Part shown: piece after piece, positions 1 through 64,000 of the stretch | How positions within the stretch are numbered: the stretch's first letter is position 1 | Layout of the letters: the number at the start of each line of letters is the position of its first letter | NCBI GenBank assembly: GCA_963820525.1 | Contig: CAWGAA010000003.1 | Location: 768,001-832,000, forward strand | Length of the DNA: 64,000 nucleotides | DNA from: an uncultured Spirochaetota bacterium | GTDB taxonomy: Bacteria > Spirochaetota > Spirochaetia > SZUA-6 > Fen-1364 | Reading direction: 5' to 3' | The notes under the pieces: model-generated | Seen by the model: the letters and a program-made list of their open reading frames with translations, nothing else | Database searches by the model: none | Told to the model about the DNA's origin: nothing | Program-made: the position numbers and the translations under genes

Positions 1-2
1 CC

Positions 3-536
3 AACCAGAACGCCCTCACCGAGGAGCAGCCCCCGCTGCCGCCTCCCTCTCCCATCTCCGGAATAGGGGCTGAGGTTGCCCGGGTCATCTGGATCCTGGC
101 CCGCCTGTGGTACGTGACCCTGCCCGCACTCTATCTGCTGTACCTCCTCTCGGCGAAGCTCCTCCCCTCGCTTCCCGGCCTGCTCTTCGGCCCGCCGCGG
201 GCCCGGGCGCGCAGCCTCTACCGCCTCTCTCTCACCCTTCTCTACGGCATCGGAGCCACGCGGCGGTCCACCGAGTCTCCCCTGGAGTACGGATGCCGCG
301 TCGAGAGGGAGAAAGGGATCGAGCTTTCCCCACTCACCGACGGATACCTCAAGGCCGTGTTCGGCGGGAGCTTCACCGGGGAGGACCTTCGCGGCCAGCG
401 GGCCGCTCGCGCCCGCTTCCTGGCGTCCTATCGGGCGCGGGTGAACCCCGCCCTGCGGATCCTCGGCCTCCTCAACCCCTTGAACTCACTAAGCCTCTCG
501 ATCCGCGCCTGGCAGGCGGTCGGGGAGCGCCGCTGA
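3..536 (+). CDS. C-terminal part of a membrane protein (possibly transglutaminase/DUF4129-type), truncated at the window start
   Basis: Frame is open from position 3 (NQNALTEEQPP...) through a hydrophobic helix and an ESPLEYG motif to TGA 534-536, which overlaps the next ATG. Confidence 0.5.
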   Translation, partial: NQNALTEEQPPLPPPSPISGIGAEVARVIWILARLWYVTLPALYLLYLLSAKLLPSLPGLLFGPPRARARSLYRLSLTLLYGIGATRRSTESPLEYGCRVEREKGIELSPLTDGYLKAVFGGSFTGEDLRGQRAARARFLASYRARVNPALRILGLLNPLNSLSLSIRAWQAVGERR

Positions 537-2329
537 TGAGGCGCCCGTCGGTTTGCCTCCTCCTTCTGCTTCTCTTCACAGCGACGGTTGTTTCCGCCCA
601 GGCGGGAGCGGTGGGATCGCTGGACTGGTACGATTCAGAGGCGAAGCAGGCCATCTCCCAGAGCAACTATGAGACCGCCGTGCGCATCCTCACCGAGGCG
701 AAAGGGAAATTTCCCGACGCCTCCAAGATCAACCTGGAGCTGGCCGACCTCTACTACGACAAGGAGCTGTACCCGCTGGCGCTCGACGAGTATCGCGATG
801 CCGAGAAAAAGGGAAGCGAAGACTTCCACACCCTCAACCAGATCGCCAGATCGTACGGCAAGCTCAACAGGGAAAAGGACTCCATCGGGTACCTCACCCG
901 CATCCTCTCCCTCTATCCCGACAGCGTGGAGACCATCGACGATCTAGGCTGGATGTACTTCAAGACCTTCCAGCTGGAGAAGGGGGAGAAGATCCTGCTC
1001 GCCGGGATCAAGAAGTTCGGCTTGCAGCGCAACATGGCCATGACCCTCGGCACGATCTACTCCGGGATGAACAACTACGACCGCTCGCGCGAGTACTACC
1101 TCAAGTCGATCGACGACGCCCTGTCGGCCAACGACCGGTATTTCGCCTCGATCGCCTACTACAACCTCTCGCTGCTGGAAGAGAGCTTCTACCACTACAA
1201 CTCGGCCCTCGCCTTCACGGAGGATTCCGTCTTCATGGAGGATCGCGCTTCCGGCCACCTTGCCCGCGGGGAGCTCATCCAGTCACGGATGGACTTCCGC
1301 GGGGCGCTGGAGGAATACCAGAAGGCCTTCGAGCGCGACTCCACGCCCCTCACGCGCGTCAACCTCGCCATCCTGCACCGGCTCTTCGGTCACCTGGAGC
1401 TCGCCCGCCGCTACGCCGAGGAGGCGTTCGGCACCAAGGATCTGGCCTGGATGCTGTACTATGGCACCGACGTGTCCCGCCACTACAAGGACTTGAGCGA
1501 GATCCTGAGCGATGTCTACCGGGGGCTTTCCCGCGTGGAAGCCACGCGGCCGACGGCGGGCCCCTTCGACCGCGTTGCCGCCCTCGCCGTCTCCCTCAGG
1601 GACCGCGTCATCTCCTGGTACTACGCCCAGAGATTCCGTCTCTACTCCCTCGCCATCGGCAAGCAATATATGGCCGAAGGAAGGTGGGAGGAGGCCTCCT
1701 GGGAGTTCTACAAGGCGAGCCAACCGTATCGGGAGGTGGCGGCGACATACCTTGCCAAGGCGCGAGCCCTGGAAACGGCCCGCACCCCCCACGCCGAGCC
1801 CTTCTACCTCCAGGAGGAAGGCAAGCTGCGGGGCTCGGTTGAGCTTCTCACCAGGTCGATTGCGGGCTTCGATCCCTTCTGGGAGCGGGAAGCCACGGCG
1901 GACTCCCTCACCACCCTGGCCCCCCTGCTGGCCCGCCGCGGGGAGACTGCAGCCCGACGGGATGCGCTGAACCGGCTCTACGACATCAACCCCGGCGCGT
2001 TCCGCCAGGAAGCGCTCGGGCTCCCCCTTTCCCTCCAGATGCCCGAGAATCTCTGGGGGGGATGGGAAAAAGCCCTGATTGTCCGATACTTGAAGAGGGC
2101 GGGCTCCGAGATCGTCGAGTCCCGGGCCGGCGGGTCGCCCCCGCCGTCGGGGTTCCGGTACGCTCTGTCGCTCAGCCTCCAGGCCGAGGGGAAGGCGCGC
2201 TACGCCCTGACGGACGTCCATTCCGGACAGGTCCTGGTGGAGAACAGCCGCCGGCTTTCCGGCGGCGTCTTCAAGCGGTGCGCCGCCCTCGTGCAGGGGA
2301 TTCTTGATGATTTATATAAGGTTCAATAG
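536..2329 (+). CDS. Secreted tetratricopeptide-repeat protein
   Basis: ATG at 536 is coupled to the upstream stop (TGATG). Signal peptide MRRPSVCLLLLLLF..SAQA followed by multiple TPR-like repeats. Confidence 0.8.
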   Translation: MRRPSVCLLLLLLFTATVVSAQAGAVGSLDWYDSEAKQAISQSNYETAVRILTEAKGKFPDASKINLELADLYYDKELYPLALDEYRDAEKKGSEDFHTLNQIARSYGKLNREKDSIGYLTRILSLYPDSVETIDDLGWMYFKTFQLEKGEKILLAGIKKFGLQRNMAMTLGTIYSGMNNYDRSREYYLKSIDDALSANDRYFASIAYYNLSLLEESFYHYNSALAFTEDSVFMEDRASGHLARGELIQSRMDFRGALEEYQKAFERDSTPLTRVNLAILHRLFGHLELARRYAEEAFGTKDLAWMLYYGTDVSRHYKDLSEILSDVYRGLSRVEATRPTAGPFDRVAALAVSLRDRVISWYYAQRFRLYSLAIGKQYMAEGRWEEASWEFYKASQPYREVAATYLAKARALETARTPHAEPFYLQEEGKLRGSVELLTRSIAGFDPFWEREATADSLTTLAPLLARRGETAARRDALNRLYDINPGAFRQEALGLPLSLQMPENLWGGWEKALIVRYLKRAGSEIVESRAGGSPPPSGFRYALSLSLQAEGKARYALTDVHSGQVLVENSRRLSGGVFKRCAALVQGILDDLYKVQ

Positions 2330-2366
2330 ATTCTTCTTTGAGGGGAGATAGAGTGAGGAAGGTGCA

Positions 2367-4313
2367 ATGCGCAAGTTGATCCTAAAGGTTTCAGAAAAGG
2401 TTCCGGAGCTTCCCACTCCCGTGCTCAAGGAATCCACCCTTAGCGTGAAACGGGTGAAGAAGCTCACCCCTCAGGCGGATGGAATCTCCGCGTATCTGGT
2501 GGACAGGCAATTCCTCGAGCAGAACGCCCAGGCGCTCAAGGGCGGAGGTCTCGCGCCCGGCTCCCTTTTGATATGGAACCCGGGGGGTGAAAAGAAGCTC
2601 CCCCCGGATCTGGTCCCCGAGGAGCTGGTCTACGACGAGGTGCTGTCCTTCAAACACCCCGCGCATTTCCTTCGAACCCTCCGAAACCTCTATCGAAGGC
2701 AGTTTTTAGAGAAAGAGCTCGCCCACAAGGAGCAGCTCCTCAAGGCCAAGGAGGACGAGAACGCGGAGCTTTTGGGCGTCGGGATAGCGCTTTCGGCTGA
2801 GCGGGACAATGACAAGCTGTTGAATTTCATCCTGTGGCAGCTTCGGCAAATCACCTGCGCGGATGCCGGCACCCTCTACCTGCTGGAGCGCGACGAGTCC
2901 ACCGGCGAGCAGAGGATGCATTTCAAGATCACGCAGAACGACTCCAACCCCTCGGACTACGACGAGTTCGTGATGCCGCTCTCCAAGAAAACGATATCGG
3001 GCTACGTCGCCTCGACGGCCAGGCCGCTCAACATAGAAGACGCCTACAAGATCCCCTCGGACAGGGAGTATGCGTTCAACAAGAACGTCGACGCCTCCAC
3101 GGGCTACCGGTGCAAGAGCATGCTCACGGTTCCCATGCAGGACCACAAGGGGGAGGTCCTCGGGGTCATCCAGCTCATCAACAGGAAAAAGAACATCGAT
3201 GTACGCATCGGCAAGCCGGAGGACGCCGAGAGGCTGGTGGTGCCCTTCTCGAGCGACATGGAGCCGATCGTGCTCTCCCTCGCGTCCCAGGCCGCAGTGT
3301 CCCTCGAGAACAACATGCTCTACGAGGAGATCGAGACCCTCTTCGAGGGGTTCGTGAAAGCGTCCGTGCTGGCCATCGAGTCCCGGGACCCCACCACCTT
3401 CGGCCATTCCAACAGGGTGGCCATCTACACGGTCGGGCTCGCCCAGGCCGTGGACAGGGCGGGCTTCGGCGCCTACAAGGACATCCACTTCACGGCGGAT
3501 CATTTGAAGGAGATCCGCTACGCCAGCCTCCTGCACGACTTCGGCAAGGTCGGCGTGCGCGAGAACGTCCTGGTGAAGGCCAAGAAGCTCTACCCCGGCC
3601 AGCTCGACCTGCTGAAGATGCGCTTCGCTTACATCCAGAAGGCCGTGATGTACTCCCTGCTCAAGGAGAGATTCGACGCGCTGTGCAACAGCGGGTTGGA
3701 GGGCTACCTGAAGATCAAGGCGGATTTCGACAAGAGGGAAGAGCAGTACCTGGCCGAGATCGACGGATACCTCAAGACAATCGTTTCAGCCAACGAGCCC
3801 CCGGTCCTGGCCGAAGAGCCTTCACGGATTCTCGACGAGATCCACGGCAAGACCTTCCTGGAAAAGGGCGGCCAGGCGCTTCCCTTCCTCACCGACGACG
3901 AGTACATCAAGCTGAAGATCCCCCGGGGAAGCCTCGACGAGCAGGAGAGGAAGGAGATCGAGAACCACGTGACGCACACATTCCTGTTCCTGCGCACCAT
4001 CCCGTGGACAAAGGAGATGAAAAATATCCCGGCCATTGCGTACGGCCACCACGAGATGCTCGACGGCAACGGCTATCCCCGGAAAATCCCCGCGGCCGAG
4101 ATCCCCGTCCAGACGCGCATGATGACGGTGAGCGACATCTATGATGCCCTCACGGCGTCCGATCGTCCCTACAAAAAGATAACCCCCCCGCAGAGGGCCC
4201 TCGACATCCTCTGCGCGATGGTCGACGAGCATAAGCTCGACGCTGACCTCGTGAAGCTCTTCATCGAAGCGAAGGTCTGGGAGAAGAAGCCCGAGCCGTC
4301 GAGAGCGGGCTAG
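2367..4313 (+). CDS. GAF + HD-GYP domain c-di-GMP phosphodiesterase
   Basis: GAF region (ADAGTLYL..TGYRCKSMLTVPM..GVIQLIN), LHDFGK, HHEMLDGNGYP and DIYDALT motifs. Confidence 0.9.
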   Translation: MRKLILKVSEKVPELPTPVLKESTLSVKRVKKLTPQADGISAYLVDRQFLEQNAQALKGGGLAPGSLLIWNPGGEKKLPPDLVPEELVYDEVLSFKHPAHFLRTLRNLYRRQFLEKELAHKEQLLKAKEDENAELLGVGIALSAERDNDKLLNFILWQLRQITCADAGTLYLLERDESTGEQRMHFKITQNDSNPSDYDEFVMPLSKKTISGYVASTARPLNIEDAYKIPSDREYAFNKNVDASTGYRCKSMLTVPMQDHKGEVLGVIQLINRKKNIDVRIGKPEDAERLVVPFSSDMEPIVLSLASQAAVSLENNMLYEEIETLFEGFVKASVLAIESRDPTTFGHSNRVAIYTVGLAQAVDRAGFGAYKDIHFTADHLKEIRYASLLHDFGKVGVRENVLVKAKKLYPGQLDLLKMRFAYIQKAVMYSLLKERFDALCNSGLEGYLKIKADFDKREEQYLAEIDGYLKTIVSANEPPVLAEEPSRILDEIHGKTFLEKGGQALPFLTDDEYIKLKIPRGSLDEQERKEIENHVTHTFLFLRTIPWTKEMKNIPAIAYGHHEMLDGNGYPRKIPAAEIPVQTRMMTVSDIYDALTASDRPYKKITPPQRALDILCAMVDEHKLDADLVKLFIEAKVWEKKPEPSRAG

Positions 4314-5317
4314 CGGCCGGACAGTTTCACGATCTCGTCCTGCGGCGATGATCTCAAGCGCTCCCTCTTTCCGCCCCGCTCGAGCATCACACCCTCGCCT
4401 TTCGGCCTGATCTCCCCGATGAGGGATGCGGGAATGCCGCGGGCTTTCAGGAGCGCGCAGGCGCGCTCGGCGACGTTCGGCGCCGCGGTGAAGAGAAAGA
4501 CGCCGGAGCTCAGGAGGCCCAGGGGGTCCAGCCCGAAATGCCGGCACAAGAGAGACGTCTCCTCCCGGATGGGGAGGGATTCGAGGGAAATGAAGGCGCC
4601 CACCTCGCTTCGGGCGCACACCTCGTGAACGCCCATTGCAAGCCCGCCCTCGGTGGGATCGTGACCGCTTGAAAGCTCCACGCCTTCGAGCGTCTTGCCT
4701 TCCTCTACGATGGAGATTCCCGGGTTTTCCAGCCATGCGAGCACGGAGCGGTATCTCTCGGACCCCAGCACCCGCTCCGATTCCGCGGGCCTTTCGCGGG
4801 CGATCAGCGTCGTTCCTTCCAGCCCCACCCACTTCGTCATGCCGATGACATCGCCGGGCTTGGCGCCCCCCGTCAAAAGCGGGGCGCGGGAGAGAAATCC
4901 CACGGCATGCCCCGAGACCACGATCCGGCTCACCGCCGAGGTCACCTCCGTATGCCCCCCAACCCAGAGGATCTCCGCCTTGGCGCAGGCCTCCGCGATC
5001 TCGGCGAACACCCTCTCGCAGCGCTCCGCGGTGGTTCCCGGCGGAAGCAGGATGGTCGTGGTGAGGTACATGGGCCGGCCGCCCATGGCAACGACGTCGT
5101 TGGCGTTGACCGCCACGGCATACGCGCCGATCCGCTCCTCCGTGAACGTGATGGGATCCGCCGTGAGCACAATGGTTTCGGCCCCCGCGGCCACGGCCGC
5201 GTCCTCGCCGCACGCCGCGCCGACGCTTAAAAGCGGGGAACGGGAGGTGTAGCCGAGAAGCCGCTCGAGGATTTCAGGGGGCAGCTTCCCTTCCTCAAGG
5301 CGCCGAGTATCCTTCAT
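4310..5317 (-). CDS. AIR synthase/HypE-like family protein
   Basis: GKLP, GEDAAV, TADPIT, NANDVVAMGG, GGHTEV and HDPTEGG motifs. Confidence 0.85.
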   Translation of the reverse strand: MKDTRRLEEGKLPPEILERLLGYTSRSPLLSVGAACGEDAAVAAGAETIVLTADPITFTEERIGAYAVAVNANDVVAMGGRPMYLTTTILLPPGTTAERCERVFAEIAEACAKAEILWVGGHTEVTSAVSRIVVSGHAVGFLSRAPLLTGGAKPGDVIGMTKWVGLEGTTLIARERPAESERVLGSERYRSVLAWLENPGISIVEEGKTLEGVELSSGHDPTEGGLAMGVHEVCARSEVGAFISLESLPIREETSLLCRHFGLDPLGLLSSGVFLFTAAPNVAERACALLKARGIPASLIGEIRPKGEGVMLERGGKRERLRSSPQDEIVKLSGR

Positions 5318-5401
5318 TGAGCACAAGGATCGGAGATTGGGGCCGTTCGGTCAAGCCGCCGGCTTGAAACTCCACCCGCCCGCGGGCTACAATAGAACAG
5401 T

Positions 5402-6205
5402 ATGGCGAAAACGCGGGTCCAGGAATACGTGGAGAAGTATGCCGACCAGTCGATCCGCTTCACGCCGCACGCTCTGAAAAAAACGGGCCTCGTCCAGTCC
5501 CAGGTTTTCCTGATTATCCAAGACTACCACCTGATCTGCGCTCCCTACCAGATCTCCATGAGCCGCGCGCTCTTCCTCGTCGTCCTGAGCCCCCAGGAGA
5601 TCGTCTTCTTCCAGCAGTTCCAGAAGAAGATCTGTTCGATCAACCTCACCTTCCAGAACACGCAGGACCGGAAGCCCATAACCCTGCTCATCCGCGCCAC
5701 CCTGGATCGCGTGGGGCCCCTTAAGGGAAGGCAGAACGTCTGCATTATGGACACCGCAATCAGGAGCTGCCCGAACGACCTGGTGGAGATCATCGGCAAC
5801 TACATCACGGCCTCGGCCGCCCTGAAATCCCAGTACGAGGCCTTCCAGGACAAGCGGATCACGGTGGACGAGACGAGCTCCCGCTTGATGCGCTTCAACA
5901 ACTACTGCGAGCTCGTGGTGGGGGCAGCCAAGACCCGCGCCACCCTCCTCTCGTTTTCCGTGACCAGCCTCCTCCTGCGTCCATCCATCGAGATCCCGGG
6001 GCTGGAGGTGGGGGCCTCCTGTTCGGCGCGCCTCTACTTCCAGATCTACCAGTTCACGGTGAACGGGAAGATCGCCGGCGTGGAGAGAGACCCCCGCGGC
6101 CAGAGCCTGGTGACGATGATCATCGATTTCGCCCCCGAGCTGATCGAGATCGTCGACGATTACTTCTACAGGGAGACCATGCAGGGGAGGCCGAAAAATC
6201 CCTGA
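5402..6205 (+). CDS. PilZ-domain protein (spirochaete PlzA-like, possibly degenerate)
   Basis: N-terminal domain resembles spirochaete PilZ proteins; C-terminal beta-rich PilZ-like region follows 'QDKRITV'. Confidence 0.6.
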   Translation: MAKTRVQEYVEKYADQSIRFTPHALKKTGLVQSQVFLIIQDYHLICAPYQISMSRALFLVVLSPQEIVFFQQFQKKICSINLTFQNTQDRKPITLLIRATLDRVGPLKGRQNVCIMDTAIRSCPNDLVEIIGNYITASAALKSQYEAFQDKRITVDETSSRLMRFNNYCELVVGAAKTRATLLSFSVTSLLLRPSIEIPGLEVGASCSARLYFQIYQFTVNGKIAGVERDPRGQSLVTMIIDFAPELIEIVDDYFYRETMQGRPKNP

Positions 6206-6212
6206 CGCCGGT

Positions 6213-7727
6213 GTGGCAGCCCCCGATCCCATCCAGGAGCTTGCCGCCCGGGAGTTCGGCATCCCGTACCTCTACCCGATCCAGCGCTTCGTCATCTCCA
6301 ACATCCTGGAGGGCATACCCCAGATCGTGGTCCTCCCCACGGGATCGGGAAAATCGCTGTGCTTCCAGCTCCCATCCCTCGCCCTTCCCGGCCCGACGCT
6401 CGTCATTATCCCCCTCCTCTCCCTGATGGCGGACCAGGTGCGAAAGCTCACGGCCGCCAAAGCCCCGGTTGCGGCCCTCCGGGGGGGCATGTCGGCCGCG
6501 GAGAAGAAAGACCTGTTCCGGGGCATACGCGCGGGAGCAGTCCGGATCGTTTTCGCGACACCCGAGGCATGCCTCGTCCCGCGAACCGAGGCCGAGCTCG
6601 CGGCGTGCGCCTTCTCCCACCTCGTGGTTGACGAAGCCCACTGCATCTCGGAGTGGGGTGAAAGCTTCCGGCCCGTATACCGGGAGCTCGGCGCCCTCGC
6701 GCTGCGGCTCGGCATCCCGCTGATCACCGCATTCACGGCCACCGCCTCCGTGAAAGTCATTGAGAAGATCACGGCCATGCTCTTTGCCGGCATGGAGGTG
6801 AGGGTCGTCGCAGCCGCGCCAGACAGGCCGAACATCTTCTATCGCGTCATGCCGGCGCTGTGCAGGCTTCACGTCATCGTGCGCCTGTTGGGAAACCGCC
6901 CCGGCCCCACCCTTGTGTTCTGCCGCTCCCGAAAGGAAACCGAACTCGCCGCCCGCAGCCTTGCCAGACGCGTCCCATCGCGTGAGGTTTTCTTCTACCA
7001 CGCGGGGCTCACCGCTTTGGAGCGGAATCGCGTCGAGCGATGGTTCCTGGACTCGAGGGATGGGATGCTGTGCGCCACCTCGGCCTATGGCATGGGCGTG
7101 GACAAGCCCGACATCCGCACGGTGATCCACGCAAGCGTCCCTCCGTCGGTGGAGGCCTACCTGCAGGAGACGGGGAGGGCCGGTAGGGACGGCGAGCCCG
7201 CCGAGGCGATCCAGCTTGTCACGCGGGAAGACGAGCTGTTCCTCGCCACGCTCTCGGGCGAGGTGGAGAGGCAGAGGTATGCGGCGATGCTGGGATACGC
7301 GTTTTCGCGCGGAGAGTGCCGCAGGCAGCTCCTCCTCTCCTCCATCGGCCAGGAGGCTTCGGCCTGCTCCGGCTGCGACGTCTGCGACGCGAGCGCGGAG
7401 AACGAGCCCGAGGGGGCCAAAGAGATCGTCGGCTTCGTGAGACGGAACAGGCGGAGGTTCACGCCCGTGCTGGCCGCCGAGATCCTCTGCGGCGCTCGCA
7501 GTCCCCGCGTGGCGCGGGGATTTCTCGATTCCACTCCCGGCTATGGCCTGCTCCATGGGTGGAAAACCGAGGACATCGAGGAGGCGATAACGGAGCTTGT
7601 CGCATCCGGTGCGCTTCGTCTTCTTCGCTGGGGGCAGTGGGTGGGGAGGCTGTCCGCGCAGCGCGCGCCCGCCCTTGAACCGGCCCCTCATGCGTGCTAC
7701 ACTTTTTCATCCCTTTTGAAGTACTGA
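6213..7727 (+). CDS. recQ: RecQ-family ATP-dependent DNA helicase
   Basis: PTGSGKS, DEAHCISEWG, TATA, YHAGL, GMGVDKPDIR and QETGRAGRDG motifs; Zn-binding CRR..CSGCDVC. Confidence 0.9.
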   Translation: MAAPDPIQELAAREFGIPYLYPIQRFVISNILEGIPQIVVLPTGSGKSLCFQLPSLALPGPTLVIIPLLSLMADQVRKLTAAKAPVAALRGGMSAAEKKDLFRGIRAGAVRIVFATPEACLVPRTEAELAACAFSHLVVDEAHCISEWGESFRPVYRELGALALRLGIPLITAFTATASVKVIEKITAMLFAGMEVRVVAAAPDRPNIFYRVMPALCRLHVIVRLLGNRPGPTLVFCRSRKETELAARSLARRVPSREVFFYHAGLTALERNRVERWFLDSRDGMLCATSAYGMGVDKPDIRTVIHASVPPSVEAYLQETGRAGRDGEPAEAIQLVTREDELFLATLSGEVERQRYAAMLGYAFSRGECRRQLLLSSIGQEASACSGCDVCDASAENEPEGAKEIVGFVRRNRRRFTPVLAAEILCGARSPRVARGFLDSTPGYGLLHGWKTEDIEEAITELVASGALRLLRWGQWVGRLSAQRAPALEPAPHACYTFSSLLKY

Positions 7728-7765
7728 AGCCCGGAATGTGGCAACGGTTGATGTAAGGAGACCGC

Positions 7766-8263
7766 ATGGAGCAGGCATTCAATGCTCTCCTGGGCGAGTG
7801 GAAGTCCGTCAAAGGCAACGTCATTCCCCTTTTGCAAAAGACCCAGGAGCTCTTCGGCTATCTCCCCGTGGAGGCCATGCGCGACATCGCCCGGGTCACG
7901 GGGAAAACGCCCGCTGAAGTCTACGGCGTCGCAACCTTCTATGCCCAGTTCCGCTTCACGCCCAGGGGAAAGCACCTGATCAAGGTATGCCACGGAACCG
8001 CCTGTCACGTGCAGGGCGCGGATTCGATGGACACGGTGCTGGAGACCGCGATCGGCGCCAAGGCGGGAGAGACGACCGCGGACGGCCTTTTCTCCGTGGA
8101 GCGAGTGGCCTGCCTCGGCTGCTGCTCCCTGGCGCCGGTGGTCATGATAGACGGCGAGGTGTATGGACGGCTCACCGGAGCAAAGCTGGGAAAAATTGTC
8201 GCGGCGGTGGGGGGGCGGAAAGTGAGCGCCCGAGCCGAAGCGGCCGCGGAGGGCGCAAAGTGA
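7766..8263 (+). CDS. NuoE/HydC-like 2Fe-2S subunit
   Basis: VATFYAQF, VCHGTACHV and CLGCCSLAP motifs. Confidence 0.9.
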   Translation: MEQAFNALLGEWKSVKGNVIPLLQKTQELFGYLPVEAMRDIARVTGKTPAEVYGVATFYAQFRFTPRGKHLIKVCHGTACHVQGADSMDTVLETAIGAKAGETTADGLFSVERVACLGCCSLAPVVMIDGEVYGRLTGAKLGKIVAAVGGRKVSARAEAAAEGAK

Positions 8264-10025
8264 GCGCGCGCGCCGAGATCGCCGTCGGAATGAGCTCGTG
8301 CGGCATTGCGGCGGGCGCCCGCGCCGTGTTCGACGCCTTGGGCAGGGAAGTTTCGCGGAGAGGCCTCCCGTGGGCGGTGGCCTCCACGGGGTGCAACGGA
8401 GCCTGCCACGCGGAACCGCTGGTGGAGGTGCGCCGGGACGGCGAGCGGTTCCTCTATGCAAACATTGACGAGGCAAAGGCGCTTCGGATCGTTGAAAGCC
8501 ACCTCGCGGGGGGAACGCCCGTCACGGAGCTTCTCATCCCCCCGGACTACCCCTACCTCGCTATGCAGAAACGGATCGTGCTCGCCAACTGCGGGCTCAT
8601 AGACCCCGAGTCCATAGACCAGTATATCGAGCGGGACGGGTATTCGGCGCTGCGCAAGGCGCTCTTTTCCATGACGCCCGGGGGGGTGATCGAGGAGGTG
8701 AAGTCCTCGGGCCTTCGCGGAAGGGGCGGGGCTGGCTTCTCCGCCGGGCAGAAGTGGGTATTCGCGCGCGACGCAAAGGGAGAGCGCAAGTTCGTCATCT
8801 GCAATGCCGACGAGGGGGACCCCGGGGCCTTCATGGACCGTTCGGTGCTCGAGGGGACCCGCACGAGGTGCTGGAGGGAATGCTGATCGCGGCCTATGCC
8901 ATCGGCGCCCAGGAAGGCTACATCTACGTGCGCGCCGAGTACCCCCTGGCCATCACGCGCATTCGCATCGCGCTGGAGCAGATGGAGGGGAAAGCTCTCC
9001 TGGGCGAGCGGATCCTCGGCTCCGAGTTCGCCTTCCGCCTCCACATCAAGGAGGGCGCAGGGGCGTTCGTCTGCGGAGAGGAAACCGCCCTCATGGGCTC
9101 CATCGAGGGAAGGCGCGGCATGCCCAACCTGAGGCCCCCCTACCCCGCGGTGCGCGGCCTGTGGGGCTGCCCGACAAACATCAACAACGTGGAGACCTAT
9201 GCGAACATCCCCTCGATAATCCGCATGGGCGGCGCCCGCTTCGCCGGCCTGGGAACGGAGAAGAGCAAGGGCACCAAGATCTTCGCCCTGGCGGGAAAGA
9301 TCAAGCGCGGCGGGATGATCGAGGTCCCCATGGGGATCAGCCTGCGCCGGATCATCTACGACATCGGCGGGGGCATCCAGGGGGACCATGCCTTCAAGGC
9401 AGTCCAGATGGGAGGGCCTTCGGGAGGGTGCATTCCATCGAGCCTTGCCGACGTTCTCATCGACTATGACTCGCTCACCGCCACCGGCGCGATCATGGGA
9501 TCCGGCGGAATGGTGGTCATGGACGATTCCACCTGCATGGTGGACATCGCGCGCTACTTCCTTTCCTTCATCCAGAGCGAATCATGCGGGAAGTGCACCT
9601 TCTGCCGCATCGGCACGAAACGGATGCTGGAGATCCTCACGCGCATCACGGAGGGCAGGGGCGAGGAGACGGACATCGGGGAGCTGGAGGAGCTGGCGGA
9701 AAAGGTGAAGGTTTCCTCGCTGTGCGGTCTCGGCCAGACGGCCCCCAACCCCGTCCTGACGACCCTGCGCTTCTTCCGCTCGGAGTACGACGAGCACATC
9801 AGGAACAAGCGCTGTCCCGCCAAGAAATGCAAGGCCCTTATCCGCTTCGGCGTGAATGCGGAGAGCTGCACGGGCTGCACCCTCTGCGTCAAGGTCTGCC
9901 CCACAAAAGCGGCGCGAGGGGAGAGGAAGAAGGCCCATTGGATAGACCAGGAGACCTGCATCCGCTGCGGCCTGTGTCTGGAGGCATGCCGGTTCGACGC
10001 GATCAAGGTCGCAACCGGACCATGA
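8260..10025 (+). CDS. NuoF/HydB-like FMN/NADH-binding subunit, frameshifted at ~8853-8856
   Basis: GTG at 8260 overlaps the upstream TGA. N-terminal thioredoxin-like FeS domain, [25 protein letters not shown], then [22 protein letters not shown] and a C-terminal 2x[4Fe-4S] in another frame. One extra G in GAGGGGACCC restores EGDPH. Confidence 0.9.
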
Positions 10026-13000
10026 GCGAACAGAGAATCGAGATCACGCTGGACGGCAGAAAGCTCATGGTGGAGCCGGGGAAGACCATCCTGGAGGTTG
10101 CGCAGAGCCAGGGGATCGATGTTCCCACCCTCTGCCATGACCGCCGCCTGGAGCCCTTTGCCTCCTGCTGGGTTTGCCTCGTGAAGGTGGAGAAGGCGAA
10201 AGGGTTCGTGCCCTCGTGCGGCACAAGAGTCGCTCCGGGGATGGTCATTTCCACCTCCTCGACGGACGTGCTCGCCGCGCGAAAGACGGCCTTCGAGCTC
10301 CTGCTCTCCAATCACTACGGCGATTGCAAAGCGCCCTGCTCCCTCTCCTGCCCTTCCAATGTCGATATCCAGGGCTACATCGGCCTTCTGGCAAACGGCA
10401 GGACGGCCGAGGCCGCGGAGCTGATCCGCAGGGACAACCCGATGCCCGCCGTGATCGGGAGGATCTGCCCGCGGCCGTGCGAGTCCGCGTGCAGGCGGCG
10501 CCTGGTGGACGAGCCGCTCAACATCAACGGCCTGAAGCGCTTCGTCGCCGACGCGGAAAGCGAGACGGGCGGGATGCCGGCGGGAGCGCTCCCCCCTCGA
10601 ATGGGCAAAAGGGTCGCCATCGTGGGCGCCGGGCCTGCCGGGCTTTCCGCCGCCTGGTACCTGTCCCAGGAAGGCGTGGACGTCACCCTCTTCGAGGCCA
10701 TGGAGAAGGCGGGCGGAATGCTTCGCTATGGAATCCCCGACTACCGGCTCCCCTCAGCCGTGCTCGACCGCGCGATCGCCGAGATGCTGAGCCTGGGGGC
10801 CGTGCTCAAGACCGGGGTGGCGCTGGGAAAAGACATATCCCTGGTGGACATTCGGTCCGACTTCGACGCCGTTATTCTCGCGATCGGGGCCTGGAAGAGC
10901 CGGGACCTTCGCATCCCGGGGGAAGAGCATAAAGAAGTGCTTTCCGGCATCGAGTTTCTCCGGGACGTGAACTCGGGAAAGCCGGCAGCGGTGGGCGCGC
11001 GCGTGGCGGTCATCGGCGGCGGAAACACGGCGCTGGACGCGGCCCGATGCTCGCTCCGCCTGGGCGCGCAAAACGTCACGATCTACTACCGCCGAACGCG
11101 GGAGGAGATGCCGGCCTCCGATGCCGAGATCGAGGAAGCCCTTGAGGAGGGGATCGGCATCCAGTTCCTCGCCGCTCCCGTATCGATTCATGCCGAAGGC
11201 GAGCGCCTGAAGTCCCTGACCCTGTTGAAGATGGAGCTGGGCGAGCCTGACGCCTCGGGGCGGAAACGGCCGGTTCCCATCACGGGCTCCGAGTTCTCCG
11301 AGCCCGTGGACAGCGTGATCTCCGCCGTAGGACAGTACGCGGACACCCGTCTTCTGGAATCCCTCCCCGGGCTCGTTGACGGGAGAGGCAGCCTGATCGG
11401 TGACCCCGAGACGGGCTCGACCGGGATTCAGGGAGTGTTTGCCGCGGGAGACCTCCTGAGCGGGGCCGATATCGCCATCCGGGCCGTCGCCGGCGGAAAG
11501 AATGCCGCCCGCTCGGTGCTGGCCGCTTTCGAGGCGCGGCCGGTCGTTCTGCCGAGGGAGTTCCTCAGCAAGAAAGAGGATTTCCGGGAGCCGTCTCCTG
11601 ACGATTACAAGGACACCCTTCGCGCTCCTCGATCGAGAGCGCATCTGCGCGCCCCTGAAGCCCGAAAGAAGGATTTCGCCGAGATCGAGAGCGCCCTGAG
11701 CCGGGACCAGGCAATGGCTGAAGCCGCCCGCTGCCTTGCCTGCGGCTGTCAGGACCTGAAGGAGTGCAGGCTCAAGGACTATGCCGGCCGCTACGACGCC
11801 ATGGCAAAGCGGTTTCTTGGCGAGGTGGCGGTCCATCCCATAGACGACAGCCATCCCTTCATCTCCCGCGACCCTTCCAAGTGCATCCTCTGCGGCCGCT
11901 GCGTCAGGATCTGCCTGGAGGTCCAGGGGATCGGGGTGTTCGGATACATGTACCGCGGCTTCGCCTCACTCGTGGCCCCTTCTTTCGGAACGCCTTTCGG
12001 CAGCGACACGGCCTGCAACTCCTGCGGCCAGTGCGTGTCGGCATGTCCCGTTGGAGCCCTCACGGAGAAGCTCCCGGGGCGAAAGACCGTTCCCCTGGAG
12101 GAGACGGTGGAGGAGGGCTACTGCTCCCTCTGCTCGATGTGCTGCGCCCTGGAGTATCGACGGCACGGAAGCATGCTCACGCGGGTGACCGAGCGCTTCG
12201 AGGGGCCCGGCAACGGCAAGCTGTGCAAAAAGGGAAGGTTCGGCCACGGTTTCCTGGACCATCGGACGGCGGGAGGCCCCCGGGGACCTGACGGCGCCGC
12301 GCTCACCCTGGATCAGGCGGCGGAGATGGCCCGGCGGATGCTCGCCGAGGCCAGACACCCTCTCATGCGAATCTCCCCGCTTCTCTGCGGCGAAGCGATA
12401 GACGCTTTTGTGGCCGCCGCCGCGAAAATGGGAATCCCCGTCCAGGCGTACGGCCTGGAGCGCCTTGATCCCGGCTGGGCCCGTCTTGTCGACCTGGATG
12501 GCCGCGCAGACGGTCTCTTTCAGCCCGGATACCTCGCTTCCCCGAACACGGTTTGCCTCATGGTGGGCGATATAGCTTCCTCCAACAACGTGGCATTCAC
12601 CGAGGTCTATAGAATGCGGCGCCAGGGCCTGATCGAGCCCTGGATCGTGGGACATGACGATGAAGTGGCTCGGCGGGTCGCCTCGAAGGTCGAACCCGAC
12701 CTTTCAAAGCTCAAAGCCATTCTGGAAATCGCTTCGAAAGAAGGCAAAACGGTAGAGGTTCTCGTCAACCCCGAGGCAATCCATGAAAGACATGGCAAAC
12801 GGGCTGAGAAAGCCGTTCTGGAAGCATTGAGCGCAGCGGGTGCGGCAGGAAACCATCGAGTGACTCTCCTCTGGAATTGCCGCAACTCGGGCTATCTTCT
12901 CTCTCAGGTGCACAAAGCAACCCTTGCCGGAAAACACGACCTGTATCTCGACGCTGGAATAGATGATGGAGATGCTTCGGCAAAGCGGATCGTCTGGGGG

Positions 13001-13144
13001 AGAGGAAACGGAGAGAAGACCCTCTCGATTCCCCTTCCTCTTGAATTGTGGATCAGGGGAAGGTCGTACCCTTCGGGAAGAGAGAGCCTCCGGATCGGTT
13101 CGATTGATGAAGAGGGCCTCGCCGCGCTGACCCTCCTGCTATAG
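10022..13144 (+). CDS. Large FeS/FAD oxidoreductase: 2Fe-2S + GltD/NfnB-like module + NuoG-like 4Fe-4S region + degenerate tail
   Basis: ATG at 10022 overlaps the upstream stop. [50 protein letters not shown] and CGQCVSACP motifs. Confidence 0.85.
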
Positions 13145-13330
13145 GACTTTTACCACCTTGCCGCTTCGCAGGCAGCGGGTGCAGATCTTGACCGTCGTCT
13201 TGGTGCTTCCCACCATGGTCCGTACCTTGTGGAGATTCGGCTTCCAGGTTCTGCGGGTCCGATTCTTCGCGTGGCTTACTTTATTTCCGGTGACCGTGCT
13301 CTTGCCGCATATATCGCACTTGCGAGCCAT
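13139..13330 (-). CDS. rpmB: 50S ribosomal protein L28
   Basis: MARKCDICGK..GNKVSHAKNRTRRTWKPNL..CTRCLRS. Confidence 0.97.
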   Translation of the reverse strand: MARKCDICGKSTVTGNKVSHAKNRTRRTWKPNLHKVRTMVGSTKTTVKICTRCLRSGKVVKVL

Positions 13331-13488
13331 AGTATTTCCTCACCTTGAGTCGAGATTCGTGAGCAAAAAACATACACAAAACAGTTGATTGTGTAAAGAG
13401 GAGGCCGGGGGGTTTATGGGGCGGACGCCCATCTGACTTCGGCCGCCGGTTTTTGTATATTTATACGGTACAGCACGGAAACGGGAGA

Positions 13489-13932
13489 ATGAATATGAGA
13501 ACAGTTCGAGACGTCTTGAAGGAAAAGGGAAACGCGATGTGGACGGTCAGCCCGGATGCAACCGTCTTCGAAGCCCTCCAGCTCATGGCCGAGCGCAACA
13601 TCGGAGCCGTCATGGTGCTCGAAGGGGGGGCCCTCGTCGGCATCCTCTCCGAGAGGGATTACGCGCGCAAGGTGGTTCTCAAGGGCCGGATGTCCAAGGA
13701 CACGCGGGCGCGCGATATCATGACTGAACACGTCCTGTTCGCGCGGCCGGACCAGAGCATCGAGGAGTGCATGGCGGTGATGACCAACAAGCACATCCGG
13801 CATCTTCCCGTATTCGAGGCGGACAAGCTCGCCGGCCTGATCTCCATTGGTGACGTCGTGAAGGCCATCATCGAGGACCAAGGATTCACGATAGGGCAGC
13901 TCACCGACTATATAACAGGAAAGACCCGATAG
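13489..13932 (+). CDS. CBS-domain protein
   Basis: GILSERDYARK, HIRHLPV and SIGDVVK: tandem CBS pair. Confidence 0.9.
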   Translation: MNMRTVRDVLKEKGNAMWTVSPDATVFEALQLMAERNIGAVMVLEGGALVGILSERDYARKVVLKGRMSKDTRARDIMTEHVLFARPDQSIEECMAVMTNKHIRHLPVFEADKLAGLISIGDVVKAIIEDQGFTIGQLTDYITGKTR

Positions 13933-13989
13933 CGCGGCCGGCACCTCGCCTGATCCGGCGTTATGCGGTCCGCGGAAAGGAGTCGAATC

Positions 13990-14781
13990 ATGAAAAAAAG
14001 TTTCTTTGCCGTTCTTCTCCTGCTCGCCCTCTCGTCGCTTTCGGCCATGGCTGACGCCAGGGCCATGCTCAACATCAAGTCCCCCTCGGCCCTCGAGGCG
14101 AACCAGGGAGACCTCGACATCCTGCATCGCTTCTTCGGCAGCATTTTCGAACAGCCGCTCCAGTCACTTTTCGGAATCAACTCCGGGGCCAATGTGTACA
14201 TCGGCTACCGTTATATGATCGGCTCCGGCTTCGAGCTCAATGCCGGCTACTACTGGCTGTACCAGGAGTTCACCGTGGGGGCAAGCTACACGTACAGCAT
14301 GCCATTCGGGCTCCACACCCAGGCCGACCTCCAGTACTTCAACCTCGCCCCTTCGGCCACGGAGCGCGCGGGAGGCGTCTATGCAGTCGTGAGCCTGCAG
14401 ACCGACCCGCTTTGGGGGTTGTTTTCACCGGTACTGGTGACGGGCTACGACAGCTACTACAACCGCCTGGGCTTCGGCGCCGGCCTGCTCGTGACCGTCA
14501 TGGAGGGGCTTTCCGTCATCGCCGAGGTCTACCCGCCCTTCGGGATCGGAGGAACCGCCCACACCGACGAGCTGGCCGCCTACGCGACGGTGTCGCTGGG
14601 CGTTAGGCTGGACACCTTCGGGCACAACTTCGTGTTCCTCGTCGGCAACAGCTACCAGATGGAAGAGCGCAGGCTCATGGCCGGCTCAATCGGCGGGCCT
14701 CCCGGCACCGGCCTTGGCGGAACCGGCTTCCTCAACGCCCTGTACCTCGGCTTCAACGTTCATCGGCGCTTCGACTACTAG
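13990..14781 (+). CDS. Putative outer-membrane beta-barrel protein (DUF5777-like)
   Basis: Signal peptide, 'ILHRF', 'DTFGHNFVF', C-terminal 'LGFNVHRRF'. Confidence 0.65.
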   Translation: MKKSFFAVLLLLALSSLSAMADARAMLNIKSPSALEANQGDLDILHRFFGSIFEQPLQSLFGINSGANVYIGYRYMIGSGFELNAGYYWLYQEFTVGASYTYSMPFGLHTQADLQYFNLAPSATERAGGVYAVVSLQTDPLWGLFSPVLVTGYDSYYNRLGFGAGLLVTVMEGLSVIAEVYPPFGIGGTAHTDELAAYATVSLGVRLDTFGHNFVFLVGNSYQMEERRLMAGSIGGPPGTGLGGTGFLNALYLGFNVHRRFDY

Positions 14782-15212
14782 CCCGTGATATCGATCTTCC
14801 ATCCCATGTCGGGATGCACGGCGCATTGGTAATAGATGAGGGCGGGAGTCGATGCCCCGGGGGTGAAGGTCAGGGTGCCGGTCTGGGTCTGCGATCCCAT
14901 GACTCCGGACGTGATCTCGCCCGGCGCGCCCGGCCCGCCGGTGGGATCCGTAGTGAGATAGAATGGATGCCCCGGGGTATCGATGCCGAAGGTATAGGTG
15001 ACGCCCCTGGTCAGGGTGATCTCCTGCTCGTGCACCCCGTTTATGGCGAAACAAAACGCGTTGCCGACGCCGAAGTAAGGATCTCCCGCGGTTTTCGCCA
15101 CCGCCGTCACGTCGAAGTCCGCGTTGGCCGTCGTGCCTGCGGGCATGCACGAGACAAGCGCGAGGGCCAGGAGGCCCGCACCCGATACCGTAATCCATTT
15201 CAACAAGCGCAT
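14778..15212 (-). CDS. Cupredoxin-like lipoprotein
   Basis: Lipobox-like LVSC; GHPFY and YYQCAVHPDMG (type-1 copper ligand pattern H...C-x2-H-x2-M). Confidence 0.65.
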   Translation of the reverse strand: MRLLKWITVSGAGLLALALVSCMPAGTTANADFDVTAVAKTAGDPYFGVGNAFCFAINGVHEQEITLTRGVTYTFGIDTPGHPFYLTTDPTGGPGAPGEITSGVMGSQTQTGTLTFTPGASTPALIYYQCAVHPDMGWKIDITG

Positions 15213-15275
15213 CGCTTACCGTCTCCTTCACGCATCTCATACGCGGGAGCGCGGACTTCGGATGCATGGCGCCCT

Positions 15276-15713
15276 TTATTTTCCTCCCGGACGGGACCTC
15301 TCTTCCACCGCCAGGCTGAGCCTTTCCGCTCCCGACTTCTTCACGGCGTCGAGCACCTGGATGACACGGTCGAAGATGACGCTCTTGTCCGACCTCACGA
15401 TCACCGTGGTGGTCGTGTCGCCGGCAAGCAGGGCCTTCACCCCCGCCGTCAGGCCGGAGAGCGCGGCGGGCTTTCCGCCGAGGTAGATCTGGCCCCGGGC
15501 GTCGATCGACACCTCGATGGGGCTCTTGGGCTGCGCCGGAGCACGCACGTCGGCCTGCGGCAGCTTCACCTGGATCCGCGATTCGCGGCTGGGATTGAAG
15601 GTGTACACGAGACTGAAAGAGGTGAAGAAAAAGATGAACATGTTGAGGATGATGTCGGTGATCGCCACGGACTCCAGGGAGACCATGGCGTCCCTGTGCG
15701 TGCGGATTTTCAC
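15276..15713 (-). CDS. exbD: Biopolymer transporter ExbD/TolR
   Basis: TDIILNMFIFF transmembrane helix, VKLP, VRSDK..VIQVLD. Confidence 0.85.
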   Translation of the reverse strand: MKIRTHRDAMVSLESVAITDIILNMFIFFFTSFSLVYTFNPSRESRIQVKLPQADVRAPAQPKSPIEVSIDARGQIYLGGKPAALSGLTAGVKALLAGDTTTTVIVRSDKSVIFDRVIQVLDAVKKSGAERLSLAVEERSRPGGK

Positions 15714-16402
15714 AGGGCCACCTCCTTGCGCCCGGAGCCCAGGATGTCGAGGAGCTGGTTGCCGAAGTAGCTCATCTGGGAGGCCTGGCTCTTGATGCGC
15801 GCAACGAAGAGGTGGTAGCAGATGAAGTAGGGAATCGCCACGATCAGCCCGGCGGCGGTCGTGATCATGGCCTGATAGATTCCCGCCGCAAGCGCGTTCA
15901 CCGTGATGTTCGTTCCCAGCTGCTCCCAGGTCATGAATGCTTTGATCAGGCCCACGATGGTGCCCAGGAACCCCAGCATGGGCTCCACCCCGATGATCAC
16001 CAGGAGTCCGCCCAGCCCCCGCTCCAGCCTCTGGATGTTGCGCTCCCCTTCCCGCTCCAGAAGCCGCTCCAGCTCATCGCGCCTCATGCCGCGGTTGGAG
16101 ATGCCCAGAAGGAAAAGCTTGCCGATGGGGTGTTTCACCGCCCCGCATTTCTCCGCGGCCTTCGAGTAGTAGCCGCGTTGAACGTCGAGGAAGACGTCCT
16201 TTGCGAACAGCGGCACGTTCTGCCGGATCGCCAGGAGCGCCCACGCCCTCTCGAGGATTATGGCGAGCGCCACGACGGAAAGAACAATGATCGGCACCAT
16301 GACGGCGCCGCCCTTGATGATCATAGGAAGCATCAAAAACCCCCTGAAAGGCCTGAGAGGCCTCTCGCGCGTAACGATATCACGATCCGGCAAGCTTTTC
16401 AT
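15710..16402 (-). CDS. exbB: MotA/TolQ/ExbB proton channel protein (start uncertain)
   Basis: GGAVMVPI, PMLGFLGTIVGLI and GIYQAMITTAAGLIVAIP motifs; coupled to exbD. Confidence 0.85.
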   Translation of the reverse strand: MKSLPDRDIVTRERPLRPFRGFLMLPMIIKGGAVMVPIIVLSVVALAIILERAWALLAIRQNVPLFAKDVFLDVQRGYYSKAAEKCGAVKHPIGKLFLLGISNRGMRRDELERLLEREGERNIQRLERGLGGLLVIIGVEPMLGFLGTIVGLIKAFMTWEQLGTNITVNALAAGIYQAMITTAAGLIVAIPYFICYHLFVARIKSQASQMSYFGNQLLDILGSGRKEVAL

Positions 16403-16478
16403 CAGCCTCCGGGCGCTGCCTTTTAGAAAGTTTTGCCTCTGTTATGCCGAAAATCGAAGGAGGGGACGGTTAGAAGCC

Positions 16479-18032
16479 ATGATGCCCTTCTCAGGATCCG
16501 ACAGAGACGGCGCAATCCTTGTCCATATATCCGAGGACGAGATGCTTGCCGTTGTGGACCTCTACCCCCATGTGGGAAAGGGCAAGCCGCTCGATCTGGA
16601 CTCTGTGGAATACGCCATGCTCAATGCGGGCGTCACGAACGGAATCGACCGGGAAGCCCTGGTCGAGGGCATCCGAAACACGGAAGGCAAAGACGAGCCG
16701 CTCAAGGGGGTCGCGGCGGCGCGAGGAACACCCGCTGTCAACACGACGCCGCTGCACTTCGAGTTGTCCTTCCATGCTGAGAGCGCGCATGCCAAAGCCC
16801 AGGAGAAGGTCGACTACCGGGAGTCCTCCGCCATTCCCATCGTGCATAAGAACGACGTGCTGGCAAGACCCGTTCCACGCGTGGAAGGCAGGCAGGGAAT
16901 CACCGTGACGGGAAGAGAGCTGCCCTTCTCGGATGCTGCGGATGAGCGGCTGGAAGCGGGAGACAACGTCGCGGTATTGGGAAACGGCCAATACGTGGCC
17001 CGGGACGACGGCCGCCTGATAGCCGAAAAGGGAAGGATCCGCATCGAAAGCGCGCTGATCGTGGAGAAGGACGTCGATTTCTCCACGGGAAACATCCGCT
17101 TCCCCAAGGACGTCGTCGTCAACGGAAACGTGCTGGACGATTTCGTGGTGGAGACCAACGGGAACCTCTCCGTCAAGGGGCTGGTTTCCGCGGCGTCCCT
17201 CTACGCGAAGGGCGCGATCGAGATCCTGGGAGGTTTTTCGGGAAAGGGCCGGGGAGCCGTCCGGGGAGACGGTGAGGTCCATGTGGCGTACGTGGACAAC
17301 GGCCTTCTCGTCTGCAAGGGGAATCTCGTCGTCGCCAATGAAATCGTCAACTCCTCGGTCTTCTCAAACGGGAAGGTCACCTGCGTCGGGAAAAAGGGGA
17401 CCATCATCGGCGGCAGCGTCAGCGCGCGCGGCGGAATCGAGTGCTCAACGGCGGGCGCGGAGAGAAGCCACGCCACGCGGCTGGAAGTCGGGGTCGACGT
17501 GCTGGCGGCATCGCGCCTGAAAAAAGCCGAGGCTCTGATCGCCAGGCTTTCCGAGCGGATCTCCGCCGTGGCCTTCGCCCTGGAGGATGCGTCGAGGAAG
17601 GGGAAGAGCTCGCCGGGCCTGGACAAGGAACGAAAGGAGCTCGTGGGAAAGCTCAACGAGGTGGTCCTTGTCCGTGAGAAGCTCAAGGAGGTACTCTATT
17701 TCCCCGAAGCGGCTCTGGTGCGCGTGCACGCACGCGTCTTTCCGGGAGTGGTCATCTCGATATGCGGAGTCGAAAAACCGATCACGGAGACGATGGGCCC
17801 CACGACATTCGCCCTGGACGCCGGCAGCGGCCATATCGTAACCGACAAGCAGCCCAAAGGCTCTCATCCGGCGGACGCCGGAGGAGTCCATAAGCCCGGC
17901 GCCTCCGCTCATGAGAAGGGCGGCCATCCGGCGGACGGTCGAGGCGCGGGCGAGCGCAAGCCCGCCCCCCCCGCGCACGAGCAGGGCGGCGGCGGCGAGC
18001 CCCGACGCGGGAAGCGCAAAGGGGACGGTTAG
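16479..18032 (+). CDS. FapA/DUF342 family protein
   Basis: ISEDEMLA, ARGTPA, VDYRE, GITVTG, VDFSTGNI, IIGGSV and VFPGV pattern; low-complexity tail. Confidence 0.85.
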   Translation: MMPFSGSDRDGAILVHISEDEMLAVVDLYPHVGKGKPLDLDSVEYAMLNAGVTNGIDREALVEGIRNTEGKDEPLKGVAAARGTPAVNTTPLHFELSFHAESAHAKAQEKVDYRESSAIPIVHKNDVLARPVPRVEGRQGITVTGRELPFSDAADERLEAGDNVAVLGNGQYVARDDGRLIAEKGRIRIESALIVEKDVDFSTGNIRFPKDVVVNGNVLDDFVVETNGNLSVKGLVSAASLYAKGAIEILGGFSGKGRGAVRGDGEVHVAYVDNGLLVCKGNLVVANEIVNSSVFSNGKVTCVGKKGTIIGGSVSARGGIECSTAGAERSHATRLEVGVDVLAASRLKKAEALIARLSERISAVAFALEDASRKGKSSPGLDKERKELVGKLNEVVLVREKLKEVLYFPEAALVRVHARVFPGVVISICGVEKPITETMGPTTFALDAGSGHIVTDKQPKGSHPADAGGVHKPGASAHEKGGHPADGRGAGERKPAPPAHEQGGGGEPRRGKRKGDG

Positions 18033-19994
18033 GAAAGCATCACCTGGCCGCCGGTTACGGGCAGGGCCTGGCCGGTCTCGTACTCCTGCTCTACAAGGTA
18101 GAGGATTGCGCGCACAACGTCTTCGACGCGGCACCCGCGGCCCATGGGCACGCGGGACTCGTAGAAAGCCTTCACGTCCTGGATGCTCTTCGCGCCGGGC
18201 GACCTTCCCCGCCCGGAGGTATTGCACGAAAAGCCCGTTTTCAGGGTCGGACCAGAGCGGCCCCTCGAAAAAGTTTCCCGGGCAGATCGAGTTCACCTTG
18301 ATCCCGTGCTCCACGAGCTCGAGGGCGAAGGACTGGGTCAGGCCGATCCCGCCGAACTTGCTCCCGGCGTAGGCGAAGTTCTTGTTGCTCCCCTCCAGTC
18401 CGGATTTCGAGTTGATCTGGATGATGTCCGTAATAAGGCCGGAACGGAAGCGATGCTGGAGCTTCATCACGGGGGAGAGGTGCTTGACGCAGAGGAAGTA
18501 GCCGGTATAGTTGACCCGCGTCACGAAGTCGAAGGTTTCCTCGGCCAGCTCATCCAGGCCCCCCGCCCGAAGGACCCCGGCGTTGCTCACCACGAGGTCG
18601 ATGCCCCCGAAGCATTTCACGCTCTCCCGGGCCAGGGCATCGAGGGAGGGGGGACGCGTCACGTCGGCGGCGACGAACAGGGCGCCGTTTGCCGCTCCGC
18701 CCGCGGCGAGACCCGCGGCTACGGCGCGGCCCTCCGCCTCGTTCACGTCCGCCACCACCACGTTGGCGCCCGCGCGAAACAGCCCCTCGGCAATCCCCTT
18801 GCCGAATCCCTGCGCCGCCCCCGTGACCACCGCGATCCTGCCCTCCAGCCTGCGCTCGGCGGCCTTCTTTGCCACGGAGCTCCGGTAGCTTTCGACTTCC
18901 CACGACGTGATGAACTCGATCTCCTTCCTTGAGAGGAAGCGCGGACCACCGAAGCTCTCGGACAGGGCGCTCACCCTCATCATATCGGCGAACATGTCGA
19001 GTGCCGTCTCCGCGGAGCGCTTGGAGTCCTCAGCCGCCGCCATCCCCAGGCCGCCGATGAGAAGCACCCGCGGAAGACTTCCCCAGGCCTTTCTGTATTC
19101 TTCAAGCCGCAGGGGCATTGCGGAGAGAAACGCATCGAGGTCTCCCGTGAAATCCGCCACCAGAGGCGAGACCCCGCAGTACACGATGTTGTCGGGCGTG
19201 AATGGCAATGACACTTTGCGGCGGTTCTCCGGGCGCAGGAACCACTCGATGAGCGAATCGTTGCGGATCGAAAGGATCTTCGGCCTCTCGACCCCCGAGA
19301 GCATCATGCGCAGGGCCGGAAGAATGCCGGTCACCACTTCGGGCACGGGGAGGGGGCGGACCTCCAGGGGCGCAAAGAAGGCGCCCCGGATCTTTGCCAG
19401 AACCTCTTCGGTAAGCGACTGGATCTCCCCCGCCGTGTCCGCGGCCACCACCAGGCCGTGGTTCTGCATGAGGATCACGTGGGGGTCTCCTCCGCGCCCC
19501 TTCCTGCAGGCGGCAAGGGCGACCGCGAGGCTCCGGGCCAGGGTATAGCCGGGGTCCGTGTAGGGGATGAAAAGGACGTCGTCCCCGAAGAGCCTCCGCG
19601 ATTCGGCTTCCCCGTTTGCGGCGCACAACAGGGCATTGACGGTGAAGGGGTGCGTGTGCACCACGAGGCGGTATTCGATCATCTCGTGAAGCGAAGACTC
19701 GACGGACGGGCGGCCCCCCCTCTCCGGCTGGAGGCGGGCGGCCAGGAGATCGGCCTTGACCTCCGCTTCGCGCCGGAAGGGGTCCGTGCTGTAGATCCTG
19801 GAGAGGATCTGCCGGACGGCCGCTCGGGAGAGCAGGACGAATCCATTTTCGCTGATGCCGCGAAGCGGAATGCCGCTCGCTTTCACGGCCAGGGTCTCGT
19901 CGTCCTTGATCGAGGTGTTCCCGCCCCCGGCCACGGCGAAGTCGAGGCCTTCGCCGTAGAATCGGGAGATTTCAACCAGCCCCTTCATGTCCAT
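18029..19994 (-). CDS. Class II aldolase-like domain fused to an SrlD-like short-chain dehydrogenase, frameshifted at ~18200
   Basis: GGGNTSIK, KASG, PSVE, HTHP, QNHG; then VTGAAQGFG, NAG, INSKSG..YAGSKFG. Removing one base near 18200 gives KVPGAKSIQDVKAFYESRVPMGRGC...TGQALPVTGGQVMLS-stop at 18029. Confidence 0.85.
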
Positions 19995-20001
19995 GGATCC
20001 G

Positions 20002-21273
20002 TCACTTCCTTCTCGCGAGGACCTTTTTTTCGTACTCCGCGACGTTCGACATCCACGTGGCGCCCACCGGTACTCCCTTCTGGTGGCAGTAGCGGTCCCA
20101 GACGGCGCCCAAGGGGAGGGTCTTGATCTCCTCCATGAGGGCGAGGCGCGCCGTGAGGTTCCCTGAAGTCTCCACCCGCTCCAGCTGCTCCGTCGGCTCC
20201 AGGAGCGCAGCAAGCACGGCCTTGAGCGCGGCCCGCGCCCCGATCACCCACGCGGCCACCCTGTTGATGCTGGCGTCGAAGTAGTCCAGCCCGAGGCTCA
20301 CGCGGCTCCATGCCCCGGCGCGCGCAATCTCCGAGGCCACCGCCCGCAGCGGGTCGTCCAGGATCACCACGTGGTCGCTGTCCCAGCGTACACCGCGGCT
20401 CACGTGGATGAACAGCTCCCTGGCGAACAGGAGAATCGCCGATATCTTGTCCGCCACCGACTCGGTGGGATGGAAGTGCCCCATGTCGATGGTGAGCATC
20501 ATGTCGTTGGCCAGGGCATAGCCGAGGTAGAACTCGTGGGAGCCTACCACGTAGGACTCGGAGCCGATCCCGAAGAGCTTCCCCTCCACCGTGTCCCGAG
20601 CGAACCGCGGGTCCAGCTTCCTGGCGAAGATCCGGTCCAGCGACTCCTTCAGCAGGGCTCGCGGAGTGAAACGGTCCACCGGGACGTCCTTGTAGCCGTC
20701 CGCGATCCAGAGGTTCACGATGCAGGGGCTGGCCAGCTCCCTTCCCATCGCTTCTGCGATCTCCCGGCAGCGGATGGCGTGCGCCACCCAGAAATCCCGC
20801 ACCTTTTTGTCCCTGCTGGAGAGGGTGAATCCGCTTTCCGCCAGCGGATGGCTGAAGAAGGTCTGGTTCAAGTCCAGCTTGACTCCCTTGTCCTTGGCCC
20901 AGGAGATCCAGCGGGAGAAGTGCTCGGGAGCCAGGCGGTCGCGCTCCACCTTCTTCCCCCCGGTCTCGGCATAGATTGCGTGAAGGTTCACCCGGTGCCG
21001 GCCGGGGATCAGCGAGAGGGCTTTTTCAAGATCGAAACGCAGTTCCTCGGCGTTTCTCGCTTTGCCGGGATAGTTTCCGGTGGCTTGAATGCCCCCGCCG
21101 GACAGGCCTCCGTCACCCTCGAATCCCCCGACGTCGTCCCCCTGCCAGCAGTGAAGGGACAGGGAAATCGCGGCCAGGCTTTTCATGGCCGCTTCGGTGT
21201 CGACGCTCCAGGCTGAATATGCAGCCTGCGCCGCCTCGTAGTCGCGCGAGATCCTTTTCTCGCCAAGCTCCAT
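20002..21273 (-). CDS. rhaA: L-rhamnose isomerase
   Basis: SLHCWQGDDVGGFE, TGNYPGKAR, KLFGIGSESYVVGSHEFY, GHFHPTE, HVSRGVRWDSDHV. Confidence 0.97.
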   Translation of the reverse strand: MELGEKRISRDYEAAQAAYSAWSVDTEAAMKSLAAISLSLHCWQGDDVGGFEGDGGLSGGGIQATGNYPGKARNAEELRFDLEKALSLIPGRHRVNLHAIYAETGGKKVERDRLAPEHFSRWISWAKDKGVKLDLNQTFFSHPLAESGFTLSSRDKKVRDFWVAHAIRCREIAEAMGRELASPCIVNLWIADGYKDVPVDRFTPRALLKESLDRIFARKLDPRFARDTVEGKLFGIGSESYVVGSHEFYLGYALANDMMLTIDMGHFHPTESVADKISAILLFARELFIHVSRGVRWDSDHVVILDDPLRAVASEIARAGAWSRVSLGLDYFDASINRVAAWVIGARAALKAVLAALLEPTEQLERVETSGNLTARLALMEEIKTLPLGAVWDRYCHQKGVPVGATWMSNVAEYEKKVLARRK

Positions 21274-21490
21274 AACGGGCCTCCTCGGCGCCGTCGGGAC
21301 GGTTGGATGGCCGGCCTCGACGCCGCATTACGCTCAAGGAAAAATGTACAGGGAGGAGAGTCATCGGGTCAAAGAGCCGCCAAGCGGCGCGAGGGCGCCC
21401 TGGCCGGCGAGCGCCCGCCTTGTGCCGGGCGCCGCCGCGCATCGCAGCCATCGGGCTCAGCGTCGGCCCGCCGGGGTTGCACGCCGCGCT

Positions 21491-22804
21491 CTAGTTCGTC
21501 AGCGCCGCGATGGCCGCCCCGATCAGGGGCGCATCCTCGGCGGCGATGATCTCATAGCTTCTCTCGCGCTTTTCCCGCAGGAACGAGCGCATGGCGCATT
21601 CCACCCGGATGCGGAACCCCTTCATCTGCCAGAAGGTCGTGCCGTCCACCGTGATGCACACGGGGAAGCGCGGGTCGGCGCCCTTGCCCGTCTTGAGCAG
21701 GACGGCGCACAGGTTGGAGGCCACAAGCACGGCGGCCCGTTCCACGATGGCGTCCATGATTGAGTACAGGCCCTGCGCGTCGGCGGGCGGGATGCGGGAA
21801 CAGAGAGCCGAAAGCGAATTTGCTCCGGCGGCCGGCGAGGAGAGGAAGTCGCTCACGTCCTTGGTGGAAACGGATTGAAGCCCGGCGAGCGCCCGGCCCG
21901 TCTCGGGGGAAAGGCAGCCGTCGCGCGCCGCGCGACGGGCCGCGGCGAAGCACAGGCCGCCGAGGTAGGCGCCGGAGATCATCTTCTCGTTCCTGTACTT
22001 GCCCGGGTTGGCCGTGGAGGCGTTGAACTCCACATCCACCGCTCCCGAGGGGACGCGGGAAAAAGAGCCGGACTCGGTGTTGATGATCTGAGAGCCCGCC
22101 GGGTCCAGCTCGGGCTTCTTCTTGATCGCGGAGTTGGCTTCGACATACGCGACATTGAGGCCCGTGCCGCACACGAAGCCCACGAACCCGTCGAACCGTT
22201 TTCCCGGCACCGACTGCCGGCCGGCGAGCAGCGTCGCCACCGTGTCGTTGAGCAGAACGACCCGCGCAGGCTGGAGCAGGCCCGCCGCCTTCATCGCGGC
22301 GAGCAGGCCTCTGCCGATCATCTCGCCTTCCACGCCGCGAGCCTTGATCTCCTTGGAAAAGTACAGGAGCCTGCCGTCCTTGTCCGGGGTGATCTCCGCG
22401 GGGTAGGAGAAACAGAAACCGATGCCGTCGGCCTTCCCGGCAACGGGAGCCGCGAACCGCGCCAGCGCGGCGAAAAACTCGTCCCTGCCGATCTCCCCGT
22501 CGCTGCCCGGCATGCGGTGCCGGGCCAGATCCTCGATGAGGGGTTTTCCGCGGCCATCGAAGCTCACCACCGCCACGCGCAGGTTTGTCCCCCCCGCGTC
22601 CATGGCGATCACGCGCCGCGCGGCGGGCACCTCGCGGGATGTCTCGATGTAGGTGGGAATCATGTCGAGGCTTGACGGGAGTCCCTCCAATCCGCGGCGC
22701 ATCTCCTCCAGAAAAGCGGCGGCGGTGCGCCCCATATCGACTCCCCGGTAGTGCATCCGCGTGCGGATGAGGAACGCGTCGACGCGGCCCCTGACATCCT
22801 TCAT
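21491..22804 (-). CDS. Hexokinase (eukaryote-type family)
   Basis: MIPTY, DAGGTNLR, GFCFSYP, FSKE, LNDTVATL, GTGLN, INTESG and EKMISGAYLG motifs. Confidence 0.9.
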   Translation of the reverse strand: MKDVRGRVDAFLIRTRMHYRGVDMGRTAAAFLEEMRRGLEGLPSSLDMIPTYIETSREVPAARRVIAMDAGGTNLRVAVVSFDGRGKPLIEDLARHRMPGSDGEIGRDEFFAALARFAAPVAGKADGIGFCFSYPAEITPDKDGRLLYFSKEIKARGVEGEMIGRGLLAAMKAAGLLQPARVVLLNDTVATLLAGRQSVPGKRFDGFVGFVCGTGLNVAYVEANSAIKKKPELDPAGSQIINTESGSFSRVPSGAVDVEFNASTANPGKYRNEKMISGAYLGGLCFAAARRAARDGCLSPETGRALAGLQSVSTKDVSDFLSSPAAGANSLSALCSRIPPADAQGLYSIMDAIVERAAVLVASNLCAVLLKTGKGADPRFPVCITVDGTTFWQMKGFRIRVECAMRSFLREKRERSYEIIAAEDAPLIGAAIAALTN

Positions 22805-22866
22805 TCGCCAATCCCTCCCTCACCCCTTTGTACGTTTTTCATGGAGAAAAATCCAGCCGCGGTCGC

Positions 22867-23661
22867 TCAACGGCTCTTCGCAATAAGCGACATTCCGATG
22901 GCGGACTCCATTTCCTGCTGGAGCGAGTAGAAGATGAAGCGATGGATCTTCTCCTTCGAATTCGAGGCGATGGGATGGCGGAACATGAGAAGGTTGCGGG
23001 GGCCGCCCTCCTTGACCTCTCCCACGAACGTGCCGGAGACCCGGCACAGGACCCCCTTCAGCTTGAGCTGGATGTCCTCGAAGATCGCGTTCGCCTTCAA
23101 GGGAAGAGGCTTGTCCAGACGGAAGGTCATGCCGGCCGCGCTGATGTCCACGATGACGCCGGTGACGAGGCGGCCTTGGAACTTCACGTTGAAGGTTGCC
23201 TTCTGCGGATCCATGCACCGCGCGCGCACGTACCGCCGCCTGCCGCGCGCCTCGTTCGCTTCCAGGGTCTTGAGAATGATCCTCTTGCTCTCCACCAGGC
23301 CCTGCTTGAGCTGGATGAAGCCGCAGGGGACCCCGATTTCCATGAGGTAGGTCTTGGCGAGCGCCTGGTCGACATTGTAGGTGAGGATTCCCACGCGGGT
23401 GGAGGACCTCTCCCGGTCCGCCAGAAGCTTGCGGACCCAGGCTTCCCAATCCTTCTCCGAGAGCGTGTCGTCCACATTGACGAATACGATGGATCCGGGA
23501 AAGACCGCCGCGGCCTTCCACAACGCCTCGTGGCTTTTCAGGACATAGATCTCGTACTGGCTGTCCATGATTTCCATGAACAGCTCCTCGTTGAATACGC
23601 TGTGCGGATTGAGAAAAAAGACCTTTCTCCCCCAGGCGGCTTTTACTTCCTCCGATGTCAC
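22867..23661 (-). CDS. PilZ-domain protein
   Basis: RRRYVR (RxxxR) and DISAAG (DxSxxG) c-di-GMP motifs. Confidence 0.85.
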   Translation of the reverse strand: MTSEEVKAAWGRKVFFLNPHSVFNEELFMEIMDSQYEIYVLKSHEALWKAAAVFPGSIVFVNVDDTLSEKDWEAWVRKLLADRERSSTRVGILTYNVDQALAKTYLMEIGVPCGFIQLKQGLVESKRIILKTLEANEARGRRRYVRARCMDPQKATFNVKFQGRLVTGVIVDISAAGMTFRLDKPLPLKANAIFEDIQLKLKGVLCRVSGTFVGEVKEGGPRNLLMFRHPIASNSKEKIHRFIFYSLQQEMESAIGMSLIAKSR

Positions 23662-23837
23662 GTGGCTCCCTCCAGTCGCGCCTCACGGCACGGCCGCGCG
23701 GCATCGCGTGAAGGCGCTTCGTCATGGTATCGAAATCATGCTGATCCGGCGGCGCCGTCGGCCATGCCGTGGAAGCACAAGGGTGTCACAGCGTATACGG
23801 GGCGTCAATAGGGCGGAGCGTGGAGAGCCGTTCGGCC

Positions 23838-24389
23838 TTAGCCCGGCTCGGGCAGCGTCGCGAACATCGGCTTGAGCGTGATATCGAGGTCCTGGGCATT
23901 TTGAAGAAGGCCAAGCTCCTCCTTGAGGCGGGCTATGGAGACCGACGGGGAAATGACGAGGTGCGCCTTCATGCGGAACATCGGCGCTCCCGTCCACGGC
24001 GCGGCCCCGGTGTCCGTTTCCAGGTCTTCGATGTTGACCCCATGCCGGCGGAGCACGGCGGTTACGGCATGAACGATTCCCGGCGAGTCGAGGGAGACAG
24101 CCTCCAGGAGGTACGGCCTGCCGCTTTCCTCCGCGCGCGGCGCGCTCGTGGCCCGCCACTCGATGCGCAGCCCGAGCCGCTCCCCGCGGTCAACAAGAGA
24201 CCTCGCAAGCGATTCCATGGCCGGGGCGTCCCCGGAGACCAGCATGATGACGGCGAACTCGCCGCCGAGCACCGCCATCTTGCTCTCCTCGATGTTGCAC
24301 GCGCGCTCGACGACAAGGCCGGAGATGTCGTCCACGATGCCGACCCTGTCCGGACCGATGGCCGTGAGGACCGCGAATGACTTCGCCAT
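23838..24389 (-). CDS. GcvR-like tandem ACT-domain protein
   Basis: TAIGPDRVGIV, CNIEESKM..LGGEFA, DSPGIV. Confidence 0.85.
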   Translation of the reverse strand: MAKSFAVLTAIGPDRVGIVDDISGLVVERACNIEESKMAVLGGEFAVIMLVSGDAPAMESLARSLVDRGERLGLRIEWRATSAPRAEESGRPYLLEAVSLDSPGIVHAVTAVLRRHGVNIEDLETDTGAAPWTGAPMFRMKAHLVISPSVSIARLKEELGLLQNAQDLDITLKPMFATLPEPG

Positions 24390-24422
24390 GGCCGAAGCCT
24401 ACCACCCCGCGGCTTCTGGAGT

Positions 24423-25766
24423 CTATCCCGTCATGCGGGCATACCTGGCCGCCTCAGCCATATGGCGGATCGCTTCTTTCAGTCTTTCCGTCTCCTCGAA
24501 TCCGTAGGAGAGACGAAGCTGGCGCTTCCCCTCCTCCACAATGCTCCCGTGGGGATGCACGCAGAACTCGCCCGGAATATAGATCACCCGCGGCTGCACG
24601 GCATTCGCGGGCCCGTCAACTTCGGCGATTCCCGTCGTGCGCGCCAGGAATCGGAAGAAGGGCGAGCCTTCCGAGGTCCGGATGCCGTCCAGGGTGAGGT
24701 AGAAGTAGAAGCCGGCCTGGCCGCCGGTGCTCCGAGCCACCGCGGAGCCGAGCATTTCATCGATCCATCCCTTCACCTTCACGGCCTTCTCCCTGTAGCC
24801 GGCCCTCACGCGCCGGATCTGGGCGTCGACGGCCGTGTCGAGCAGACGGCTGGCGATCTCCTGGTTGGCGAGCGGCGCGCTGAAGCCCACGTCGCTCGTC
24901 CGCTGGATCATTGCCTGCAGGAAAGGCCCGCCCTCCCCGACCATGTAGCCGATTCGAAGCCCCGGGGCGACTATCTTGGAGAGGGTGCCGATCTCGAACA
25001 CCACTCCCTCCTCGTCCCAGAGAAAGCCGGAGCGCGGCGGACGGACGCGCGGATCGTGGATCAGGTCCTCATACGCCTTGTCCCGCACCAGGGGAACCCG
25101 CCGGCCCAGCTCGCGGGAAAGCTCGGAGGCGATCCGTACCAGCCCCTCCCGCTCGGCGTCGGCCAGGATCGTGGCGCTGGGATTGTTCACGGTCACCACG
25201 TAGATGAAGCTGATCCGGGAGCGTTCGCTTCCCAGCTCCTTCATCTTCTGCCGCACTGCATCGGCGTGAAGCCCATCCGCCTCCTCAGGCACCGTGACCA
25301 CCCGGAAGCCCCGCCGCTCGAGGAAGTCGCAGTAGATGTAGTACATGGGATCAGTGGTGATGACGATGCCGGGCCGCAGGACCTGGGCTATCCCTTCCAG
25401 GAGGCTCGTGGCTCCATTCGCCCCGATGATGATCTCTTTCTTCGACACTATCTCGGGGGTCAGGCCGCCGATCCGCCGCGACGCGAGGTAGGAGCGAATG
25501 CTCTCGATAAGGTTGGCGCTTCCCCGCGGCCCCCCGTAGTTGAGGGCGGCCCGGTATTTTTTCGGATTCCCCAGCACGTCCTCCAGGGCCTGCGCGATGA
25601 GATCGCGGGGGATTGTGTTCTCATTGACGTATCCCACGCCGAGATTGATGTCGACACCCTCGCGGAAGTCCTCCGCGAATGACGACATCATTCTGTTGAC
25701 CGGGGAGGGGCAGCGGCAAAGGCCGCCGTATTCGCTCAAGAGGATATTATTAGTGTTGAGGCTCAT
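24423..25766 (-). CDS. PLP-dependent aminotransferase class I/II
   Basis: INLGVG, ALNYG, NNPSA, DKAY, GTLSKIVAPGLRIG, LRLSY. Confidence 0.88.
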   Translation of the reverse strand: MSLNTNNILLSEYGGLCRCPSPVNRMMSSFAEDFREGVDINLGVGYVNENTIPRDLIAQALEDVLGNPKKYRAALNYGGPRGSANLIESIRSYLASRRIGGLTPEIVSKKEIIIGANGATSLLEGIAQVLRPGIVITTDPMYYIYCDFLERRGFRVVTVPEEADGLHADAVRQKMKELGSERSRISFIYVVTVNNPSATILADAEREGLVRIASELSRELGRRVPLVRDKAYEDLIHDPRVRPPRSGFLWDEEGVVFEIGTLSKIVAPGLRIGYMVGEGGPFLQAMIQRTSDVGFSAPLANQEIASRLLDTAVDAQIRRVRAGYREKAVKVKGWIDEMLGSAVARSTGGQAGFYFYLTLDGIRTSEGSPFFRFLARTTGIAEVDGPANAVQPRVIYIPGEFCVHPHGSIVEEGKRQLRLSYGFEETERLKEAIRHMAEAARYARMTG

Positions 25767-25825
25767 AATCCAAGGATTCTATAGTGCCGATAGCTGTGCG
25801 GCAATCGGGGTTACATGTTGTCCGA

Positions 25826-26671
25826 TTACAAGCTATGCTCTTTCTTCAATTGCGTGAGATCGCTCGATAATTGAATGGACATTTTTTTCGTATATATCCT
25901 ATAAATCGAGCCATCATTCTGGAATTGAATCAATTTTCGTAGATCATTCACTCGATAGTTCCAGGTTATGCCATCTGTAACGAACAAAAAAGAAGTGTCG
26001 TGACGCTTTTCTTCAAGGATACGCCTAACATCGCCGAGAACGTCAGTCTGTTTGCTCCCCGTCGCTCCATATGCCTTCACCTCGATGACAATTCGCGGTT
26101 CTTCTTTTGACGGGATCGCAAAATCGGCTTTTTCGGTGCTCTGCCCCGATTTTCCGGTGAAACTGCACCTTTTGTCATATGAACCGGGGCCGAATACGGA
26201 TCTCACGATTTCTTCCACGAAATTCTCAAGTGCACGCCCGCGGTGCTGACCTTTGATTGCGCTACCTCTACCAGATTTGAGCCGCTCAACAATGATATCT
26301 TTCCATGAATACTTTCGATTGATTGTCAGACGTATGGCTTCGCGAATGAGGAGATGATCGAGCGCACGTATATACCCATCCTTGTTCTCCAGATATGCTT
26401 TTCTGCCAGTGCCTGGCATTTCGAGGAGTTCTGTCTTCACGATAGTCGTAAACTCATCCTTCGATTTGTCCAGAAACAGCCTGAAAACAGTGGTAGCGGA
26501 TTCGAAATCCTCATCGAGAAGGTCTTTCAAGTCCTCAAGCGAATAGCGTGGTTTATCTTTAATAATTTCGAGGAATTGGATGACACGTTCCGCGAAAGAA
26601 TCCTTCCACTCCGTGTCCAGTGCGCTTAAGCTGGCGCGCAAATCGGCCAGGCTCTGTCTATGTCTTTCCAT
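25826..26671 (-). CDS. Type II restriction endonuclease, DpnII-like PD-(D/E)XK
   Basis: KADFAIP..IVIEVKAYGATGSKQTD..FVTDGITW; directly downstream of a methyltransferase; lower GC than flanks. Confidence 0.7.
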   Translation of the reverse strand: MERHRQSLADLRASLSALDTEWKDSFAERVIQFLEIIKDKPRYSLEDLKDLLDEDFESATTVFRLFLDKSKDEFTTIVKTELLEMPGTGRKAYLENKDGYIRALDHLLIREAIRLTINRKYSWKDIIVERLKSGRGSAIKGQHRGRALENFVEEIVRSVFGPGSYDKRCSFTGKSGQSTEKADFAIPSKEEPRIVIEVKAYGATGSKQTDVLGDVRRILEEKRHDTSFLFVTDGITWNYRVNDLRKLIQFQNDGSIYRIYTKKMSIQLSSDLTQLKKEHSL

Positions 26672-26675
26672 TCGC

Positions 26676-27755
26676 TTATTTGGTTCCTACTATCAGGTAT
26701 TCGGTGACGATAGCTCTCTTCACTGCGGCATGAGTACCGAAATGATAGCGATGATCATGTTCGAAAACCCTAATCGATCTCTTTGATTCCCTAAGGAGAT
26801 CGATGAGAATTTGCAGATCTGGAAAACCGTTCGATGAATATGAAAGCACGATGATGCTGTTTTGAAAAAGCTGGAAGAGACTACGAAAAGCCGGTATGGC
26901 GTTGCTTCTATACGAAAAGGGGGTATGCTTTTTCTTGATTTTTTTCACTTTCGAATGCTCGAGGATCTCCTGGTCTCGCCAGTAGCAGGATAAGCCTTCG
27001 AGAAAATGATAACGCTTGATGTAACAATTATCATCCGATCGGGGAATATAGGGAGGATCGAGATAGACCAAATCTATATCCCCCGAATGTTTTCCCAGAG
27101 CGAAGACGTCACTTCGAAAGGAGAGATTTTTCTTCGAATTATCGAAAACCGTACCGTTATAAACCTGAACTTGCTCTAGGAAGTGTTCGCGAAGAGAAAG
27201 ATTAACATCTCTTCGCCCATCCTTGTACTTCGCTGGATCTCCAGCGACCGTAAAAACTCCTCTGGGCTGGCGTTTCACACATGAGCGCAGCAGGGCGGAA
27301 ACCGCGAGACTTCGAATGTAGGGATTATTGATTTTCTCTAGGTTCCCGGAGACCCGATCAAGGAAAGAGAGATCCCCCCGAGTGAAAAATATGCCATCGA
27401 AAGTATCGGTAATGAACGTTTCCTTGTTTCCATCTTCAGAGAGGAGCAACCTGAGATCATGAGAAGAAATTCGATATCTGGAATTCTCGATAGTTGCCTT
27501 GGCGATGGTAGCGCAGAAATTTAGGAAATCGTTCGAAACCACCCTTTTGCCCATGCACTTTAAGAGATAGGAGACACAACCTGATCCGGAGAAAGCGTCG
27601 ATCACACTCTCGAATCGATATTCAGAAAGAACATCATGAATCCAAGGCAGCAGACGGTACTTGCTCCCCATGAAACGTAGTTGAGGAAATCGTTTAATGC
27701 GATCCGCGATCGCTTGATATTCACGAGTAGGCGCACGATCCGAGACTGCTTTCAT
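26676..27755 (-). CDS. N6-adenine DNA methyltransferase (D12 class)
   Basis: RFMGSKYRL, DAFSGSG, NDF and YLDPPY motifs. Confidence 0.9.
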   Translation of the reverse strand: MKAVSDRAPTREYQAIADRIKRFPQLRFMGSKYRLLPWIHDVLSEYRFESVIDAFSGSGCVSYLLKCMGKRVVSNDFLNFCATIAKATIENSRYRISSHDLRLLLSEDGNKETFITDTFDGIFFTRGDLSFLDRVSGNLEKINNPYIRSLAVSALLRSCVKRQPRGVFTVAGDPAKYKDGRRDVNLSLREHFLEQVQVYNGTVFDNSKKNLSFRSDVFALGKHSGDIDLVYLDPPYIPRSDDNCYIKRYHFLEGLSCYWRDQEILEHSKVKKIKKKHTPFSYRSNAIPAFRSLFQLFQNSIIVLSYSSNGFPDLQILIDLLRESKRSIRVFEHDHRYHFGTHAAVKRAIVTEYLIVGTK

Positions 27756-27827
27756 TGTATTGCTTTCCGGATTATAATAACAAATGATTTTTCTGTATAG
27801 CTTGTCGAAAAACGAGGGGTGTTGCCT

Positions 27828-28250
27828 TCACCCGTCGAATCCGAGGGCCCTTCCCCGCAGCCTCTTCGCGTCGGACCGCCGCTTCTTGTCCCGCAGGCGC
27901 GCTTCTCGCGAGCGGGCGCTCGGCCTGGTCGGCACGCGCTTTCGAGGCCGGCGCATCGCGGAGGCGAGGAGGTCCGCCATGCGCTCCACGGCGAGCTCCC
28001 TGTTCCTGGCCTGCTCGCGGGTATCCTGGACCGTCACGACGATCTCCCCTTGGGCGTTCATCCTGTTGGCCAGTCTCGCTTCCGCCATGCGGCGGATCTC
28101 TCCCGTGAGGAAGGTGAGGCTCGCGAACGGCAATCGGGCGATCACCTTGGTCTCCACCTTGTTCACGTTCTGGCCTCCCGGCCCGCCGGAGCGCGCGTAG
28201 CTGAAGGTGAGGTTTGACCGAATGGCCTCAGCGATCCTTCCCGCGTTCAC
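27828..28250 (-). CDS. arfB: Alternative ribosome rescue peptidyl-tRNA hydrolase ArfB
   Basis: RSGGPGGQNVNKV, REQARNRE and a basic tail PRKRVPTRPS. Confidence 0.92.
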   Translation of the reverse strand: MNAGRIAEAIRSNLTFSYARSGGPGGQNVNKVETKVIARLPFASLTFLTGEIRRMAEARLANRMNAQGEIVVTVQDTREQARNRELAVERMADLLASAMRRPRKRVPTRPSARSREARLRDKKRRSDAKRLRGRALGFDG

Positions 28251-29622
28251 CTCGTCCCCCTTCCTCGACAGCCGCTTTCACGAGCGGTATGCGGATGGTG
28301 AAGGTTGATCCCTCTCCCACGATGGAAACCACTCCGATGTTCCAGCCGTGGCCCTCGATGATGCTCTTCACCGTGGTCAGTCCCAGGCCGAAGCCCTGCT
28401 CGCGGCGGGAATTCGTTCCCCTGTAGAAAGGATCGTAGATTCGCGTGATGTCCTTCTGGGGGATCCCGATCCCCGAATCGGAAATGGACAGCACAACCTC
28501 CCCACCCTCCGCCCACGCCGTCATCTCGATCGTCCCGCCCTCCGCGGTGTAACGGATGGCATTGCCGATCAGGTTCTCCAGCGCCCGGTTGACGAGGCCC
28601 TCGTCTATCGAGATCTGAAGCCCGTCGGCGAGGTCGATAGCGAAGCGGAAATCCCTCTTCAATATCAGGGCGTCCTCGGAATACCGCTTCGCGATTCCGG
28701 TAAGGAACTCCTTGACCGACACGTGGCGGAAGGTCATCCGCCATTCCCCCGTCTCCATCTTCACGAACCCGATGAGGTCCTCGATCATGCCCTCCAGGGT
28801 CTGCGTCTTGTCGTGGATGATCGAGAGGTAGCGCTTCTGGACCTCGGGATCCCCTGCGAAGCCGTCCGTGATCGCCTCCACGTACCCCTGGATGAGGGCG
28901 AGGGGGGTCTTCAGGTCGTGGGATACGCCCATGATAAAGCGCGCCCGGCGCGCGTACTCCTCCTTCAATGCCTTCCTCATCCTGTCGAAGGACCTCGTAA
29001 GGGAAGAAATCTCGTCGCTCCCCTTGACGGGAAGCTCGAAGTCGTAGTCGCCCTCGGCCACCCGGCGGGTGGCTCCCTCGAGGGTCACGATGGAGCGGTT
29101 GACGGAGCGCAGGATCAGGAACGACATGAGGGAGGAGAAGACGAGCACGGCGATGGAGCTGTACATGATGTACTGCACGGCCTGGTTTCGAAACTCCCCT
29201 TCGTCGCGGAGCTTGGGGAACTTGATGATCACCAGGGAATCCGCGGCGCCGGCCCCGCGGGGGAGGTCGATCTGGAAGTGGAAGCTGCGGGCATTCGCCC
29301 GGATGTAGCCCATCACGAGCCCGTTCGCGAAGGCGGTGCCGGCGGGAATCTGGGAGATCGTGGAGAAGGCCACGGAATCGTCCGCTGCCAGGACGATGAA
29401 ATCCAGCCCCGGCGGCCTGTCCCGCATCAACGCCCGGAAATCGTTCGACCGAATGGCGTGCTGGACCTCACGCCTGATCCATCCCGAGATGCGCCCGTAG
29501 TTGGGCATCGGCTCCTGGCCCCGGGAGAACGCGTAGTCGAGGAACAGGATGAAGGCGCTCACGAGGAAGGGGACCAGGATTATCCCGATGATGAGGAATG
29601 CGAACTGGGTCCTGAGCTTCAT
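28228..29622 (-). CDS. HAMP-domain sensor histidine kinase
   Basis: Two transmembrane helices, HAMP, SHDLKTPL, NLIGNAIRY, DSGIGI, GLGL. Confidence 0.92.
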   Translation of the reverse strand: MKLRTQFAFLIIGIILVPFLVSAFILFLDYAFSRGQEPMPNYGRISGWIRREVQHAIRSNDFRALMRDRPPGLDFIVLAADDSVAFSTISQIPAGTAFANGLVMGYIRANARSFHFQIDLPRGAGAADSLVIIKFPKLRDEGEFRNQAVQYIMYSSIAVLVFSSLMSFLILRSVNRSIVTLEGATRRVAEGDYDFELPVKGSDEISSLTRSFDRMRKALKEEYARRARFIMGVSHDLKTPLALIQGYVEAITDGFAGDPEVQKRYLSIIHDKTQTLEGMIEDLIGFVKMETGEWRMTFRHVSVKEFLTGIAKRYSEDALILKRDFRFAIDLADGLQISIDEGLVNRALENLIGNAIRYTAEGGTIEMTAWAEGGEVVLSISDSGIGIPQKDITRIYDPFYRGTNSRREQGFGLGLTTVKSIIEGHGWNIGVVSIVGEGSTFTIRIPLVKAAVEEGGRGERGKDR

Positions 29623-30314
29623 GCGTGCACCGCCTCCGCGTTGAAACGGTATCCCATGCCGTGGACCGTCTCGATGAGAAACGGCCGTGCCGGATCCTCC
29701 TCCAGCTTCTTTCGAAGGCGCTGGATGTAGACGCCCACCGCGGTGACGTCTCCATACTGGTTCTTCCAGACGTCGGAGTAGATCGTTTCGGGGCTCAAAG
29801 CCTTGCCGGGGTGCGAGGCGAGGTAGGAGAGGACCTCGAACTCCTTGGATGAAAGGGGGACCTTGTCCTTGCCCCGCTTCAGGAGGTACCCGTCGAGGTC
29901 CAGGGTGAAATCCCCGAAGTGGATGTAGTTCGCGCTAGAGGGGCGCATGTCCGAGACGCGCCGCAGGATGGCCCGCACGCGGGCCGTCAACACCTTGGGA
30001 GAAAAGGGCTTTGTGACGAACTCGTCGGCCCCGATGCCCAGGCCGAGGATCATGTCCTCATCGGTGTCCCGCGCCGACACGATCACGACGGGCACGGGGC
30101 TGTCCTTGCGCAGCCTCTGGAGGAATTCGAACCCGTCCATCCCCGGGAGGTTGATGTCCAGGACCACCAGATCGAATGGAGCCGCACGGAAAGCCTCCAG
30201 CCCCTGCTCCGCGGTTTCCGTGAGGACGGTTTCCGCCCCCTCCTTGCCGAGATACAGGCGGATGAGCTCGCCCATCTCCTTCACGTCCTCGATGACCAGG
30301 ATTCTTGCTTTCAC
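29619..30314 (-). CDS. OmpR-family response regulator
   Basis: ILVIED, LDINLPGMDG, GADEFVTKPF, winged helix ending ETVHGMGYRF; GTG start after GGGGGA. Confidence 0.92.
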   Translation of the reverse strand: MKARILVIEDVKEMGELIRLYLGKEGAETVLTETAEQGLEAFRAAPFDLVVLDINLPGMDGFEFLQRLRKDSPVPVVIVSARDTDEDMILGLGIGADEFVTKPFSPKVLTARVRAILRRVSDMRPSSANYIHFGDFTLDLDGYLLKRGKDKVPLSSKEFEVLSYLASHPGKALSPETIYSDVWKNQYGDVTAVGVYIQRLRKKLEEDPARPFLIETVHGMGYRFNAEAVHA

Positions 30315-30452
30315 GACTTTTCCCCCTCCATCTTGGATGGCGGAAACCCCCTTTTCAATACGCGCTCGCGCGCGCTCTGGAGCAGCGCGCCGCTGAATTT
30401 TCCGGCCCCGAGGCCGGACCGCGCGCTGCGACACCCAGCCATGCGCGCCGCG

Positions 30453-31163
30453 CTACCTGCCCATGTCCTTTTTCCACCGCTGCAGCGACTGGATGAAGTT
30501 GTCGATGAACAGCTGCCTTCTCTGGATCGGCGTAAGCTGCGGCCCCGTCCCGCCTTCCTGCTTCAAGCGAGCCTCGATGCGCTGCCGCGTCTCGGGAGGC
30601 AGGGTCTGGAGGAACCTCTGCCGCTCATCCGGCGTCATGTTCCGGAGGTTCGCAAACCCGCCGCCGTTCTGGCCGCCGTCGTTCTGCTGCCGTTCGGCCG
30701 CGGCTTTCACGCGCTGGTCGTGAAACGCATCCCGCGCGCTTTTCTGCTCCGCCGTGAGTATCCCGTCCACGGTCGCCTGGAGCTTCTTCGCGCCCGAGGG
30801 CGTGGGGAAGGGATTGTCCCTGAGCGCCTGGAGAAGCGGCACCAAAGTGTTCACCTCTTGAGCCGTGAAGAACAGCTTGGGATCCCGTTGGATGGAGAAC
30901 CCGCCGCGCTGGCCGCCCTGCTGGCCGGCCTGTTGTCCTGCGCCTCCCTGCTGGCCTGCCGCCGCCGGCCCCTGCCGCGCGCCGCGGGAGAAGCCCGCCA
31001 GGTTCTCCGGAAGGAAGATGGAAAGCTCGGCGAGCATCCCTTCCACGGAGAATCCGGGTACGGGCGTCTGGCCCGGGCCGGAAGAGGACTGGGCAAAGCC
31101 GGCCGCGCCCGAGAGGACGAACGCGACGGCCGCGATCGCCAAAACCCTATTCATCTTTGCCAC
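30453..31163 (-). CDS. Secreted hypothetical protein, Gln/Gly-rich
   Basis: Signal peptide; co-directional with the efflux operon; AAGGAG RBS. Confidence 0.65.
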   Translation of the reverse strand: MAKMNRVLAIAAVAFVLSGAAGFAQSSSGPGQTPVPGFSVEGMLAELSIFLPENLAGFSRGARQGPAAAGQQGGAGQQAGQQGGQRGGFSIQRDPKLFFTAQEVNTLVPLLQALRDNPFPTPSGAKKLQATVDGILTAEQKSARDAFHDQRVKAAAERQQNDGGQNGGGFANLRNMTPDERQRFLQTLPPETRQRIEARLKQEGGTGPQLTPIQRRQLFIDNFIQSLQRWKKDMGR

Positions 31164-31170
31164 GCTCCTT

Positions 31171-33165
31171 TCATTCGAAGTGCAGGGCCTGGATCGGGTC
31201 CATGCGCGACGCCTTTCGCGCCGGATAGATCCCGAAGAACAGCCCCACGGCGATCGAGAAGCCCATGGCCAGCCCCACGGTGCCCAGGCTGACCACCACG
31301 GTCATCTTGCCCAGCACGCTGATGAGGTTGGCCGCGATCCCGCCGAGGGCCCACCCGAACAGCCCCCCCGTTGCCGAGAGGATGATCGCCTCCGTGAGGA
31401 ACTGCGCCATGATGTCCCTGCGGCGCGCCCCAAGGGCCTTCCTGATCCCGATCTCCCGCGTGCGCTCAGTCACGGACACCAGCATGATGTTCATGATCCC
31501 AATGCCTCCCACCAGGAGGCTTATCCCCGCGATGCTCCCCAGCATCAGCGTCATGATCTGCGAAACCCCCTGCACCGTCTGGAGGATGTCCTGCTGGCTC
31601 ACCACGGTGAAATCGTTGTCCGAGGTATCCGAGAGCCTGTGGCGTTCGCGAAGCAGGGACGTGACGTCCGTCTTCACCTGCTCCATCAGGCTCTTGTCGG
31701 TCACCCCGATGCCGATCGAGCGCACGTCCTTCTGGTGGCGGAAGCGGGCGTACACGGTGGACAGCGGAATGAACACCACGTCGTCCTGGCTGAAGAAGCC
31801 TCCCCCGCCCTTCTTCTGCAGCACCCCGATAACGCGGAAGCTTCCCGTGGAGATCTTCACCGTCTTTCCCAACGGGTCTTCATCCGCGAAGAGGTTCGTG
31901 ACCACGTCCTGGCCGAGAACCGCCACGCTGCGCTTGGCCTTGTAGTCCTCCTCGCTGAAGAAATCTCCCGCGGAGAGGGGCCAGTTTCGCACGTTGGGGT
32001 AATCCGCCGTGGTGCCCGTGATGCTCGTGTTCCAGTTTTTCTTCCGGTAGGTCAACTGCTGGCGTGTGTTCATCTCGGGCTCCACGCCCACCACGTTTGC
32101 GATCTGGGCCTTGATGGCCGCCGCGTCGTCGAAGGTGAGGGTGGAGATGGAGCCGAAGCCCTGACGGGCGCCGCCCACATTGACGCTCCCTGGAACGACG
32201 GTGAGGAGGTTGCTGCCCAGGCCCTCGATGCTCTTCTGCACTCCCACGGTGGCGCCCTGGCCCACCGAAACCATGGCGATCACGGCGCCCACCCCGATGA
32301 GGATTCCCAAGATTGTGAGCACGGCCCTCATCCTGTTCTGCCAGAGAGAGCGGGCGGCGGAGCGGATGTTTTCCACGAGCTCCCCGGGGCTGAAGATCCC
32401 GCGGCGCGCGCCGTTTCCCTCCGCCCGGGCGGAACGCAGCTTCGCCACGTCGATGCCGCTGCCGTTCGCCCGCGCGCTCCTCGTGACGGGCTCGTCGGAG
32501 ACCACCACCCCGTCCTTGAACCTGATGAGGCGCCTGGCGTAGGCGGCGATGTCCTGCTCGTGAGTGACCATCAGGATCGTGATCCCTGTCTTGTTCAGGC
32601 TGCGAAAGATCTCCATGATCTCCTGGCTGGTCTTGCTGTCGAGGTTTCCCGTCGGCTCGTCGGCCAGGATCAGGGCGGGCGAGTTGACCAGGGCTCGGGC
32701 TATTGCGATGCGCTGCTGCTCTCCGCCGGAGAGCTCGTTGGGGGTATGATCCGCTCTGTTGGGAAGGCCTATCGCCTCCAGGAGGGCCAATGACTGGGAG
32801 TTTGCCCGGCCGTCTCCCGAATAGATGAGGGGCAGCTCGATGTTCTGCCTCGCGTTTGTGCGCGACAGGAGATTGAAGCCCTGGAACACGAAACCGATGG
32901 AGCGGTTTCGCACGGCAGCAAGCTCATCATCGGACATCGTGGACACATCGGTCCCGTTGAGCACGTACGAGCCGGAGCTGGGATGATCCAGGCAGCCCAG
33001 GAGGTTGAGGAAAGTGGACTTGCCGGAGCCCGAGGGCCCCATGACCGCCACGAACTCCCCTTCCCGCAGGGTCACGGAAACGCCCTTCAGGGCCTGGACC
33101 TCCACCCTCCCCGTCTCGTAGGTCTTGGTGAGATTCTCCACGACGATCAACGGCCGGCCGCTCAT
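31171..33165 (-). CDS. macB: MacB-type ABC transporter ATPase-permease fusion
   Basis: [54 protein letters not shown]. Confidence 0.9.
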
Positions 33166-33181
33166 TGCATTACTCCTCATG

Positions 33182-34486
33182 CTAGTGGAGCACCCGGAAG
33201 ACCTGGCCCATGTTCGACTGCCCCTGCCTTCCCTGCGTGCCCGCCGGAGCCTTTCGCGGCTGTACCACCACTTCCTGTCCCTCGTCCAGGCCGGCCAGGA
33301 TCTGGGTCTGCGAGCCGTCCGTGACGCCGGTCTGGACCTCCCATGCCACCGGCTTTCCCTCGTCGAGGATGGTCACCAGCGAGGAGCCATTGGAGTTTCT
33401 GATTGAAGAGCTGGGAAGAGTGAGCACATTGGGGAGGTTGAGAACGGTGACCGTGGCGTCCGCGTTCATCCCCCAGAGGATCTTCCCGTTCTTGTTGGGC
33501 ACCTCGATGGAGGCGATGAAGACGGAAACGTTGGACTGCACCTGGGCGTGGAGGTCGATCTGCGTGACGCGCCCCGTAAGGGTCATGTCGGGAAAGCCCG
33601 AGGGGGTCACGCTCGCAGCGTCCCCCGGCTTGATCCTCTCCATGTCGTTCTCGTTCACCTGGGCCTGCAGGACCATGGGATCGGGGTCCACCACCGTCAT
33701 GATGGCGGTGCTGGGGCTCACCAGGTCACCGACGTTCACGAGCACTTCCGCCACGACGCCGGAGACGGGCGAGCGGATCGTTGCGGAGGCCAGCACGATC
33801 CTGGCCATCTGGAGGTCATTGTCGGCCTGGGCGAATGCCGCCTGCTGGGCCTGGATCACGTCGTCCTGGGACTGGGCCTTCACGTTCTGGTAGGTGAGCC
33901 GGGACGCCTCGTATTTCGATCCGGCGATGGCGAGCTGGCGCTCCGCGTCGGCGAGCTGGCTCTTGGATGCGAGGCCCTGCTCGGCGAGCGCCTTGATGTT
34001 GGTGTAGTTGTCCTGCTGGCTGTCGAGGTTCAGCTTGTTGGTGGTGAGATCCGCCTCCGCCACCGCCACGTCCATTCCCACGGGCTTGGCCTTGAGGTTG
34101 TCGAGCTTCACCCTCTGCGACTGGTAATTGGCTTCGGCGCTCTTGACGCTCAGGTCGAGCCCCGTCGCGTCGATCTGGGCCAGGGCCTGGTTGGCGGCGA
34201 CACGCTCGCCCTCTTTCACCTGGATCCGCACGATCTTTCTTGTCGGCATGTTTGAATCGGGCCTGATCGTGGTGATGGTGTTGGGCTCGAACTGCCCGGA
34301 GGCGGAAACGGTCATGGTCATGTCGGCGCGCGTCACCTTCACCGTCGTGACGGCCACGGGGTCCTTCGGGTCAGCCCCGGGAAATACCTTTGCGCCCAGA
34401 ACGAATACGATGGCCGCCGCCACGACAACCGCGGCCGCCGCGATAATGGCGATGCGCATCATCTTCCCCTTTTTTCTGCCTTTCAC
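33182..34486 (-). CDS. Efflux periplasmic adaptor (MacA-like)
   Basis: N-terminal anchor, lipoyl halves (VKEGERV, IRSPVSGVV), coiled coil, GMNADA. Confidence 0.88.
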   Translation of the reverse strand: MKGRKKGKMMRIAIIAAAAVVVAAAIVFVLGAKVFPGADPKDPVAVTTVKVTRADMTMTVSASGQFEPNTITTIRPDSNMPTRKIVRIQVKEGERVAANQALAQIDATGLDLSVKSAEANYQSQRVKLDNLKAKPVGMDVAVAEADLTTNKLNLDSQQDNYTNIKALAEQGLASKSQLADAERQLAIAGSKYEASRLTYQNVKAQSQDDVIQAQQAAFAQADNDLQMARIVLASATIRSPVSGVVAEVLVNVGDLVSPSTAIMTVVDPDPMVLQAQVNENDMERIKPGDAASVTPSGFPDMTLTGRVTQIDLHAQVQSNVSVFIASIEVPNKNGKILWGMNADATVTVLNLPNVLTLPSSSIRNSNGSSLVTILDEGKPVAWEVQTGVTDGSQTQILAGLDEGQEVVVQPRKAPAGTQGRQGQSNMGQVFRVLH

Positions 34487-34506
34487 GGTTTGCCTTCCTT
34501 TAGTTT

Positions 34507-35967
34507 CTACTCGCCCATCGCGTTCTGAAGGGCAAGCACGCCCAACTGCGAAGTGTTCTTCGCCTTGGCCAGGCCGACCTGCGCCGTGGTCAGCGTCACC
34601 GACGCGGTGAGAAGATCCAGCGCGGATATAACGCCCGCGTCGAATTGCGCCTTTGCCAGGTTGTACTGGTCCTGCGCCAGTGCGAGGTTCCTCTGCGCCA
34701 GGTCCGCCCGCGCCAGAAGGTCCTTCAGAGTGTAGACCGAGCCCTTGACCGTGGCCGCGATGTTCGACGTGAGCTGGTCGATCTTGATGTCGTCCGATTG
34801 CCCCTGAAGCTGGGCCTGCTTGATCTGGGATTCGGCAAGACCCGAGTCGAAGATGGGGACGTTCACCTGCACGCCCAGCGAATAGTCGGCGTAATCGTAG
34901 CCCGCCGTCCAGTCCCTATCCCACGAGACCCCACCCGTAGCGGCGACAACGGGGGATTGCAGCGCCTTCTTGAGCGCGAGGGCGATCGCGTCAGTGGATC
35001 TGGTGAGCTTCAGCTGCTTGAGATCCGCCCGCTGGCCGAACGCGGTCTGGACGGCCTGGTTCACGTCCAGATTCGGCACCGGCGGGTTTTCGACGTCCGA
35101 TACCGAATACACCTTGTCCGCCGGCCAGCCCACCAGGTTGGACAGCTTTTCCCTGTCCACCTCCAGGGTGGACTGCGCCAGGCTCAGGTCCAGCTCCGCG
35201 GTGCTCTCGTTGACCTCGGCCTGCTCCACATCGATCCTGGTTGCGTTCTCGTTCGCGAAGAGAGTCTGGATGCGCTTCAGCTCTTCCTGCCTCTGCTTCA
35301 CGGTATCCTGAAGCACTCCGATCTGCTGCAACTGTCCCAGCATCGTATAATAGGCCTGCTTCACGTTGTAGGCGATGGTCTTGCGCGTGGATTCATCCGC
35401 CGCCTGGGCGATCTGAAGCGCGATGCCCGCCTGCTCGACCGCCGCAGAGCCGCGTCCTCCCAGGTAACCGTCCCAGAGGGTCTGGCTGGCCGAAAGGGAA
35501 AGAGCGGACCTCTGATCGGAAAGGGCCTGCTCGTTGAGGTTGTAGGAGCCGGTCACGCTCACCGTCGTGGAAGGGCTGGAGGGCTGGGTGAGGGTAACGC
35601 CCGCCTGGGCGGAGTCCGTGGCGTTGGCGACGACCCCCGTGGTTGAAAAGGGGGAGGTGCTTCCCGTGTATTTGGAAGGCACCGTGTTCACGACGGGCTG
35701 CGAGCGGGTGGCGCCGGCAGTGGCGGAAAGGCCCAGCGAGTTCTGCGCCACGGCCTGAGAGTACTGGGCCTGGCTGGCCGCCAGCGTGGCGTTTGCCAGC
35801 TTGATATCCGGCGCATTCTGCATCGCCGCGTCAATACACTGGATGAGGGTTACGACGTTCTGTTGGTCATCTGCCATAACGGAAAGGGAGGAGGTGACGG
35901 CGATGAGTACGAGAACCGCAACCCTCGCCCGGTGCGATCGGAGAATCCAGTCCGCTCTCTTATTCAT
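34507..35967 (-). CDS. TolC-family outer-membrane efflux protein
   Basis: TLIQCIDAAMQN, VKQAYY, NVPIFDSG and QFDAGVIS..DLL repeats. Confidence 0.88.
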   Translation of the reverse strand: MNKRADWILRSHRARVAVLVLIAVTSSLSVMADDQQNVVTLIQCIDAAMQNAPDIKLANATLAASQAQYSQAVAQNSLGLSATAGATRSQPVVNTVPSKYTGSTSPFSTTGVVANATDSAQAGVTLTQPSSPSTTVSVTGSYNLNEQALSDQRSALSLSASQTLWDGYLGGRGSAAVEQAGIALQIAQAADESTRKTIAYNVKQAYYTMLGQLQQIGVLQDTVKQRQEELKRIQTLFANENATRIDVEQAEVNESTAELDLSLAQSTLEVDREKLSNLVGWPADKVYSVSDVENPPVPNLDVNQAVQTAFGQRADLKQLKLTRSTDAIALALKKALQSPVVAATGGVSWDRDWTAGYDYADYSLGVQVNVPIFDSGLAESQIKQAQLQGQSDDIKIDQLTSNIAATVKGSVYTLKDLLARADLAQRNLALAQDQYNLAKAQFDAGVISALDLLTASVTLTTAQVGLAKAKNTSQLGVLALQNAMGE

Positions 35968-36034
35968 AACAAGAGGATACGCGCCGCGACGCCGGCGCTC
36001 CATAGATGGCGGGTAAAAAGAAAATAACTTCTTG

Positions 36035-37354
36035 TTATCCCCAGGAGGCCACCAGCGGGTGGCCAAGGGCCTCTTCGGGCCTCGCGCGATCCAGGGACTC
36101 GCCCACCGCAGCGAAGCGCCGGATCCTTTCGGCAAGCGGCAGGCCCGCCAGGGGGTTGTCCGGGCTGAACAGCGCATAGCGGGCGTCGGCCTGCGCCAGG
36201 TTCTCATGGGCGACCAGGGCCCAGGTGGCTGAAACCAGGTGGGAGAACTCCGGCAGGAGTATCTCGGGGCAGTGGAAGGATTGGCGCGGCTGGTTGATGT
36301 CTACCCCGCTCACCTCCATCAGCTGGTGGAGGGCGCACAACCGGCGAACTCTTGCCAGCTGCTCCCGGGTGTTTCGCGGCGGCATGTATGCCACGGCGCG
36401 CAGTCCCAGCCGCTTCACCTCCACGAAAAGCTCCTCGAGATACTCGTCCTCGAATTTTTCCGCCTTCTTGTCGCCCGTGGGGGAATCCGTCACGTCGCCG
36501 AGGTAGCCGTAACAGGCAATGGAGCCCGTCTCCTCCGAGATCCTGACCGCCTCACGCGCGGGCGGGCATTCATCGGAATCGGGCTGGATGAAGATCCGCT
36601 GGAGAAAGGAGCTTTTCAGAAAGCCCAGGAGATCGTACAGGAGGAAGGGATTCGAGTCATCCGCCAGGTTCGACGCCACGCGCCCCGTTGGCGGAAGCCC
36701 GAGGGGCCCTCTGAGGAAGGAGAGGAGCTTTTCTCCACGCCCGGCCTGTTCGACGATCCTGGCGCTCAATGCAAAGAGGATGTGGCGCTCGGTTATCGTG
36801 CCGCCCTCCGCCGCACGGGAACGGGAATGCACATCCCGGTCGAAATCCAGGGGCGCGAGGCCAAGCGCGCCAAGAATCGCGCTCAGCCTCTCGACCATCC
36901 GCCTGTTCCGTCTTTCGCGGGAGGCGCGGATCGGGGCCAGGAAGCCGTCGAAAGCGGCGCGGCTGCGCGTCGTGATCCCATGGACGATCACGTACATGAT
37001 CCCGGCGGAATCCGGGTTGTTGAGCTTCCTGCCCTCAAGGGCGGTGCCCGCGGCGCTGACGCGAAGCTCGACGCCGGCGGTGGTGGCGATGCCGAGGATC
37101 CTTCCGGCCTGACGCATCTCCGCCATGCCGGCCAGGCTCTCGTGGTCGACGATGCCCACGGCGAGGAGCCCCGCGGAATCGGCCAGATACGCCGCCTTGA
37201 CCGGCGAATACGGGCTGAAGGAATAGATGGTGTGAACGTGATTGTTCACCTCCCCGGTTCGGGGGACAGGCGCTCTTTCCCGCGCCATGCGAGCGAGGGC
37301 CGTCAGGCGCTCGGCGCTCGAGCCCGCGTTGAGAGGATCAGGGGTCGTTACCAT
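36035..37354 (-). CDS. PHP-domain phosphoesterase-like protein
   Basis: NNHVHTIYS, DHE, GVEL, SGVDIN. Confidence 0.8.
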   Translation of the reverse strand: MVTTPDPLNAGSSAERLTALARMARERAPVPRTGEVNNHVHTIYSFSPYSPVKAAYLADSAGLLAVGIVDHESLAGMAEMRQAGRILGIATTAGVELRVSAAGTALEGRKLNNPDSAGIMYVIVHGITTRSRAAFDGFLAPIRASRERRNRRMVERLSAILGALGLAPLDFDRDVHSRSRAAEGGTITERHILFALSARIVEQAGRGEKLLSFLRGPLGLPPTGRVASNLADDSNPFLLYDLLGFLKSSFLQRIFIQPDSDECPPAREAVRISEETGSIACYGYLGDVTDSPTGDKKAEKFEDEYLEELFVEVKRLGLRAVAYMPPRNTREQLARVRRLCALHQLMEVSGVDINQPRQSFHCPEILLPEFSHLVSATWALVAHENLAQADARYALFSPDNPLAGLPLAERIRRFAAVGESLDRARPEEALGHPLVASWG

Positions 37355-37413
37355 GGTTGAGACGAGGGTCGCTCTTCGCGGGCGGGATGGTCAAGGGCGC
37401 GGTGGGCTCCCGG

Positions 37414-38454
37414 TCAATACACGAATTGGACCACGCCGTACACCATGCCGGCGCTGGCGGGGCAGAAGACCACCTTGTTTCCGCGGGCGAGCCTTCCTTC
37501 CTTGATTGCCATGTCTATTCCGACCGGGATGCTGGCGGACACGAGGTTCCCGTAGGCGGGAAAGACCTTGGCGTACATCTTCTCCAGGGGGATGCCGATC
37601 TTCTTGCTCGCCGAGAGGTAGGCGGCGTCCGATGCGGCATGGGGGAAGTAGATGTCGGGCTCGTCGAGGTTGCCCACCGCCTCCTCGACAAGCGGAGCGA
37701 GCACCTCGTCGGCGTTGGCGAACATCTCCCGGCCGTAGGACACGAAGTTGTACAGCCCGTTCTTGGCCAGGCGTTGGCTGGGCTCCACGAAGCCCTCGTA
37801 GCCGTCCAGGGGGATGGTGCACAGGTCGCACAGCTCCGGCACGGTCTTGAACGTGAACTTCCACTCGCGGTCCGAAGGAACGAGGATCGTGGCCGTGGCT
37901 GCTTCCCCGATGGTATAGGTGGGAAAGGTGTACTCTATCTGGCGGAGGTTCTTCACCACGAAGTTGTCGGGGAAGCCGTGGTGGACGTTGAACTCGCCGT
38001 TCACGACCATGATGGTCTTGTAGCGCCCGCTCTTGAGGAACTCGTAGGAGATCTCCAGCGAGCGGATCCAGCTCATGCACGCGTCAGAGATGTCGAAGCA
38101 CGAGCATTCCATCTGCATGGCGCTGGCGTAGAAGTATGCGTTGGCCGGCTCCAGGAAGCCCTTGCCCACGCCGCAATAGATCAAAAGGTCGATATCGTCC
38201 TTGGAGCGGCCTGCCTTCTCCAGGGCGTCTTCCATGGCCCCTTTGATGAAGCCGATCGCCGCCTCCTGCTTCTCCGTGTCCCTGATGAAGCGGACCTCGG
38301 AGCCGGCCATCTTGAACAGGCCTTTGACCATCCTTTGATAGGTCTTCAGGACTACCTTGGAGATCCCATTGCTTTGGTCTTCGAGGAACTTCAGGATATC
38401 GTCATTCGTGACTTTCCGCGAAGGGAAACGTACCCCGATGGATTCTATCTTCAT
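37414..38454 (-). CDS. FabH/OleA-like 3-oxoacyl-ACP synthase III family protein
   Basis: EPANA, FDISDACMSW (catalytic Cys), FPHAAS, YGNLVSASIP; GAGGTG RBS. Confidence 0.85.
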   Translation of the reverse strand: MKIESIGVRFPSRKVTNDDILKFLEDQSNGISKVVLKTYQRMVKGLFKMAGSEVRFIRDTEKQEAAIGFIKGAMEDALEKAGRSKDDIDLLIYCGVGKGFLEPANAYFYASAMQMECSCFDISDACMSWIRSLEISYEFLKSGRYKTIMVVNGEFNVHHGFPDNFVVKNLRQIEYTFPTYTIGEAATATILVPSDREWKFTFKTVPELCDLCTIPLDGYEGFVEPSQRLAKNGLYNFVSYGREMFANADEVLAPLVEEAVGNLDEPDIYFPHAASDAAYLSASKKIGIPLEKMYAKVFPAYGNLVSASIPVGIDMAIKEGRLARGNKVVFCPASAGMVYGVVQFVY

Positions 38455-38623
38455 GAGCACCTCATTCAATCAGAGGAAATTGCGCCAATTGACAGTGGCC
38501 CCGATCTTTGCTGGTTTTCTTGCCGGTTTCCTCGTCATAGTATACCATATTCCTTCCAATTGAACAGTACCATATCGGGGGTTCCCGCGGGATGAAACGC
38601 GGTGCCTCCTTGGGGGAGGGCGC

Positions 38624-39973
38624 ATGCGGATAGCGATCGTGGCCGTCGGCTCGCTGGGAGATGTGCGGCCATTCGTCGCGTTGGCGACCGGTCTGATTCG
38701 AAAAGGATATACGGTCCGCCTGGCAAGCCACGCTCCGTTCAGGGAGATGGCCGTGGACAATGGCCTGGAGTTCGCCCCCGTGGAAGGAAATCCCCGGGAC
38801 CTGGTGCGCGGAGAGGAGGGCCAGGCATGGCTGGCTTCCACCAACAATCCTCTCGCCTTTATGCTCCGCATGTCGAAGATCGCGGGTCTGGTCCTCGACA
38901 AGCTGAGCACCGACGCATTGGAGGCATCGCGGGGAAGCGACGCCGTCATCTACAACCTGCCGCTGGCGGCCTCGGGCTATTCGATAGCCGAAAGCCTCGG
39001 CGTGCCCGGCATCCCCGCCTCCCTCTACCCTCTCCACCCCACGCGGGCCTTTCCTTCGATTGTGGCCCCCTCCCTGCCGGTGAAAGGAGGGGCGGCGAAC
39101 TGGCTGAGCGGATTCCTGGCGGCGGAGCTCTTCTGGAGGATCTTCAGCTCGCACCACAACCGCTGGAGGCGGAAGACAGGGCTGCGAACGCTTCCATTCA
39201 ACGCGCCGCTTGGCCGTTTCGAGAGGGCAGCCGTGCCCTACCTCTACGGGTACAGCCCATCGGTTATCCCGATCCCGCGGGGCTGGAAAGAGTCGCGCGC
39301 GGTATGCGGCTACTGGTTCCTCGACCGCCCGCGCGAATGGCAGCCTCCCCGGAAGCTGCTCGACTTCCTTGGCCAGGGGGAGCCTCCGCTGTACGTCGGG
39401 TTCGGAAGCATGGCCGAGGGCAGCGGCGACCGGCTCACCGGCATCGTGCTGGAAGCCCTGGAAAGAACGGGACGGCGGGCCATCCTTGCCGCCGGCTGGG
39501 GCGAGCTGGGAACCCGAAGCCTCCCCGCGCGCGTACTCGGCGTCGAGTCGGTCCCGCACGATTGGCTTCTGCCCCGCGTTGCCGCAGCCATCCATCATGG
39601 AGGAGCGGGGACGACAGCCGCGGTCCTGCGCGCCGGGGTGCCTTCCATCACGGTCCCTTTCTTCGCAGACCAGTTTTTCTGGGGCGGACGGATCGCGGAG
39701 CTCGGCGTGGGTCCCGTGCCGATTCCCCGCAAGCGCCTGACCGTGAGCGCCCTGGTACAGGCCATAGAGGACATGCACGCTGACCGCGGCATGGGCAAAA
39801 GATGCCGTGCCCTGGCGCGGAGGATCGCGCTCGAGGATGGGATCGGCAAAGCGGCGGAAACGGTTGACCGCTACCTTCGAAGCACAACCCGGCGGATAAA
39901 CCAGCGCCGGAGCCTTCCGGGGAGAGCCGGGGCAAGCCTCCCGAGCAGCCGCGATTCCCAGCCCACGGCGTAG
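38624..39973 (+). CDS. Family 1 glycosyltransferase (sterol glucosyltransferase-like)
   Basis: GSLGDVRP, YVGFGSM, PHDWL, HHGGAGTT, FADQFFWG. Confidence 0.9.
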   Translation: MRIAIVAVGSLGDVRPFVALATGLIRKGYTVRLASHAPFREMAVDNGLEFAPVEGNPRDLVRGEEGQAWLASTNNPLAFMLRMSKIAGLVLDKLSTDALEASRGSDAVIYNLPLAASGYSIAESLGVPGIPASLYPLHPTRAFPSIVAPSLPVKGGAANWLSGFLAAELFWRIFSSHHNRWRRKTGLRTLPFNAPLGRFERAAVPYLYGYSPSVIPIPRGWKESRAVCGYWFLDRPREWQPPRKLLDFLGQGEPPLYVGFGSMAEGSGDRLTGIVLEALERTGRRAILAAGWGELGTRSLPARVLGVESVPHDWLLPRVAAAIHHGGAGTTAAVLRAGVPSITVPFFADQFFWGGRIAELGVGPVPIPRKRLTVSALVQAIEDMHADRGMGKRCRALARRIALEDGIGKAAETVDRYLRSTTRRINQRRSLPGRAGASLPSSRDSQPTA

Positions 39974-40722
39974 CGCGTTCGGGGAGCCCGCGCGCTGAGC
40001 GCGCGCGCCACCACGCGGGCCACGCGGACGGCCGGGATGCCCGAGTGAGCGCTCCTGTCCGTGTATTCCTGGAAGGAAGCGGCGGCGCCGCGATAGGGAT
40101 CCCACCGTGGGCCCGCCTGTCCATTGGAAATGTCCTGCGCCAATCGTTTGGACTTCTCCCAGATCGGCGTCTTTATATTTCCCGGCTCGAGAATCGTCAC
40201 GCTGACCCCGCAGTCATGGAGCTCCATGCCCAGCGAGTCGGCGATGCCTTCCAGCGCGAACTTCGCACCGGCATACGCGCCCAGGAAGGGAAGGGCAAAT
40301 CTCCCCAGGATCGAACCCATGAGGATGATCCGGCCCCGCGCCGCGCGAAGGAGGGGGAGAAAGGCCTGCGTCACGGCGACCTGCCCCAGAACGTTCACTT
40401 CCAACTGATTTCGCAGCGCGGCGATTGGCAGGAGCTCGAGGGGTCCGGCCACCGAGATTCCCGCGTTGTTGACCAGGCCGTGAAGACCGGCCGCGCCGCA
40501 CTCGATTGCCACCGTTTGGGCTGCCGAATGGATGGATTGGCCGTCCGTCACGTCCAAAATGAGCGCGGAGAGGCCCTCGCCCGCGCTCCGCTTCAGGTCC
40601 TGCGCCGCCTCCTCGGTTCTGACGCCTGCAAAGACGCGAAAGCCGCGCGAAGCGAGCAGGAGGGCGCATTCCCTCCCAATCCCCGTCGATGCCCCAGTCA
40701 CGACAACGGTTTTGCCCTTCAT
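39871..40722 (-). CDS. Short-chain dehydrogenase/reductase
   Basis: VTGASTGIG, LVNNAG, YAGAKFALE; 3' end overlaps the convergent glycosyltransferase. Confidence 0.9.
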   Translation of the reverse strand: MKGKTVVVTGASTGIGRECALLLASRGFRVFAGVRTEEAAQDLKRSAGEGLSALILDVTDGQSIHSAAQTVAIECGAAGLHGLVNNAGISVAGPLELLPIAALRNQLEVNVLGQVAVTQAFLPLLRAARGRIILMGSILGRFALPFLGAYAGAKFALEGIADSLGMELHDCGVSVTILEPGNIKTPIWEKSKRLAQDISNGQAGPRWDPYRGAAASFQEYTDRSAHSGIPAVRVARVVARALSARAPRTRYAVGWESRLLGRLAPALPGRLRRWFIRRVVLRR

Positions 40723-40813
40723 AATCAGATTACTGACCGTAGCTGAAACGGAGAATGCTGTAAATATGCATGCCGAGTTGACAAAAAGGGGCCATCCCTT
40801 GATTATGGGCAAA

Positions 40814-42508
40814 ATGAAAACCATTTTACGGGCCGTCGCGGTTCTCTGGATCGCCCTGATGGGGGCGCGAGGGTGGGCCCTCTCCATCTATGACCCCAAC
40901 GACAGGATCTACACCTACCTGTCGGCCTGGGACGAAAAGGGCTACTACGACCCCCTGCCGATGCTTCGGCCATACCCCCCCCAGCTCATCCGAAGCTGCC
41001 TCGAGCAGGTCATGGCAAAGGGCGGCGAGCTGGACGCGGGCGTTGCCCGTGATTTCCTGGCTCAGATGAACGGAGAGGAAGCCCCCGCCGCGGTGCGGCC
41101 GGCCGAGGGGAGCCTTCTTCACATCGGCTTCGACTCCTCGGCGGAAGGATTCCTGAACGCGGGCACAGGCGATACATTCCTGCGGCCCGGCATCGAGCTT
41201 TCCCTCAATGGCGGCATCGGGCCGTATGTCCAGCTCTCCGGTATGACGGGGCTCTGGCTCTGGGACAAGAACGAGGCGGACTTCATCCCCTATAGGACCG
41301 AGGGCAGGATCTTCTATTCCGGCGGCGGCGGGGCCACGCTCACCATCGGCGGCACGAAATACAACCTCCCGAGCCTCTGGAAGGGGGGAATGTTCATTGG
41401 AAGCGATACCCTCTACTTCCAGGCCGGGCTCATGAAAAGCTCCTTTGGGCCGTTTTTCGATACGAGCGCCGTCCTCGGACCACAAGCCCCGGAGGCGGGG
41501 CACTTCTCCTTCACCTACAGGGGCGGATGGATCACGGTAAGCTCGGTGCTGCTGGATCTGTCGGCGACCACGGCGGTGGGATCGGGAAAACCCAATGCAA
41601 TCGGACAGACCTTTCCCTACGGCCAGCTCTACTCCCTGCATAGCAATCCGCCCGGGTTTTTTCCTTCAAAGTTCCTCGCTCTTCACTCCGCCTTGTTCAC
41701 CCCGCTGCCCTGGCTTGCCGTAGGCCTTCAGCAGGCGACGATGTTCGGCGCGAGGCTCGATCCCCTGTATCTCATTCCCTTCGGCTTCATCGCGGATTCC
41801 CAGATCTACTCCGGAGACTGGGACAACTCCATCATGGGCCTCTTTGCCCGCGCACGCCTTCCCTGGAACCTGACAGCCGATTTCTCCCTGTACATCGACG
41901 ACATGAACTCAAGCGAAGCCCTGAAGCTCAACTTCAACTCGGGCCAGGACAAGCTGGCCCTCCACGGCGGGATTCTCTGGACGCCGGACCTTCCCCTGTT
42001 CCTTCGCCTGTCTCTGGAATACCTCCTGATAACGCCGCACATGTACACGCACTCGCGCTTCGTTTACCTCAACTACATCAACTACACCAACTTCGACAGA
42101 AACCTCGGAAGCGTGCTGGATCCAAACTCCGATCAGCTCATTCTCAAGGCCCAGGTCCAACCCTGGACATGGCTCTTCGGCGAGACGTGGCTGAGGCTTG
42201 CCCGACACGGCAATGGTTCCGACCACGGAAGCGGCACGGTTGCCGGAGACGGCTCGATCTGGGACGACGGCTATGATTCAACCGGGACTGTGACCTTCTA
42301 CGGAAACTCCACCTTCCTCACGCAGAAGGTCCTCGAAGAGATCCTCCAGATCGGAGCGGCAGCGGAGGTCTCCCTCCCCGTCTCGGCTTTCAGGACGTGG
42401 TTTCGAGCCGAGTACGCCTTCGAGATCCTCAGGAACAAGGGACTGGTCGAGGGGGCCGATTCGATCAACAACTACCTGAAGCTCACCATCAGGGCGGGAC
42501 TGAAGTAG
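40814..42508 (+). CDS. Putative outer-membrane protein, Wzi-like
   Basis: Signal peptide, 'LRPYP', 'YLIPF', 'DNSIMG', 'YIDD', 'PNSD', beta-rich C-terminus. Confidence 0.6.
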   Translation: MKTILRAVAVLWIALMGARGWALSIYDPNDRIYTYLSAWDEKGYYDPLPMLRPYPPQLIRSCLEQVMAKGGELDAGVARDFLAQMNGEEAPAAVRPAEGSLLHIGFDSSAEGFLNAGTGDTFLRPGIELSLNGGIGPYVQLSGMTGLWLWDKNEADFIPYRTEGRIFYSGGGGATLTIGGTKYNLPSLWKGGMFIGSDTLYFQAGLMKSSFGPFFDTSAVLGPQAPEAGHFSFTYRGGWITVSSVLLDLSATTAVGSGKPNAIGQTFPYGQLYSLHSNPPGFFPSKFLALHSALFTPLPWLAVGLQQATMFGARLDPLYLIPFGFIADSQIYSGDWDNSIMGLFARARLPWNLTADFSLYIDDMNSSEALKLNFNSGQDKLALHGGILWTPDLPLFLRLSLEYLLITPHMYTHSRFVYLNYINYTNFDRNLGSVLDPNSDQLILKAQVQPWTWLFGETWLRLARHGNGSDHGSGTVAGDGSIWDDGYDSTGTVTFYGNSTFLTQKVLEEILQIGAAAEVSLPVSAFRTWFRAEYAFEILRNKGLVEGADSINNYLKLTIRAGLK

Positions 42509-42571
42509 GAGAACACGGCGCGCGCCGAAGCCGGGAGCGCTGCGCGGGGCTCGCGGCGTGCCCCGCCGCCT

Positions 42572-44201
42572 TCAGAAGTGCACACGCACCGACGCAACGG
42601 CCTGGAAGTCCATCGCTGTAACCCCGCTTACGTTTCCGAAGTTTTCCGTGTAGATTCCGTAAAGATCCACCGCGCAGCGAAGGAATGAGAGCAGATCCAC
42701 GCCCGCGTTCAGGTGGATCACGTTCTTCTTTTCAGCCACTCCCGTCGGAGTCTGGAGGGCTACCGCCGCCGGCCCCTCGGCATACGGGGTGGCGAAGGTC
42801 TGCTCCCCCTTGAGCGCCAGCTTGTAGTCGAGGCTCACGGAGAAAGACCCCGGAACATTGTAGCCGGCCCAGGCTGAAAACACGATCGCGTCCGGGCCTT
42901 CGAAATACCCCAGGGGAGCCGAAACCCATTGGGTGGTTCCCGGCACATTGGATGCCTGCCACCTCCACCACTCAAAGCTGGTGAGGACGTTCTCCCGGAT
43001 GTACATCCAGGGGCTCACGTAGGCGATCTCCGTGCCGCCGTCCACGTAGCCTTCCCAAACGGGCACGCGGGTGCGCACCCCTCCCAGATATGCATCGGCG
43101 TTGGGGGTGTTGCTTGCCGCACCGCCGTAGCGGGCGATCTCGAAGGCGGATTGGATCTGGTTGTATGCGGCCTGGCCGTAGACCTCGATATACTGCCAGG
43201 GGTTGTAGCTCGCCTCCACGGCGAACATCTCCGAGGCGTTGTAGAAGTTGAAGAGGTCATGCAGGATCATGAAGGGATTGAAGTACGCAAGCTTTGGCTC
43301 GACGCCCCCGATAAGCACCCTCGATCAGGCCTATGGACAGCCTGTCGAAGAGGCAGAAATCGATCCTGTGAAGGATAAGGTTCCGGGGATAGGTTTGAAG
43401 GGGGTCCCCGGCCAGATCACCCGCTTTAATCGGGAATCGAAACGGGTCCAGGCTGGAATAGAGCATGACCCAGATCGCCGTGTACTTGAAGTCCCGCCAG
43501 TAGCCCGTTATCCGCATGAAATCGTAATAGTCGGGGGCATCGGAGAGGGTGAGGTCTCCGGTCTGTCCGCTGCCCCACGTGAAGCGATCCCGGCCGAACG
43601 TGAAGGACCAGTTATGCCCGCCCAGGGCCAGGAAGGCGCGGAAGGGAAGACTCACGTCGACAAAGGAAAGATCGAGGGGGACGTTCGCGTAATTCGCCGG
43701 AACGAGAGCCGGATTGACCGTATCGTGGAGCTCCCGAAGGGAAAGATCCATTGCGGCGTACACGTTCTCGCCGGCCCAGGCCTCGACGGGGATGGACACG
43801 AGGGGCTGCCTTTGGTTGTAGCCGTACTCCCATTCAGTGGTTGCCGGGTTTCCATTGGTGTGGAAATAGCCCTCCAGCGCGGCCGCCGGATGCCATGCAA
43901 AGCCGAGCCCCATTGGCTGGGCGGGGGAAAAGGTGGGAAGGGTCGCGCTTATCTCGTCATACGCGCGTTTCCCGGCCGGGGAGAGGGTCTGGGGGTCGAT
44001 CTTCTCCAGCATGAGCAGGATCTCGTCGACCGAGTACGGGCCGGCCGCGGACAGCGGTTCCTTTCCCTGCTCCAGGTAGATGCTCTTGAGAAGCTCGACG
44101 ACGGGAGAATCATAGGGAAGGACCGCCTGGTCGTTCTCGGCGAATGCGGCCGCCGGCGCCAGCACGGCGCACAGCGTCAACACAAGAGCGCGGGCTTTCA
44201 T
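42572..44201 (-). CDS. Putative outer-membrane protein, Wzi-like, frameshifted at ~43318-43320
   Basis: Two consecutive ORFs join at a short G run (ATCGAGGGTGCTT on the minus strand): signal peptide, GRDRFTWGSG, HRID, then NPF, LGYFEGPD. Confidence 0.65.
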
Positions 44202-44236
44202 CCCGGATCCCTCCTTTTGGAGGGATCATACCAGCC

Positions 44237-46087
44237 CTACAACGCCTTTTCCAGCGCCCGGTTGAGCCTCGCCACGAAGCCGGCGGGGTCCTTCAGCTCT
44301 CCGCCCTCGATCAACAGCGCCTCTTCCAGGAGCAGGCGGCTCGCGTCGGCGAGCGCCGCCTCGTCCTGAAGGGCCGCCATCTTGGCGATGATGGGATGCG
44401 AGGGGTTTATCTCGAGGATGGGCTTGAGCTCCGGCATCTCGGAGGTGCCCAGGCTCTTTAAGATCTGACGCAACTGCAGGCTGGGGTCACGGTCGTCGAG
44501 CACGATGCACGACGGGGAGCCGGTGAGGCGGGAGCTCGCCCTCACGTCCCTCACCTCGTCTCCCAGCGCCTTCTTGATCCGGGAGATCACCGGGGCCGCA
44601 TCCGCCGCCTTCTTCCTGTCCTCCTCGGTTTGGAGGTCCTCGGCGGTGCCGGTCCTGTTCACCTGCTTCAGCTCCGTCTCCATGAAGGTGCCGATGGCAG
44701 GCGCCACAAGCTCGTCGATCTCGTCGTCCATCAGCAGCACTTCCATCCCGCGGGCCGCATAGGACTCAAGGAGCGGCGAGCTTCGAAGGCTCGCCTCCCT
44801 GCCTCCCGTGATATAGTAGATGGCCTTCTGGTCCTTTTTCATCCGGTCACGGTACCCGGCCAGGCCGGTCCAGCCGTCCACGGCGGTGGTTTTGTAGCGC
44901 ACAAGCTCCAGGAGCTGGTCGCGATGCTCGAAATCCTGGAGCACTCCCTCCTTCAACGCCCGCCCGAACTCCGCCCAGAAAGCGGCGTATTCCTTGGGAT
45001 CCTTGGCCAGGTTCACCAGGTCCTGGAGGATCTTGCGCACGGAAGAGGAGCGGATGTTCGCCATGATCCGGTTCTTCTGGAGGATCTCGCGGCTGACGTT
45101 GAGGGGAAGATCCTCGGAGTCGATCACCCCGCGGACAAAGCGCAGGTACATGGGGAGGAGCTCCTTCTCGCTGTCCGTGATGAAGACCCGCTTGATGTAG
45201 AGCTTCACCCCAGGCTGCCAGTCGTAGCGGAAAAGGTCGAAGGGCGCCTTCCGGGGGATGTAGAAGAGGGTGGTATACGCAAGGGCCCCCTCCACGGAGT
45301 TGTGCATCCACAGAAGGGGATCTTCCGTGTCGTGGGTGAGGGTCTTGTAGAACTCCTTGTAGTCCTCCTCCTTGAGCTCCGACTTGGGCCGGGTCCAGAG
45401 CGCGAGGGCCGCGTTCACCTGCTCCACCTTGTCCACCGCGCCGCCATGCTGCCCCTCCTCCTGGTAATGGAGGTGGATGGGAAAGGCGATGTGGTTGGAG
45501 TACTTGCGGATGATCTCCAGTATCCGCCAGCGGTCCGCGAACTCTCCGCCCTGCTCGTTCAGGTGAAGGGTGACGGTGGTTCCGCAGCCGTCCCGCCTGG
45601 CTTCCGCGATCTCGTACTCTCCCTTGCCGTCGCTGGTCCAGCGCCACGCCTTCTCGTCACCGATCCGGCGGGAGATCACCTCCACGCTGTCCGCGACCAT
45701 GAAGGAGGAGTAGAACCCCACGCCGAACTGGCCGATAAGGTTGGTGCCCTTCTTGGCGTCCGCAGCCAGGGCCTGGAGGAACTCGCGGGTGCCCGAGCGG
45801 GCAATGGTTCCCAGGTTCTCCTCCAGCTCCTTGTCGTTCATCCCGATGCCGGAATCCGAGACGGTGAGGGTTTTCTTGTCCTTTGCGTCGAAGGAGATGT
45901 CGATGCGGGGCGTGAAGGGAATGCCCCTATACTCTTCCTGCGTCAGGGTGAGATAGCGCAGCCTGTCCAGGGCGTCCGACGCGTTGGAGACGAGCTCGCG
46001 CAGGAAGATCTCGGTATTCGAGTACAAGGAATGGACGATGAGGTTGAGCAGCTGGCTTACCTCGGCTTGGAACTGGTGCTTGGCCAT
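44237..46087 (-). CDS. htpG: Chaperone HtpG (Hsp90)
   Basis: FQAEV, FLRELVSNASDA, NLGTIARSGT, IGQFGVGFYS, DLPLNVSRE. Confidence 0.97.
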   Translation of the reverse strand: MAKHQFQAEVSQLLNLIVHSLYSNTEIFLRELVSNASDALDRLRYLTLTQEEYRGIPFTPRIDISFDAKDKKTLTVSDSGIGMNDKELEENLGTIARSGTREFLQALAADAKKGTNLIGQFGVGFYSSFMVADSVEVISRRIGDEKAWRWTSDGKGEYEIAEARRDGCGTTVTLHLNEQGGEFADRWRILEIIRKYSNHIAFPIHLHYQEEGQHGGAVDKVEQVNAALALWTRPKSELKEEDYKEFYKTLTHDTEDPLLWMHNSVEGALAYTTLFYIPRKAPFDLFRYDWQPGVKLYIKRVFITDSEKELLPMYLRFVRGVIDSEDLPLNVSREILQKNRIMANIRSSSVRKILQDLVNLAKDPKEYAAFWAEFGRALKEGVLQDFEHRDQLLELVRYKTTAVDGWTGLAGYRDRMKKDQKAIYYITGGREASLRSSPLLESYAARGMEVLLMDDEIDELVAPAIGTFMETELKQVNRTGTAEDLQTEEDRKKAADAAPVISRIKKALGDEVRDVRASSRLTGSPSCIVLDDRDPSLQLRQILKSLGTSEMPELKPILEINPSHPIIAKMAALQDEAALADASRLLLEEALLIEGGELKDPAGFVARLNRALEKAL

Positions 46088-46187
46088 GACTCGACTCCTT
46101 TGAAGACGGTGCTTCGGATGAACGAGCTCTCGCTGTTTTACGACAAATTACTCAAAAGATGGGCATCGAGTAAAGCGGAAGGCCCGC

Positions 46188-46216
46188 TTGACACTTTTTC
46201 ATAATCCTGCTACTTT
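46188..46216 (+). promoter_or_regulatory. sigma70-type promoter of the trp operon
   Basis: TTGACA (46188-46193), 17 bp spacer, TACTTT (46211-46216). Confidence 0.75.
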
Positions 46217-46227
46217 CCGCTCACGAT

Positions 46228-46287
46228 ATGAACAAGATGACCGGGCGCAAGATTACCGTTCTCATCAATTGGTGGTGGTGGACCTGA
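46228..46287 (+). CDS. trpL: trp leader peptide MNKMTGRKITVLINWWWWT
   Basis: 19-codon ORF with four tandem TGG codons (46270-46281), lying between the promoter and the terminators upstream of trpE. Confidence 0.9.
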   Translation: MNKMTGRKITVLINWWWWT

Positions 46288-46316
46288 GGTAGCCAGGACC
46301 ACCGTTTTCGCCAGGG

Positions 46317-46362
46317 AAACCGCGGGTTCTGGTTGCCGGACAACCAGGGCCTGCGGTTTTTC
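46317..46362 (+). terminator. Attenuator terminator 1
   Basis: AAACCGCGGGTTCTGGTTG / CAACCAGGGCCTGCGGTTT stem (with G-U pairs) followed by a T-rich tract. Confidence 0.85.
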
Positions 46363-46370
46363 TATTTATG

Positions 46371-46408
46371 AGCCGCAGAACCTGCAAAGAGGATCTGCGG
46401 CTTTTTTT
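46371..46408 (+). terminator. Second leader terminator
   Basis: AGCCGCAGA / TCTGCGGCT stem followed by a T run. Confidence 0.8.
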
Positions 46409-46523
46409 ATGCCGGCGGCGGTGCGCCGACGCCGGCAAGAGGGTGCCAAGAGGGCGTCGCCGGCCGGCTGCGGATCCGAGCGGGAAAGAGCGGGCCGCCT
46501 TCAATCATAAGGGAGGAAAGAGA

Positions 46524-47942
46524 ATGAGCGTTGCCGTTTCCGAAAAGACGGGGAGAGTGATCTACAGGAAAATCCCCGGAGAGAGGTTCACCCCCTTCGG
46601 CCTGGCAAAGAAGCTGCAAGCGAAGGTGCTATTGGAAAGCGCCTCTTTCCGCGGCGGCCGCGAGAGGTACTCCATCCTGATTCTCAAGGAAGCCTTCTCC
46701 ATCGTGGAGACGCGGGAAGGCATCTTCATGGAGAAGGGTGGGAAGAGACATCGCGTGAAGCACGGAGGCAAGGACCTCTTGAGCGTTCTCCTTTACTTTG
46801 CTGATCAGCATGCGGGAGAGGGCTCAGGCTTGCCGTTTCCCGTGGGAGGCGCCGGCTACCTCTCCTATGAGTATGCCGCGAAGTTCGACACGGTGCGCCT
46901 GTCCCGCAAGAGCGATCCCCTGGGGGTTCCCGAGGCGTACTTCATCTTCGGGCACGTGTACCTCGTCTTCGACCACTACACCGACACCCTCACCATCTTC
47001 GGGGTCAACTACCGCGAAGCGCACGTGGACTTGGAGAAGGAGATCCGCCAGACCGAGGAGCGGATCAATGACCTCGACTTCAACTACCTGGGCTCCCGCC
47101 CGGCGGACGCGCGGGCCACTCTTCTCACCCCTGCCTCCGAGCGGGAGGAGTACCTGGAGGGGGTGGCGAAGGTGAAGGATGAGATCGTGCGGGGCAACCT
47201 CCTTCAGGGGGTCCTTTCCCGGCGGCTTACCTTCCGCACCGAGGTCCCGGCCCTTGAAGCCTACAGGAACCTGCGCTCATTCAATCCTTCCCCCTATATG
47301 TTCTTCCTCGATTTCGGAGGCTTCCAGCTCTTCGGCTCCTCCCCCGAGGTCCACGTGAAGGTGAAGGACGGCAAGGCCGTCATGCGGCCCATCGCGGGAA
47401 CACGACCCCGGGGGGCCACCGAGGCCGAGGACGTCCGGCTGGAGAAGGAGCTGCTCTCCGACGAGAAGGAGAAGGCGGAGCACCTGATGCTGGTGGACCT
47501 GGCCAGAAACGACCTGGGAAGGATCTGCGTGCCGGGGACCGTCAGGGTGACGGAGAGCATGGTGATCGAGCGCTACTCCCACGTGATGCACATCGTGTCC
47601 CAGGTGGAAGGGGACCTGACGCCCGACAGGAGCGGGATCGATGCGATCCGGGCCACCTTCCCCGCCGGAACCGTGAGCGGCGCGCCGAAGATCAAGGCCA
47701 TGGAGATCATCGACGGGCTTGAGAAGGAGACGCGCGGCTTCTACGCGGGAATCGTCGGGTACCTGGAGCCGGGCGGGAACCTCGACACCTGCATCACGAT
47801 CAGGAGCGCGCTCAAGATGGGAGACCGGCTCGTTTTCCAGGCGGGCGCGGGGATCGTCTACGATTCCGTGCCGCAGAAGGAATACGAGGAAACGTCGGCC
47901 AAGCTCAGGGCGCTGGGCAAGGCCATTGGAGTGGAGGTGTAA
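46524..47942 (+). CDS. trpE: Anthranilate synthase component I
   Basis: LLES, NPSPYMF, GSSPE, PIAGTRPRG, EHLMLVDLARND, GTVSGAPK, QAGAGIV; GGGAGG RBS. Confidence 0.95.
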   Translation: MSVAVSEKTGRVIYRKIPGERFTPFGLAKKLQAKVLLESASFRGGRERYSILILKEAFSIVETREGIFMEKGGKRHRVKHGGKDLLSVLLYFADQHAGEGSGLPFPVGGAGYLSYEYAAKFDTVRLSRKSDPLGVPEAYFIFGHVYLVFDHYTDTLTIFGVNYREAHVDLEKEIRQTEERINDLDFNYLGSRPADARATLLTPASEREEYLEGVAKVKDEIVRGNLLQGVLSRRLTFRTEVPALEAYRNLRSFNPSPYMFFLDFGGFQLFGSSPEVHVKVKDGKAVMRPIAGTRPRGATEAEDVRLEKELLSDEKEKAEHLMLVDLARNDLGRICVPGTVRVTESMVIERYSHVMHIVSQVEGDLTPDRSGIDAIRATFPAGTVSGAPKIKAMEIIDGLEKETRGFYAGIVGYLEPGGNLDTCITIRSALKMGDRLVFQAGAGIVYDSVPQKEYEETSAKLRALGKAIGVEV

Positions 47943-47943
47943 A

Positions 47944-49563
47944 ATGACGCTGATCATCGACAACTACGATTCGTTCACGTACAACCTGTTCCAGATCCTG
48001 TGCGAGATCTCCGACGAGCCCGTGCGGGTGGTCAGAAACGACAGGATCACGATCAAGGAAATCTCCACCATGGCCCCCAAGCGGATCGTCGTTTCGCCGG
48101 GGCCCGGAACACCCGAGCAGGCGGGGATCACGGTTGAAGCCATCCGGACCTTCGCCGGCCAGATCCCCATCCTCGGTGTATGCCTTGGCCACCAATCTAT
48201 CGCGTACGCCTTCGGAGGCAAGATCACGGCGGCCAAGAGGATCGTGCACGGCAAAGTGGAGAAGATAACACTGGACGGCAAGGGGCTGTTCAGGAACCTC
48301 CCCTCCCCCTCCGCCTTCACCCGCTACCACTCCCTCGTTGTGGACCCCGAGAGCGTTCCCGAGGAGCTGGAGGTGAGCGCCACATCCAGCGATGGGGAGA
48401 TCATGGGCTTGAGGCACAAGCGCTTCCAGATCGAGGGCATCCAGTTCCACCCCGAGTCCATAGCCTCGGAGCACGGAAAGAGGATTCTCAAGAACTTCCT
48501 GGTCTATCGCAGGGAGCCCTTCGCTTCCACCGGGTCTCTGGGCAGGCTCATGGCGGGCAAGGACCTCGAGAACGCCGAGGTGGAGGGCTTCATGGAGGAG
48601 CTGACCGAGGGCAACCTCGACAAGTCCCAGATCGCCGCCTTCCTTTCCTGCCTCACCATGAAGGGCGTCACCCCGCAGGAGCTGGCGGCCATGGCGACGG
48701 TGCTCAGGAGAAAGATGAAGAGCGTGCCCTGCTCGAAGCTGGTTCTGGACACCTGCGGCACGGGAGGGGACGGGCTTTCCACCTTCAACATATCGTCGCT
48801 TGCCGCGCTGGTTGCCTCCGCGTGCGGCGCCTGGGTTGCAAAGCATGGAAACCGCGGAGCCAGCTCCCCCACGGGGAGCGCGGACTTTTACCGCTCCCTG
48901 GGCGTGGCCGTGGAGCTTCCCCCGCAAAAGGCGGCGCAGATGCTGAAGCGCACCGGGTTTACGTTCCTCTTCGCCCCCCTGTACCACGGAGCGATGAAGC
49001 ACGCGGCGGAGGCGCGCAAGGAGCTTCGCGTGAAGACCGTCATGAACCTGCTGGGCCCGCTCATCAACCCGGCCGAGTCCTCCTTCCAGCTCATCGGCGT
49101 GTTCGAGGACCGCTACTGCATGCCGATGGCGCAGGCGGCGCGGATGCTCGGGGCAACCAGGGTGATGGTGGTGCATGGGGCCGACGGCATGGACGAGATA
49201 TCGGTCACGGGCCCCACCCACATCGTGAAGATCGACGAGTCGGGCACGATCAGCGACACCCGATTCGATCCCGCGGAGATCGGGATCCCCGCCTACCGCC
49301 TGGAGGAGCTTCGCGGCGGAACGGCCCCGGAGAACGCCGAAACCGCCCGGCAGATCCTCTCCGGCGGCGGGTCCGAAGCCATCCGTGAGGCGGTTCTCCT
49401 GAACGCGGGGGCGGCCCTCCACGTGTGCGGGCTGGCGGGCGGGATCAAGGAAGGCTACCGCATGGCCAAGCAGTCCCTTGCCTCCGGCAAGGTCAAGGAG
49501 AAGCTGGAGCAGATCCTCAAGGAGGGCGCGCTCATCGCCTCCGCCGCGGAGAGCGTCGCCTGA
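47944..49563 (+). CDS. trpD: Fused anthranilate synthase component II / anthranilate phosphoribosyltransferase (TrpG-TrpD)
   Basis: IDNYDSFTYN, GVCLGHQ and QFHPES, then DTCGTGGDG, KHGNR, NLLGPL. Confidence 0.95.
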   Translation: MTLIIDNYDSFTYNLFQILCEISDEPVRVVRNDRITIKEISTMAPKRIVVSPGPGTPEQAGITVEAIRTFAGQIPILGVCLGHQSIAYAFGGKITAAKRIVHGKVEKITLDGKGLFRNLPSPSAFTRYHSLVVDPESVPEELEVSATSSDGEIMGLRHKRFQIEGIQFHPESIASEHGKRILKNFLVYRREPFASTGSLGRLMAGKDLENAEVEGFMEELTEGNLDKSQIAAFLSCLTMKGVTPQELAAMATVLRRKMKSVPCSKLVLDTCGTGGDGLSTFNISSLAALVASACGAWVAKHGNRGASSPTGSADFYRSLGVAVELPPQKAAQMLKRTGFTFLFAPLYHGAMKHAAEARKELRVKTVMNLLGPLINPAESSFQLIGVFEDRYCMPMAQAARMLGATRVMVVHGADGMDEISVTGPTHIVKIDESGTISDTRFDPAEIGIPAYRLEELRGGTAPENAETARQILSGGGSEAIREAVLLNAGAALHVCGLAGGIKEGYRMAKQSLASGKVKEKLEQILKEGALIASAAESVA

Positions 49564-50981
49564 TGAGCATCGTGCGGAAGATCGTCGAACGGCGGCGGGA
49601 GCGGATCCGGGCCGAGGGCCACGCTCTGGGCGCGAGCCTGCCCGATTCGCGGCGGGCTCCGCTCGCGCCTCTCGGCCGCGAGCCTTTCCTGATCTGCGAA
49701 ATCAAGCGCCGTTCGCCGTCCAGGGGCTGGATCGCACGGGACCTGAACGCGGCAGGCCAGGCCAGGGCTTACCGCGGCCGGGGAATCCTGAGCATCTCGG
49801 TGCTCACGGAGGAAGACCACTTCTCGGGCTCCCTGAAAGACCTCATCGACGTGAAGGCGGCGGCGCCCGACGCGGCGGTGCTTCGAAAGGATTTCCTCCT
49901 GGACGAGGAAGATCTGGACGTGTCCTACAGGGCTGGGGCGGACGCAGTGCTTCTGATCGCCTCGGTGCTGTCCGGCGCCGAGCTGGCCGCGCTCTGCCAA
50001 AAGGCGGGGAGCCTCGGGATGGAAGCCCTGGTCGAGGTGCACGACGAAAAGGACGTTGAAAAGGCGAGGCCCCTGCGTCCCGCCTTCACGGGCATCAACT
50101 GCCGCAACCTCGCCACGTTCTCCACGGACCTCATCCAGCCCCTGAAGATCCGCCGCCTGATAGACTGGCCCACGCGCCTGATCTTCGAGTCCGGGATCAA
50201 AAGCCGTGAGGATGCCCTCTTCGTATTAAGCGCAGGCTTTTCGGGGATGCTGGCCGGAGAATCCGTGACCCGGGACCAAGGGCTGGTGGAGGAGATACTC
50301 GGGGCTTTCGGACAAAAACCGGGAGACTTCTGGCGCAAGCTCTTTGATCGTCACCGGCCGGGAAAGCCTCTTGTGAAGATCTGCGGAATCGCCCGGGAAG
50401 AAGACGGCCGCCTGGCGGCGGAGCTGGGCGCCGATGTCCTGGGATTCGTGCTCGCTCCATCCCCTCGTCGGGCGGACCCCGCCCTCATCAAGAAGCTTTC
50501 AGACCTGCGGGTCCCCAAGGTGGCCGTGGTTGTGGGGCCGGGAGACGAGGGAACCGCGCTCGCGCGCCGCCTGCTTCAAGACGGGCTCATAGATGCCGTC
50601 CAGTTTCACGGGGAGGAAGCGCCGGAGGAATGCTTTGCCGCCGCATTTCCCTACTATAAAACAGTGCGCGTGGCGGCCCCGAAAGACGTTGAAGAGATTG
50701 GAAGGTACCGCTCGCCTCGGGTGCTCGTGGACGCCAGGAGCCCCCGGGCTGCCGGCGGCACGGGGCAGAGGATTCCGGCATACCTGGTCTCCCTCGTGAA
50801 GGAGCGCCACCCGCTGTGGCTGGCGGGGGGGATCGGTCCTGAAAACGTGCGTGACATCGTGCGCGGTTTCTCACCCGAGCTGATAGATGCATCCAGCGGG
50901 CTGGAAAGCTCTCCGGGGAAAAAGGACCCGGACAGATTGAGGAGGTTTTTCAAGGAGATGGCAAATGACGAAACGGATTGA
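49563..50981 (+). CDS. trpC: Fused indole-3-glycerol-phosphate synthase / phosphoribosylanthranilate isomerase (TrpC-TrpF)
   Basis: EIKRRSPSRG, LRKDF and GINCRNL, then VKICGI, QFHGEE, LAGG, DASSGLE. Confidence 0.93.
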   Translation: MSIVRKIVERRRERIRAEGHALGASLPDSRRAPLAPLGREPFLICEIKRRSPSRGWIARDLNAAGQARAYRGRGILSISVLTEEDHFSGSLKDLIDVKAAAPDAAVLRKDFLLDEEDLDVSYRAGADAVLLIASVLSGAELAALCQKAGSLGMEALVEVHDEKDVEKARPLRPAFTGINCRNLATFSTDLIQPLKIRRLIDWPTRLIFESGIKSREDALFVLSAGFSGMLAGESVTRDQGLVEEILGAFGQKPGDFWRKLFDRHRPGKPLVKICGIAREEDGRLAAELGADVLGFVLAPSPRRADPALIKKLSDLRVPKVAVVVGPGDEGTALARRLLQDGLIDAVQFHGEEAPEECFAAAFPYYKTVRVAAPKDVEEIGRYRSPRVLVDARSPRAAGGTGQRIPAYLVSLVKERHPLWLAGGIGPENVRDIVRGFSPELIDASSGLESSPGKKDPDRLRRFFKEMANDETD

Positions 50982-52191
50982 CGGGTTCTTTGGCGAGTTC
51001 GGCGGACGCTACGTGGCCGAGGTCCTGGCGAATCCCCTGGCCGAGCTTGAAAAGGCGTTCCATGAAGCCCAGGCGGACAAAGCTTTCCGCGCCGAGTTCG
51101 ATGAGCTGTGCCGCAGCTACACGGGCAGGCCCACGCCCTTCCTGGCCGCCGAAAACGCAAGCCGCAAGCTGGGCGGCGCCCGGATCTTCGTGAAGCTTGA
51201 AGGGCTTGCCAACACGGGCGCGCATAAGATCAACAACGTCATTGGGCAGTGCCTCCTGGCCAGGCGCATGGGCAAGAAGAGGATCATCGCGGAGACGGGC
51301 GCGGGCCAGCACGGTTTCGCCACCGCCGCGATGTGCGCCAAGATGGGATTCACGTGCCGCGTGTACATGGGAGAGGTGGACATCCGCCGCCAACGGCCAA
51401 ATGTGTTCTGGATGGAGCTGTTCGGCGCCGAGGTCGTGCCCGTTTCCGGGACCTCCGGCACACTGAGCGATGCCATCAATGAAGCAATGCGGGATTGGGC
51501 TGACAGCTTCCAGGACACCCACTACCTGTTGGGCTCCGTGCTGGGACCGTCTCCGTACCCGGACATGGTGCGGGAGTTCCAGTCCGTGATAGGCCGGGAG
51601 GTTGAAGAGCAGGTTGCACAGGAGGGGCTGGACGTTGAAGCCCTGGTGGCCTGTGTGGGCGGGGGCTCAAACGCCATGGGCTTCTTCTCTCCGTTCATTG
51701 ACCGCGCAAAGCCGCGCCTCATAGGCGTGGAGGCGGGTGGAAGGGGAAAGGGCGCGGGAGAGCATGCCACACGCATGGACGGCTCCGGCATCCCGGGTAT
51801 TGTCCACGGATACAAGTCACTGTTTTTAGAGGATGAGGACGGCCAGCTCCTGCCCACCCATTCGATCTCAGCCGGCCTGGACTACCCCGGTATTGGGCCG
51901 CAGCTTGCCCACCTGGGAAAAACCGGCAGGGTGGAGTTCACGCGCGCCTCCGACTCCGAGGCGCTTGAAGCCGTGAGGTTCTTTGCGGAAAACGAGGGCC
52001 TGGTGTTTGCCATGGAATCAGCCCACGCCGCGGCCGCCGCTATGCGCCTGGCCCCGTCCATGCCGAAGAACAAGGCGCTGGTGGTCAACATGTCGGGCCG
52101 CGGGGACAAGGATATCTTCATCATGGCCCGGGCACTGGACGGGGCCAACTGGCGAACCTTCCTGCAGGAGGAGGTTGCCCGCAATGCCTAA
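50965..52191 (+). CDS. trpB: Tryptophan synthase beta subunit
   Basis: GEFGGRYV, TGAHKINN, AETGAGQHG, CVGGGSNA, SAGLDYPG, SGRGDKD. Confidence 0.97.
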   Translation: MTKRIDGFFGEFGGRYVAEVLANPLAELEKAFHEAQADKAFRAEFDELCRSYTGRPTPFLAAENASRKLGGARIFVKLEGLANTGAHKINNVIGQCLLARRMGKKRIIAETGAGQHGFATAAMCAKMGFTCRVYMGEVDIRRQRPNVFWMELFGAEVVPVSGTSGTLSDAINEAMRDWADSFQDTHYLLGSVLGPSPYPDMVREFQSVIGREVEEQVAQEGLDVEALVACVGGGSNAMGFFSPFIDRAKPRLIGVEAGGRGKGAGEHATRMDGSGIPGIVHGYKSLFLEDEDGQLLPTHSISAGLDYPGIGPQLAHLGKTGRVEFTRASDSEALEAVRFFAENEGLVFAMESAHAAAAAMRLAPSMPKNKALVVNMSGRGDKDIFIMARALDGANWRTFLQEEVARNA

Positions 52192-52945
52192 CAGGATCAT
52201 GGCCCACATGGTGGCCTTCTACCCGGATGAGACGCAGTGCCTGGAGGTAGCGCGCGCCCTGGTGGACGGCGGGGCAACCTACCTGGAGCTTCAGTTCCCC
52301 TTCAGCGATCCAACGGCTGACGGCCCTGTTATCCAGCGCGCATGCTCACGAGCGCTCAAGCAGGGCTTCACCGTTCAAAGGGGTTTGCGCATCCTGGAGC
52401 GCATCCGCGCCTTCACCCAGGTGCCCGTGTTCGTAATGAGCTACGCAAACCTCGCCGTGCGGCGCGGCACACGGGAATACGCGCGCCGCTGCAAGGAAGC
52501 CGGCGCCTTCGGGCTCATCGTGCCGGACCTTCCTCCTGATTTGGATGAGGGCCTGTATGCCGCGGGCAAGGCTGAGGGCCTGCACGTGGTTCCCGTTGTC
52601 GTGCCCACCATTACGGACAAAAGGCTTGCCCTGGTGCGCGCAAAGAAGCCGGCTTTCATCTATGCGGCGCTGCGCAAGGGCATTACGGGGGCCGCCACCA
52701 GGATCGGGGAGGAGAACCTCTCGTTCCTCTCCCGGCTGGCGGATGGTGAAACAAAGATCATGGCCGGGTTCGGCATTTCAGAGCGAGGCCAGGTGGAGGC
52801 GCTGGCGGAACATGTGCACGCGGTGATTATCGGGTCGGCGTTTGTCGCTGCGGCCGGGGGGGATGAGGATGGCCGGCTTGCGGCCGGCTCGCCCGCACCT
52901 TCGCCCTACGTCGCGGTGCTCTCGAAAATCCGCGGGCTCGTGTAG
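52184..52945 (+). CDS. trpA: Tryptophan synthase alpha subunit
   Basis: ELQFPFSDPTADGPVIQ, VPDLP, GITG, GFGI, IGSA. Confidence 0.95.
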   Translation: MPNRIMAHMVAFYPDETQCLEVARALVDGGATYLELQFPFSDPTADGPVIQRACSRALKQGFTVQRGLRILERIRAFTQVPVFVMSYANLAVRRGTREYARRCKEAGAFGLIVPDLPPDLDEGLYAAGKAEGLHVVPVVVPTITDKRLALVRAKKPAFIYAALRKGITGAATRIGEENLSFLSRLADGETKIMAGFGISERGQVEALAEHVHAVIIGSAFVAAAGGDEDGRLAAGSPAPSPYVAVLSKIRGLV

Positions 52946-52980
52946 AATCAAAGCAGCGGCGGCGGTTGCACGAGGGTTCT

Positions 52981-53613
52981 ATGTTCTTAGGACATTTCGC
53001 GGTCGGATTAGCGGCCAAGCCAATCGCCCCAAAGGCATCTCTGGGAGTCCTCCTGGTCGCCACTCAAGTGATAGACATATTATACGCCGTATTCTTGATC
53101 GCCGGTGTCGATCTTGTAGGTGCTGCTAGCCCCTGGGATCATGGGCTTGTCATGTCCGCGGTCTGGTCGGTCGCGGCTTTCGCGATCGCCTTCTTGGTCT
53201 CCCGAGACCTACGGACTGGCATTGTAATCGGGCTCCTGGTCCTGAGCCATTGGGTGGGGGATTTCATCGCCTATGATCACGTCCTCCCGCTCGCGTTCGG
53301 CGGCTCTCCATCGGTCGGCATCGGCTTGTATAGCTCCGTCGTGGTGATGGTTGCCGGCGATGTTCTGCTGTTCGCCGGGGCGATCGCCATCTACCTCCTC
53401 AAGACAAAAGCGAAGGACCGCACGGGCAGGTGGTCGTTTTGGCTCATGGCAGCCTATATCTTCGCCATGATGCCGACGTGTGCATTACCGGGGAAGCTGG
53501 TAATCATTGCGGCTTTCCTGATGCTCACCTTGTTGCCGTTCGGAATCTGGATCGACCGCCATCGTTTCGTGATCCCCTCCCGTATCGACGGACAAGGAGG
53601 CAAAGATGTATAG
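52981..53613 (+). CDS. Membrane protein, metal-dependent hydrolase-like
   Basis: MFLGHFAVG, 'PWDHGL', 'SHWVGD' His/Asp motifs; several transmembrane helices. Confidence 0.65.
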   Translation: MFLGHFAVGLAAKPIAPKASLGVLLVATQVIDILYAVFLIAGVDLVGAASPWDHGLVMSAVWSVAAFAIAFLVSRDLRTGIVIGLLVLSHWVGDFIAYDHVLPLAFGGSPSVGIGLYSSVVVMVAGDVLLFAGAIAIYLLKTKAKDRTGRWSFWLMAAYIFAMMPTCALPGKLVIIAAFLMLTLLPFGIWIDRHRFVIPSRIDGQGGKDV

Positions 53614-54169
53614 AGCTCTCAAGATCATAATCGCCATCTCGGCCATTTCCTTTTTCAGCGCAGGCTGCGAAACCTGGGACATGCCCGTGTATAAGGACCC
53701 CGTTGTTCTCGGATCCGACGGTTCCTCGGGCCGGATCGCCATTGTCTACCATCCCGGCGCAACGGCTTTTACGGAAAGCATGGTGACGAGATTGGGGCAG
53801 GAGCTGGCCTCCAGAGGCTACATTGCCACATTGTTCACGGCCAATCCCGAGCTTTCCCTGGATCAGGGAAGCTACACGGCGCTCGTCCTCGGCTCTCCAG
53901 TCTACGGAGCGGAGATACGTCCGCCGGTCAAGGATTTCATTATCGCGAACGCGCCCTTCTCCATTCCCGTCTTCGCTCTGCTCACCGGCGGCTTCGGGAC
54001 GGCGTGGTATGAAGAAAATGACCTCCCGGCGCTTATCAACTTTCTCAAGCAAGCGAACGTGAGCCTCACCGCTTGTGTCAAGATCGCTGCGGGAAGCTTC
54101 GAACCGGAAATCAAGAAACGCATCGCTTACTTGAGCGATGCGATCGACGGCGTTTTGGGGAATGACTGA
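53606..54169 (+). CDS. Flavodoxin-like lipoprotein
   Basis: Lipobox SAGC; IAIVYHPG..FT and LVLGSPVYG. Confidence 0.65.
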   Translation: MYRALKIIIAISAISFFSAGCETWDMPVYKDPVVLGSDGSSGRIAIVYHPGATAFTESMVTRLGQELASRGYIATLFTANPELSLDQGSYTALVLGSPVYGAEIRPPVKDFIIANAPFSIPVFALLTGGFGTAWYEENDLPALINFLKQANVSLTACVKIAAGSFEPEIKKRIAYLSDAIDGVLGND

Positions 54170-54197
54170 TGTCCCCGCTAAAAAGAGAGCCTTTGCG

Positions 54198-54656
54198 ATG
54201 AAGCGACGTGTCCCCGTCTTCATCATTCTGCTGCTCGTTTTCGCCGCGCTCCCCGCGGCTGCGCAGAAGGGGCCTCTCTCCATGGGGCCGATGGTTGGAG
54301 TCGTACCCGCGGGGGATTACTTCCTCATGCCCATAGGCGTGGACTTGCGCTACACCATCCTCGACTGGCTGTCATTAAGAGCGGACCTCTGTTACGCGCC
54401 CCTCGTCCCATCGGTCCAGGGCTATCCTGTCATTGCGGTCGGTGCGGAGATGGGCTCCGCGGGCTTCTACGGCAAGGTGATGGGCGAAACGCTGCTCGCC
54501 ATTGCGGAATCGCAGCTCTTCATTCCCATCGTCACCGCAGGCATGGGATTCGGCATCGTGGGGTTCTTCATAGAGATCGATTTCAATGTGCTCTTCGCCT
54601 ATGGCGCCATTGCGCCTTCCTTAGGCTCCACGTTGGGGTATCGCTTCGCGCTCTAG
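54198..54656 (+). CDS. Hypothetical secreted / small beta-barrel protein
   Basis: Signal peptide; alternating beta strands ending GYRFAL. Confidence 0.55.
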   Translation: MKRRVPVFIILLLVFAALPAAAQKGPLSMGPMVGVVPAGDYFLMPIGVDLRYTILDWLSLRADLCYAPLVPSVQGYPVIAVGAEMGSAGFYGKVMGETLLAIAESQLFIPIVTAGMGFGIVGFFIEIDFNVLFAYGAIAPSLGSTLGYRFAL

Positions 54657-55258
54657 TGACGCTCACCCCTTGGGCCCTTTCTGCCGGCCATCCGCAGTAT
54701 CTCCCCGAAAAGCTCGGCAACGACCGCTATCCCGTAATCCCTGAAGTTCTCTTCATTTTTCCAGAAGTCCTCCAGGCGCCCGCGGCCTTCCCGCTCGTAT
54801 CCCATCACCTTCGCCATCATCTGGACCTTGTCCAAACCCTTCACGAGCCGCGCTTCAGCCGAGGAGCCCGCCTGGAACTCCGCGAACAGCCGCTTCCACT
54901 GCGCATCCTGGCCGTCAAAGAGTCGATCGAACACATCGTTTTCCACAGCCGTCTTTGCGGCGCGAAACTGGGAGTCTCCCACCGGCATGGGGATGTCCAT
55001 CATCTTGGACTCCGGAAGGTCGTGGATCAGCGCCATCCGCATGGCGGCGAGTACGTCCATCGGCGGCTGTGCGAGGGGAGCCACGAGGCACACCAGAAGC
55101 GTCAGGGCATGGCTGTGGGCCGCAACGCTCTCGGGCTCTGCCACTCCGCGAAGGAGGTAACCGGACCTGGGGACCCGATCCAGCGGGTGAAGCTGAAGAA
55201 GCAGGTCAATGATCGCGCCGATTGAACCGGAAGGAGAAGGCTGAGCCGGCAATGTCAT
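54653..55258 (-). CDS. HD-domain hydrolase (YfbR/HDDC2-like)
   Basis: [28 protein letters not shown]. Confidence 0.88.
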
Positions 55259-55335
55259 GCGCCGAATCATATCACAGCGGCGCGTCTTGCGCCTCCACGC
55301 CCATTCACTGTACCTTCACTCTAAAGGAGGATGAT

Positions 55336-56121
55336 ATGAAGCGAATCGCGGTATCTCTGATCGCTCTCCTTGTCGCCTTCTCGACGTTCGCACAGGCAAA
55401 ACTGCCGGATCTGAAGGGCAGGACCATCCGTGCCGTCACGGAGAACGCCTACACCCCGCTCAACTTCGTGGATCCCAAGACGGGCAAAGCGATGGGGTGG
55501 GAATACGATGCCGTGAACGAAATCGGAAAAAGACTGAACGCAAAGATCGCCTGGAACATCTGCTCGTGGGACACGATGATCCAGGCCATCCGCGACGCCC
55601 AGTACGACGTGGGCATGGACGGGATCTCGATTACGGACGAGAGGAAGAAGCAGGTGGCGTTTTCAGATCCGTACATGGTGAGCCAGCAGTTCATGCTGGT
55701 GCGCAAGGGCGAAAACCGGTTCAAGAACGCGGCGGAGTTCGGCCCGGACCCGAAGCTTCTCATCGGCTCGCAGGCGGGCACGACGAACTTCTACGTGGCG
55801 GTGTACAACGTCCTGGACGGCAAGGAGGACAACCCGAGGATCAAGCTGTTCGAGACGTTCGGCGCCGCGGTCCAGGCGCTCATAGCCGGGGACGTGGATT
55901 GTGTGCTCATGGACGCCGCGTCCAGCAGGGGCTACGTAGGCGCCAACCCCGACAAGCTCAAGGTCATCGGAGACCCCCTGGGAACGGACTACTTCGGCTT
56001 CATCTTCAAGCTCGGGTCGGATCTGGTGGCGCCCTTCAACGCGGCCATCGCGGCGATGAAGACGGACGGCACGCTGGACAGGCTCAACACGAAGTGGTTC
56101 TACGAGTATAGCGCAAAATAG
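55336..56121 (+). CDS. Polar amino-acid ABC transporter substrate-binding protein
   Basis: Signal peptide, [37 protein letters not shown]. Confidence 0.9.
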
Positions 56122-56125
56122 CCCG

Positions 56126-56977
56126 GTGACCGGCAAACGGGAAGGCGGGGAGCGCTTCCTGCCTTTCGCGGACAGGCTGAAGCGGCTCCCCTTCTGGCTC
56201 CTGGGAATCATCCTGCTCGGCGTGCTGGTGCTCTGGAGCATCGCCAGCAGGAGCGACTACCGGGTCATCTTCCGGGCCACGGCGAAAGGGCTTCTCACGA
56301 CGCTGTGGGTATCCCTGATCGCCTACTTGTTTTCCATCGTCGTCGGCCTGTTCCTCGGCCTGTGCAGGACCTCCCCTTCCCGCGCCATACGGGAGATCGC
56401 CACCTTCTGGGTGGAGATCGTGCGGGGCGTCCCCATGCTCGTGATCCTGTACTACATCGCCTTCATCGGAGCCCCGGGGCTGGTGGAGGCGGTGAACTTC
56501 ATCCTCTCTCCCCTGGTGAGGGCCGGGATCCTGGCGCCCCTGAGTATCAGAAGCATCGATTTCAGCTGGAGGGCCATCATCGCCCTCACCCTCGGCTACG
56601 GCGCGTTCATCTCAGAGATATTCAGGGCGGGCATTGAATCCATCCAGGCCGGCCAGTGGGAGGCCGCCTTTGCCCTGGGGCTTCGAAGGGGACAGGTACT
56701 GCGCCTCATCGTCCTGCCCCAGGCGGTGCGAAACGTGCTTCCGCCGCTGGGCAACGAGTTCGTAGCGATGATAAAGGACTCGGCGCTTGTCAGTGCCCTG
56801 GGCGTGCAGGACGTGACCCAGATGGGCAAGGTCTATGCGGCGAGCACCTTCAAGTTCTTCGAGACGTACAACATAGTCGCCTTCCTCTACCTGTTCCTCA
56901 CCATCACGCTTTCCATGCTCGTGCGGCTTCTGGAGAAAAGGCTGAAAGCCGGCCGAAGCAGGGCCGTGGGCAGGTAG
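56126..56977 (+). CDS. Polar amino-acid ABC transporter permease
   Basis: [32 protein letters not shown]. Confidence 0.9.
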
Positions 56978-57033
56978 GAAAAATGCGCGCCGCGATGAAG
57001 CGGACGCATGGTTGAAAAAGGAGGCACGAGTCC

Positions 57034-57768
57034 ATGAAAACTGCGGGATCATCTCGAGAAGCCGGCAATCGTGCGGACCCATCCTGGAGGCTGCTCTATG
57101 CGGCAGGGAGCGCCTCGGCGCTGCTTTACGTCATCATGATCGTCATTCCCCTCACTCTTGTGTTCACCTCTCCCCAGCCTCCGAGCTCGGGAGGAGCGGC
57201 CGTATTGCAGTACATCGCGTCACACAAGGCAATCTACATGGTCGAGCTTGTGTGCTTTGTCGGCCTGAGCGTCCCGGCACTCGTCGTTTTCCTCGCTCTT
57301 TCGGTTTCCCTCAAAGAGCTGAACAAGAGCCTGGCTGCAATTGGCGCTTTGATCGGAATTGTTTCCGAAGTCCTGGCTTTGGCGTTGAACAGCAGCCCCC
57401 CGTCGCTCAACGGCAATCTGGTGTACCTCAGCGCTCAATACGCGGCGGCAGCCACCGATGCCCAGCGTCTGGCGGCGGCGGCCGCAGCCGAGGGTTTCAT
57501 CGCAGAGGCGAACGCCGTTTCTTCCGTCGGCTCATTGACCGCGCTCGGCATTCTGATCCTTTCAGTGGTCATGCTGAAGGGCGTCTTCCGCAAGGGTGCC
57601 GCGTACTTAGGCATTGCGACGGGTGTCGTGGGAATGGTCTTTGAAGCTCTCAGACCGCTGATTGGTTTCGCCTATGGCATCTATGGGCTTCTGCTGCCGG
57701 TATGGTTCGTGGTTGTCGGTTTGAAGCTGTATCAACTGAGCCGCAGTCCCCAACCCGGACAGGGGTGA
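57034..57768 (+). CDS. Multi-pass membrane protein (DUF4386-like)
   Basis: About six hydrophobic helices; AAGGAGG RBS. Confidence 0.6.
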   Translation: MKTAGSSREAGNRADPSWRLLYAAGSASALLYVIMIVIPLTLVFTSPQPPSSGGAAVLQYIASHKAIYMVELVCFVGLSVPALVVFLALSVSLKELNKSLAAIGALIGIVSEVLALALNSSPPSLNGNLVYLSAQYAAAATDAQRLAAAAAAEGFIAEANAVSSVGSLTALGILILSVVMLKGVFRKGAAYLGIATGVVGMVFEALRPLIGFAYGIYGLLLPVWFVVVGLKLYQLSRSPQPGQG

Positions 57769-57773
57769 AAAAA

Positions 57774-57821
57774 GTGAAATTCACAATAACTGCCGGATCA
57801 TGGCGTTATTGCGAAATTCAC
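57774..57821. repeat. Inverted repeat with a TAAC...GTTA core, just past the recombinase stop codon
   Basis: GTGAAATTCACAATAAC (57774-57790) versus GTTATTGCGAAATTCAC (57805-57821): 15/17 complementary. Confidence 0.7.
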
Positions 57822-57825
57822 ACAA

Positions 57826-58623
57826 TTAGAGCGGGCTCTTGATCTTGGCGGCGGTTCTCTCCGTGACATGGAGATAGATCATAGTCGTTTTGACGCTCTT
57901 ATGCCCCAGAAGATCCTTTATCGAGCGTATGTCGATGCCGTTTGAAAGCAGAGCGGTAGCGAAAGAATGCCGTAGAGTGTGGCATGATGCCCGTTTTTGG
58001 ATGCCGCTGCCTTCATAGGCATGGGCGAAAATCGCCTGGACCGTTCTCTTGGTGTACGGTTTCCGGCTTTGGGTGAGGAAAAGGAACTCCTTGCCGTCCC
58101 GATCCCGTACAAGAGCCTTTAACTCCGCCGCGAGGGCTTCCGAGAATACCGTGATCCGGTCCTTGTTCTGCTTTGAATTGACTATCCGGACAGTCAGGGA
58201 AGGGAAATCAAGATCCCGGATTTTAATCCTCACGAGCTCACTCACCCTGAGGCCCGAGCCGAACAGCATGGAGATCATCAGGCGGTGCTTCGGGTTACGG
58301 ATCCTTGACAGAAGAATCAGAATGTCGGCTTTTTCCAGGAACGAGGGAAGCCGGTGTCTTGGACGGGCCTTTTCCAGCTTGTAGGGGCAGGGTTTTTTCA
58401 AAACCAGCTCGTAAAACAGCTTGATTGCGTTCCAGGCGATTCGTCTGGCTTCCTGCGATTCATAGGTGGACAGGAACCGGGATATCCTTTCCACAGGCTC
58501 GAATGCGGTCTTCTTGGAAAACTCAAGGAAGCGGCTTAAGCCGTTGCGATACGCCCTGATGGTGTTCGTTGCATATCCGCGGTTCCTCGATTCCCGAAGG
58601 AAAGCGTCCAGATAATGGTCCAT
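57826..58623 (-). CDS. Tyrosine recombinase (265 aa), integron-associated but lacking the IntI-specific insertion
   Basis: SAM-like N-terminus (RGYATNTIRAY), GLRVSE (R), SKQNKDR (K), HTLRHSFAT (HxxR), LLGH, TMIY (Y), ending KIKSPL. Only ~19 aa lie between KDRITVF and FLF. Confidence 0.92.
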   Translation of the reverse strand: MDHYLDAFLRESRNRGYATNTIRAYRNGLSRFLEFSKKTAFEPVERISRFLSTYESQEARRIAWNAIKLFYELVLKKPCPYKLEKARPRHRLPSFLEKADILILLSRIRNPKHRLMISMLFGSGLRVSELVRIKIRDLDFPSLTVRIVNSKQNKDRITVFSEALAAELKALVRDRDGKEFLFLTQSRKPYTKRTVQAIFAHAYEGSGIQKRASCHTLRHSFATALLSNGIDIRSIKDLLGHKSVKTTMIYLHVTERTAAKIKSPL

Positions 58624-58665
58624 GAAAAGCGCACTCCCCTACCTGTGTATACGGCGGGAACGTGC

Positions 58666-58693
58666 TTGATGATTGGGGAAGATGGTTTATAAT
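58666..58693 (+). promoter_or_regulatory. Candidate array promoter (Pc-like)
   Basis: TTGATG (58666-58671), 16 bp spacer, TATAAT (58688-58693), pointing into the array. Confidence 0.65.
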
Positions 58694-58707
58694 GAGGCAG
58701 AAAAAGA

Positions 58708-58732
58708 GAAATTCACACACAACGAGTTGAAC
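58708..58732 (+). other. Candidate primary recombination site (attI-like)
   Basis: GAAATTCACACACAACGA-GTTGAAC. The core at 58726-58732 fits GTTRRRY and is the exact complement of GTTCAAC at the far end of the first cassette. Confidence 0.7.
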
Positions 58733-58820
58733 AAAATCGCTCCGCGATGGCTTTCATCAAGCCTTAGTCTTCATTCGCCGCCATGAAAGCAAGACAGATG
58801 TTTCCCGCTTGTTATACAGC

Positions 58821-60011
58821 ATGGGCTATATTGAAGCGGCAACGGTTTTTCCAAGACCCAAATTCGAAGTCGCCGATGTTTTCAGACAAAGCACCCAGTT
58901 ACTGAAAGGCATCAGTTATGATCATTGGAAAGTCGTAAACGCAATCATAAACTGCCGCGGTCCGAAATTGGGCGGCCATAAACTTGTTTGCCATGAATGC
59001 GGGTATGAACAGATATCCTATAATTCATGCAGGAACCGGCATTGCCCCAAATGCCAGGCGAGCAAGCAGGCGCAATGGGTTTACGAGCGGACACAAGAGC
59101 TTCTGCCCATAAAATATTTCCATATCGTCTTCACCGTCCCGGCGGTATTGAATTCCCTTATTCTCCAGAATAAAAGAGTGCTCTACGACATTCTCTTTCA
59201 CGCCGCAAACGAGACTCTTCAAGAAGCCGCGGGAAACCCGAAGAATCTCGGCGCGAAGATCGGATTTATCGCCATTCTCCACACCTGGAGCCAAAACCTA
59301 CTTGACCATCCACATCTGCACTGCATTGTTACCGGAGGGGGATTGAGCCGGGATAAATCCGCATGGATTGAAAGCAGGAACAACTTCTTTATCTCGATAC
59401 ACATTCTCAATCGATTGTTCAGAGGTAAATACCTGCATTATTTGAAACAGGCATATGCAGCAAAAGAGTTGAGTTTCTTTGGTAAGTTACGCAAGACAGC
59501 AGAGACAGCCGGGTTTGCAAAGGTGTTGGATGAATGTTATGCGAAAAAATGGATCGTCTACGCCAAAAAGCCGTTTTCCAATCCGTTACGCGTACTGAAA
59601 TATATAGGGCACTATACGCATCGGGTAGCGATCAGCAACAAACGGATATTGAATTTCACCGGCGGAAACGTGAGCTTTATATGGAAGGACTACAGGAATA
59701 GAAACCGGAAAAAGGTAATGACACTTGGCGCCTCCGAGTTCATGAGAAGATTTCTCCTGCATGTGCTGCCGGAAGGATTCAAGCGTATACGATTTTACGG
59801 CCTCTTGAGCAACGGGCACAAAAATGAGAATCTGAAATACATCCGTCGTTTGTTATGCATCGATCTAGAATCTCAACAGCGATCGTATGATTTTTTCTTG
59901 GAAGCGCCTGAGACTATCGAAAAAAGATGTCCCCGCTGCAAGAGCGCGAATATTCAGATTATTGAGCTCCCGCCGGAAAATACCGCTGAAAGTTATTGGA
60001 ACAGCGCGTAA
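58821..60011 (+). CDS. IS91-family (Y2 HUH) transposase
   Basis: Zn-binding CHEC..SCRNRHCPKC, YFHIVFTVP, LHTWSQNL..HPHLH (HUH), YIGHY (Y-x3-Y), FLLHVLP.GF.RIRFYG, C-terminal CPRC. Confidence 0.93.
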   Translation: MGYIEAATVFPRPKFEVADVFRQSTQLLKGISYDHWKVVNAIINCRGPKLGGHKLVCHECGYEQISYNSCRNRHCPKCQASKQAQWVYERTQELLPIKYFHIVFTVPAVLNSLILQNKRVLYDILFHAANETLQEAAGNPKNLGAKIGFIAILHTWSQNLLDHPHLHCIVTGGGLSRDKSAWIESRNNFFISIHILNRLFRGKYLHYLKQAYAAKELSFFGKLRKTAETAGFAKVLDECYAKKWIVYAKKPFSNPLRVLKYIGHYTHRVAISNKRILNFTGGNVSFIWKDYRNRNRKKVMTLGASEFMRRFLLHVLPEGFKRIRFYGLLSNGHKNENLKYIRRLLCIDLESQQRSYDFFLEAPETIEKRCPRCKSANIQIIELPPENTAESYWNSA

Positions 60012-60041
60012 TAAAACCCATAGCGCGGGCGGAGCGACTTC

Positions 60042-60236
60042 GTTCAACATAGGGTTTACGCTCCGCTCCCTCCGGTCGCTCCGGGCTTCGCCACATGCCC
60101 CTCTGGCACAGGGCTTGCAGATCAAATCTTCTTACGGTCCTCTAAGATGTGTGGTACACTCTTTTCTATGTTTTGCGGGGCAACCCCTGTGCCAGCCCTT
60201 CGGGACGGGGCATGTCGTAAACCCTTTACGTTATAC
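60042..60236 (+). other. Branched attC-like site 1 (195 bp)
   Basis: GTTCAAC ... GTTATAC ends; stems AGGGTTTACG/CGTAAACCCT, ACATGCCCC/GGGGCATGT and TGGCACAGGGCTTGC/GCAACCCCTGTGCCA, with side arms. Confidence 0.8.
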
Positions 60237-60240
60237 GCCA

Positions 60241-60280
60241 TTGCGCCTTTGTGCATCAGCTGTATAATATGATGTTAGCT
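60241..60280 (+). promoter_or_regulatory. Internal promoter overlapping a secondary attI-like simple site
   Basis: TTGCGC (60241-60246), 16 bp spacer, TATAAT (60263-60268); GTATAAT-ATGAT-GTTAGCT geometry (7-5-7). Confidence 0.6.
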
Positions 60281-60337
60281 CCTTTAAAGAATTTTTACGT
60301 CATTATTATATCTCTGGATTTTGCTTAGAAATACTAT

Positions 60338-60838
60338 ATGTCACAGAAAATGATGACTAGAAATTATCGGTCTGCAATAATTATTTTTATTGGCATTTTG
60401 TTAGTATCGCTTTTGGGATATTTTTTAATAACCAAGAACACTATTGTTGAAGTGTTAAAGTATAGAGAATTCAAAAATGAGCTTGATTCTTTTATAAAGA
60501 ATTTGAATAAGAATGAATTTGAAAAAGCTGCCTATCAATTCCATTTTCTTGAAGCACAAAGTATTGGAATTGAACAATTAAAAAGAAACTTAGAGTCTAT
60601 AAAGAATAGATTTGGTAAAATAATTAATGGATCTAATAATATAACTTATTTAAAAACTAATAATGATAATATTTCATATTATGCCATTATTAGAATAGAG
60701 AATCCAAAAAATGATGGTGAAGTATTAGAAATAGTTGTGTATGAAGAAAATGGATACGGGAAACCTACTATTACTATATTTAATGGAATTGAATTTAAGG
60801 ATGAAATAAATCTCACAGATTGGGTAATAATGAATTAA
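60338..60838 (+). CDS. AT-rich hypothetical membrane-anchored protein (gene cassette)
   Basis: 166 aa ORF with an N-terminal transmembrane helix, bracketed by GTTAGCTCCTTT (60274-60285) and AAAGGAGCTAAC (60842-60853). Confidence 0.8.
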   Translation: MSQKMMTRNYRSAIIIFIGILLVSLLGYFLITKNTIVEVLKYREFKNELDSFIKNLNKNEFEKAAYQFHFLEAQSIGIEQLKRNLESIKNRFGKIINGSNNITYLKTNNDNISYYAIIRIENPKNDGEVLEIVVYEENGYGKPTITIFNGIEFKDEINLTDWVIMN

Positions 60839-60846
60839 GGAAAAGG

Positions 60847-60965
60847 AGCTAACATGCTGTTGAACTTGACGCCTAACACTTGTTGCAGCCATAGTTGCCT
60901 ACGTCCATAGAACCTTATTGCTTTTGGCTTCGGGTCGGCGGCGCAAGTTAACAGCGTTGTTATCT
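60847..60965 (+). other. Canonical attC site (119 bp)
   Basis: AGCTAAC-ATGCT-GTTGAACT-TGACGCC ... GGCGCA-AGTTAAC-AGCGTT-GTTATCT. The arms pair as GCTGTT[G]AACTTG[A]CGCC with two extrahelical bases. Confidence 0.9.
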
Positions 60966-61013
60966 GGCCCCAAGTCCTTTCAAGATTGCCGTGGCCAATA
61001 GGAGAACCGATGA

Positions 61014-63026
61014 ATGAGTGCCAAACGTGCAGCTGTGACCGCAGGACTCCATCCAGAAGCGAACCTTTCACATTTCACTCCGTACGAGCAGGAACTAATC
61101 CAGAAGCAGTTCTGCACCGAGTTCTATGTAACAAACCAAGGCGGCGTAGTCGAGCTGAGCAGGACATCGGTCTACAGATTCTTCTTGATCAAGCCAACCA
61201 CAGTCTATCAGGAGCAGTTTAACCTCGATCGGGAGATTGTCGTTCTCTTTAGCGACTATCCGAATTTTGAGCCGCGTACGCTGGATGCTATTGAGGAAGC
61301 TTATAAAAGGTACCAGGAACTCCGCATAGAGAAGATATGCTCAGTTCTTATAAGTAGAGATGTGGAAATTGAGCAAAAAATAAAAAGCCTCCTGAAAAAC
61401 ACCAGTGAGAGCCAGATCATCGTTCCATTCCACTACAAGGAGTTGCAGACAGTCTCCGACCTATATTTCTTCAGGAATAGATTCAAAGCCCATTTCTACA
61501 GCAGAGACCTTTTCTCATATGAATCTGCACTCAAGAAGGACCTCTACTTTTTCGGCAGGAGTGATCTCGTTCACAAGGTAGTCAATAGACATCGCAGTGG
61601 AGAGAATTCCGCACTTTTCGGGCTGAGGAAAACCGGTAAGACCTCTATCATTTTCGGAATACGCAGGGTGCTAAACGCGACTGAGGAGAACTCTGTCTAC
61701 ATCGACTGCCAGGACTCCGGCTTCTATTTAAAGAGATGGAATCACGCCCTTCGCTATATAATCGACGAAATAAAATCTCAAAACCACGCGTCCGTAATCT
61801 TGTCCGATGAATCCGAATACACTGAGGATGGCTGTAGCGCGGCTTTTGCAAGAGACATATCAAAGTTGCGCAAGAAACTCGGCGGTAAGCCGATAATGAT
61901 CATTTTCGATGAGCTGGAGCGTATAACATTCGGGCTTTCTTCGGCCGAGCATTGGAAAACGGGGAAGGACTTCGTCCATTTCTGGAGAACTCTTAGGTCT
62001 CTGTTTCAGAAGCTGGAGAGCGTTTTTACCTATCTTATTGTTAGCACGAACCCTCGCTCGGTAGAGACGCCTATGGTCAACGGTGACGAGAATCCCATCT
62101 TTTCTCAAGTTCCATACGAATATATCCCGCCATTTGATGTACCTCAGACGAAGGAAATGGTCGAACGCTTGAGCCAGATCATGGGCCTTCACTTCGATGA
62201 GATTCTGTATTCGAAATTGACGGAGGATTTTGGAGGCCATCCATTTCTCATTCGCATGGTTTGCAGCGCGATCAATCGCCTTTGTGACTCAACGCGGCCA
62301 GTGAGAGTCGATAAAACCGTTTACGAGAAAGGCAAGCAACTCTTCAATAAAGAATATAGTAGCTACATAGAGATGGTGGTCACTGTTCTTCGAGAGAGCT
62401 ATTCCGACGAGTTCGAAATGCTCAAGTTCCTAGCGCTTGGCGACATACCGACCTTTATGGAGTTCGCCTCCGCATCTCGAGAGTACACAAATCACCTTCT
62501 CGGCTACAACATCGTTGATCAAAATAACCAATCCTACTCCTTCAAGATCGAATCGATCAGGGAGTATCTGATATCCGAGAACAAGTACAAGAAGCTAGGC
62601 TTAACAAAGAAAGAGATGCTTGCCGAGATATCCGAACGTCGCAATGAACTGGAACCCCGGCTGAGAAACTTGGTGCGCCAAATTCTGCTTGTGGCAATCG
62701 GCGAGTCTGCCGCCGCCACCCTGGTTCGCAATATCTACGGTGATCCGAGAAAAACTAGATATGCTGGCCTTTCCTACAAAGAATTGTTTAATCCAAATAG
62801 GGTAGATATCTATTGGGACGATCTTCAAAAGATTGTCTTAGCCGAATGGGACCACTTCCAGAATGTGTTCGAAAGAGACAGAGAGGCGTTCATCGTGAAT
62901 ATGAAGGCCGTCAACAAGTATCGGTCTGACGCACACGCAAAGGATATCTCTCCGGAAGAGATGGAACTCTTTCGAGTGTGCGCGACGAGATTGGAGACGC
63001 AGATACGAAACTTCTTCGGAGGATAG
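61014..63026 (+). CDS. P-loop ATPase (STAND/AAA-like) with a C-terminal Swt1-like HEPN domain (gene cassette)
   Basis: FFGR, GLRKTGKTS (Walker A), IIFDELE (Walker B), GGHPF; then ELEPRLRNLV..DDLQKIV..W..F..KYRSDAH; AGGAGA RBS. Confidence 0.75.
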   Translation: MSAKRAAVTAGLHPEANLSHFTPYEQELIQKQFCTEFYVTNQGGVVELSRTSVYRFFLIKPTTVYQEQFNLDREIVVLFSDYPNFEPRTLDAIEEAYKRYQELRIEKICSVLISRDVEIEQKIKSLLKNTSESQIIVPFHYKELQTVSDLYFFRNRFKAHFYSRDLFSYESALKKDLYFFGRSDLVHKVVNRHRSGENSALFGLRKTGKTSIIFGIRRVLNATEENSVYIDCQDSGFYLKRWNHALRYIIDEIKSQNHASVILSDESEYTEDGCSAAFARDISKLRKKLGGKPIMIIFDELERITFGLSSAEHWKTGKDFVHFWRTLRSLFQKLESVFTYLIVSTNPRSVETPMVNGDENPIFSQVPYEYIPPFDVPQTKEMVERLSQIMGLHFDEILYSKLTEDFGGHPFLIRMVCSAINRLCDSTRPVRVDKTVYEKGKQLFNKEYSSYIEMVVTVLRESYSDEFEMLKFLALGDIPTFMEFASASREYTNHLLGYNIVDQNNQSYSFKIESIREYLISENKYKKLGLTKKEMLAEISERRNELEPRLRNLVRQILLVAIGESAAATLVRNIYGDPRKTRYAGLSYKELFNPNRVDIYWDDLQKIVLAEWDHFQNVFERDREAFIVNMKAVNKYRSDAHAKDISPEEMELFRVCATRLETQIRNFFGG

Positions 63027-63033
63027 TGGGGAT

Positions 63034-63147
63034 GGATAGCATGCGGTTGAAGCTGACGGTTTGCTTTTGTCTGATCGGTTCGCCATATCATGTTATAGAC
63101 TGTACTCTTATTAGCTGACTCGACGCAACTTAACCGCGTTTTTATAG
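63034..63147 (+). other. Degenerate canonical-type attC site (114 bp)
   Basis: GGATAGC-ATGCG-GTTGAAGC-TGACG ... CGCA-ACTTAAC-CGCGTT-TTTATAG. Same layout as 60847-60965, but AAC is changed to AGC and GTT to TTT. Confidence 0.75.
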
Positions 63148-63196
63148 GCTGTAAATGGTAGAAAAAGGAAGTAGTTTACTACAAAGGCGCATCGGC

Positions 63197-63330
63197 GCAT
63201 AACGGCACATTGGCGTTCCGGTGCCCTACGGGCACCTTCGGGCTCCGCGGCGCTGCGGCGCGCCGCTCCGCCAAATGTCCCTCGGCCCTGTTGGCCTCTG
63301 GCCACTTCGCCAATGTGCTGCACGTTAAGT
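63197..63330 (+). other. Branched attC-like site 2 (134 bp)
   Basis: GCATAAC ... GTTAAGT ends; perfect stem GCACATTGGCG/CGCCAATGTGC; internal hairpin GGTGCCC-TAC-GGGCACC. Confidence 0.8.
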
Positions 63331-63457
63331 GTAATGCCCGACGGAGCGCCCGCGGTATCGGACGACTAAGGTCGTCTTGCTTTGCATCCTTGGCTTGGAT
63401 AGGAGAAATGAATTGACATTAACATGAGATTCAACTTCTATTTATTGGGGTCACTGA

Positions 63458-64000
63458 TTGCCTGACGAAAATAATCAAGTTGATCATGAAAAACTGAATG
63501 CTCTTTTCGCTGAACAATACCGGTGGGCAAGTCTATCTGTAACCATCGAAGAGATTGCGAAAGAAAACAAATTACTTATTCGTGATCTTTCCAGATACGA
63601 TCAAACCATCGCTATTCCTCTCCTGGCAAGTCTCTTAACACTTCCCGAACTGCAATCGCATTGTATTCGTCTTGAAATTCTCAGTTGCCTTGGCAGTGGT
63701 GTATTGCCGCGGCAGTAAGAAAGCAAATATAAAGCAATTAGTTCGTTGGTTCTCCCAGATCGGCAAATCGCAATGTGTGACGGGTGAAGATCCGGCTGAA
63801 GATGTCTTCGTCTACCTAGTGCAGGATGTGCACGGAGACTACCGGCTTATCGGAGGTATATGGGAGTCGGCTGGCTTCTATACTCAGCGCGTTCTCGATG
63901 TAATTTCTACGATGCCTAACACCGGACAATTCGAGCAAATCAAGAGGAGTGTCCGCGCACTACTTATAATCTCCGATATAGTATGTGGCAAAGCTGGGCT
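63458..64000 (+). CDS. N-terminus of a hypothetical protein (next cassette), frameshifted at ~63683 and truncated by the window end
   Basis: After ..CIRLEIL, skipping one base gives an open frame to the end of the window (VALAVVYCRG..EDPAEDVFV..GIWESAGFYTQRV..). Confidence 0.65.

Follow-up and report, generated by a model that had tools for sequence, protein, structure and literature searches.

Organization of the locus

The locus occupies the right-hand end of the window, by which we mean the whole 64,000-nucleotide stretch that was analyzed. There, a recombinase gene and a co-oriented cassette array point away from each other and an attI-like site adjoins the recombinase gene, the arrangement of an integron. 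The array extends approximately 40 kb beyond the window. The features are as follows:

57774..57824, − strand, terminator-like hairpin behind the stop codon of the recombinase, with arms GTGAAATTCACAATAAC / GTTATTGCGAAATTCAC and then, on the − strand, a T-run
57826..58623, − strand, tyrosine recombinase related to IntI and lacking the IntI insertion (ORF of 265 aa; Pfam Phage_integrase, 1.6e-39)
58666..58693, + strand, Pc-like sigma-70 promoter match TTGATG-16-TATAAT, directed into the array (10/12 consensus matches)
58708..58732, + strand, attI-like site GAAATTCACA-CACAACGA-GTTGAAC, with GTTGAAC at 58726-58732
58727..60230, + strand, unit 1, a cassette-like IS91-family (Y2 HUH) transposase unit of 1504 bp (ORF 58809-60011, 400 aa, plus site A)
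60042..60236, + strand, site A, attC-like, 195 nt (R'' GTTCAAC, 2-nt spacer, stem AGGGTTTACG, 4-nt spacer, R' GTT)
60231..60274, + strand, conserved short module at the cassette start, TTATACGCCATTGCGCC...TATAAT, containing a promoter-like -35/-10 pair
60275..60959, + strand, unit 2, a low-GC cassette (166-aa ORF 60338-60838 plus site B)
60847..60965, + strand, site B, canonical-family attC (spacers 2/3, two 1-nt bulges)
60960..63324, + strand, unit 3 (670-aa ORF 61014-63026 plus site C)
63197..63330, + strand, site C, class-ii attC (spacers 1/5, 11-bp perfect stem)
63325..64000, + strand, start of unit 4, anti-phage gene Upx (overlapping frames 63458-63718 and 63672-64000 onward)

An earlier, sequence-only reading of this DNA had counted four fold-back sites. 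Three of these, A, B, and C, are strong, but the fourth, the hairpin at 57774-57824, is terminator-like and probably ends the recombinase gene. The same hairpin forms the left edge of the platform; by BLAST, similarity to a second genomic copy begins at 57770, and the left flank consists of an ordinary chromosomal gene rather than a split attC. The divergent TTGATG-16-TATAAT element reported previously is present and is kept in the copy on contig C1, though promoter-like matches in this region did not exceed those in shuffled sequences (three found against 3.0 expected). The GTTGAAC core, likewise noted before, coincides with the start of unit 1: five of six genomic copies, the window's own included, begin exactly at 58726, and the sixth is 5′-truncated. 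Crossover in the attI-like site would thus fall between G58726 and T58727. A motif, GAAWTTCMYA-N8-9-GTT, recurs at the array starts of relatives, with 10 matches on the upstream array strand of 22 loci and none elsewhere in them; genome-wide, it has three matches, two of which are at platforms.

The first cargo gene had been read as one of the single ORFs of the array, a description that was incomplete; its product is an IS91-family transposase (NF033538, 420 bits against a cut-off of 125, with Pfam Y2_Tnp and Zn_Tnp_IS91 matches) carried with an attC-like site of its own, whose 10-bp stem is perfect. The right boundary of unit 1 is common to all six genomic copies and the left to five; the copies have exact GTT...GTT boundaries and are preceded by different attC sites. 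In one contig of metagenome X2, of depth 3.7, position 58725 is joined to 60230 with a 3-nt overlap, giving the platform without its transposase cassette, which is missing precisely from one predicted crossover point to the other. ISShvi3, one of the IS91-family insertion sequences with an IntI-like tyrosine recombinase, has been noted as a cassette-like unit (PMC9229058).

Unit 1 is followed by the module at 60231-60274, which probably acts as a promoter, and the unit after it starts at GTTAGC (60274). A family search gave no match for the 166-aa ORF of unit 2, and weak AAA/STAND NTPase matches for the 670-aa ORF of unit 3. Unit 4 runs past the window and closes 3.5 kb further on, at a class-ii attC. 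Completed units were said to start with a reverse-complement copy of the bases just before their own terminal site. This complementarity is seen in unit 1 (GTTGAACAAAATCGC against GCGACTTCGTTCAAC, 13/15), unit 2 (GTTAGCTCC against GGAGCTAAC, 9/9), and unit 4, the end of which lies outside the window (14/15), but in unit 3 it is limited to GTTAT.

A recombinase related to integron integrases

Alignment to IntI4 (2a3v) bore out the claim that the 265-aa protein has all catalytic residues of a tyrosine recombinase, placing them at R126, K151/K154, H215, R218, H241, and Y250. Across 21 clade members, the R, K, HxxR, H, and Y positions are invariant or nearly so. The C-terminus is SPL, as in IntI4, and the nearest kin of the protein are integron integrases. 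The insertion of ~42 residues that marks IntI is absent, as had been proposed, and the segment at its position measures 39 residues versus 81 in 34 canonical IntI. IntI4 residues 180-246 were skipped in the PDB alignment, the match to the IntI model TIGR02249 was split into two stretches with model positions 178-253 skipped, and an AF2 model (pLDDT 85.9) lacks the extra helices at this place. The TIGR02249 score of the protein is 191 bits where the cut-off is 265, short of an IntI-type assignment and in line with the prediction that IntI-profile annotation would miss it. Messier and Roy, in 2001, reportedly found the insertion to be necessary for IntI activity.

Xer identity was considered and rejected, as every Xer cut-off among the NCBIfam equivalog models was missed (XerA, 201.6 bits against 220; XerD, 157 against 329.6; XerC, 152.4 against 335). 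In Foldseek, XerA (5hxy) and IntI4 ranked level. The protein resembles XerA, XerC, and XerD in length, fold, and catalytic residues but differs from them in its IntI-like SPL end, its occurrence in a minority of the genomes of the phylum, and its position beside cassette arrays.

The alignment and tree proposed earlier as a check placed the short recombinase outside the canonical IntI clade (34 rows, support 100) and in a clade of its own (six rows, support 100), in a tree built by a quick method in which the insertion-less groups form a polytomy. The IS91-linked clades lie apart from this clade. The protein collection contains at least 100 clusters of ~265-aa recombinases. Within the phylum, the short recombinase occurs in a minority of genomes, with three clear members among 300 other genomes sampled. 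It belongs to the "integron-like" subgroup of tyrosine recombinases, which takes in the insertion-less recombinases of IS91 elements (Smyshlyaev et al., 10.1101/542381).

Two kinds of site and their distribution

Class-ii sites of the array comprise an AAC box, 1-2 unpaired nucleotides, a covarying 10-bp stem, 4-6 unpaired nucleotides, and GTT. They are AAC...GTT imperfect palindromes with structure conserved over sequence, as in attC, and mostly lack the two single-base bulges of canonical sites. Of 17 family-ii sites, 15 have 1/5 spacers and two have 1/4 spacers. The L stem opens with a perfect run of 6-11 bp, and a single-base bulge comes next in only four of the 17, such that the family as a whole does not show the two single extrahelical bases of a folded attC stem. 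The L stem covaries, with 8 of 11 pairs changed on both sides and 99.4% of cells paired. A strict geometry detector returned 16 matches in the 38-kb array versus 73 in the 5-Mb genome, both strands, which is more than chance would give. Cassettes average ~2-3 kb, some being multi-gene and many beginning with a conserved promoter-like module, and the cargo is rich in anti-phage genes.

A canonical IntI elsewhere in the genome had been named as something that might explain all of the sites. Two such genes do exist, intact (448 and 410 bits, no stops) and each with its own array, but the strict detector found no class-ii match in the 42 kb searched of canonical array. The attC type of the canonical IntI arrays differs from class ii in genomes G000 (two arrays), G001, and G002, where at least two 1-nt bulges occur in 56/57, 3/4, 4/5, and 6/6 distinct sites, respectively. 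In G002, 26 family-ii matches are spread over four contigs, none of them the canonical IntI contig. Four of seven examined short-recombinase genomes have an intact canonical IntI (G000 and G001-G003); no IntI above cut-off was found in G072 (95% complete) or G109 (87% complete), both of which have the short recombinase.

Canonical-type cassettes also occur inside the short-recombinase array, at site B and at C3:855605, and therefore at least one enzyme crosses between the systems. Site B is of the attC type found beside the canonical IntI genes of the genome, with a near-identical type at C1:702008; the two systems therefore exchange cassettes. ATAAC/GTTAT boxes are common to both site types.

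The survey of homologue neighborhoods suggested by the sequence-only reading revealed variable cassette arrays on the divergent side of the recombinase. Class-ii geometry and the conserved attI-like motif accompany the short recombinase down to 48-53% identity, invariably on its divergent side and in no case next to the canonical IntI of those genomes. Nine close relatives have 500 nt or more of sequence upstream of the recombinase gene; family-ii attC sites occur there in seven (L016, L017, L111, and L114-L117), with none upstream in L118 and L122 and none downstream in any of the nine. In the relatives, the strict detector gave 21 matches in 47.7 kb of the upstream array-direction strand and one on the opposite strand, against a single match in 197 kb downstream with both strands counted. 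In L018/L124, L123, and L191 (51-53% identity), the site sequences are unrelated and the geometry is alike. Many of these loci are close relatives and not independent, representing about five or six lineages, and matches in the example loci are partly circular because both the class-ii detector and the attI motif were designed after examples had been seen.

A probable integron-like cassette system and its alternatives

We consider it probable that an integron-like cassette system, a variant distinct from the classical integron, starts at this locus, with catalysis by the recombinase being putative. Cassettes would be inserted and excised at G|TT between the attI-like site and folded class-ii sites, the short recombinase would be the enzyme acting on class-ii sites, and these may react as folded single strands, the asymmetric loop replacing the role of the extrahelical bases that are read by the IntI insertion. 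In this genome, the first cassette carries an IS91-family transposase gene, and its site A has the shape of the right ends of IS91-plus-recombinase elements in other phyla, which suggests that the cassette system and those elements rely on common recombinase-site chemistry and may have the same origin. The core of the sequence-only interpretation, a cassette platform headed by an insertion-less recombinase, stands; it was incomplete in overlooking the two canonical IntI, the canonical nature of site B, and the published subgroup.

The likeness to sedentary chromosomal integrons, such as that from C1:682092 onward, includes a divergent recombinase that heads the array together with a promoter-like site and an attI-like site; co-oriented cassettes with AAC...GTT imperfect palindromes and a covarying stem; cassette starts complementary to their own site; and homogeneity of the site sequences within a lineage, with cargo rich in anti-phage genes. 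Defense cargo in integrons has already been published (10.1101/2024.07.02.601686). Sedentary chromosomal integrons differ in having the IntI-specific insertion, whereas the short recombinase lacks it and falls outside the IntI clade. The array also departs from them in its asymmetric loop (1-2 / 4-6 nt), mostly without single-base bulges, and in its large cassettes of ~2-3 kb, many with a promoter-like start module.

The array could instead be a CALIN, defined in the IntegronFinder paper as a cluster of attC sites that has no integron integrase (PMC4889954), served in trans by the two canonical IntI, with the short recombinase a bystander with another function, for instance resolving or inverting DNA, or a relic. 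We regard this as unlikely, even though the adjoining protein is below the IntI cut-off, no integron integrase being present by IntI-profile criteria. We expect that standard integron searches would not call the array an integron, IntegronFinder's label included. The intactness of both canonical IntI genes, the canonical-type cassettes within the array, and the boxes shared by both site types are consistent with service in trans, and a published genome-wide survey concludes that insertion-less recombinases close to attC sites are not integron integrases (PMC4889954). Set against this, a CALIN would leave unexplained why a conserved IntI-related recombinase always sits at the array head, in integron orientation and with a conserved attI-like motif attached. 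Moreover, class-ii geometry tracks the short recombinase through unrelated site sequences, class-ii sites were not found in the canonical arrays searched in the same genomes, and the short recombinase occurs in two fairly complete genomes that have no IntI above cut-off.

Less probable still, in our view, is that recombinase and transposase together (57770-60232, 2.46 kb) form one copy of an attC-homing element of the IS91 family, which inserted beside an array that was already in place. This 2.46-kb block does have a second genomic copy at C1:3097326-3095566, in which the recombinase is internally deleted, and site A matches the right ends of co-oriented recombinase-transposase elements of other phyla in both its R'' GTTCAAC and its geometry. 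The features that IS91 elements with an IntI-like recombinase share with the locus are an insertion-less recombinase, a Y2 HUH transposase, and a folded class-ii end with R'' GTTCAAC. However, in 23 IS91-linked loci, the two genes are co-oriented and adjacent, whereas in the window they are divergent, and the recombinase gene does not directly precede the transposase gene in the same orientation, as it would in an IS91 element of this kind. The recombinase stands outside the mobile unit and keeps a fixed place where a long array of unrelated cargo begins, and the repeated, mobile piece is the transposase unit alone. A transposase is in reach at only 1 of 24 short-recombinase loci, L129, which has the most distant recombinase (42% identity); the transposase follows right behind that recombinase, resembling the co-oriented type. 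Of five related genomes, only one carries an intact transposase of the IS91 family, and the left flank, an ordinary chromosomal gene, also argues against such a landing.

Beyond the integron-like system proposed for this locus, the insertion-less IntI relatives, comprising the spirochete array-head clade and the IS91-element recombinases, may conceivably constitute a second, independent kind of integron with a site mark of its own, the 4-6-nt one-sided loop, a view that we advance tentatively. If true, this loop near the crossover box would be read in place of two extrahelical bases, and defense-rich arrays would be built of large cassettes bringing their own promoters. How integron cassettes are made or mobilized is an open question for integrons, and a rolling-circle enzyme releasing single-stranded circles with such end-sites would offer a route to either. 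The IS91 transposase cassette may thus be more than a passenger at array heads; it heads all three arrays of this genome.

The recombinase at the head of the array

Definitions of integrons, and searches for them, rely on the insertion specific to IntI integrases, which is regarded as enabling the enzyme to read folded attC sites. The cassette system observed in the window is real, and it is headed by an IntI-related tyrosine recombinase that lacks this insertion (here, the short recombinase). To the left of the platform, a GC-rich membrane-protein gene ends at 57768, past which GC content drops from ~0.62 to 0.37–0.51 over ~40 kb, to window coordinate ~98000.

Features of the platform and first units (window coordinates unless prefixed; C3, contig of the window, which is C3:768001–832000; L016 and L114, loci of homologues)
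57826–58623, minus strand: tyrosine recombinase, 265 aa, first gene of the low-GC stretch
58666–58693, pointing into the array: promoter-like match TTGATG-16-TATAAT, between recombinase start and array
58708–58732: attI-like site GAAATTCACA-CACAACGA-GTTGAAC, between recombinase start and array
58809–60011: ORF of an IS91-family Y2 HUH transposase (NF033538, 420 bits; Y2_Tnp, Zn_Tnp_IS91)
60042–60236: site A, fold-back of 195 nt, 3′ part of unit 1
60230–60274 (also C3:859721 and 864290; L016:5533 and 4082; L114:5421): module GTTAT..CATTGCG(Y)C
60847–60965: site B, fold-back after the second ORF of the array
63197–63330: site C, fold-back after the third ORF of the array

The sequence-only reading had credited this protein with all catalytic residues and denied it the IntI insertion, and both points were borne out. 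Residues R126, K151/K154, H215, R218, H241, and Y250 are conserved across 21 clade members, as is the C-terminal SPL common to the short recombinase and the Vibrio integron integrase IntI4. The protein matched Pfam Phage_integrase (1.6e-39), and one of its two best NCBIfam models was archaeal XerA (201.6 bits, cut-off 220); the integron-integrase model TIGR02249 reached 191 bits, below its cut-off of 265, in two stretches that skipped model positions 178–253. IntI4 (2a3v) was the nearest solved relative by sequence (3e-37), and because its alignment splits into two stretches (residues 12–170 to 13–179 and 195–265 to 247–317), IntI4 residues 180–246 have no counterpart in the short recombinase. 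Between residues 160 and 200, a 39-residue segment compares with 81 residues in canonical IntI (alignment, n = 34), and in an AlphaFold model (pLDDT 85.9) this segment forms one helix and short strands. Foldseek ranked 2a3v and XerA (5hxy) level for that model. An alignment and tree had also been proposed; a quick maximum-likelihood tree (72 rows) grouped canonical IntI in one clade (support 100) and six spirochaete proteins, the short recombinase included, in their own clade outside it (support 100). The spirochaete clade stood apart from the IS91-linked groups, in a polytomy of the insertion-less groups. At least 100 clusters of the clade were present in a protein collection, nearly all of ~265 aa and annotated at source as XerD or tyrosine recombinase.

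The transposase unit and copies of the platform

A promoter and a GTTGAAC core had been claimed between recombinase and array; a promoter-like match was located at 58666–58693 and the core at 58726. The accompanying description, of co-oriented single ORFs separated by four fold-back sites, with each completed unit opening on the complement of its own site, needed amendment. The first ORF encodes an IS91-family transposase and is no ordinary cargo gene, though it lies in a cassette-like unit (unit 1, 58727–60230). Sites A, B, and C were retained, and the fourth, a hairpin at 57774–57824, was rejected as an attC site. Were it one, the recombinase gene would itself be a cassette; the gene start is not complementary to the hairpin, and the hairpin differs in a second copy of the platform on contig C1, where it has no ATAAC/GTTAT. 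Complementarity between the unit start and the sequence before its own site was found for units 1, 2, and 4, and over only five bases for unit 3.

Unit 1 starts with the complement of GTTCAAC, the R″ end box of site A. Six genomic copies of unit 1, including that of the window, share a right end after ...CCCTTTACG|TT (60230), and in five of them the left end is the G of GTTGAAC (58726), the remaining copy being cut at its 5′ side. Three copies lie directly behind different attC sites within the window's array. The transposase unit is thus cassette-like in its behavior. In one contig of public metagenome run X2 (depth 3.7; 156 and 53 flanking bases), 58725 is followed by 60230, the two sides overlapping by 3 bases. 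It represents a platform from which the transposase cassette is missing, with both breaks precisely at the predicted G|TT points; this junction was not found in the source genome assembly. The contig is direct, though thin, evidence that site-specific exchange at the attI-like site inserts or removes unit 1. Other contig joints were discarded as rearrangements: 63305 to 58726 and 60099 to 63322 correspond to paralogous copies elsewhere in the array, and 57866 to 58572 to a recombinase relic on C1. In a contig of a further run, X4, site A is missing 72 central bases (60113–60186, the inner stem-loop), which indicates natural variation in the interior of this site.

The block 57770–60232 has its second copy at C1:3097326–3095566, at the head of another class-ii array (defined below). 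There, a ~705-bp internal deletion has reduced the recombinase gene to its first ~50 and last ~45 bases, and the attI-like site, the transposase unit, and a low-GC array still follow this relic. A third array, also on C1, starts with a 5′-truncated transposase unit.

Two site classes and the canonical integrases

The window system appears to work like an integron but departs from the classical family in two defining features, lacking the IntI insertion and, in most sites, the extrahelical bases. Canonical-type sites apart (see below), the sites of the array share a geometry that we call class ii, consisting of an AAC box, 1–2 nt, a stem of ~10 bp, 4–6 nt, and GTT. One sequence family (family ii, core GGGCTCCGCGGCGCTGC...) has nine copies on C3 and five on C1, and is absent from the stretches scanned beside the two canonical IntI genes of this genome. 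Its geometry is constant, with one unpaired base, a perfect stem of 6–11 bp, and 4–5 unpaired bases between the AAC box and GTT; of 17 sites, 15 have spacers of 1/5 and two have 1/4. Across 14 aligned family-ii sites from three genomes, the 11-pair inner (L) stem had changes on both sides at 8 pairs, with 99.4% of cells paired. Site A (spacers 2/4) and a 70-nt site at C3:857136 (1/5) also have the class-ii shape, as do further array sites with quite different central parts. Canonical sites, in contrast, have near-symmetric spacers and two single-base bulges, at least two bulges being found in 56/57, 3/4, 4/5, and 6/6 distinct sites of four canonical arrays.

An attC scanner that anchored the arms and penalized gaps only slightly performed well on canonical sites and missed most class-ii sites because of their 4–6-nt loop; these were located by motif search and a geometry detector. 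As constraint folding did not enforce AAC/GTT pairing for class-ii sites and left 12 of 16 unparsed, their geometry was taken from spacer and stem counts instead. A strict class-ii detector gave 16 matches on the array strand of C3:828042–865594, one of which, inside the Upx gene, is probably due to chance, and 73 when both strands of the entire genome were searched.

Two intact canonical IntI genes (448 and 410 bits) lie in this genome on another contig than the window.

Canonical IntI loci of the source genome
C1:682092–725000: canonical IntI (410 bits) and large chromosomal array, outside the window (locus L015 covers its start)
C1:1954228–1955157: second canonical IntI, with four attC sites of the same family as the large array

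In the 42 kb searched, the large array has at least 61 attC sites; they are very uniform, 113–119 nt long, and of two alternating subtypes. The class-ii array could in principle be served in trans by these canonical enzymes, which are intact, and canonical-type sites do occur inside it, namely site B, of the same attC family as the sites beside the canonical IntI genes, and C3:855605; some leakage between the two site classes therefore occurs. The sequence-only reading had allowed that a canonical IntI elsewhere might account for all the sites. Such enzymes exist here, but the strict detector, run over 42 kb of the canonical array, found no class-ii site. Moreover, two genomes with the short recombinase, G072 (95% complete) and G109 (87% complete), have no IntI above cut-off. 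Related genomes G001, G002, and G003 each carry, besides the short recombinase, one canonical IntI, which is adjoined by an array with canonical-type sites, and in G002, 26 matches to a family-ii site fall on four contigs, none of them the IntI contig. In this distribution, each of the two recombinases is accompanied by its own site class in the same cell. We consider service in trans, the main rival reading, unlikely, and the short recombinase is probably the cognate enzyme of the class-ii array, to judge from these sequence comparisons.

Relatives, IS91 elements, and cargo

A scan of species-representative genomes yielded 80 loci. Of these, 34 rows were canonical IntI; 23 loci, mostly from Bacteroidota, had an insertion-less recombinase followed directly by a co-oriented IS91 transposase; and five Spirochaetota loci (48–71% identity) encoded proteins of similar length with no transposase nearby. 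A metagenome scan with the short recombinase added 19 loci (42–84% identity). In a 300-genome sample of the phylum, only G049, G109, and G072 held clear clade members (51–53% identity), the remaining matches being longer proteins at 35–46% identity.

A survey of homologue neighborhoods, as the sequence-only reading had proposed, found 21 class-ii sites on the array-direction strand of 47.7 kb of upstream sequence and one on the other strand, vs one in 197 kb of downstream sequence with both strands counted. Nine close relatives had 500 nt or more of sequence upstream, and family-ii sites lay there in seven of them (L016, L017, L111, and L114–L117), with none in L118 and L122 and none downstream in any locus. 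In the distant members L018/L124 (53%), L123 (53%), and L191 (51%), site sequences are unrelated or only partly related to family ii; the geometry is 1–2/5–6, and the 10-bp stem differs among copies with pairing kept. Array starts carry an attI-like motif, GAAWTTCMYA, 8–9 bases, and GTT, whose regular expression had 10 matches in 22 loci, all of them on the upstream array strand, and three in the 5-Mb source genome, two of these at the two platforms; variants were seen by eye in L114, L191, and L123. In L111, L114, L191, and L123, the opening of the first cassette is complementary to the R″ region of its own site. As motif and detector were both designed after seeing examples, the weight rests on the controls (other strand, downstream sequence, and whole genome) and on loci outside the design. 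First-cassette boundaries at L111:440–425 and L114:6283–6270 have GTA/TAC in place of GTT/AAC. In all nine contigs >10 kb, the recombinase lies ≤6.5 kb from the upstream-side contig end, as expected next to repeats. Flanks of the window and of L016/L017 have nothing in common but the recombinase, and hence give no evidence of a fixed chromosomal position. In L016 (5653–6081) and equivalently in L017, a conserved 142-aa membrane-protein gene lies between recombinase gene and attI-like site, placing the array start 0.6–1.3 kb from the recombinase.

A recombinase directly ahead of a co-oriented IS91 transposase is a known IS91 type (10.1101/542381). The window's recombinase and transposase were considered as one such element, and the evidence speaks against it: the two genes diverge, the repeat consists of the transposase unit alone, and the left flank is chromosomal. 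Furthermore, a transposase was in reach in only 1 of 24 recombinase-found loci (L129, the most distant at 42% identity, where its position immediately downstream matches the co-oriented type), and among five related genomes, an intact IS91 transposase occurs in just one. The co-oriented elements of other phyla terminate just past the transposase in a fold-back, detected in 8 of 23 IS91-linked loci by a relaxed detector and by eye; it has an R″ of GTTCAAC (GCTCAAC or GTCCAAC in two), spacers between 1/4 and 2/6, and GTT. Class-ii geometry therefore accompanies insertion-less IntI relatives in two settings. Among the co-oriented elements, L023:2375–2444, L029:3532–3600, L047:5185–5271, and others (Bacteroidota, Fibrobacterota) have R″ GTTCAAC and a one-sided loop like that of site A.

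Our literature search returned no account of an array-heading insertion-less integrase or of the class-ii geometry. On insertion-less integrases, IS91 cassettes, or attC targeting, it returned only a passing remark that an IS91-like element, ISShvi3, adjoining an attC site in Shewanella is a new cassette structure (PMC9229058), and a statement that IntI shares one "integron-like" subgroup with recombinases of IS91 and IS3 elements that have no insertion (10.1101/542381). The IntegronFinder paper counts 50 non-IntI recombinases near attC sites, among 18,808, and judges proteins without the IntI-specific region not to be integron integrases (PMC4889954). If a conserved platform without the insertion does act on sites of another shape, some of the arrays at present classed as integrase-less attC clusters, or missed altogether, would represent a parallel system. 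It would offer a natural experiment in strand and site choice without extrahelical-base recognition, and would link integron integrases to recombinases of IS91 rolling-circle elements, which bears on the origin of integrons and cassettes.

Genes of the array outside the window are Upx (in three ORFs), a type II restriction-modification pair, PDC-S31, a split type IIG enzyme, a Fic protein, PD-T4-3, and an HNH protein. The array is also a reservoir of anti-phage genes, among them Upx, restriction-modification, PD-T4-3, and Fic. Upx extends from window 63458–64000 to L011:6672–10247; its model of ~1270 positions matched across three ORFs (86 aa, 842 aa in an overlapping frame, and 295 aa), so the gene is probably frameshifted or broken. 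At L012:6582–10626 (C3:851582–855626), a type IIG restriction-methyltransferase gene in two ORFs is interrupted by an opposite DDE_3 (IS630-like) transposase gene. Many class-ii cassettes open with the conserved GTTAT..CATTGCG(Y)C module, often with a TATAAT-like hexamer ~33 bases in, as if they brought their own promoter.

Follow-up and report, generated by a model that had tools for sequence, protein, structure and literature searches.

The window analysed here is a stretch of 64,000 nucleotides from an uncultured Spirochaetota bacterium (GenBank assembly GCA_963820525.1, contig CAWGAA010000003.1, positions 768,001 to 832,000). Near its right end lies the head of a cassette array, where a short tyrosine recombinase gene, a promoter-like element and an attI-like site adjoin a unit whose gene encodes an IS91-family transposase. 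The unit stands directly 3' of the attI-like site and promoter and is divergent from the recombinase. In window coordinates, the features are:

57826-58623, minus strand: short integron-like tyrosine recombinase of 265 aa (PF00589 and PF13495), the platform of the array
58666-58693, plus strand: Pc-like, sigma70-like promoter (10 of 12 consensus positions, a level of match not above chance), facing the array
58708-58728, plus strand: attI-like site, with the crossover between G58726 and T58727
58726-58754, plus strand: left end, consisting of the R' box and a putatively inherited, terIS-like IS end with a 5-bp subterminal hairpin (58736-58748)
58727-60230, plus strand: mobile unit, a 1.5-kb transposase gene cassette with six copies in the genome
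58762-58800, plus strand: leader, a possible remnant of a recombinase-transposase spacer
58821-60011, plus strand: IS91-family HUH Y2 transposase of 396 aa (NF033538, PF04986 and PF14319)
60013-60048, plus strand: right end, with a CCCATAG motif and the inverted repeat up to R'' (60042-60048)
60042-60236, plus strand: branched attC of 195 nt and of the type proper to the array, with its R' at 60230-60236

The platform and the transposase

The recombinase scores 191 bits against TIGR02249 in a profile search, below the cut-off of 265. The IntI-specific insertion that marks an integron platform integrase is absent from it, and it groups in a clade of its own with short integrases that likewise lack the insertion and lie divergent from attI-like sites in seven related genomes (L211-L217). 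Two canonical IntI are encoded elsewhere in the source genome. According to the accessible parts of a preprint, IS91 recombinases belong to an integron-like subgroup without the IntI insertion, and that insertion is needed for DNA recognition (10.1101/542381); the IS91 passage is absent from the accessible parts of the journal version. The array integrase resembles the IS91 recombinases in lacking the insertion but differs from them in clade placement, and the idea that it is an offshoot from within the IS91 recombinases was rejected because it is not nested among them in the tree. Both promoter hexamers are retained at a second attI in the source genome, and similar attI-like sites lie there, before the second copy of the transposase unit (C1:3097073), and beside related integrases. 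This second promoter and attI (C1:3097073-3097200), about 90% identical to those of the window, head a short array whose integrase gene is mostly deleted.

The transposase reading frame is open from 58809 or 58821 to 60011, with homologs suggesting that the start is probably the ATG at 58821, and its product scores 420 bits against the IS91 transposase profile NF033538 (cut-off 125). The HPHLH (59307), YIGHY (59601) and cysteine motifs (58989, 59028 and 59928) are those of an IS91-family HUH Y2 transposase with a zinc-binding domain, an assignment that carries the caveat of an unusual residue at position 264. The preliminary description had called the gene intact, and the open frame and motifs agree with this, but in both first-slot copies His264 replaces the Arg that lies between the catalytic tyrosines in 22 of 22 near homologs and in the internal copies described below; His occurs here in none of 120 homologs. 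Base 59611 encodes Arg in all four of the sequencing runs covered. A structure model of moderate quality (pLDDT 61.6) matched HUH nucleases best: parvovirus NS1 ranked first (Z 8.0 and rmsd 3.8, with 155 positions aligned), and TrwC and AAV Rep scored nearly as well. A Foldseek search with the same model returned nothing at E 0.001, relaxases ranking highest, and no solved structure related by sequence was found. The source genome also has five copies of another family of Y2/zinc transposases, distant at about 24% identity (C2:5500-6900, 57000-58600 and 65300-66900; C1:1300800-1302300; C3:47500-48800).

Downstream of the unit, a carrier cassette occupies 60230-63203. It has a 17/20 outer repeat, a leader resembling a promoter (60243-60270) and two nested cassettes with classical attC sites, one with a 166-aa ORF (60338-60838) and the other encoding a 670-aa AAA/STAND-like ATPase (61014-63026; weak Pfam matches, no PADLOC match). 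From 63458 to 64000 and beyond lies an Upx-like anti-phage gene cassette (NF042954, PADLOC PDLC02221), its gene split by a frameshift near 63700.

Ends and attachment site of the unit

The inverted repeat noted in the preliminary description (58726-58745 and 60029-60048) is confirmed as 20 nt long and 90% complementary (18 of 20), and it is the R'/R'' stem extended outward. The notion that such a repeat is unique to the transposase cassette was rejected, since branched cassettes here commonly reach similar values: 15 others have outer repeats of 13-19 of 20 (median 17), a count that leaves aside two branched sites with no pairable partner and rows judged classical or false. At least 17 of 20 is reached by just 3 of 162 cassettes in the classical array. 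The repeat is thus above chance, yet it is typical of branched cassettes and no mark of the transposase cassette alone. Because the attC finder misses some sites and reports false ones, the attC catalogue behind these comparisons is partial.

Behind the gene, the branched attC-like site that had been proposed from the letters holds up: the bottom strand of 60020-60260 folds at z = -5.69, a value reached by 0 of 200 shuffles, and the site has the complementary R''/R' and L''/L' pairs of an integron attC, a class of site whose recombination proceeds via the folded bottom strand (accessible parts of PMC11023631). A 42-nt arm (98%) is the sole part common to another array attC, and Rfam gave no match. 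An extended -10-like hexamer lies in the long arm (60150-60165) and a TATAAT in the arm of another array attC; both are possible outward promoters.

The hairpin at 58736-58748 covaries in relatives and corresponds to the subterminal palindrome that IS91 elements carry at terIS, so that this end is a putative terIS. IS91 target tetramers and palindromes are described in the accessible parts of PMC13181058. Classical elements end at oriIS beside a GTTC or CTTG target; here the GTTC at 60042 is internal, and copies share sequence to 60230. The earlier suggestion that both tetramers occur at the boundaries is correct for GTTC, which is also found on the bottom strand at 58729, and not for CTTG, which is absent from the three boundary stretches scanned (58715-58760, 60020-60060 and 60215-60245).

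Copies of the unit in the source genome

Six copies of the 1.5-kb unit are present, two after attI, three after an internal attC and one truncated, and all lie in or at cassette arrays. The copies at C3:826726 (the window) and C1:3097073 are 100% identical, each preceded by an attI-like site. The three internal copies are identical to one another and 96% identical to the window copy, each is preceded by a complete internal attC, and they are spaced up to 22 kb apart within one array. The sixth is a pseudogene, truncated at its 5' end and with an internal stop; at C1:2099256-2099420 it is fused to opposite-strand sequence resembling the C-terminal tail of another transposase, for which no source was found in the genome.

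Flanking sequences switch at G/TT on the right side of six of six copies and on the left side of all five intact ones, and the neighbours differ among copies. Each of the six carries an attC of 195-196 nt whose variants track those of the transposase, and no empty copy (this attC without the transposase) was found in the genome. As the six copies share G/TT crossover ends, with entry at both attI and attC, the unit moves as a true cassette, in agreement with the earlier proposal of a transposase that travels in this form. The companion proposal, that it is packaged as a rule in the first slot, is contradicted by the internal position of three of the five intact copies. Three other studies yielded contigs in which the left boundary of the unit is likewise at 58726; in one of them an attC-like end precedes it, and in one the unit ends at 60234. 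These contigs come from 4 of 18 listed runs, and X1 among them may be the source sample. A junction of an excised circle was listed in none of the four contig sets, a negative that carries no weight.

The transposase cassette is the most-repeated gene cassette of the branched arrays, in which other cassettes that do not look like IS elements reach at most two copies. A large classical array lies beside a canonical IntI (C1:684000-835000); it contains a 9-copy, 1.1-kb IS-like repeat and two families of short cassettes that have no long ORF and number 70 and 32 copies.

Relationship to two-gene IS91 elements

A co-oriented tyrosine recombinase lies just upstream of the transposase in 148 of the 157 homolog loci listed (43-55% identical), the rest being too short (seven) or without an upstream recombinase (two). 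These two-gene relatives are ISAzo26-like, the RefSeq label being 'IS91-like element ISAzo26 family transposase' (48% identical). Terminal inverted repeats are found in the two-gene loci (best 20-mer of at least 17 in 36 of 79, against 0 of 79 after shuffling), and a hairpin 3' of the right repeat falls below z = -2 in 41 of the 43 two-gene elements picked by their end motif, compared with 3 of 43 control stretches. Judging from sequence, the two-gene parents thus have terminal inverted repeats followed by a predicted attC-like hairpin. Copy pairs share this hairpin up to a short core, several ending in TT as judged by eye. The groups L161/L162, L056/L074/L120 and L113/L116/L179 lie at varied sites with a short common core ending in TT, as expected if two-gene elements insert by a recombinase-type reaction.

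A point missing from the preliminary description is that the inverted repeat of the window unit is the native end pair of these recombinase-plus-IS91 elements. Its left end aligns with all five of the nearest elements tested, L191, L031, L111, L003 and L190 (p = 0.002 in every case, from 500 shuffles); its right end does so with three of four, L191, L111 and L003 (p = 0.002), L031 staying at p = 0.06. The leader at 58762-58800 matches the L191 spacer (p = 0.002) and not those of L111, L003 and L190 (p 0.07-0.77), that is, one of four, and may mark the site of a deletion. The CCCATAG motif also occurs downstream of two-gene relatives, and 37 of 42 two-gene elements have a subterminal hairpin of at least 5 bp, with four pair types. 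The distance between repeats is 1.32 kb in the window, compared with 2.47-2.50 kb in the five nearest elements; just 95 nt separate the left end from the start codon, with no co-oriented upstream recombinase, and the source genome has no IS91-type helper recombinase. The attC differs from the hairpin of the two-gene parent and resembles array attCs.

A quick tree was built from 97 rows: the window protein, 36 loci and 60 of 120 proteins. In it, the transposase falls in a 23-protein clade (SH-aLRT 98) nested in a clade (100) with spirochaete two-gene elements, and relatives labelled Spirochaetota sit in its neighbourhood. By hand count, contigs shorter than 1750 nt carry 15 of the 23 clade proteins and 14 of 96 others (Fisher p = 3e-6), an excess that fits, indirectly, a compact repeated unit. 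Single-protein scans for the close clade gave no match, and scans of 61 and 401 genomes gave no homolog above 58% identity beyond the source genome, the matches listed in alignment scans being just 40-55% identical; plasmid matches were all below 60%, and an end-pattern search found no viral contig and, among the 401 class genomes, only the source genome. No DNA context was found in these scans for the close clade (P0002-P0022; relatives 70-76% identical), so the case for a clade-wide loss of the recombinase is indirect.

With homologous ends and shared transposase ancestry, the cassette corresponds in sequence to a two-gene element minus the recombinase gene; it retains both ends and carries an attC of the array type. 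It shares with ISAzo26-type elements and ISShvi3 the transposase subfamily, both ends, the subterminal hairpin, CCCATAG and a hairpin after the right repeat, and differs from the ISAzo26 type in lacking the recombinase gene, in the 1.32 kb between its repeats and in its array-type 195-nt attC. One report describes an attC with ISShvi3 next to it as a novel cassette structure (PMC9229058, accessible parts). From IS91, IS801 and IS1294, with which it shares the HUH Y2 enzyme, a left subterminal palindrome and a GTTC near the right end (PMC13181058, accessible parts), the unit differs in running 188 nt past GTTC, in its terminal inverted repeat and in its G/TT recombinase-type boundaries. Like integron gene cassettes it has one gene, an attC with R''/L''/L'/R' and a folded bottom strand, G/TT and entry at attI and attC; unlike them, its cargo is a transposase with inherited ends and its platform integrase lacks the IntI insertions. 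The unit functions like an integron cassette and lies outside the classical IS91 and two-gene groups in the strict sense. No description of a recombinase-less IS91 cassette was found in the openly accessible literature searched; the accessible parts of PMC5737581, PMC7923331, PMC3971601 and PMC9345347 added nothing specific.

Alternative explanations

We think it likely that the unit is an integron cassette of selfish character whose ancestor was a two-gene, ISAzo26-like IS91 element, made up of a tyrosine recombinase and a Y2 transposase. The array integrase, or one of the two canonical IntI, may substitute for the lost recombinase, with the first slot as the normal site of entry. The transposase might nick its own ends and free a single-stranded copy on which the attC folds, and copies might thereby be made while the donor stays; for both steps the chances for and against seem about equal. 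Purifying selection and the presence of three identical copies as much as 22 kb from one another argue for such single-stranded copies, by which the transposase would amplify its own cassette, although the short cassettes at 70 and 32 copies mean that high copy number needs no transposase. Against the selfish-cassette reading stands the adjoining integrase, from which the insertion used by IntI to recognise DNA is missing. The multiplication of short cassettes, the integrase-type character of every boundary, His264 in two copies and the pseudogene would also suit a passive relic, converted once into a cassette and since shuffled and duplicated by the integrase alone with the transposase idle. 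We regard this as unlikely: the ratio dN/dS between variants A and B is 0.125 (30 synonymous and 15 non-synonymous changes; 0.21-0.23 against the pseudogene copy), which shows the signature of purifying selection on the transposase copies, and the ends are kept across variants, the copy number tops that of the other gene cassettes in the branched arrays, and sequencing runs carry the Arg base at 59611. The selection could predate the loss of the recombinase. As the first-slot copies are identical and both have His264, a possibly impaired copy was still duplicated.

The preliminary description had also considered a domesticated partner. On this view the transposase would serve the insertion-less integrase by providing every branched cassette with single-stranded DNA or by assisting in its creation, which seems to us quite improbable. 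The transposase does hold the first slot at both attI sites of the source genome, two other studies give weak hints of an attI-like neighbour, and starts of branched cassettes carry A11 (20 of 20) and A11 with GC14-15 (12 of 19 unique starts, against 0 of 90 classical ones) at positions in register with the IS ends, in a comparison whose IS consensus is partly imposed by a regular expression. Yet none of 19 other starts of branched cassettes has the subterminal hairpin, and none of 17 other R'' boxes is preceded by CCCATA; genome-wide, the two motifs match only the five intact copies, and this confinement favours a selfish passenger over a helper. Nor does the transposase always come first after this recombinase family, being within the first 1.5 kb in none of four informative relatives (nine related-integrase loci, four of them cut short and one outside the clade), and it is multi-copy, with a pseudogene among its copies and His264 in those nearest the promoter. 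TnpAREP/RAYT enzymes are Y1, whereas the window transposase is Y2. Both are HUH enzymes beside palindromic repeats (cf. PMC8266576), but in place of a single stable gene with signals on many repeats we find six mobile copies with signals on their own cassette. An insertion sequence that homes to attC, inserting 58726-60048 at the GTTC of an R'' box so that the attC is target and not cargo, is very improbable. The GTTC at 60042 is an IS91 target tetramer (PMC13181058, accessible parts) and the attC resembles those of the array more than the parental hairpin, but the attC covaries with the transposase in six copies, and what stands to the left of each is a full attC or attI site rather than a cassette gene interrupted ahead of R''. 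Insertion at an att site does not account for movement today, since gene and attC travel together and the genome has no empty copy of that attC; largely refuted in that role, it may describe the founding event only. The attC-targeting IS1111-attC group is likewise multi-copy and mobile in cassette arrays (references in PMC3971601), but the window unit carries its own attC and leaves those of other cassettes uninterrupted, and neither unrelated attC targets nor empty ones were found.

Implications

The selfish cassette amounts to a natural deletion experiment, the element having persisted after loss of its recombinase in just the setting that offers an integron integrase. This suggests that IS91-type jumping genes and integron cassettes use interchangeable machinery. 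Its three variants, one with a natural substitution in the active-site region, form a small testable system for two questions: does a rolling-circle transposase provide an integrase with single-stranded DNA, and can an insertion-less integrase recombine hairpin sites?

To our knowledge, it is not settled what the recombinase does in two-gene IS91 elements, nor how integron cassettes arose. A wider reading, which we offer tentatively and with more doubt than conviction, is copy-out and paste-in by two enzymes: an HUH transposase would peel off its own cassette as a single-stranded circle and an integron integrase would insert it. Two-gene IS91 elements would then be self-propelled cassettes with their recombinase in the integrase's role, and the short integrase and long-repeat branched cassettes would share ancestry with them. 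If true, this reading would provide a concrete route from insertion sequences to attC-bearing cassettes.
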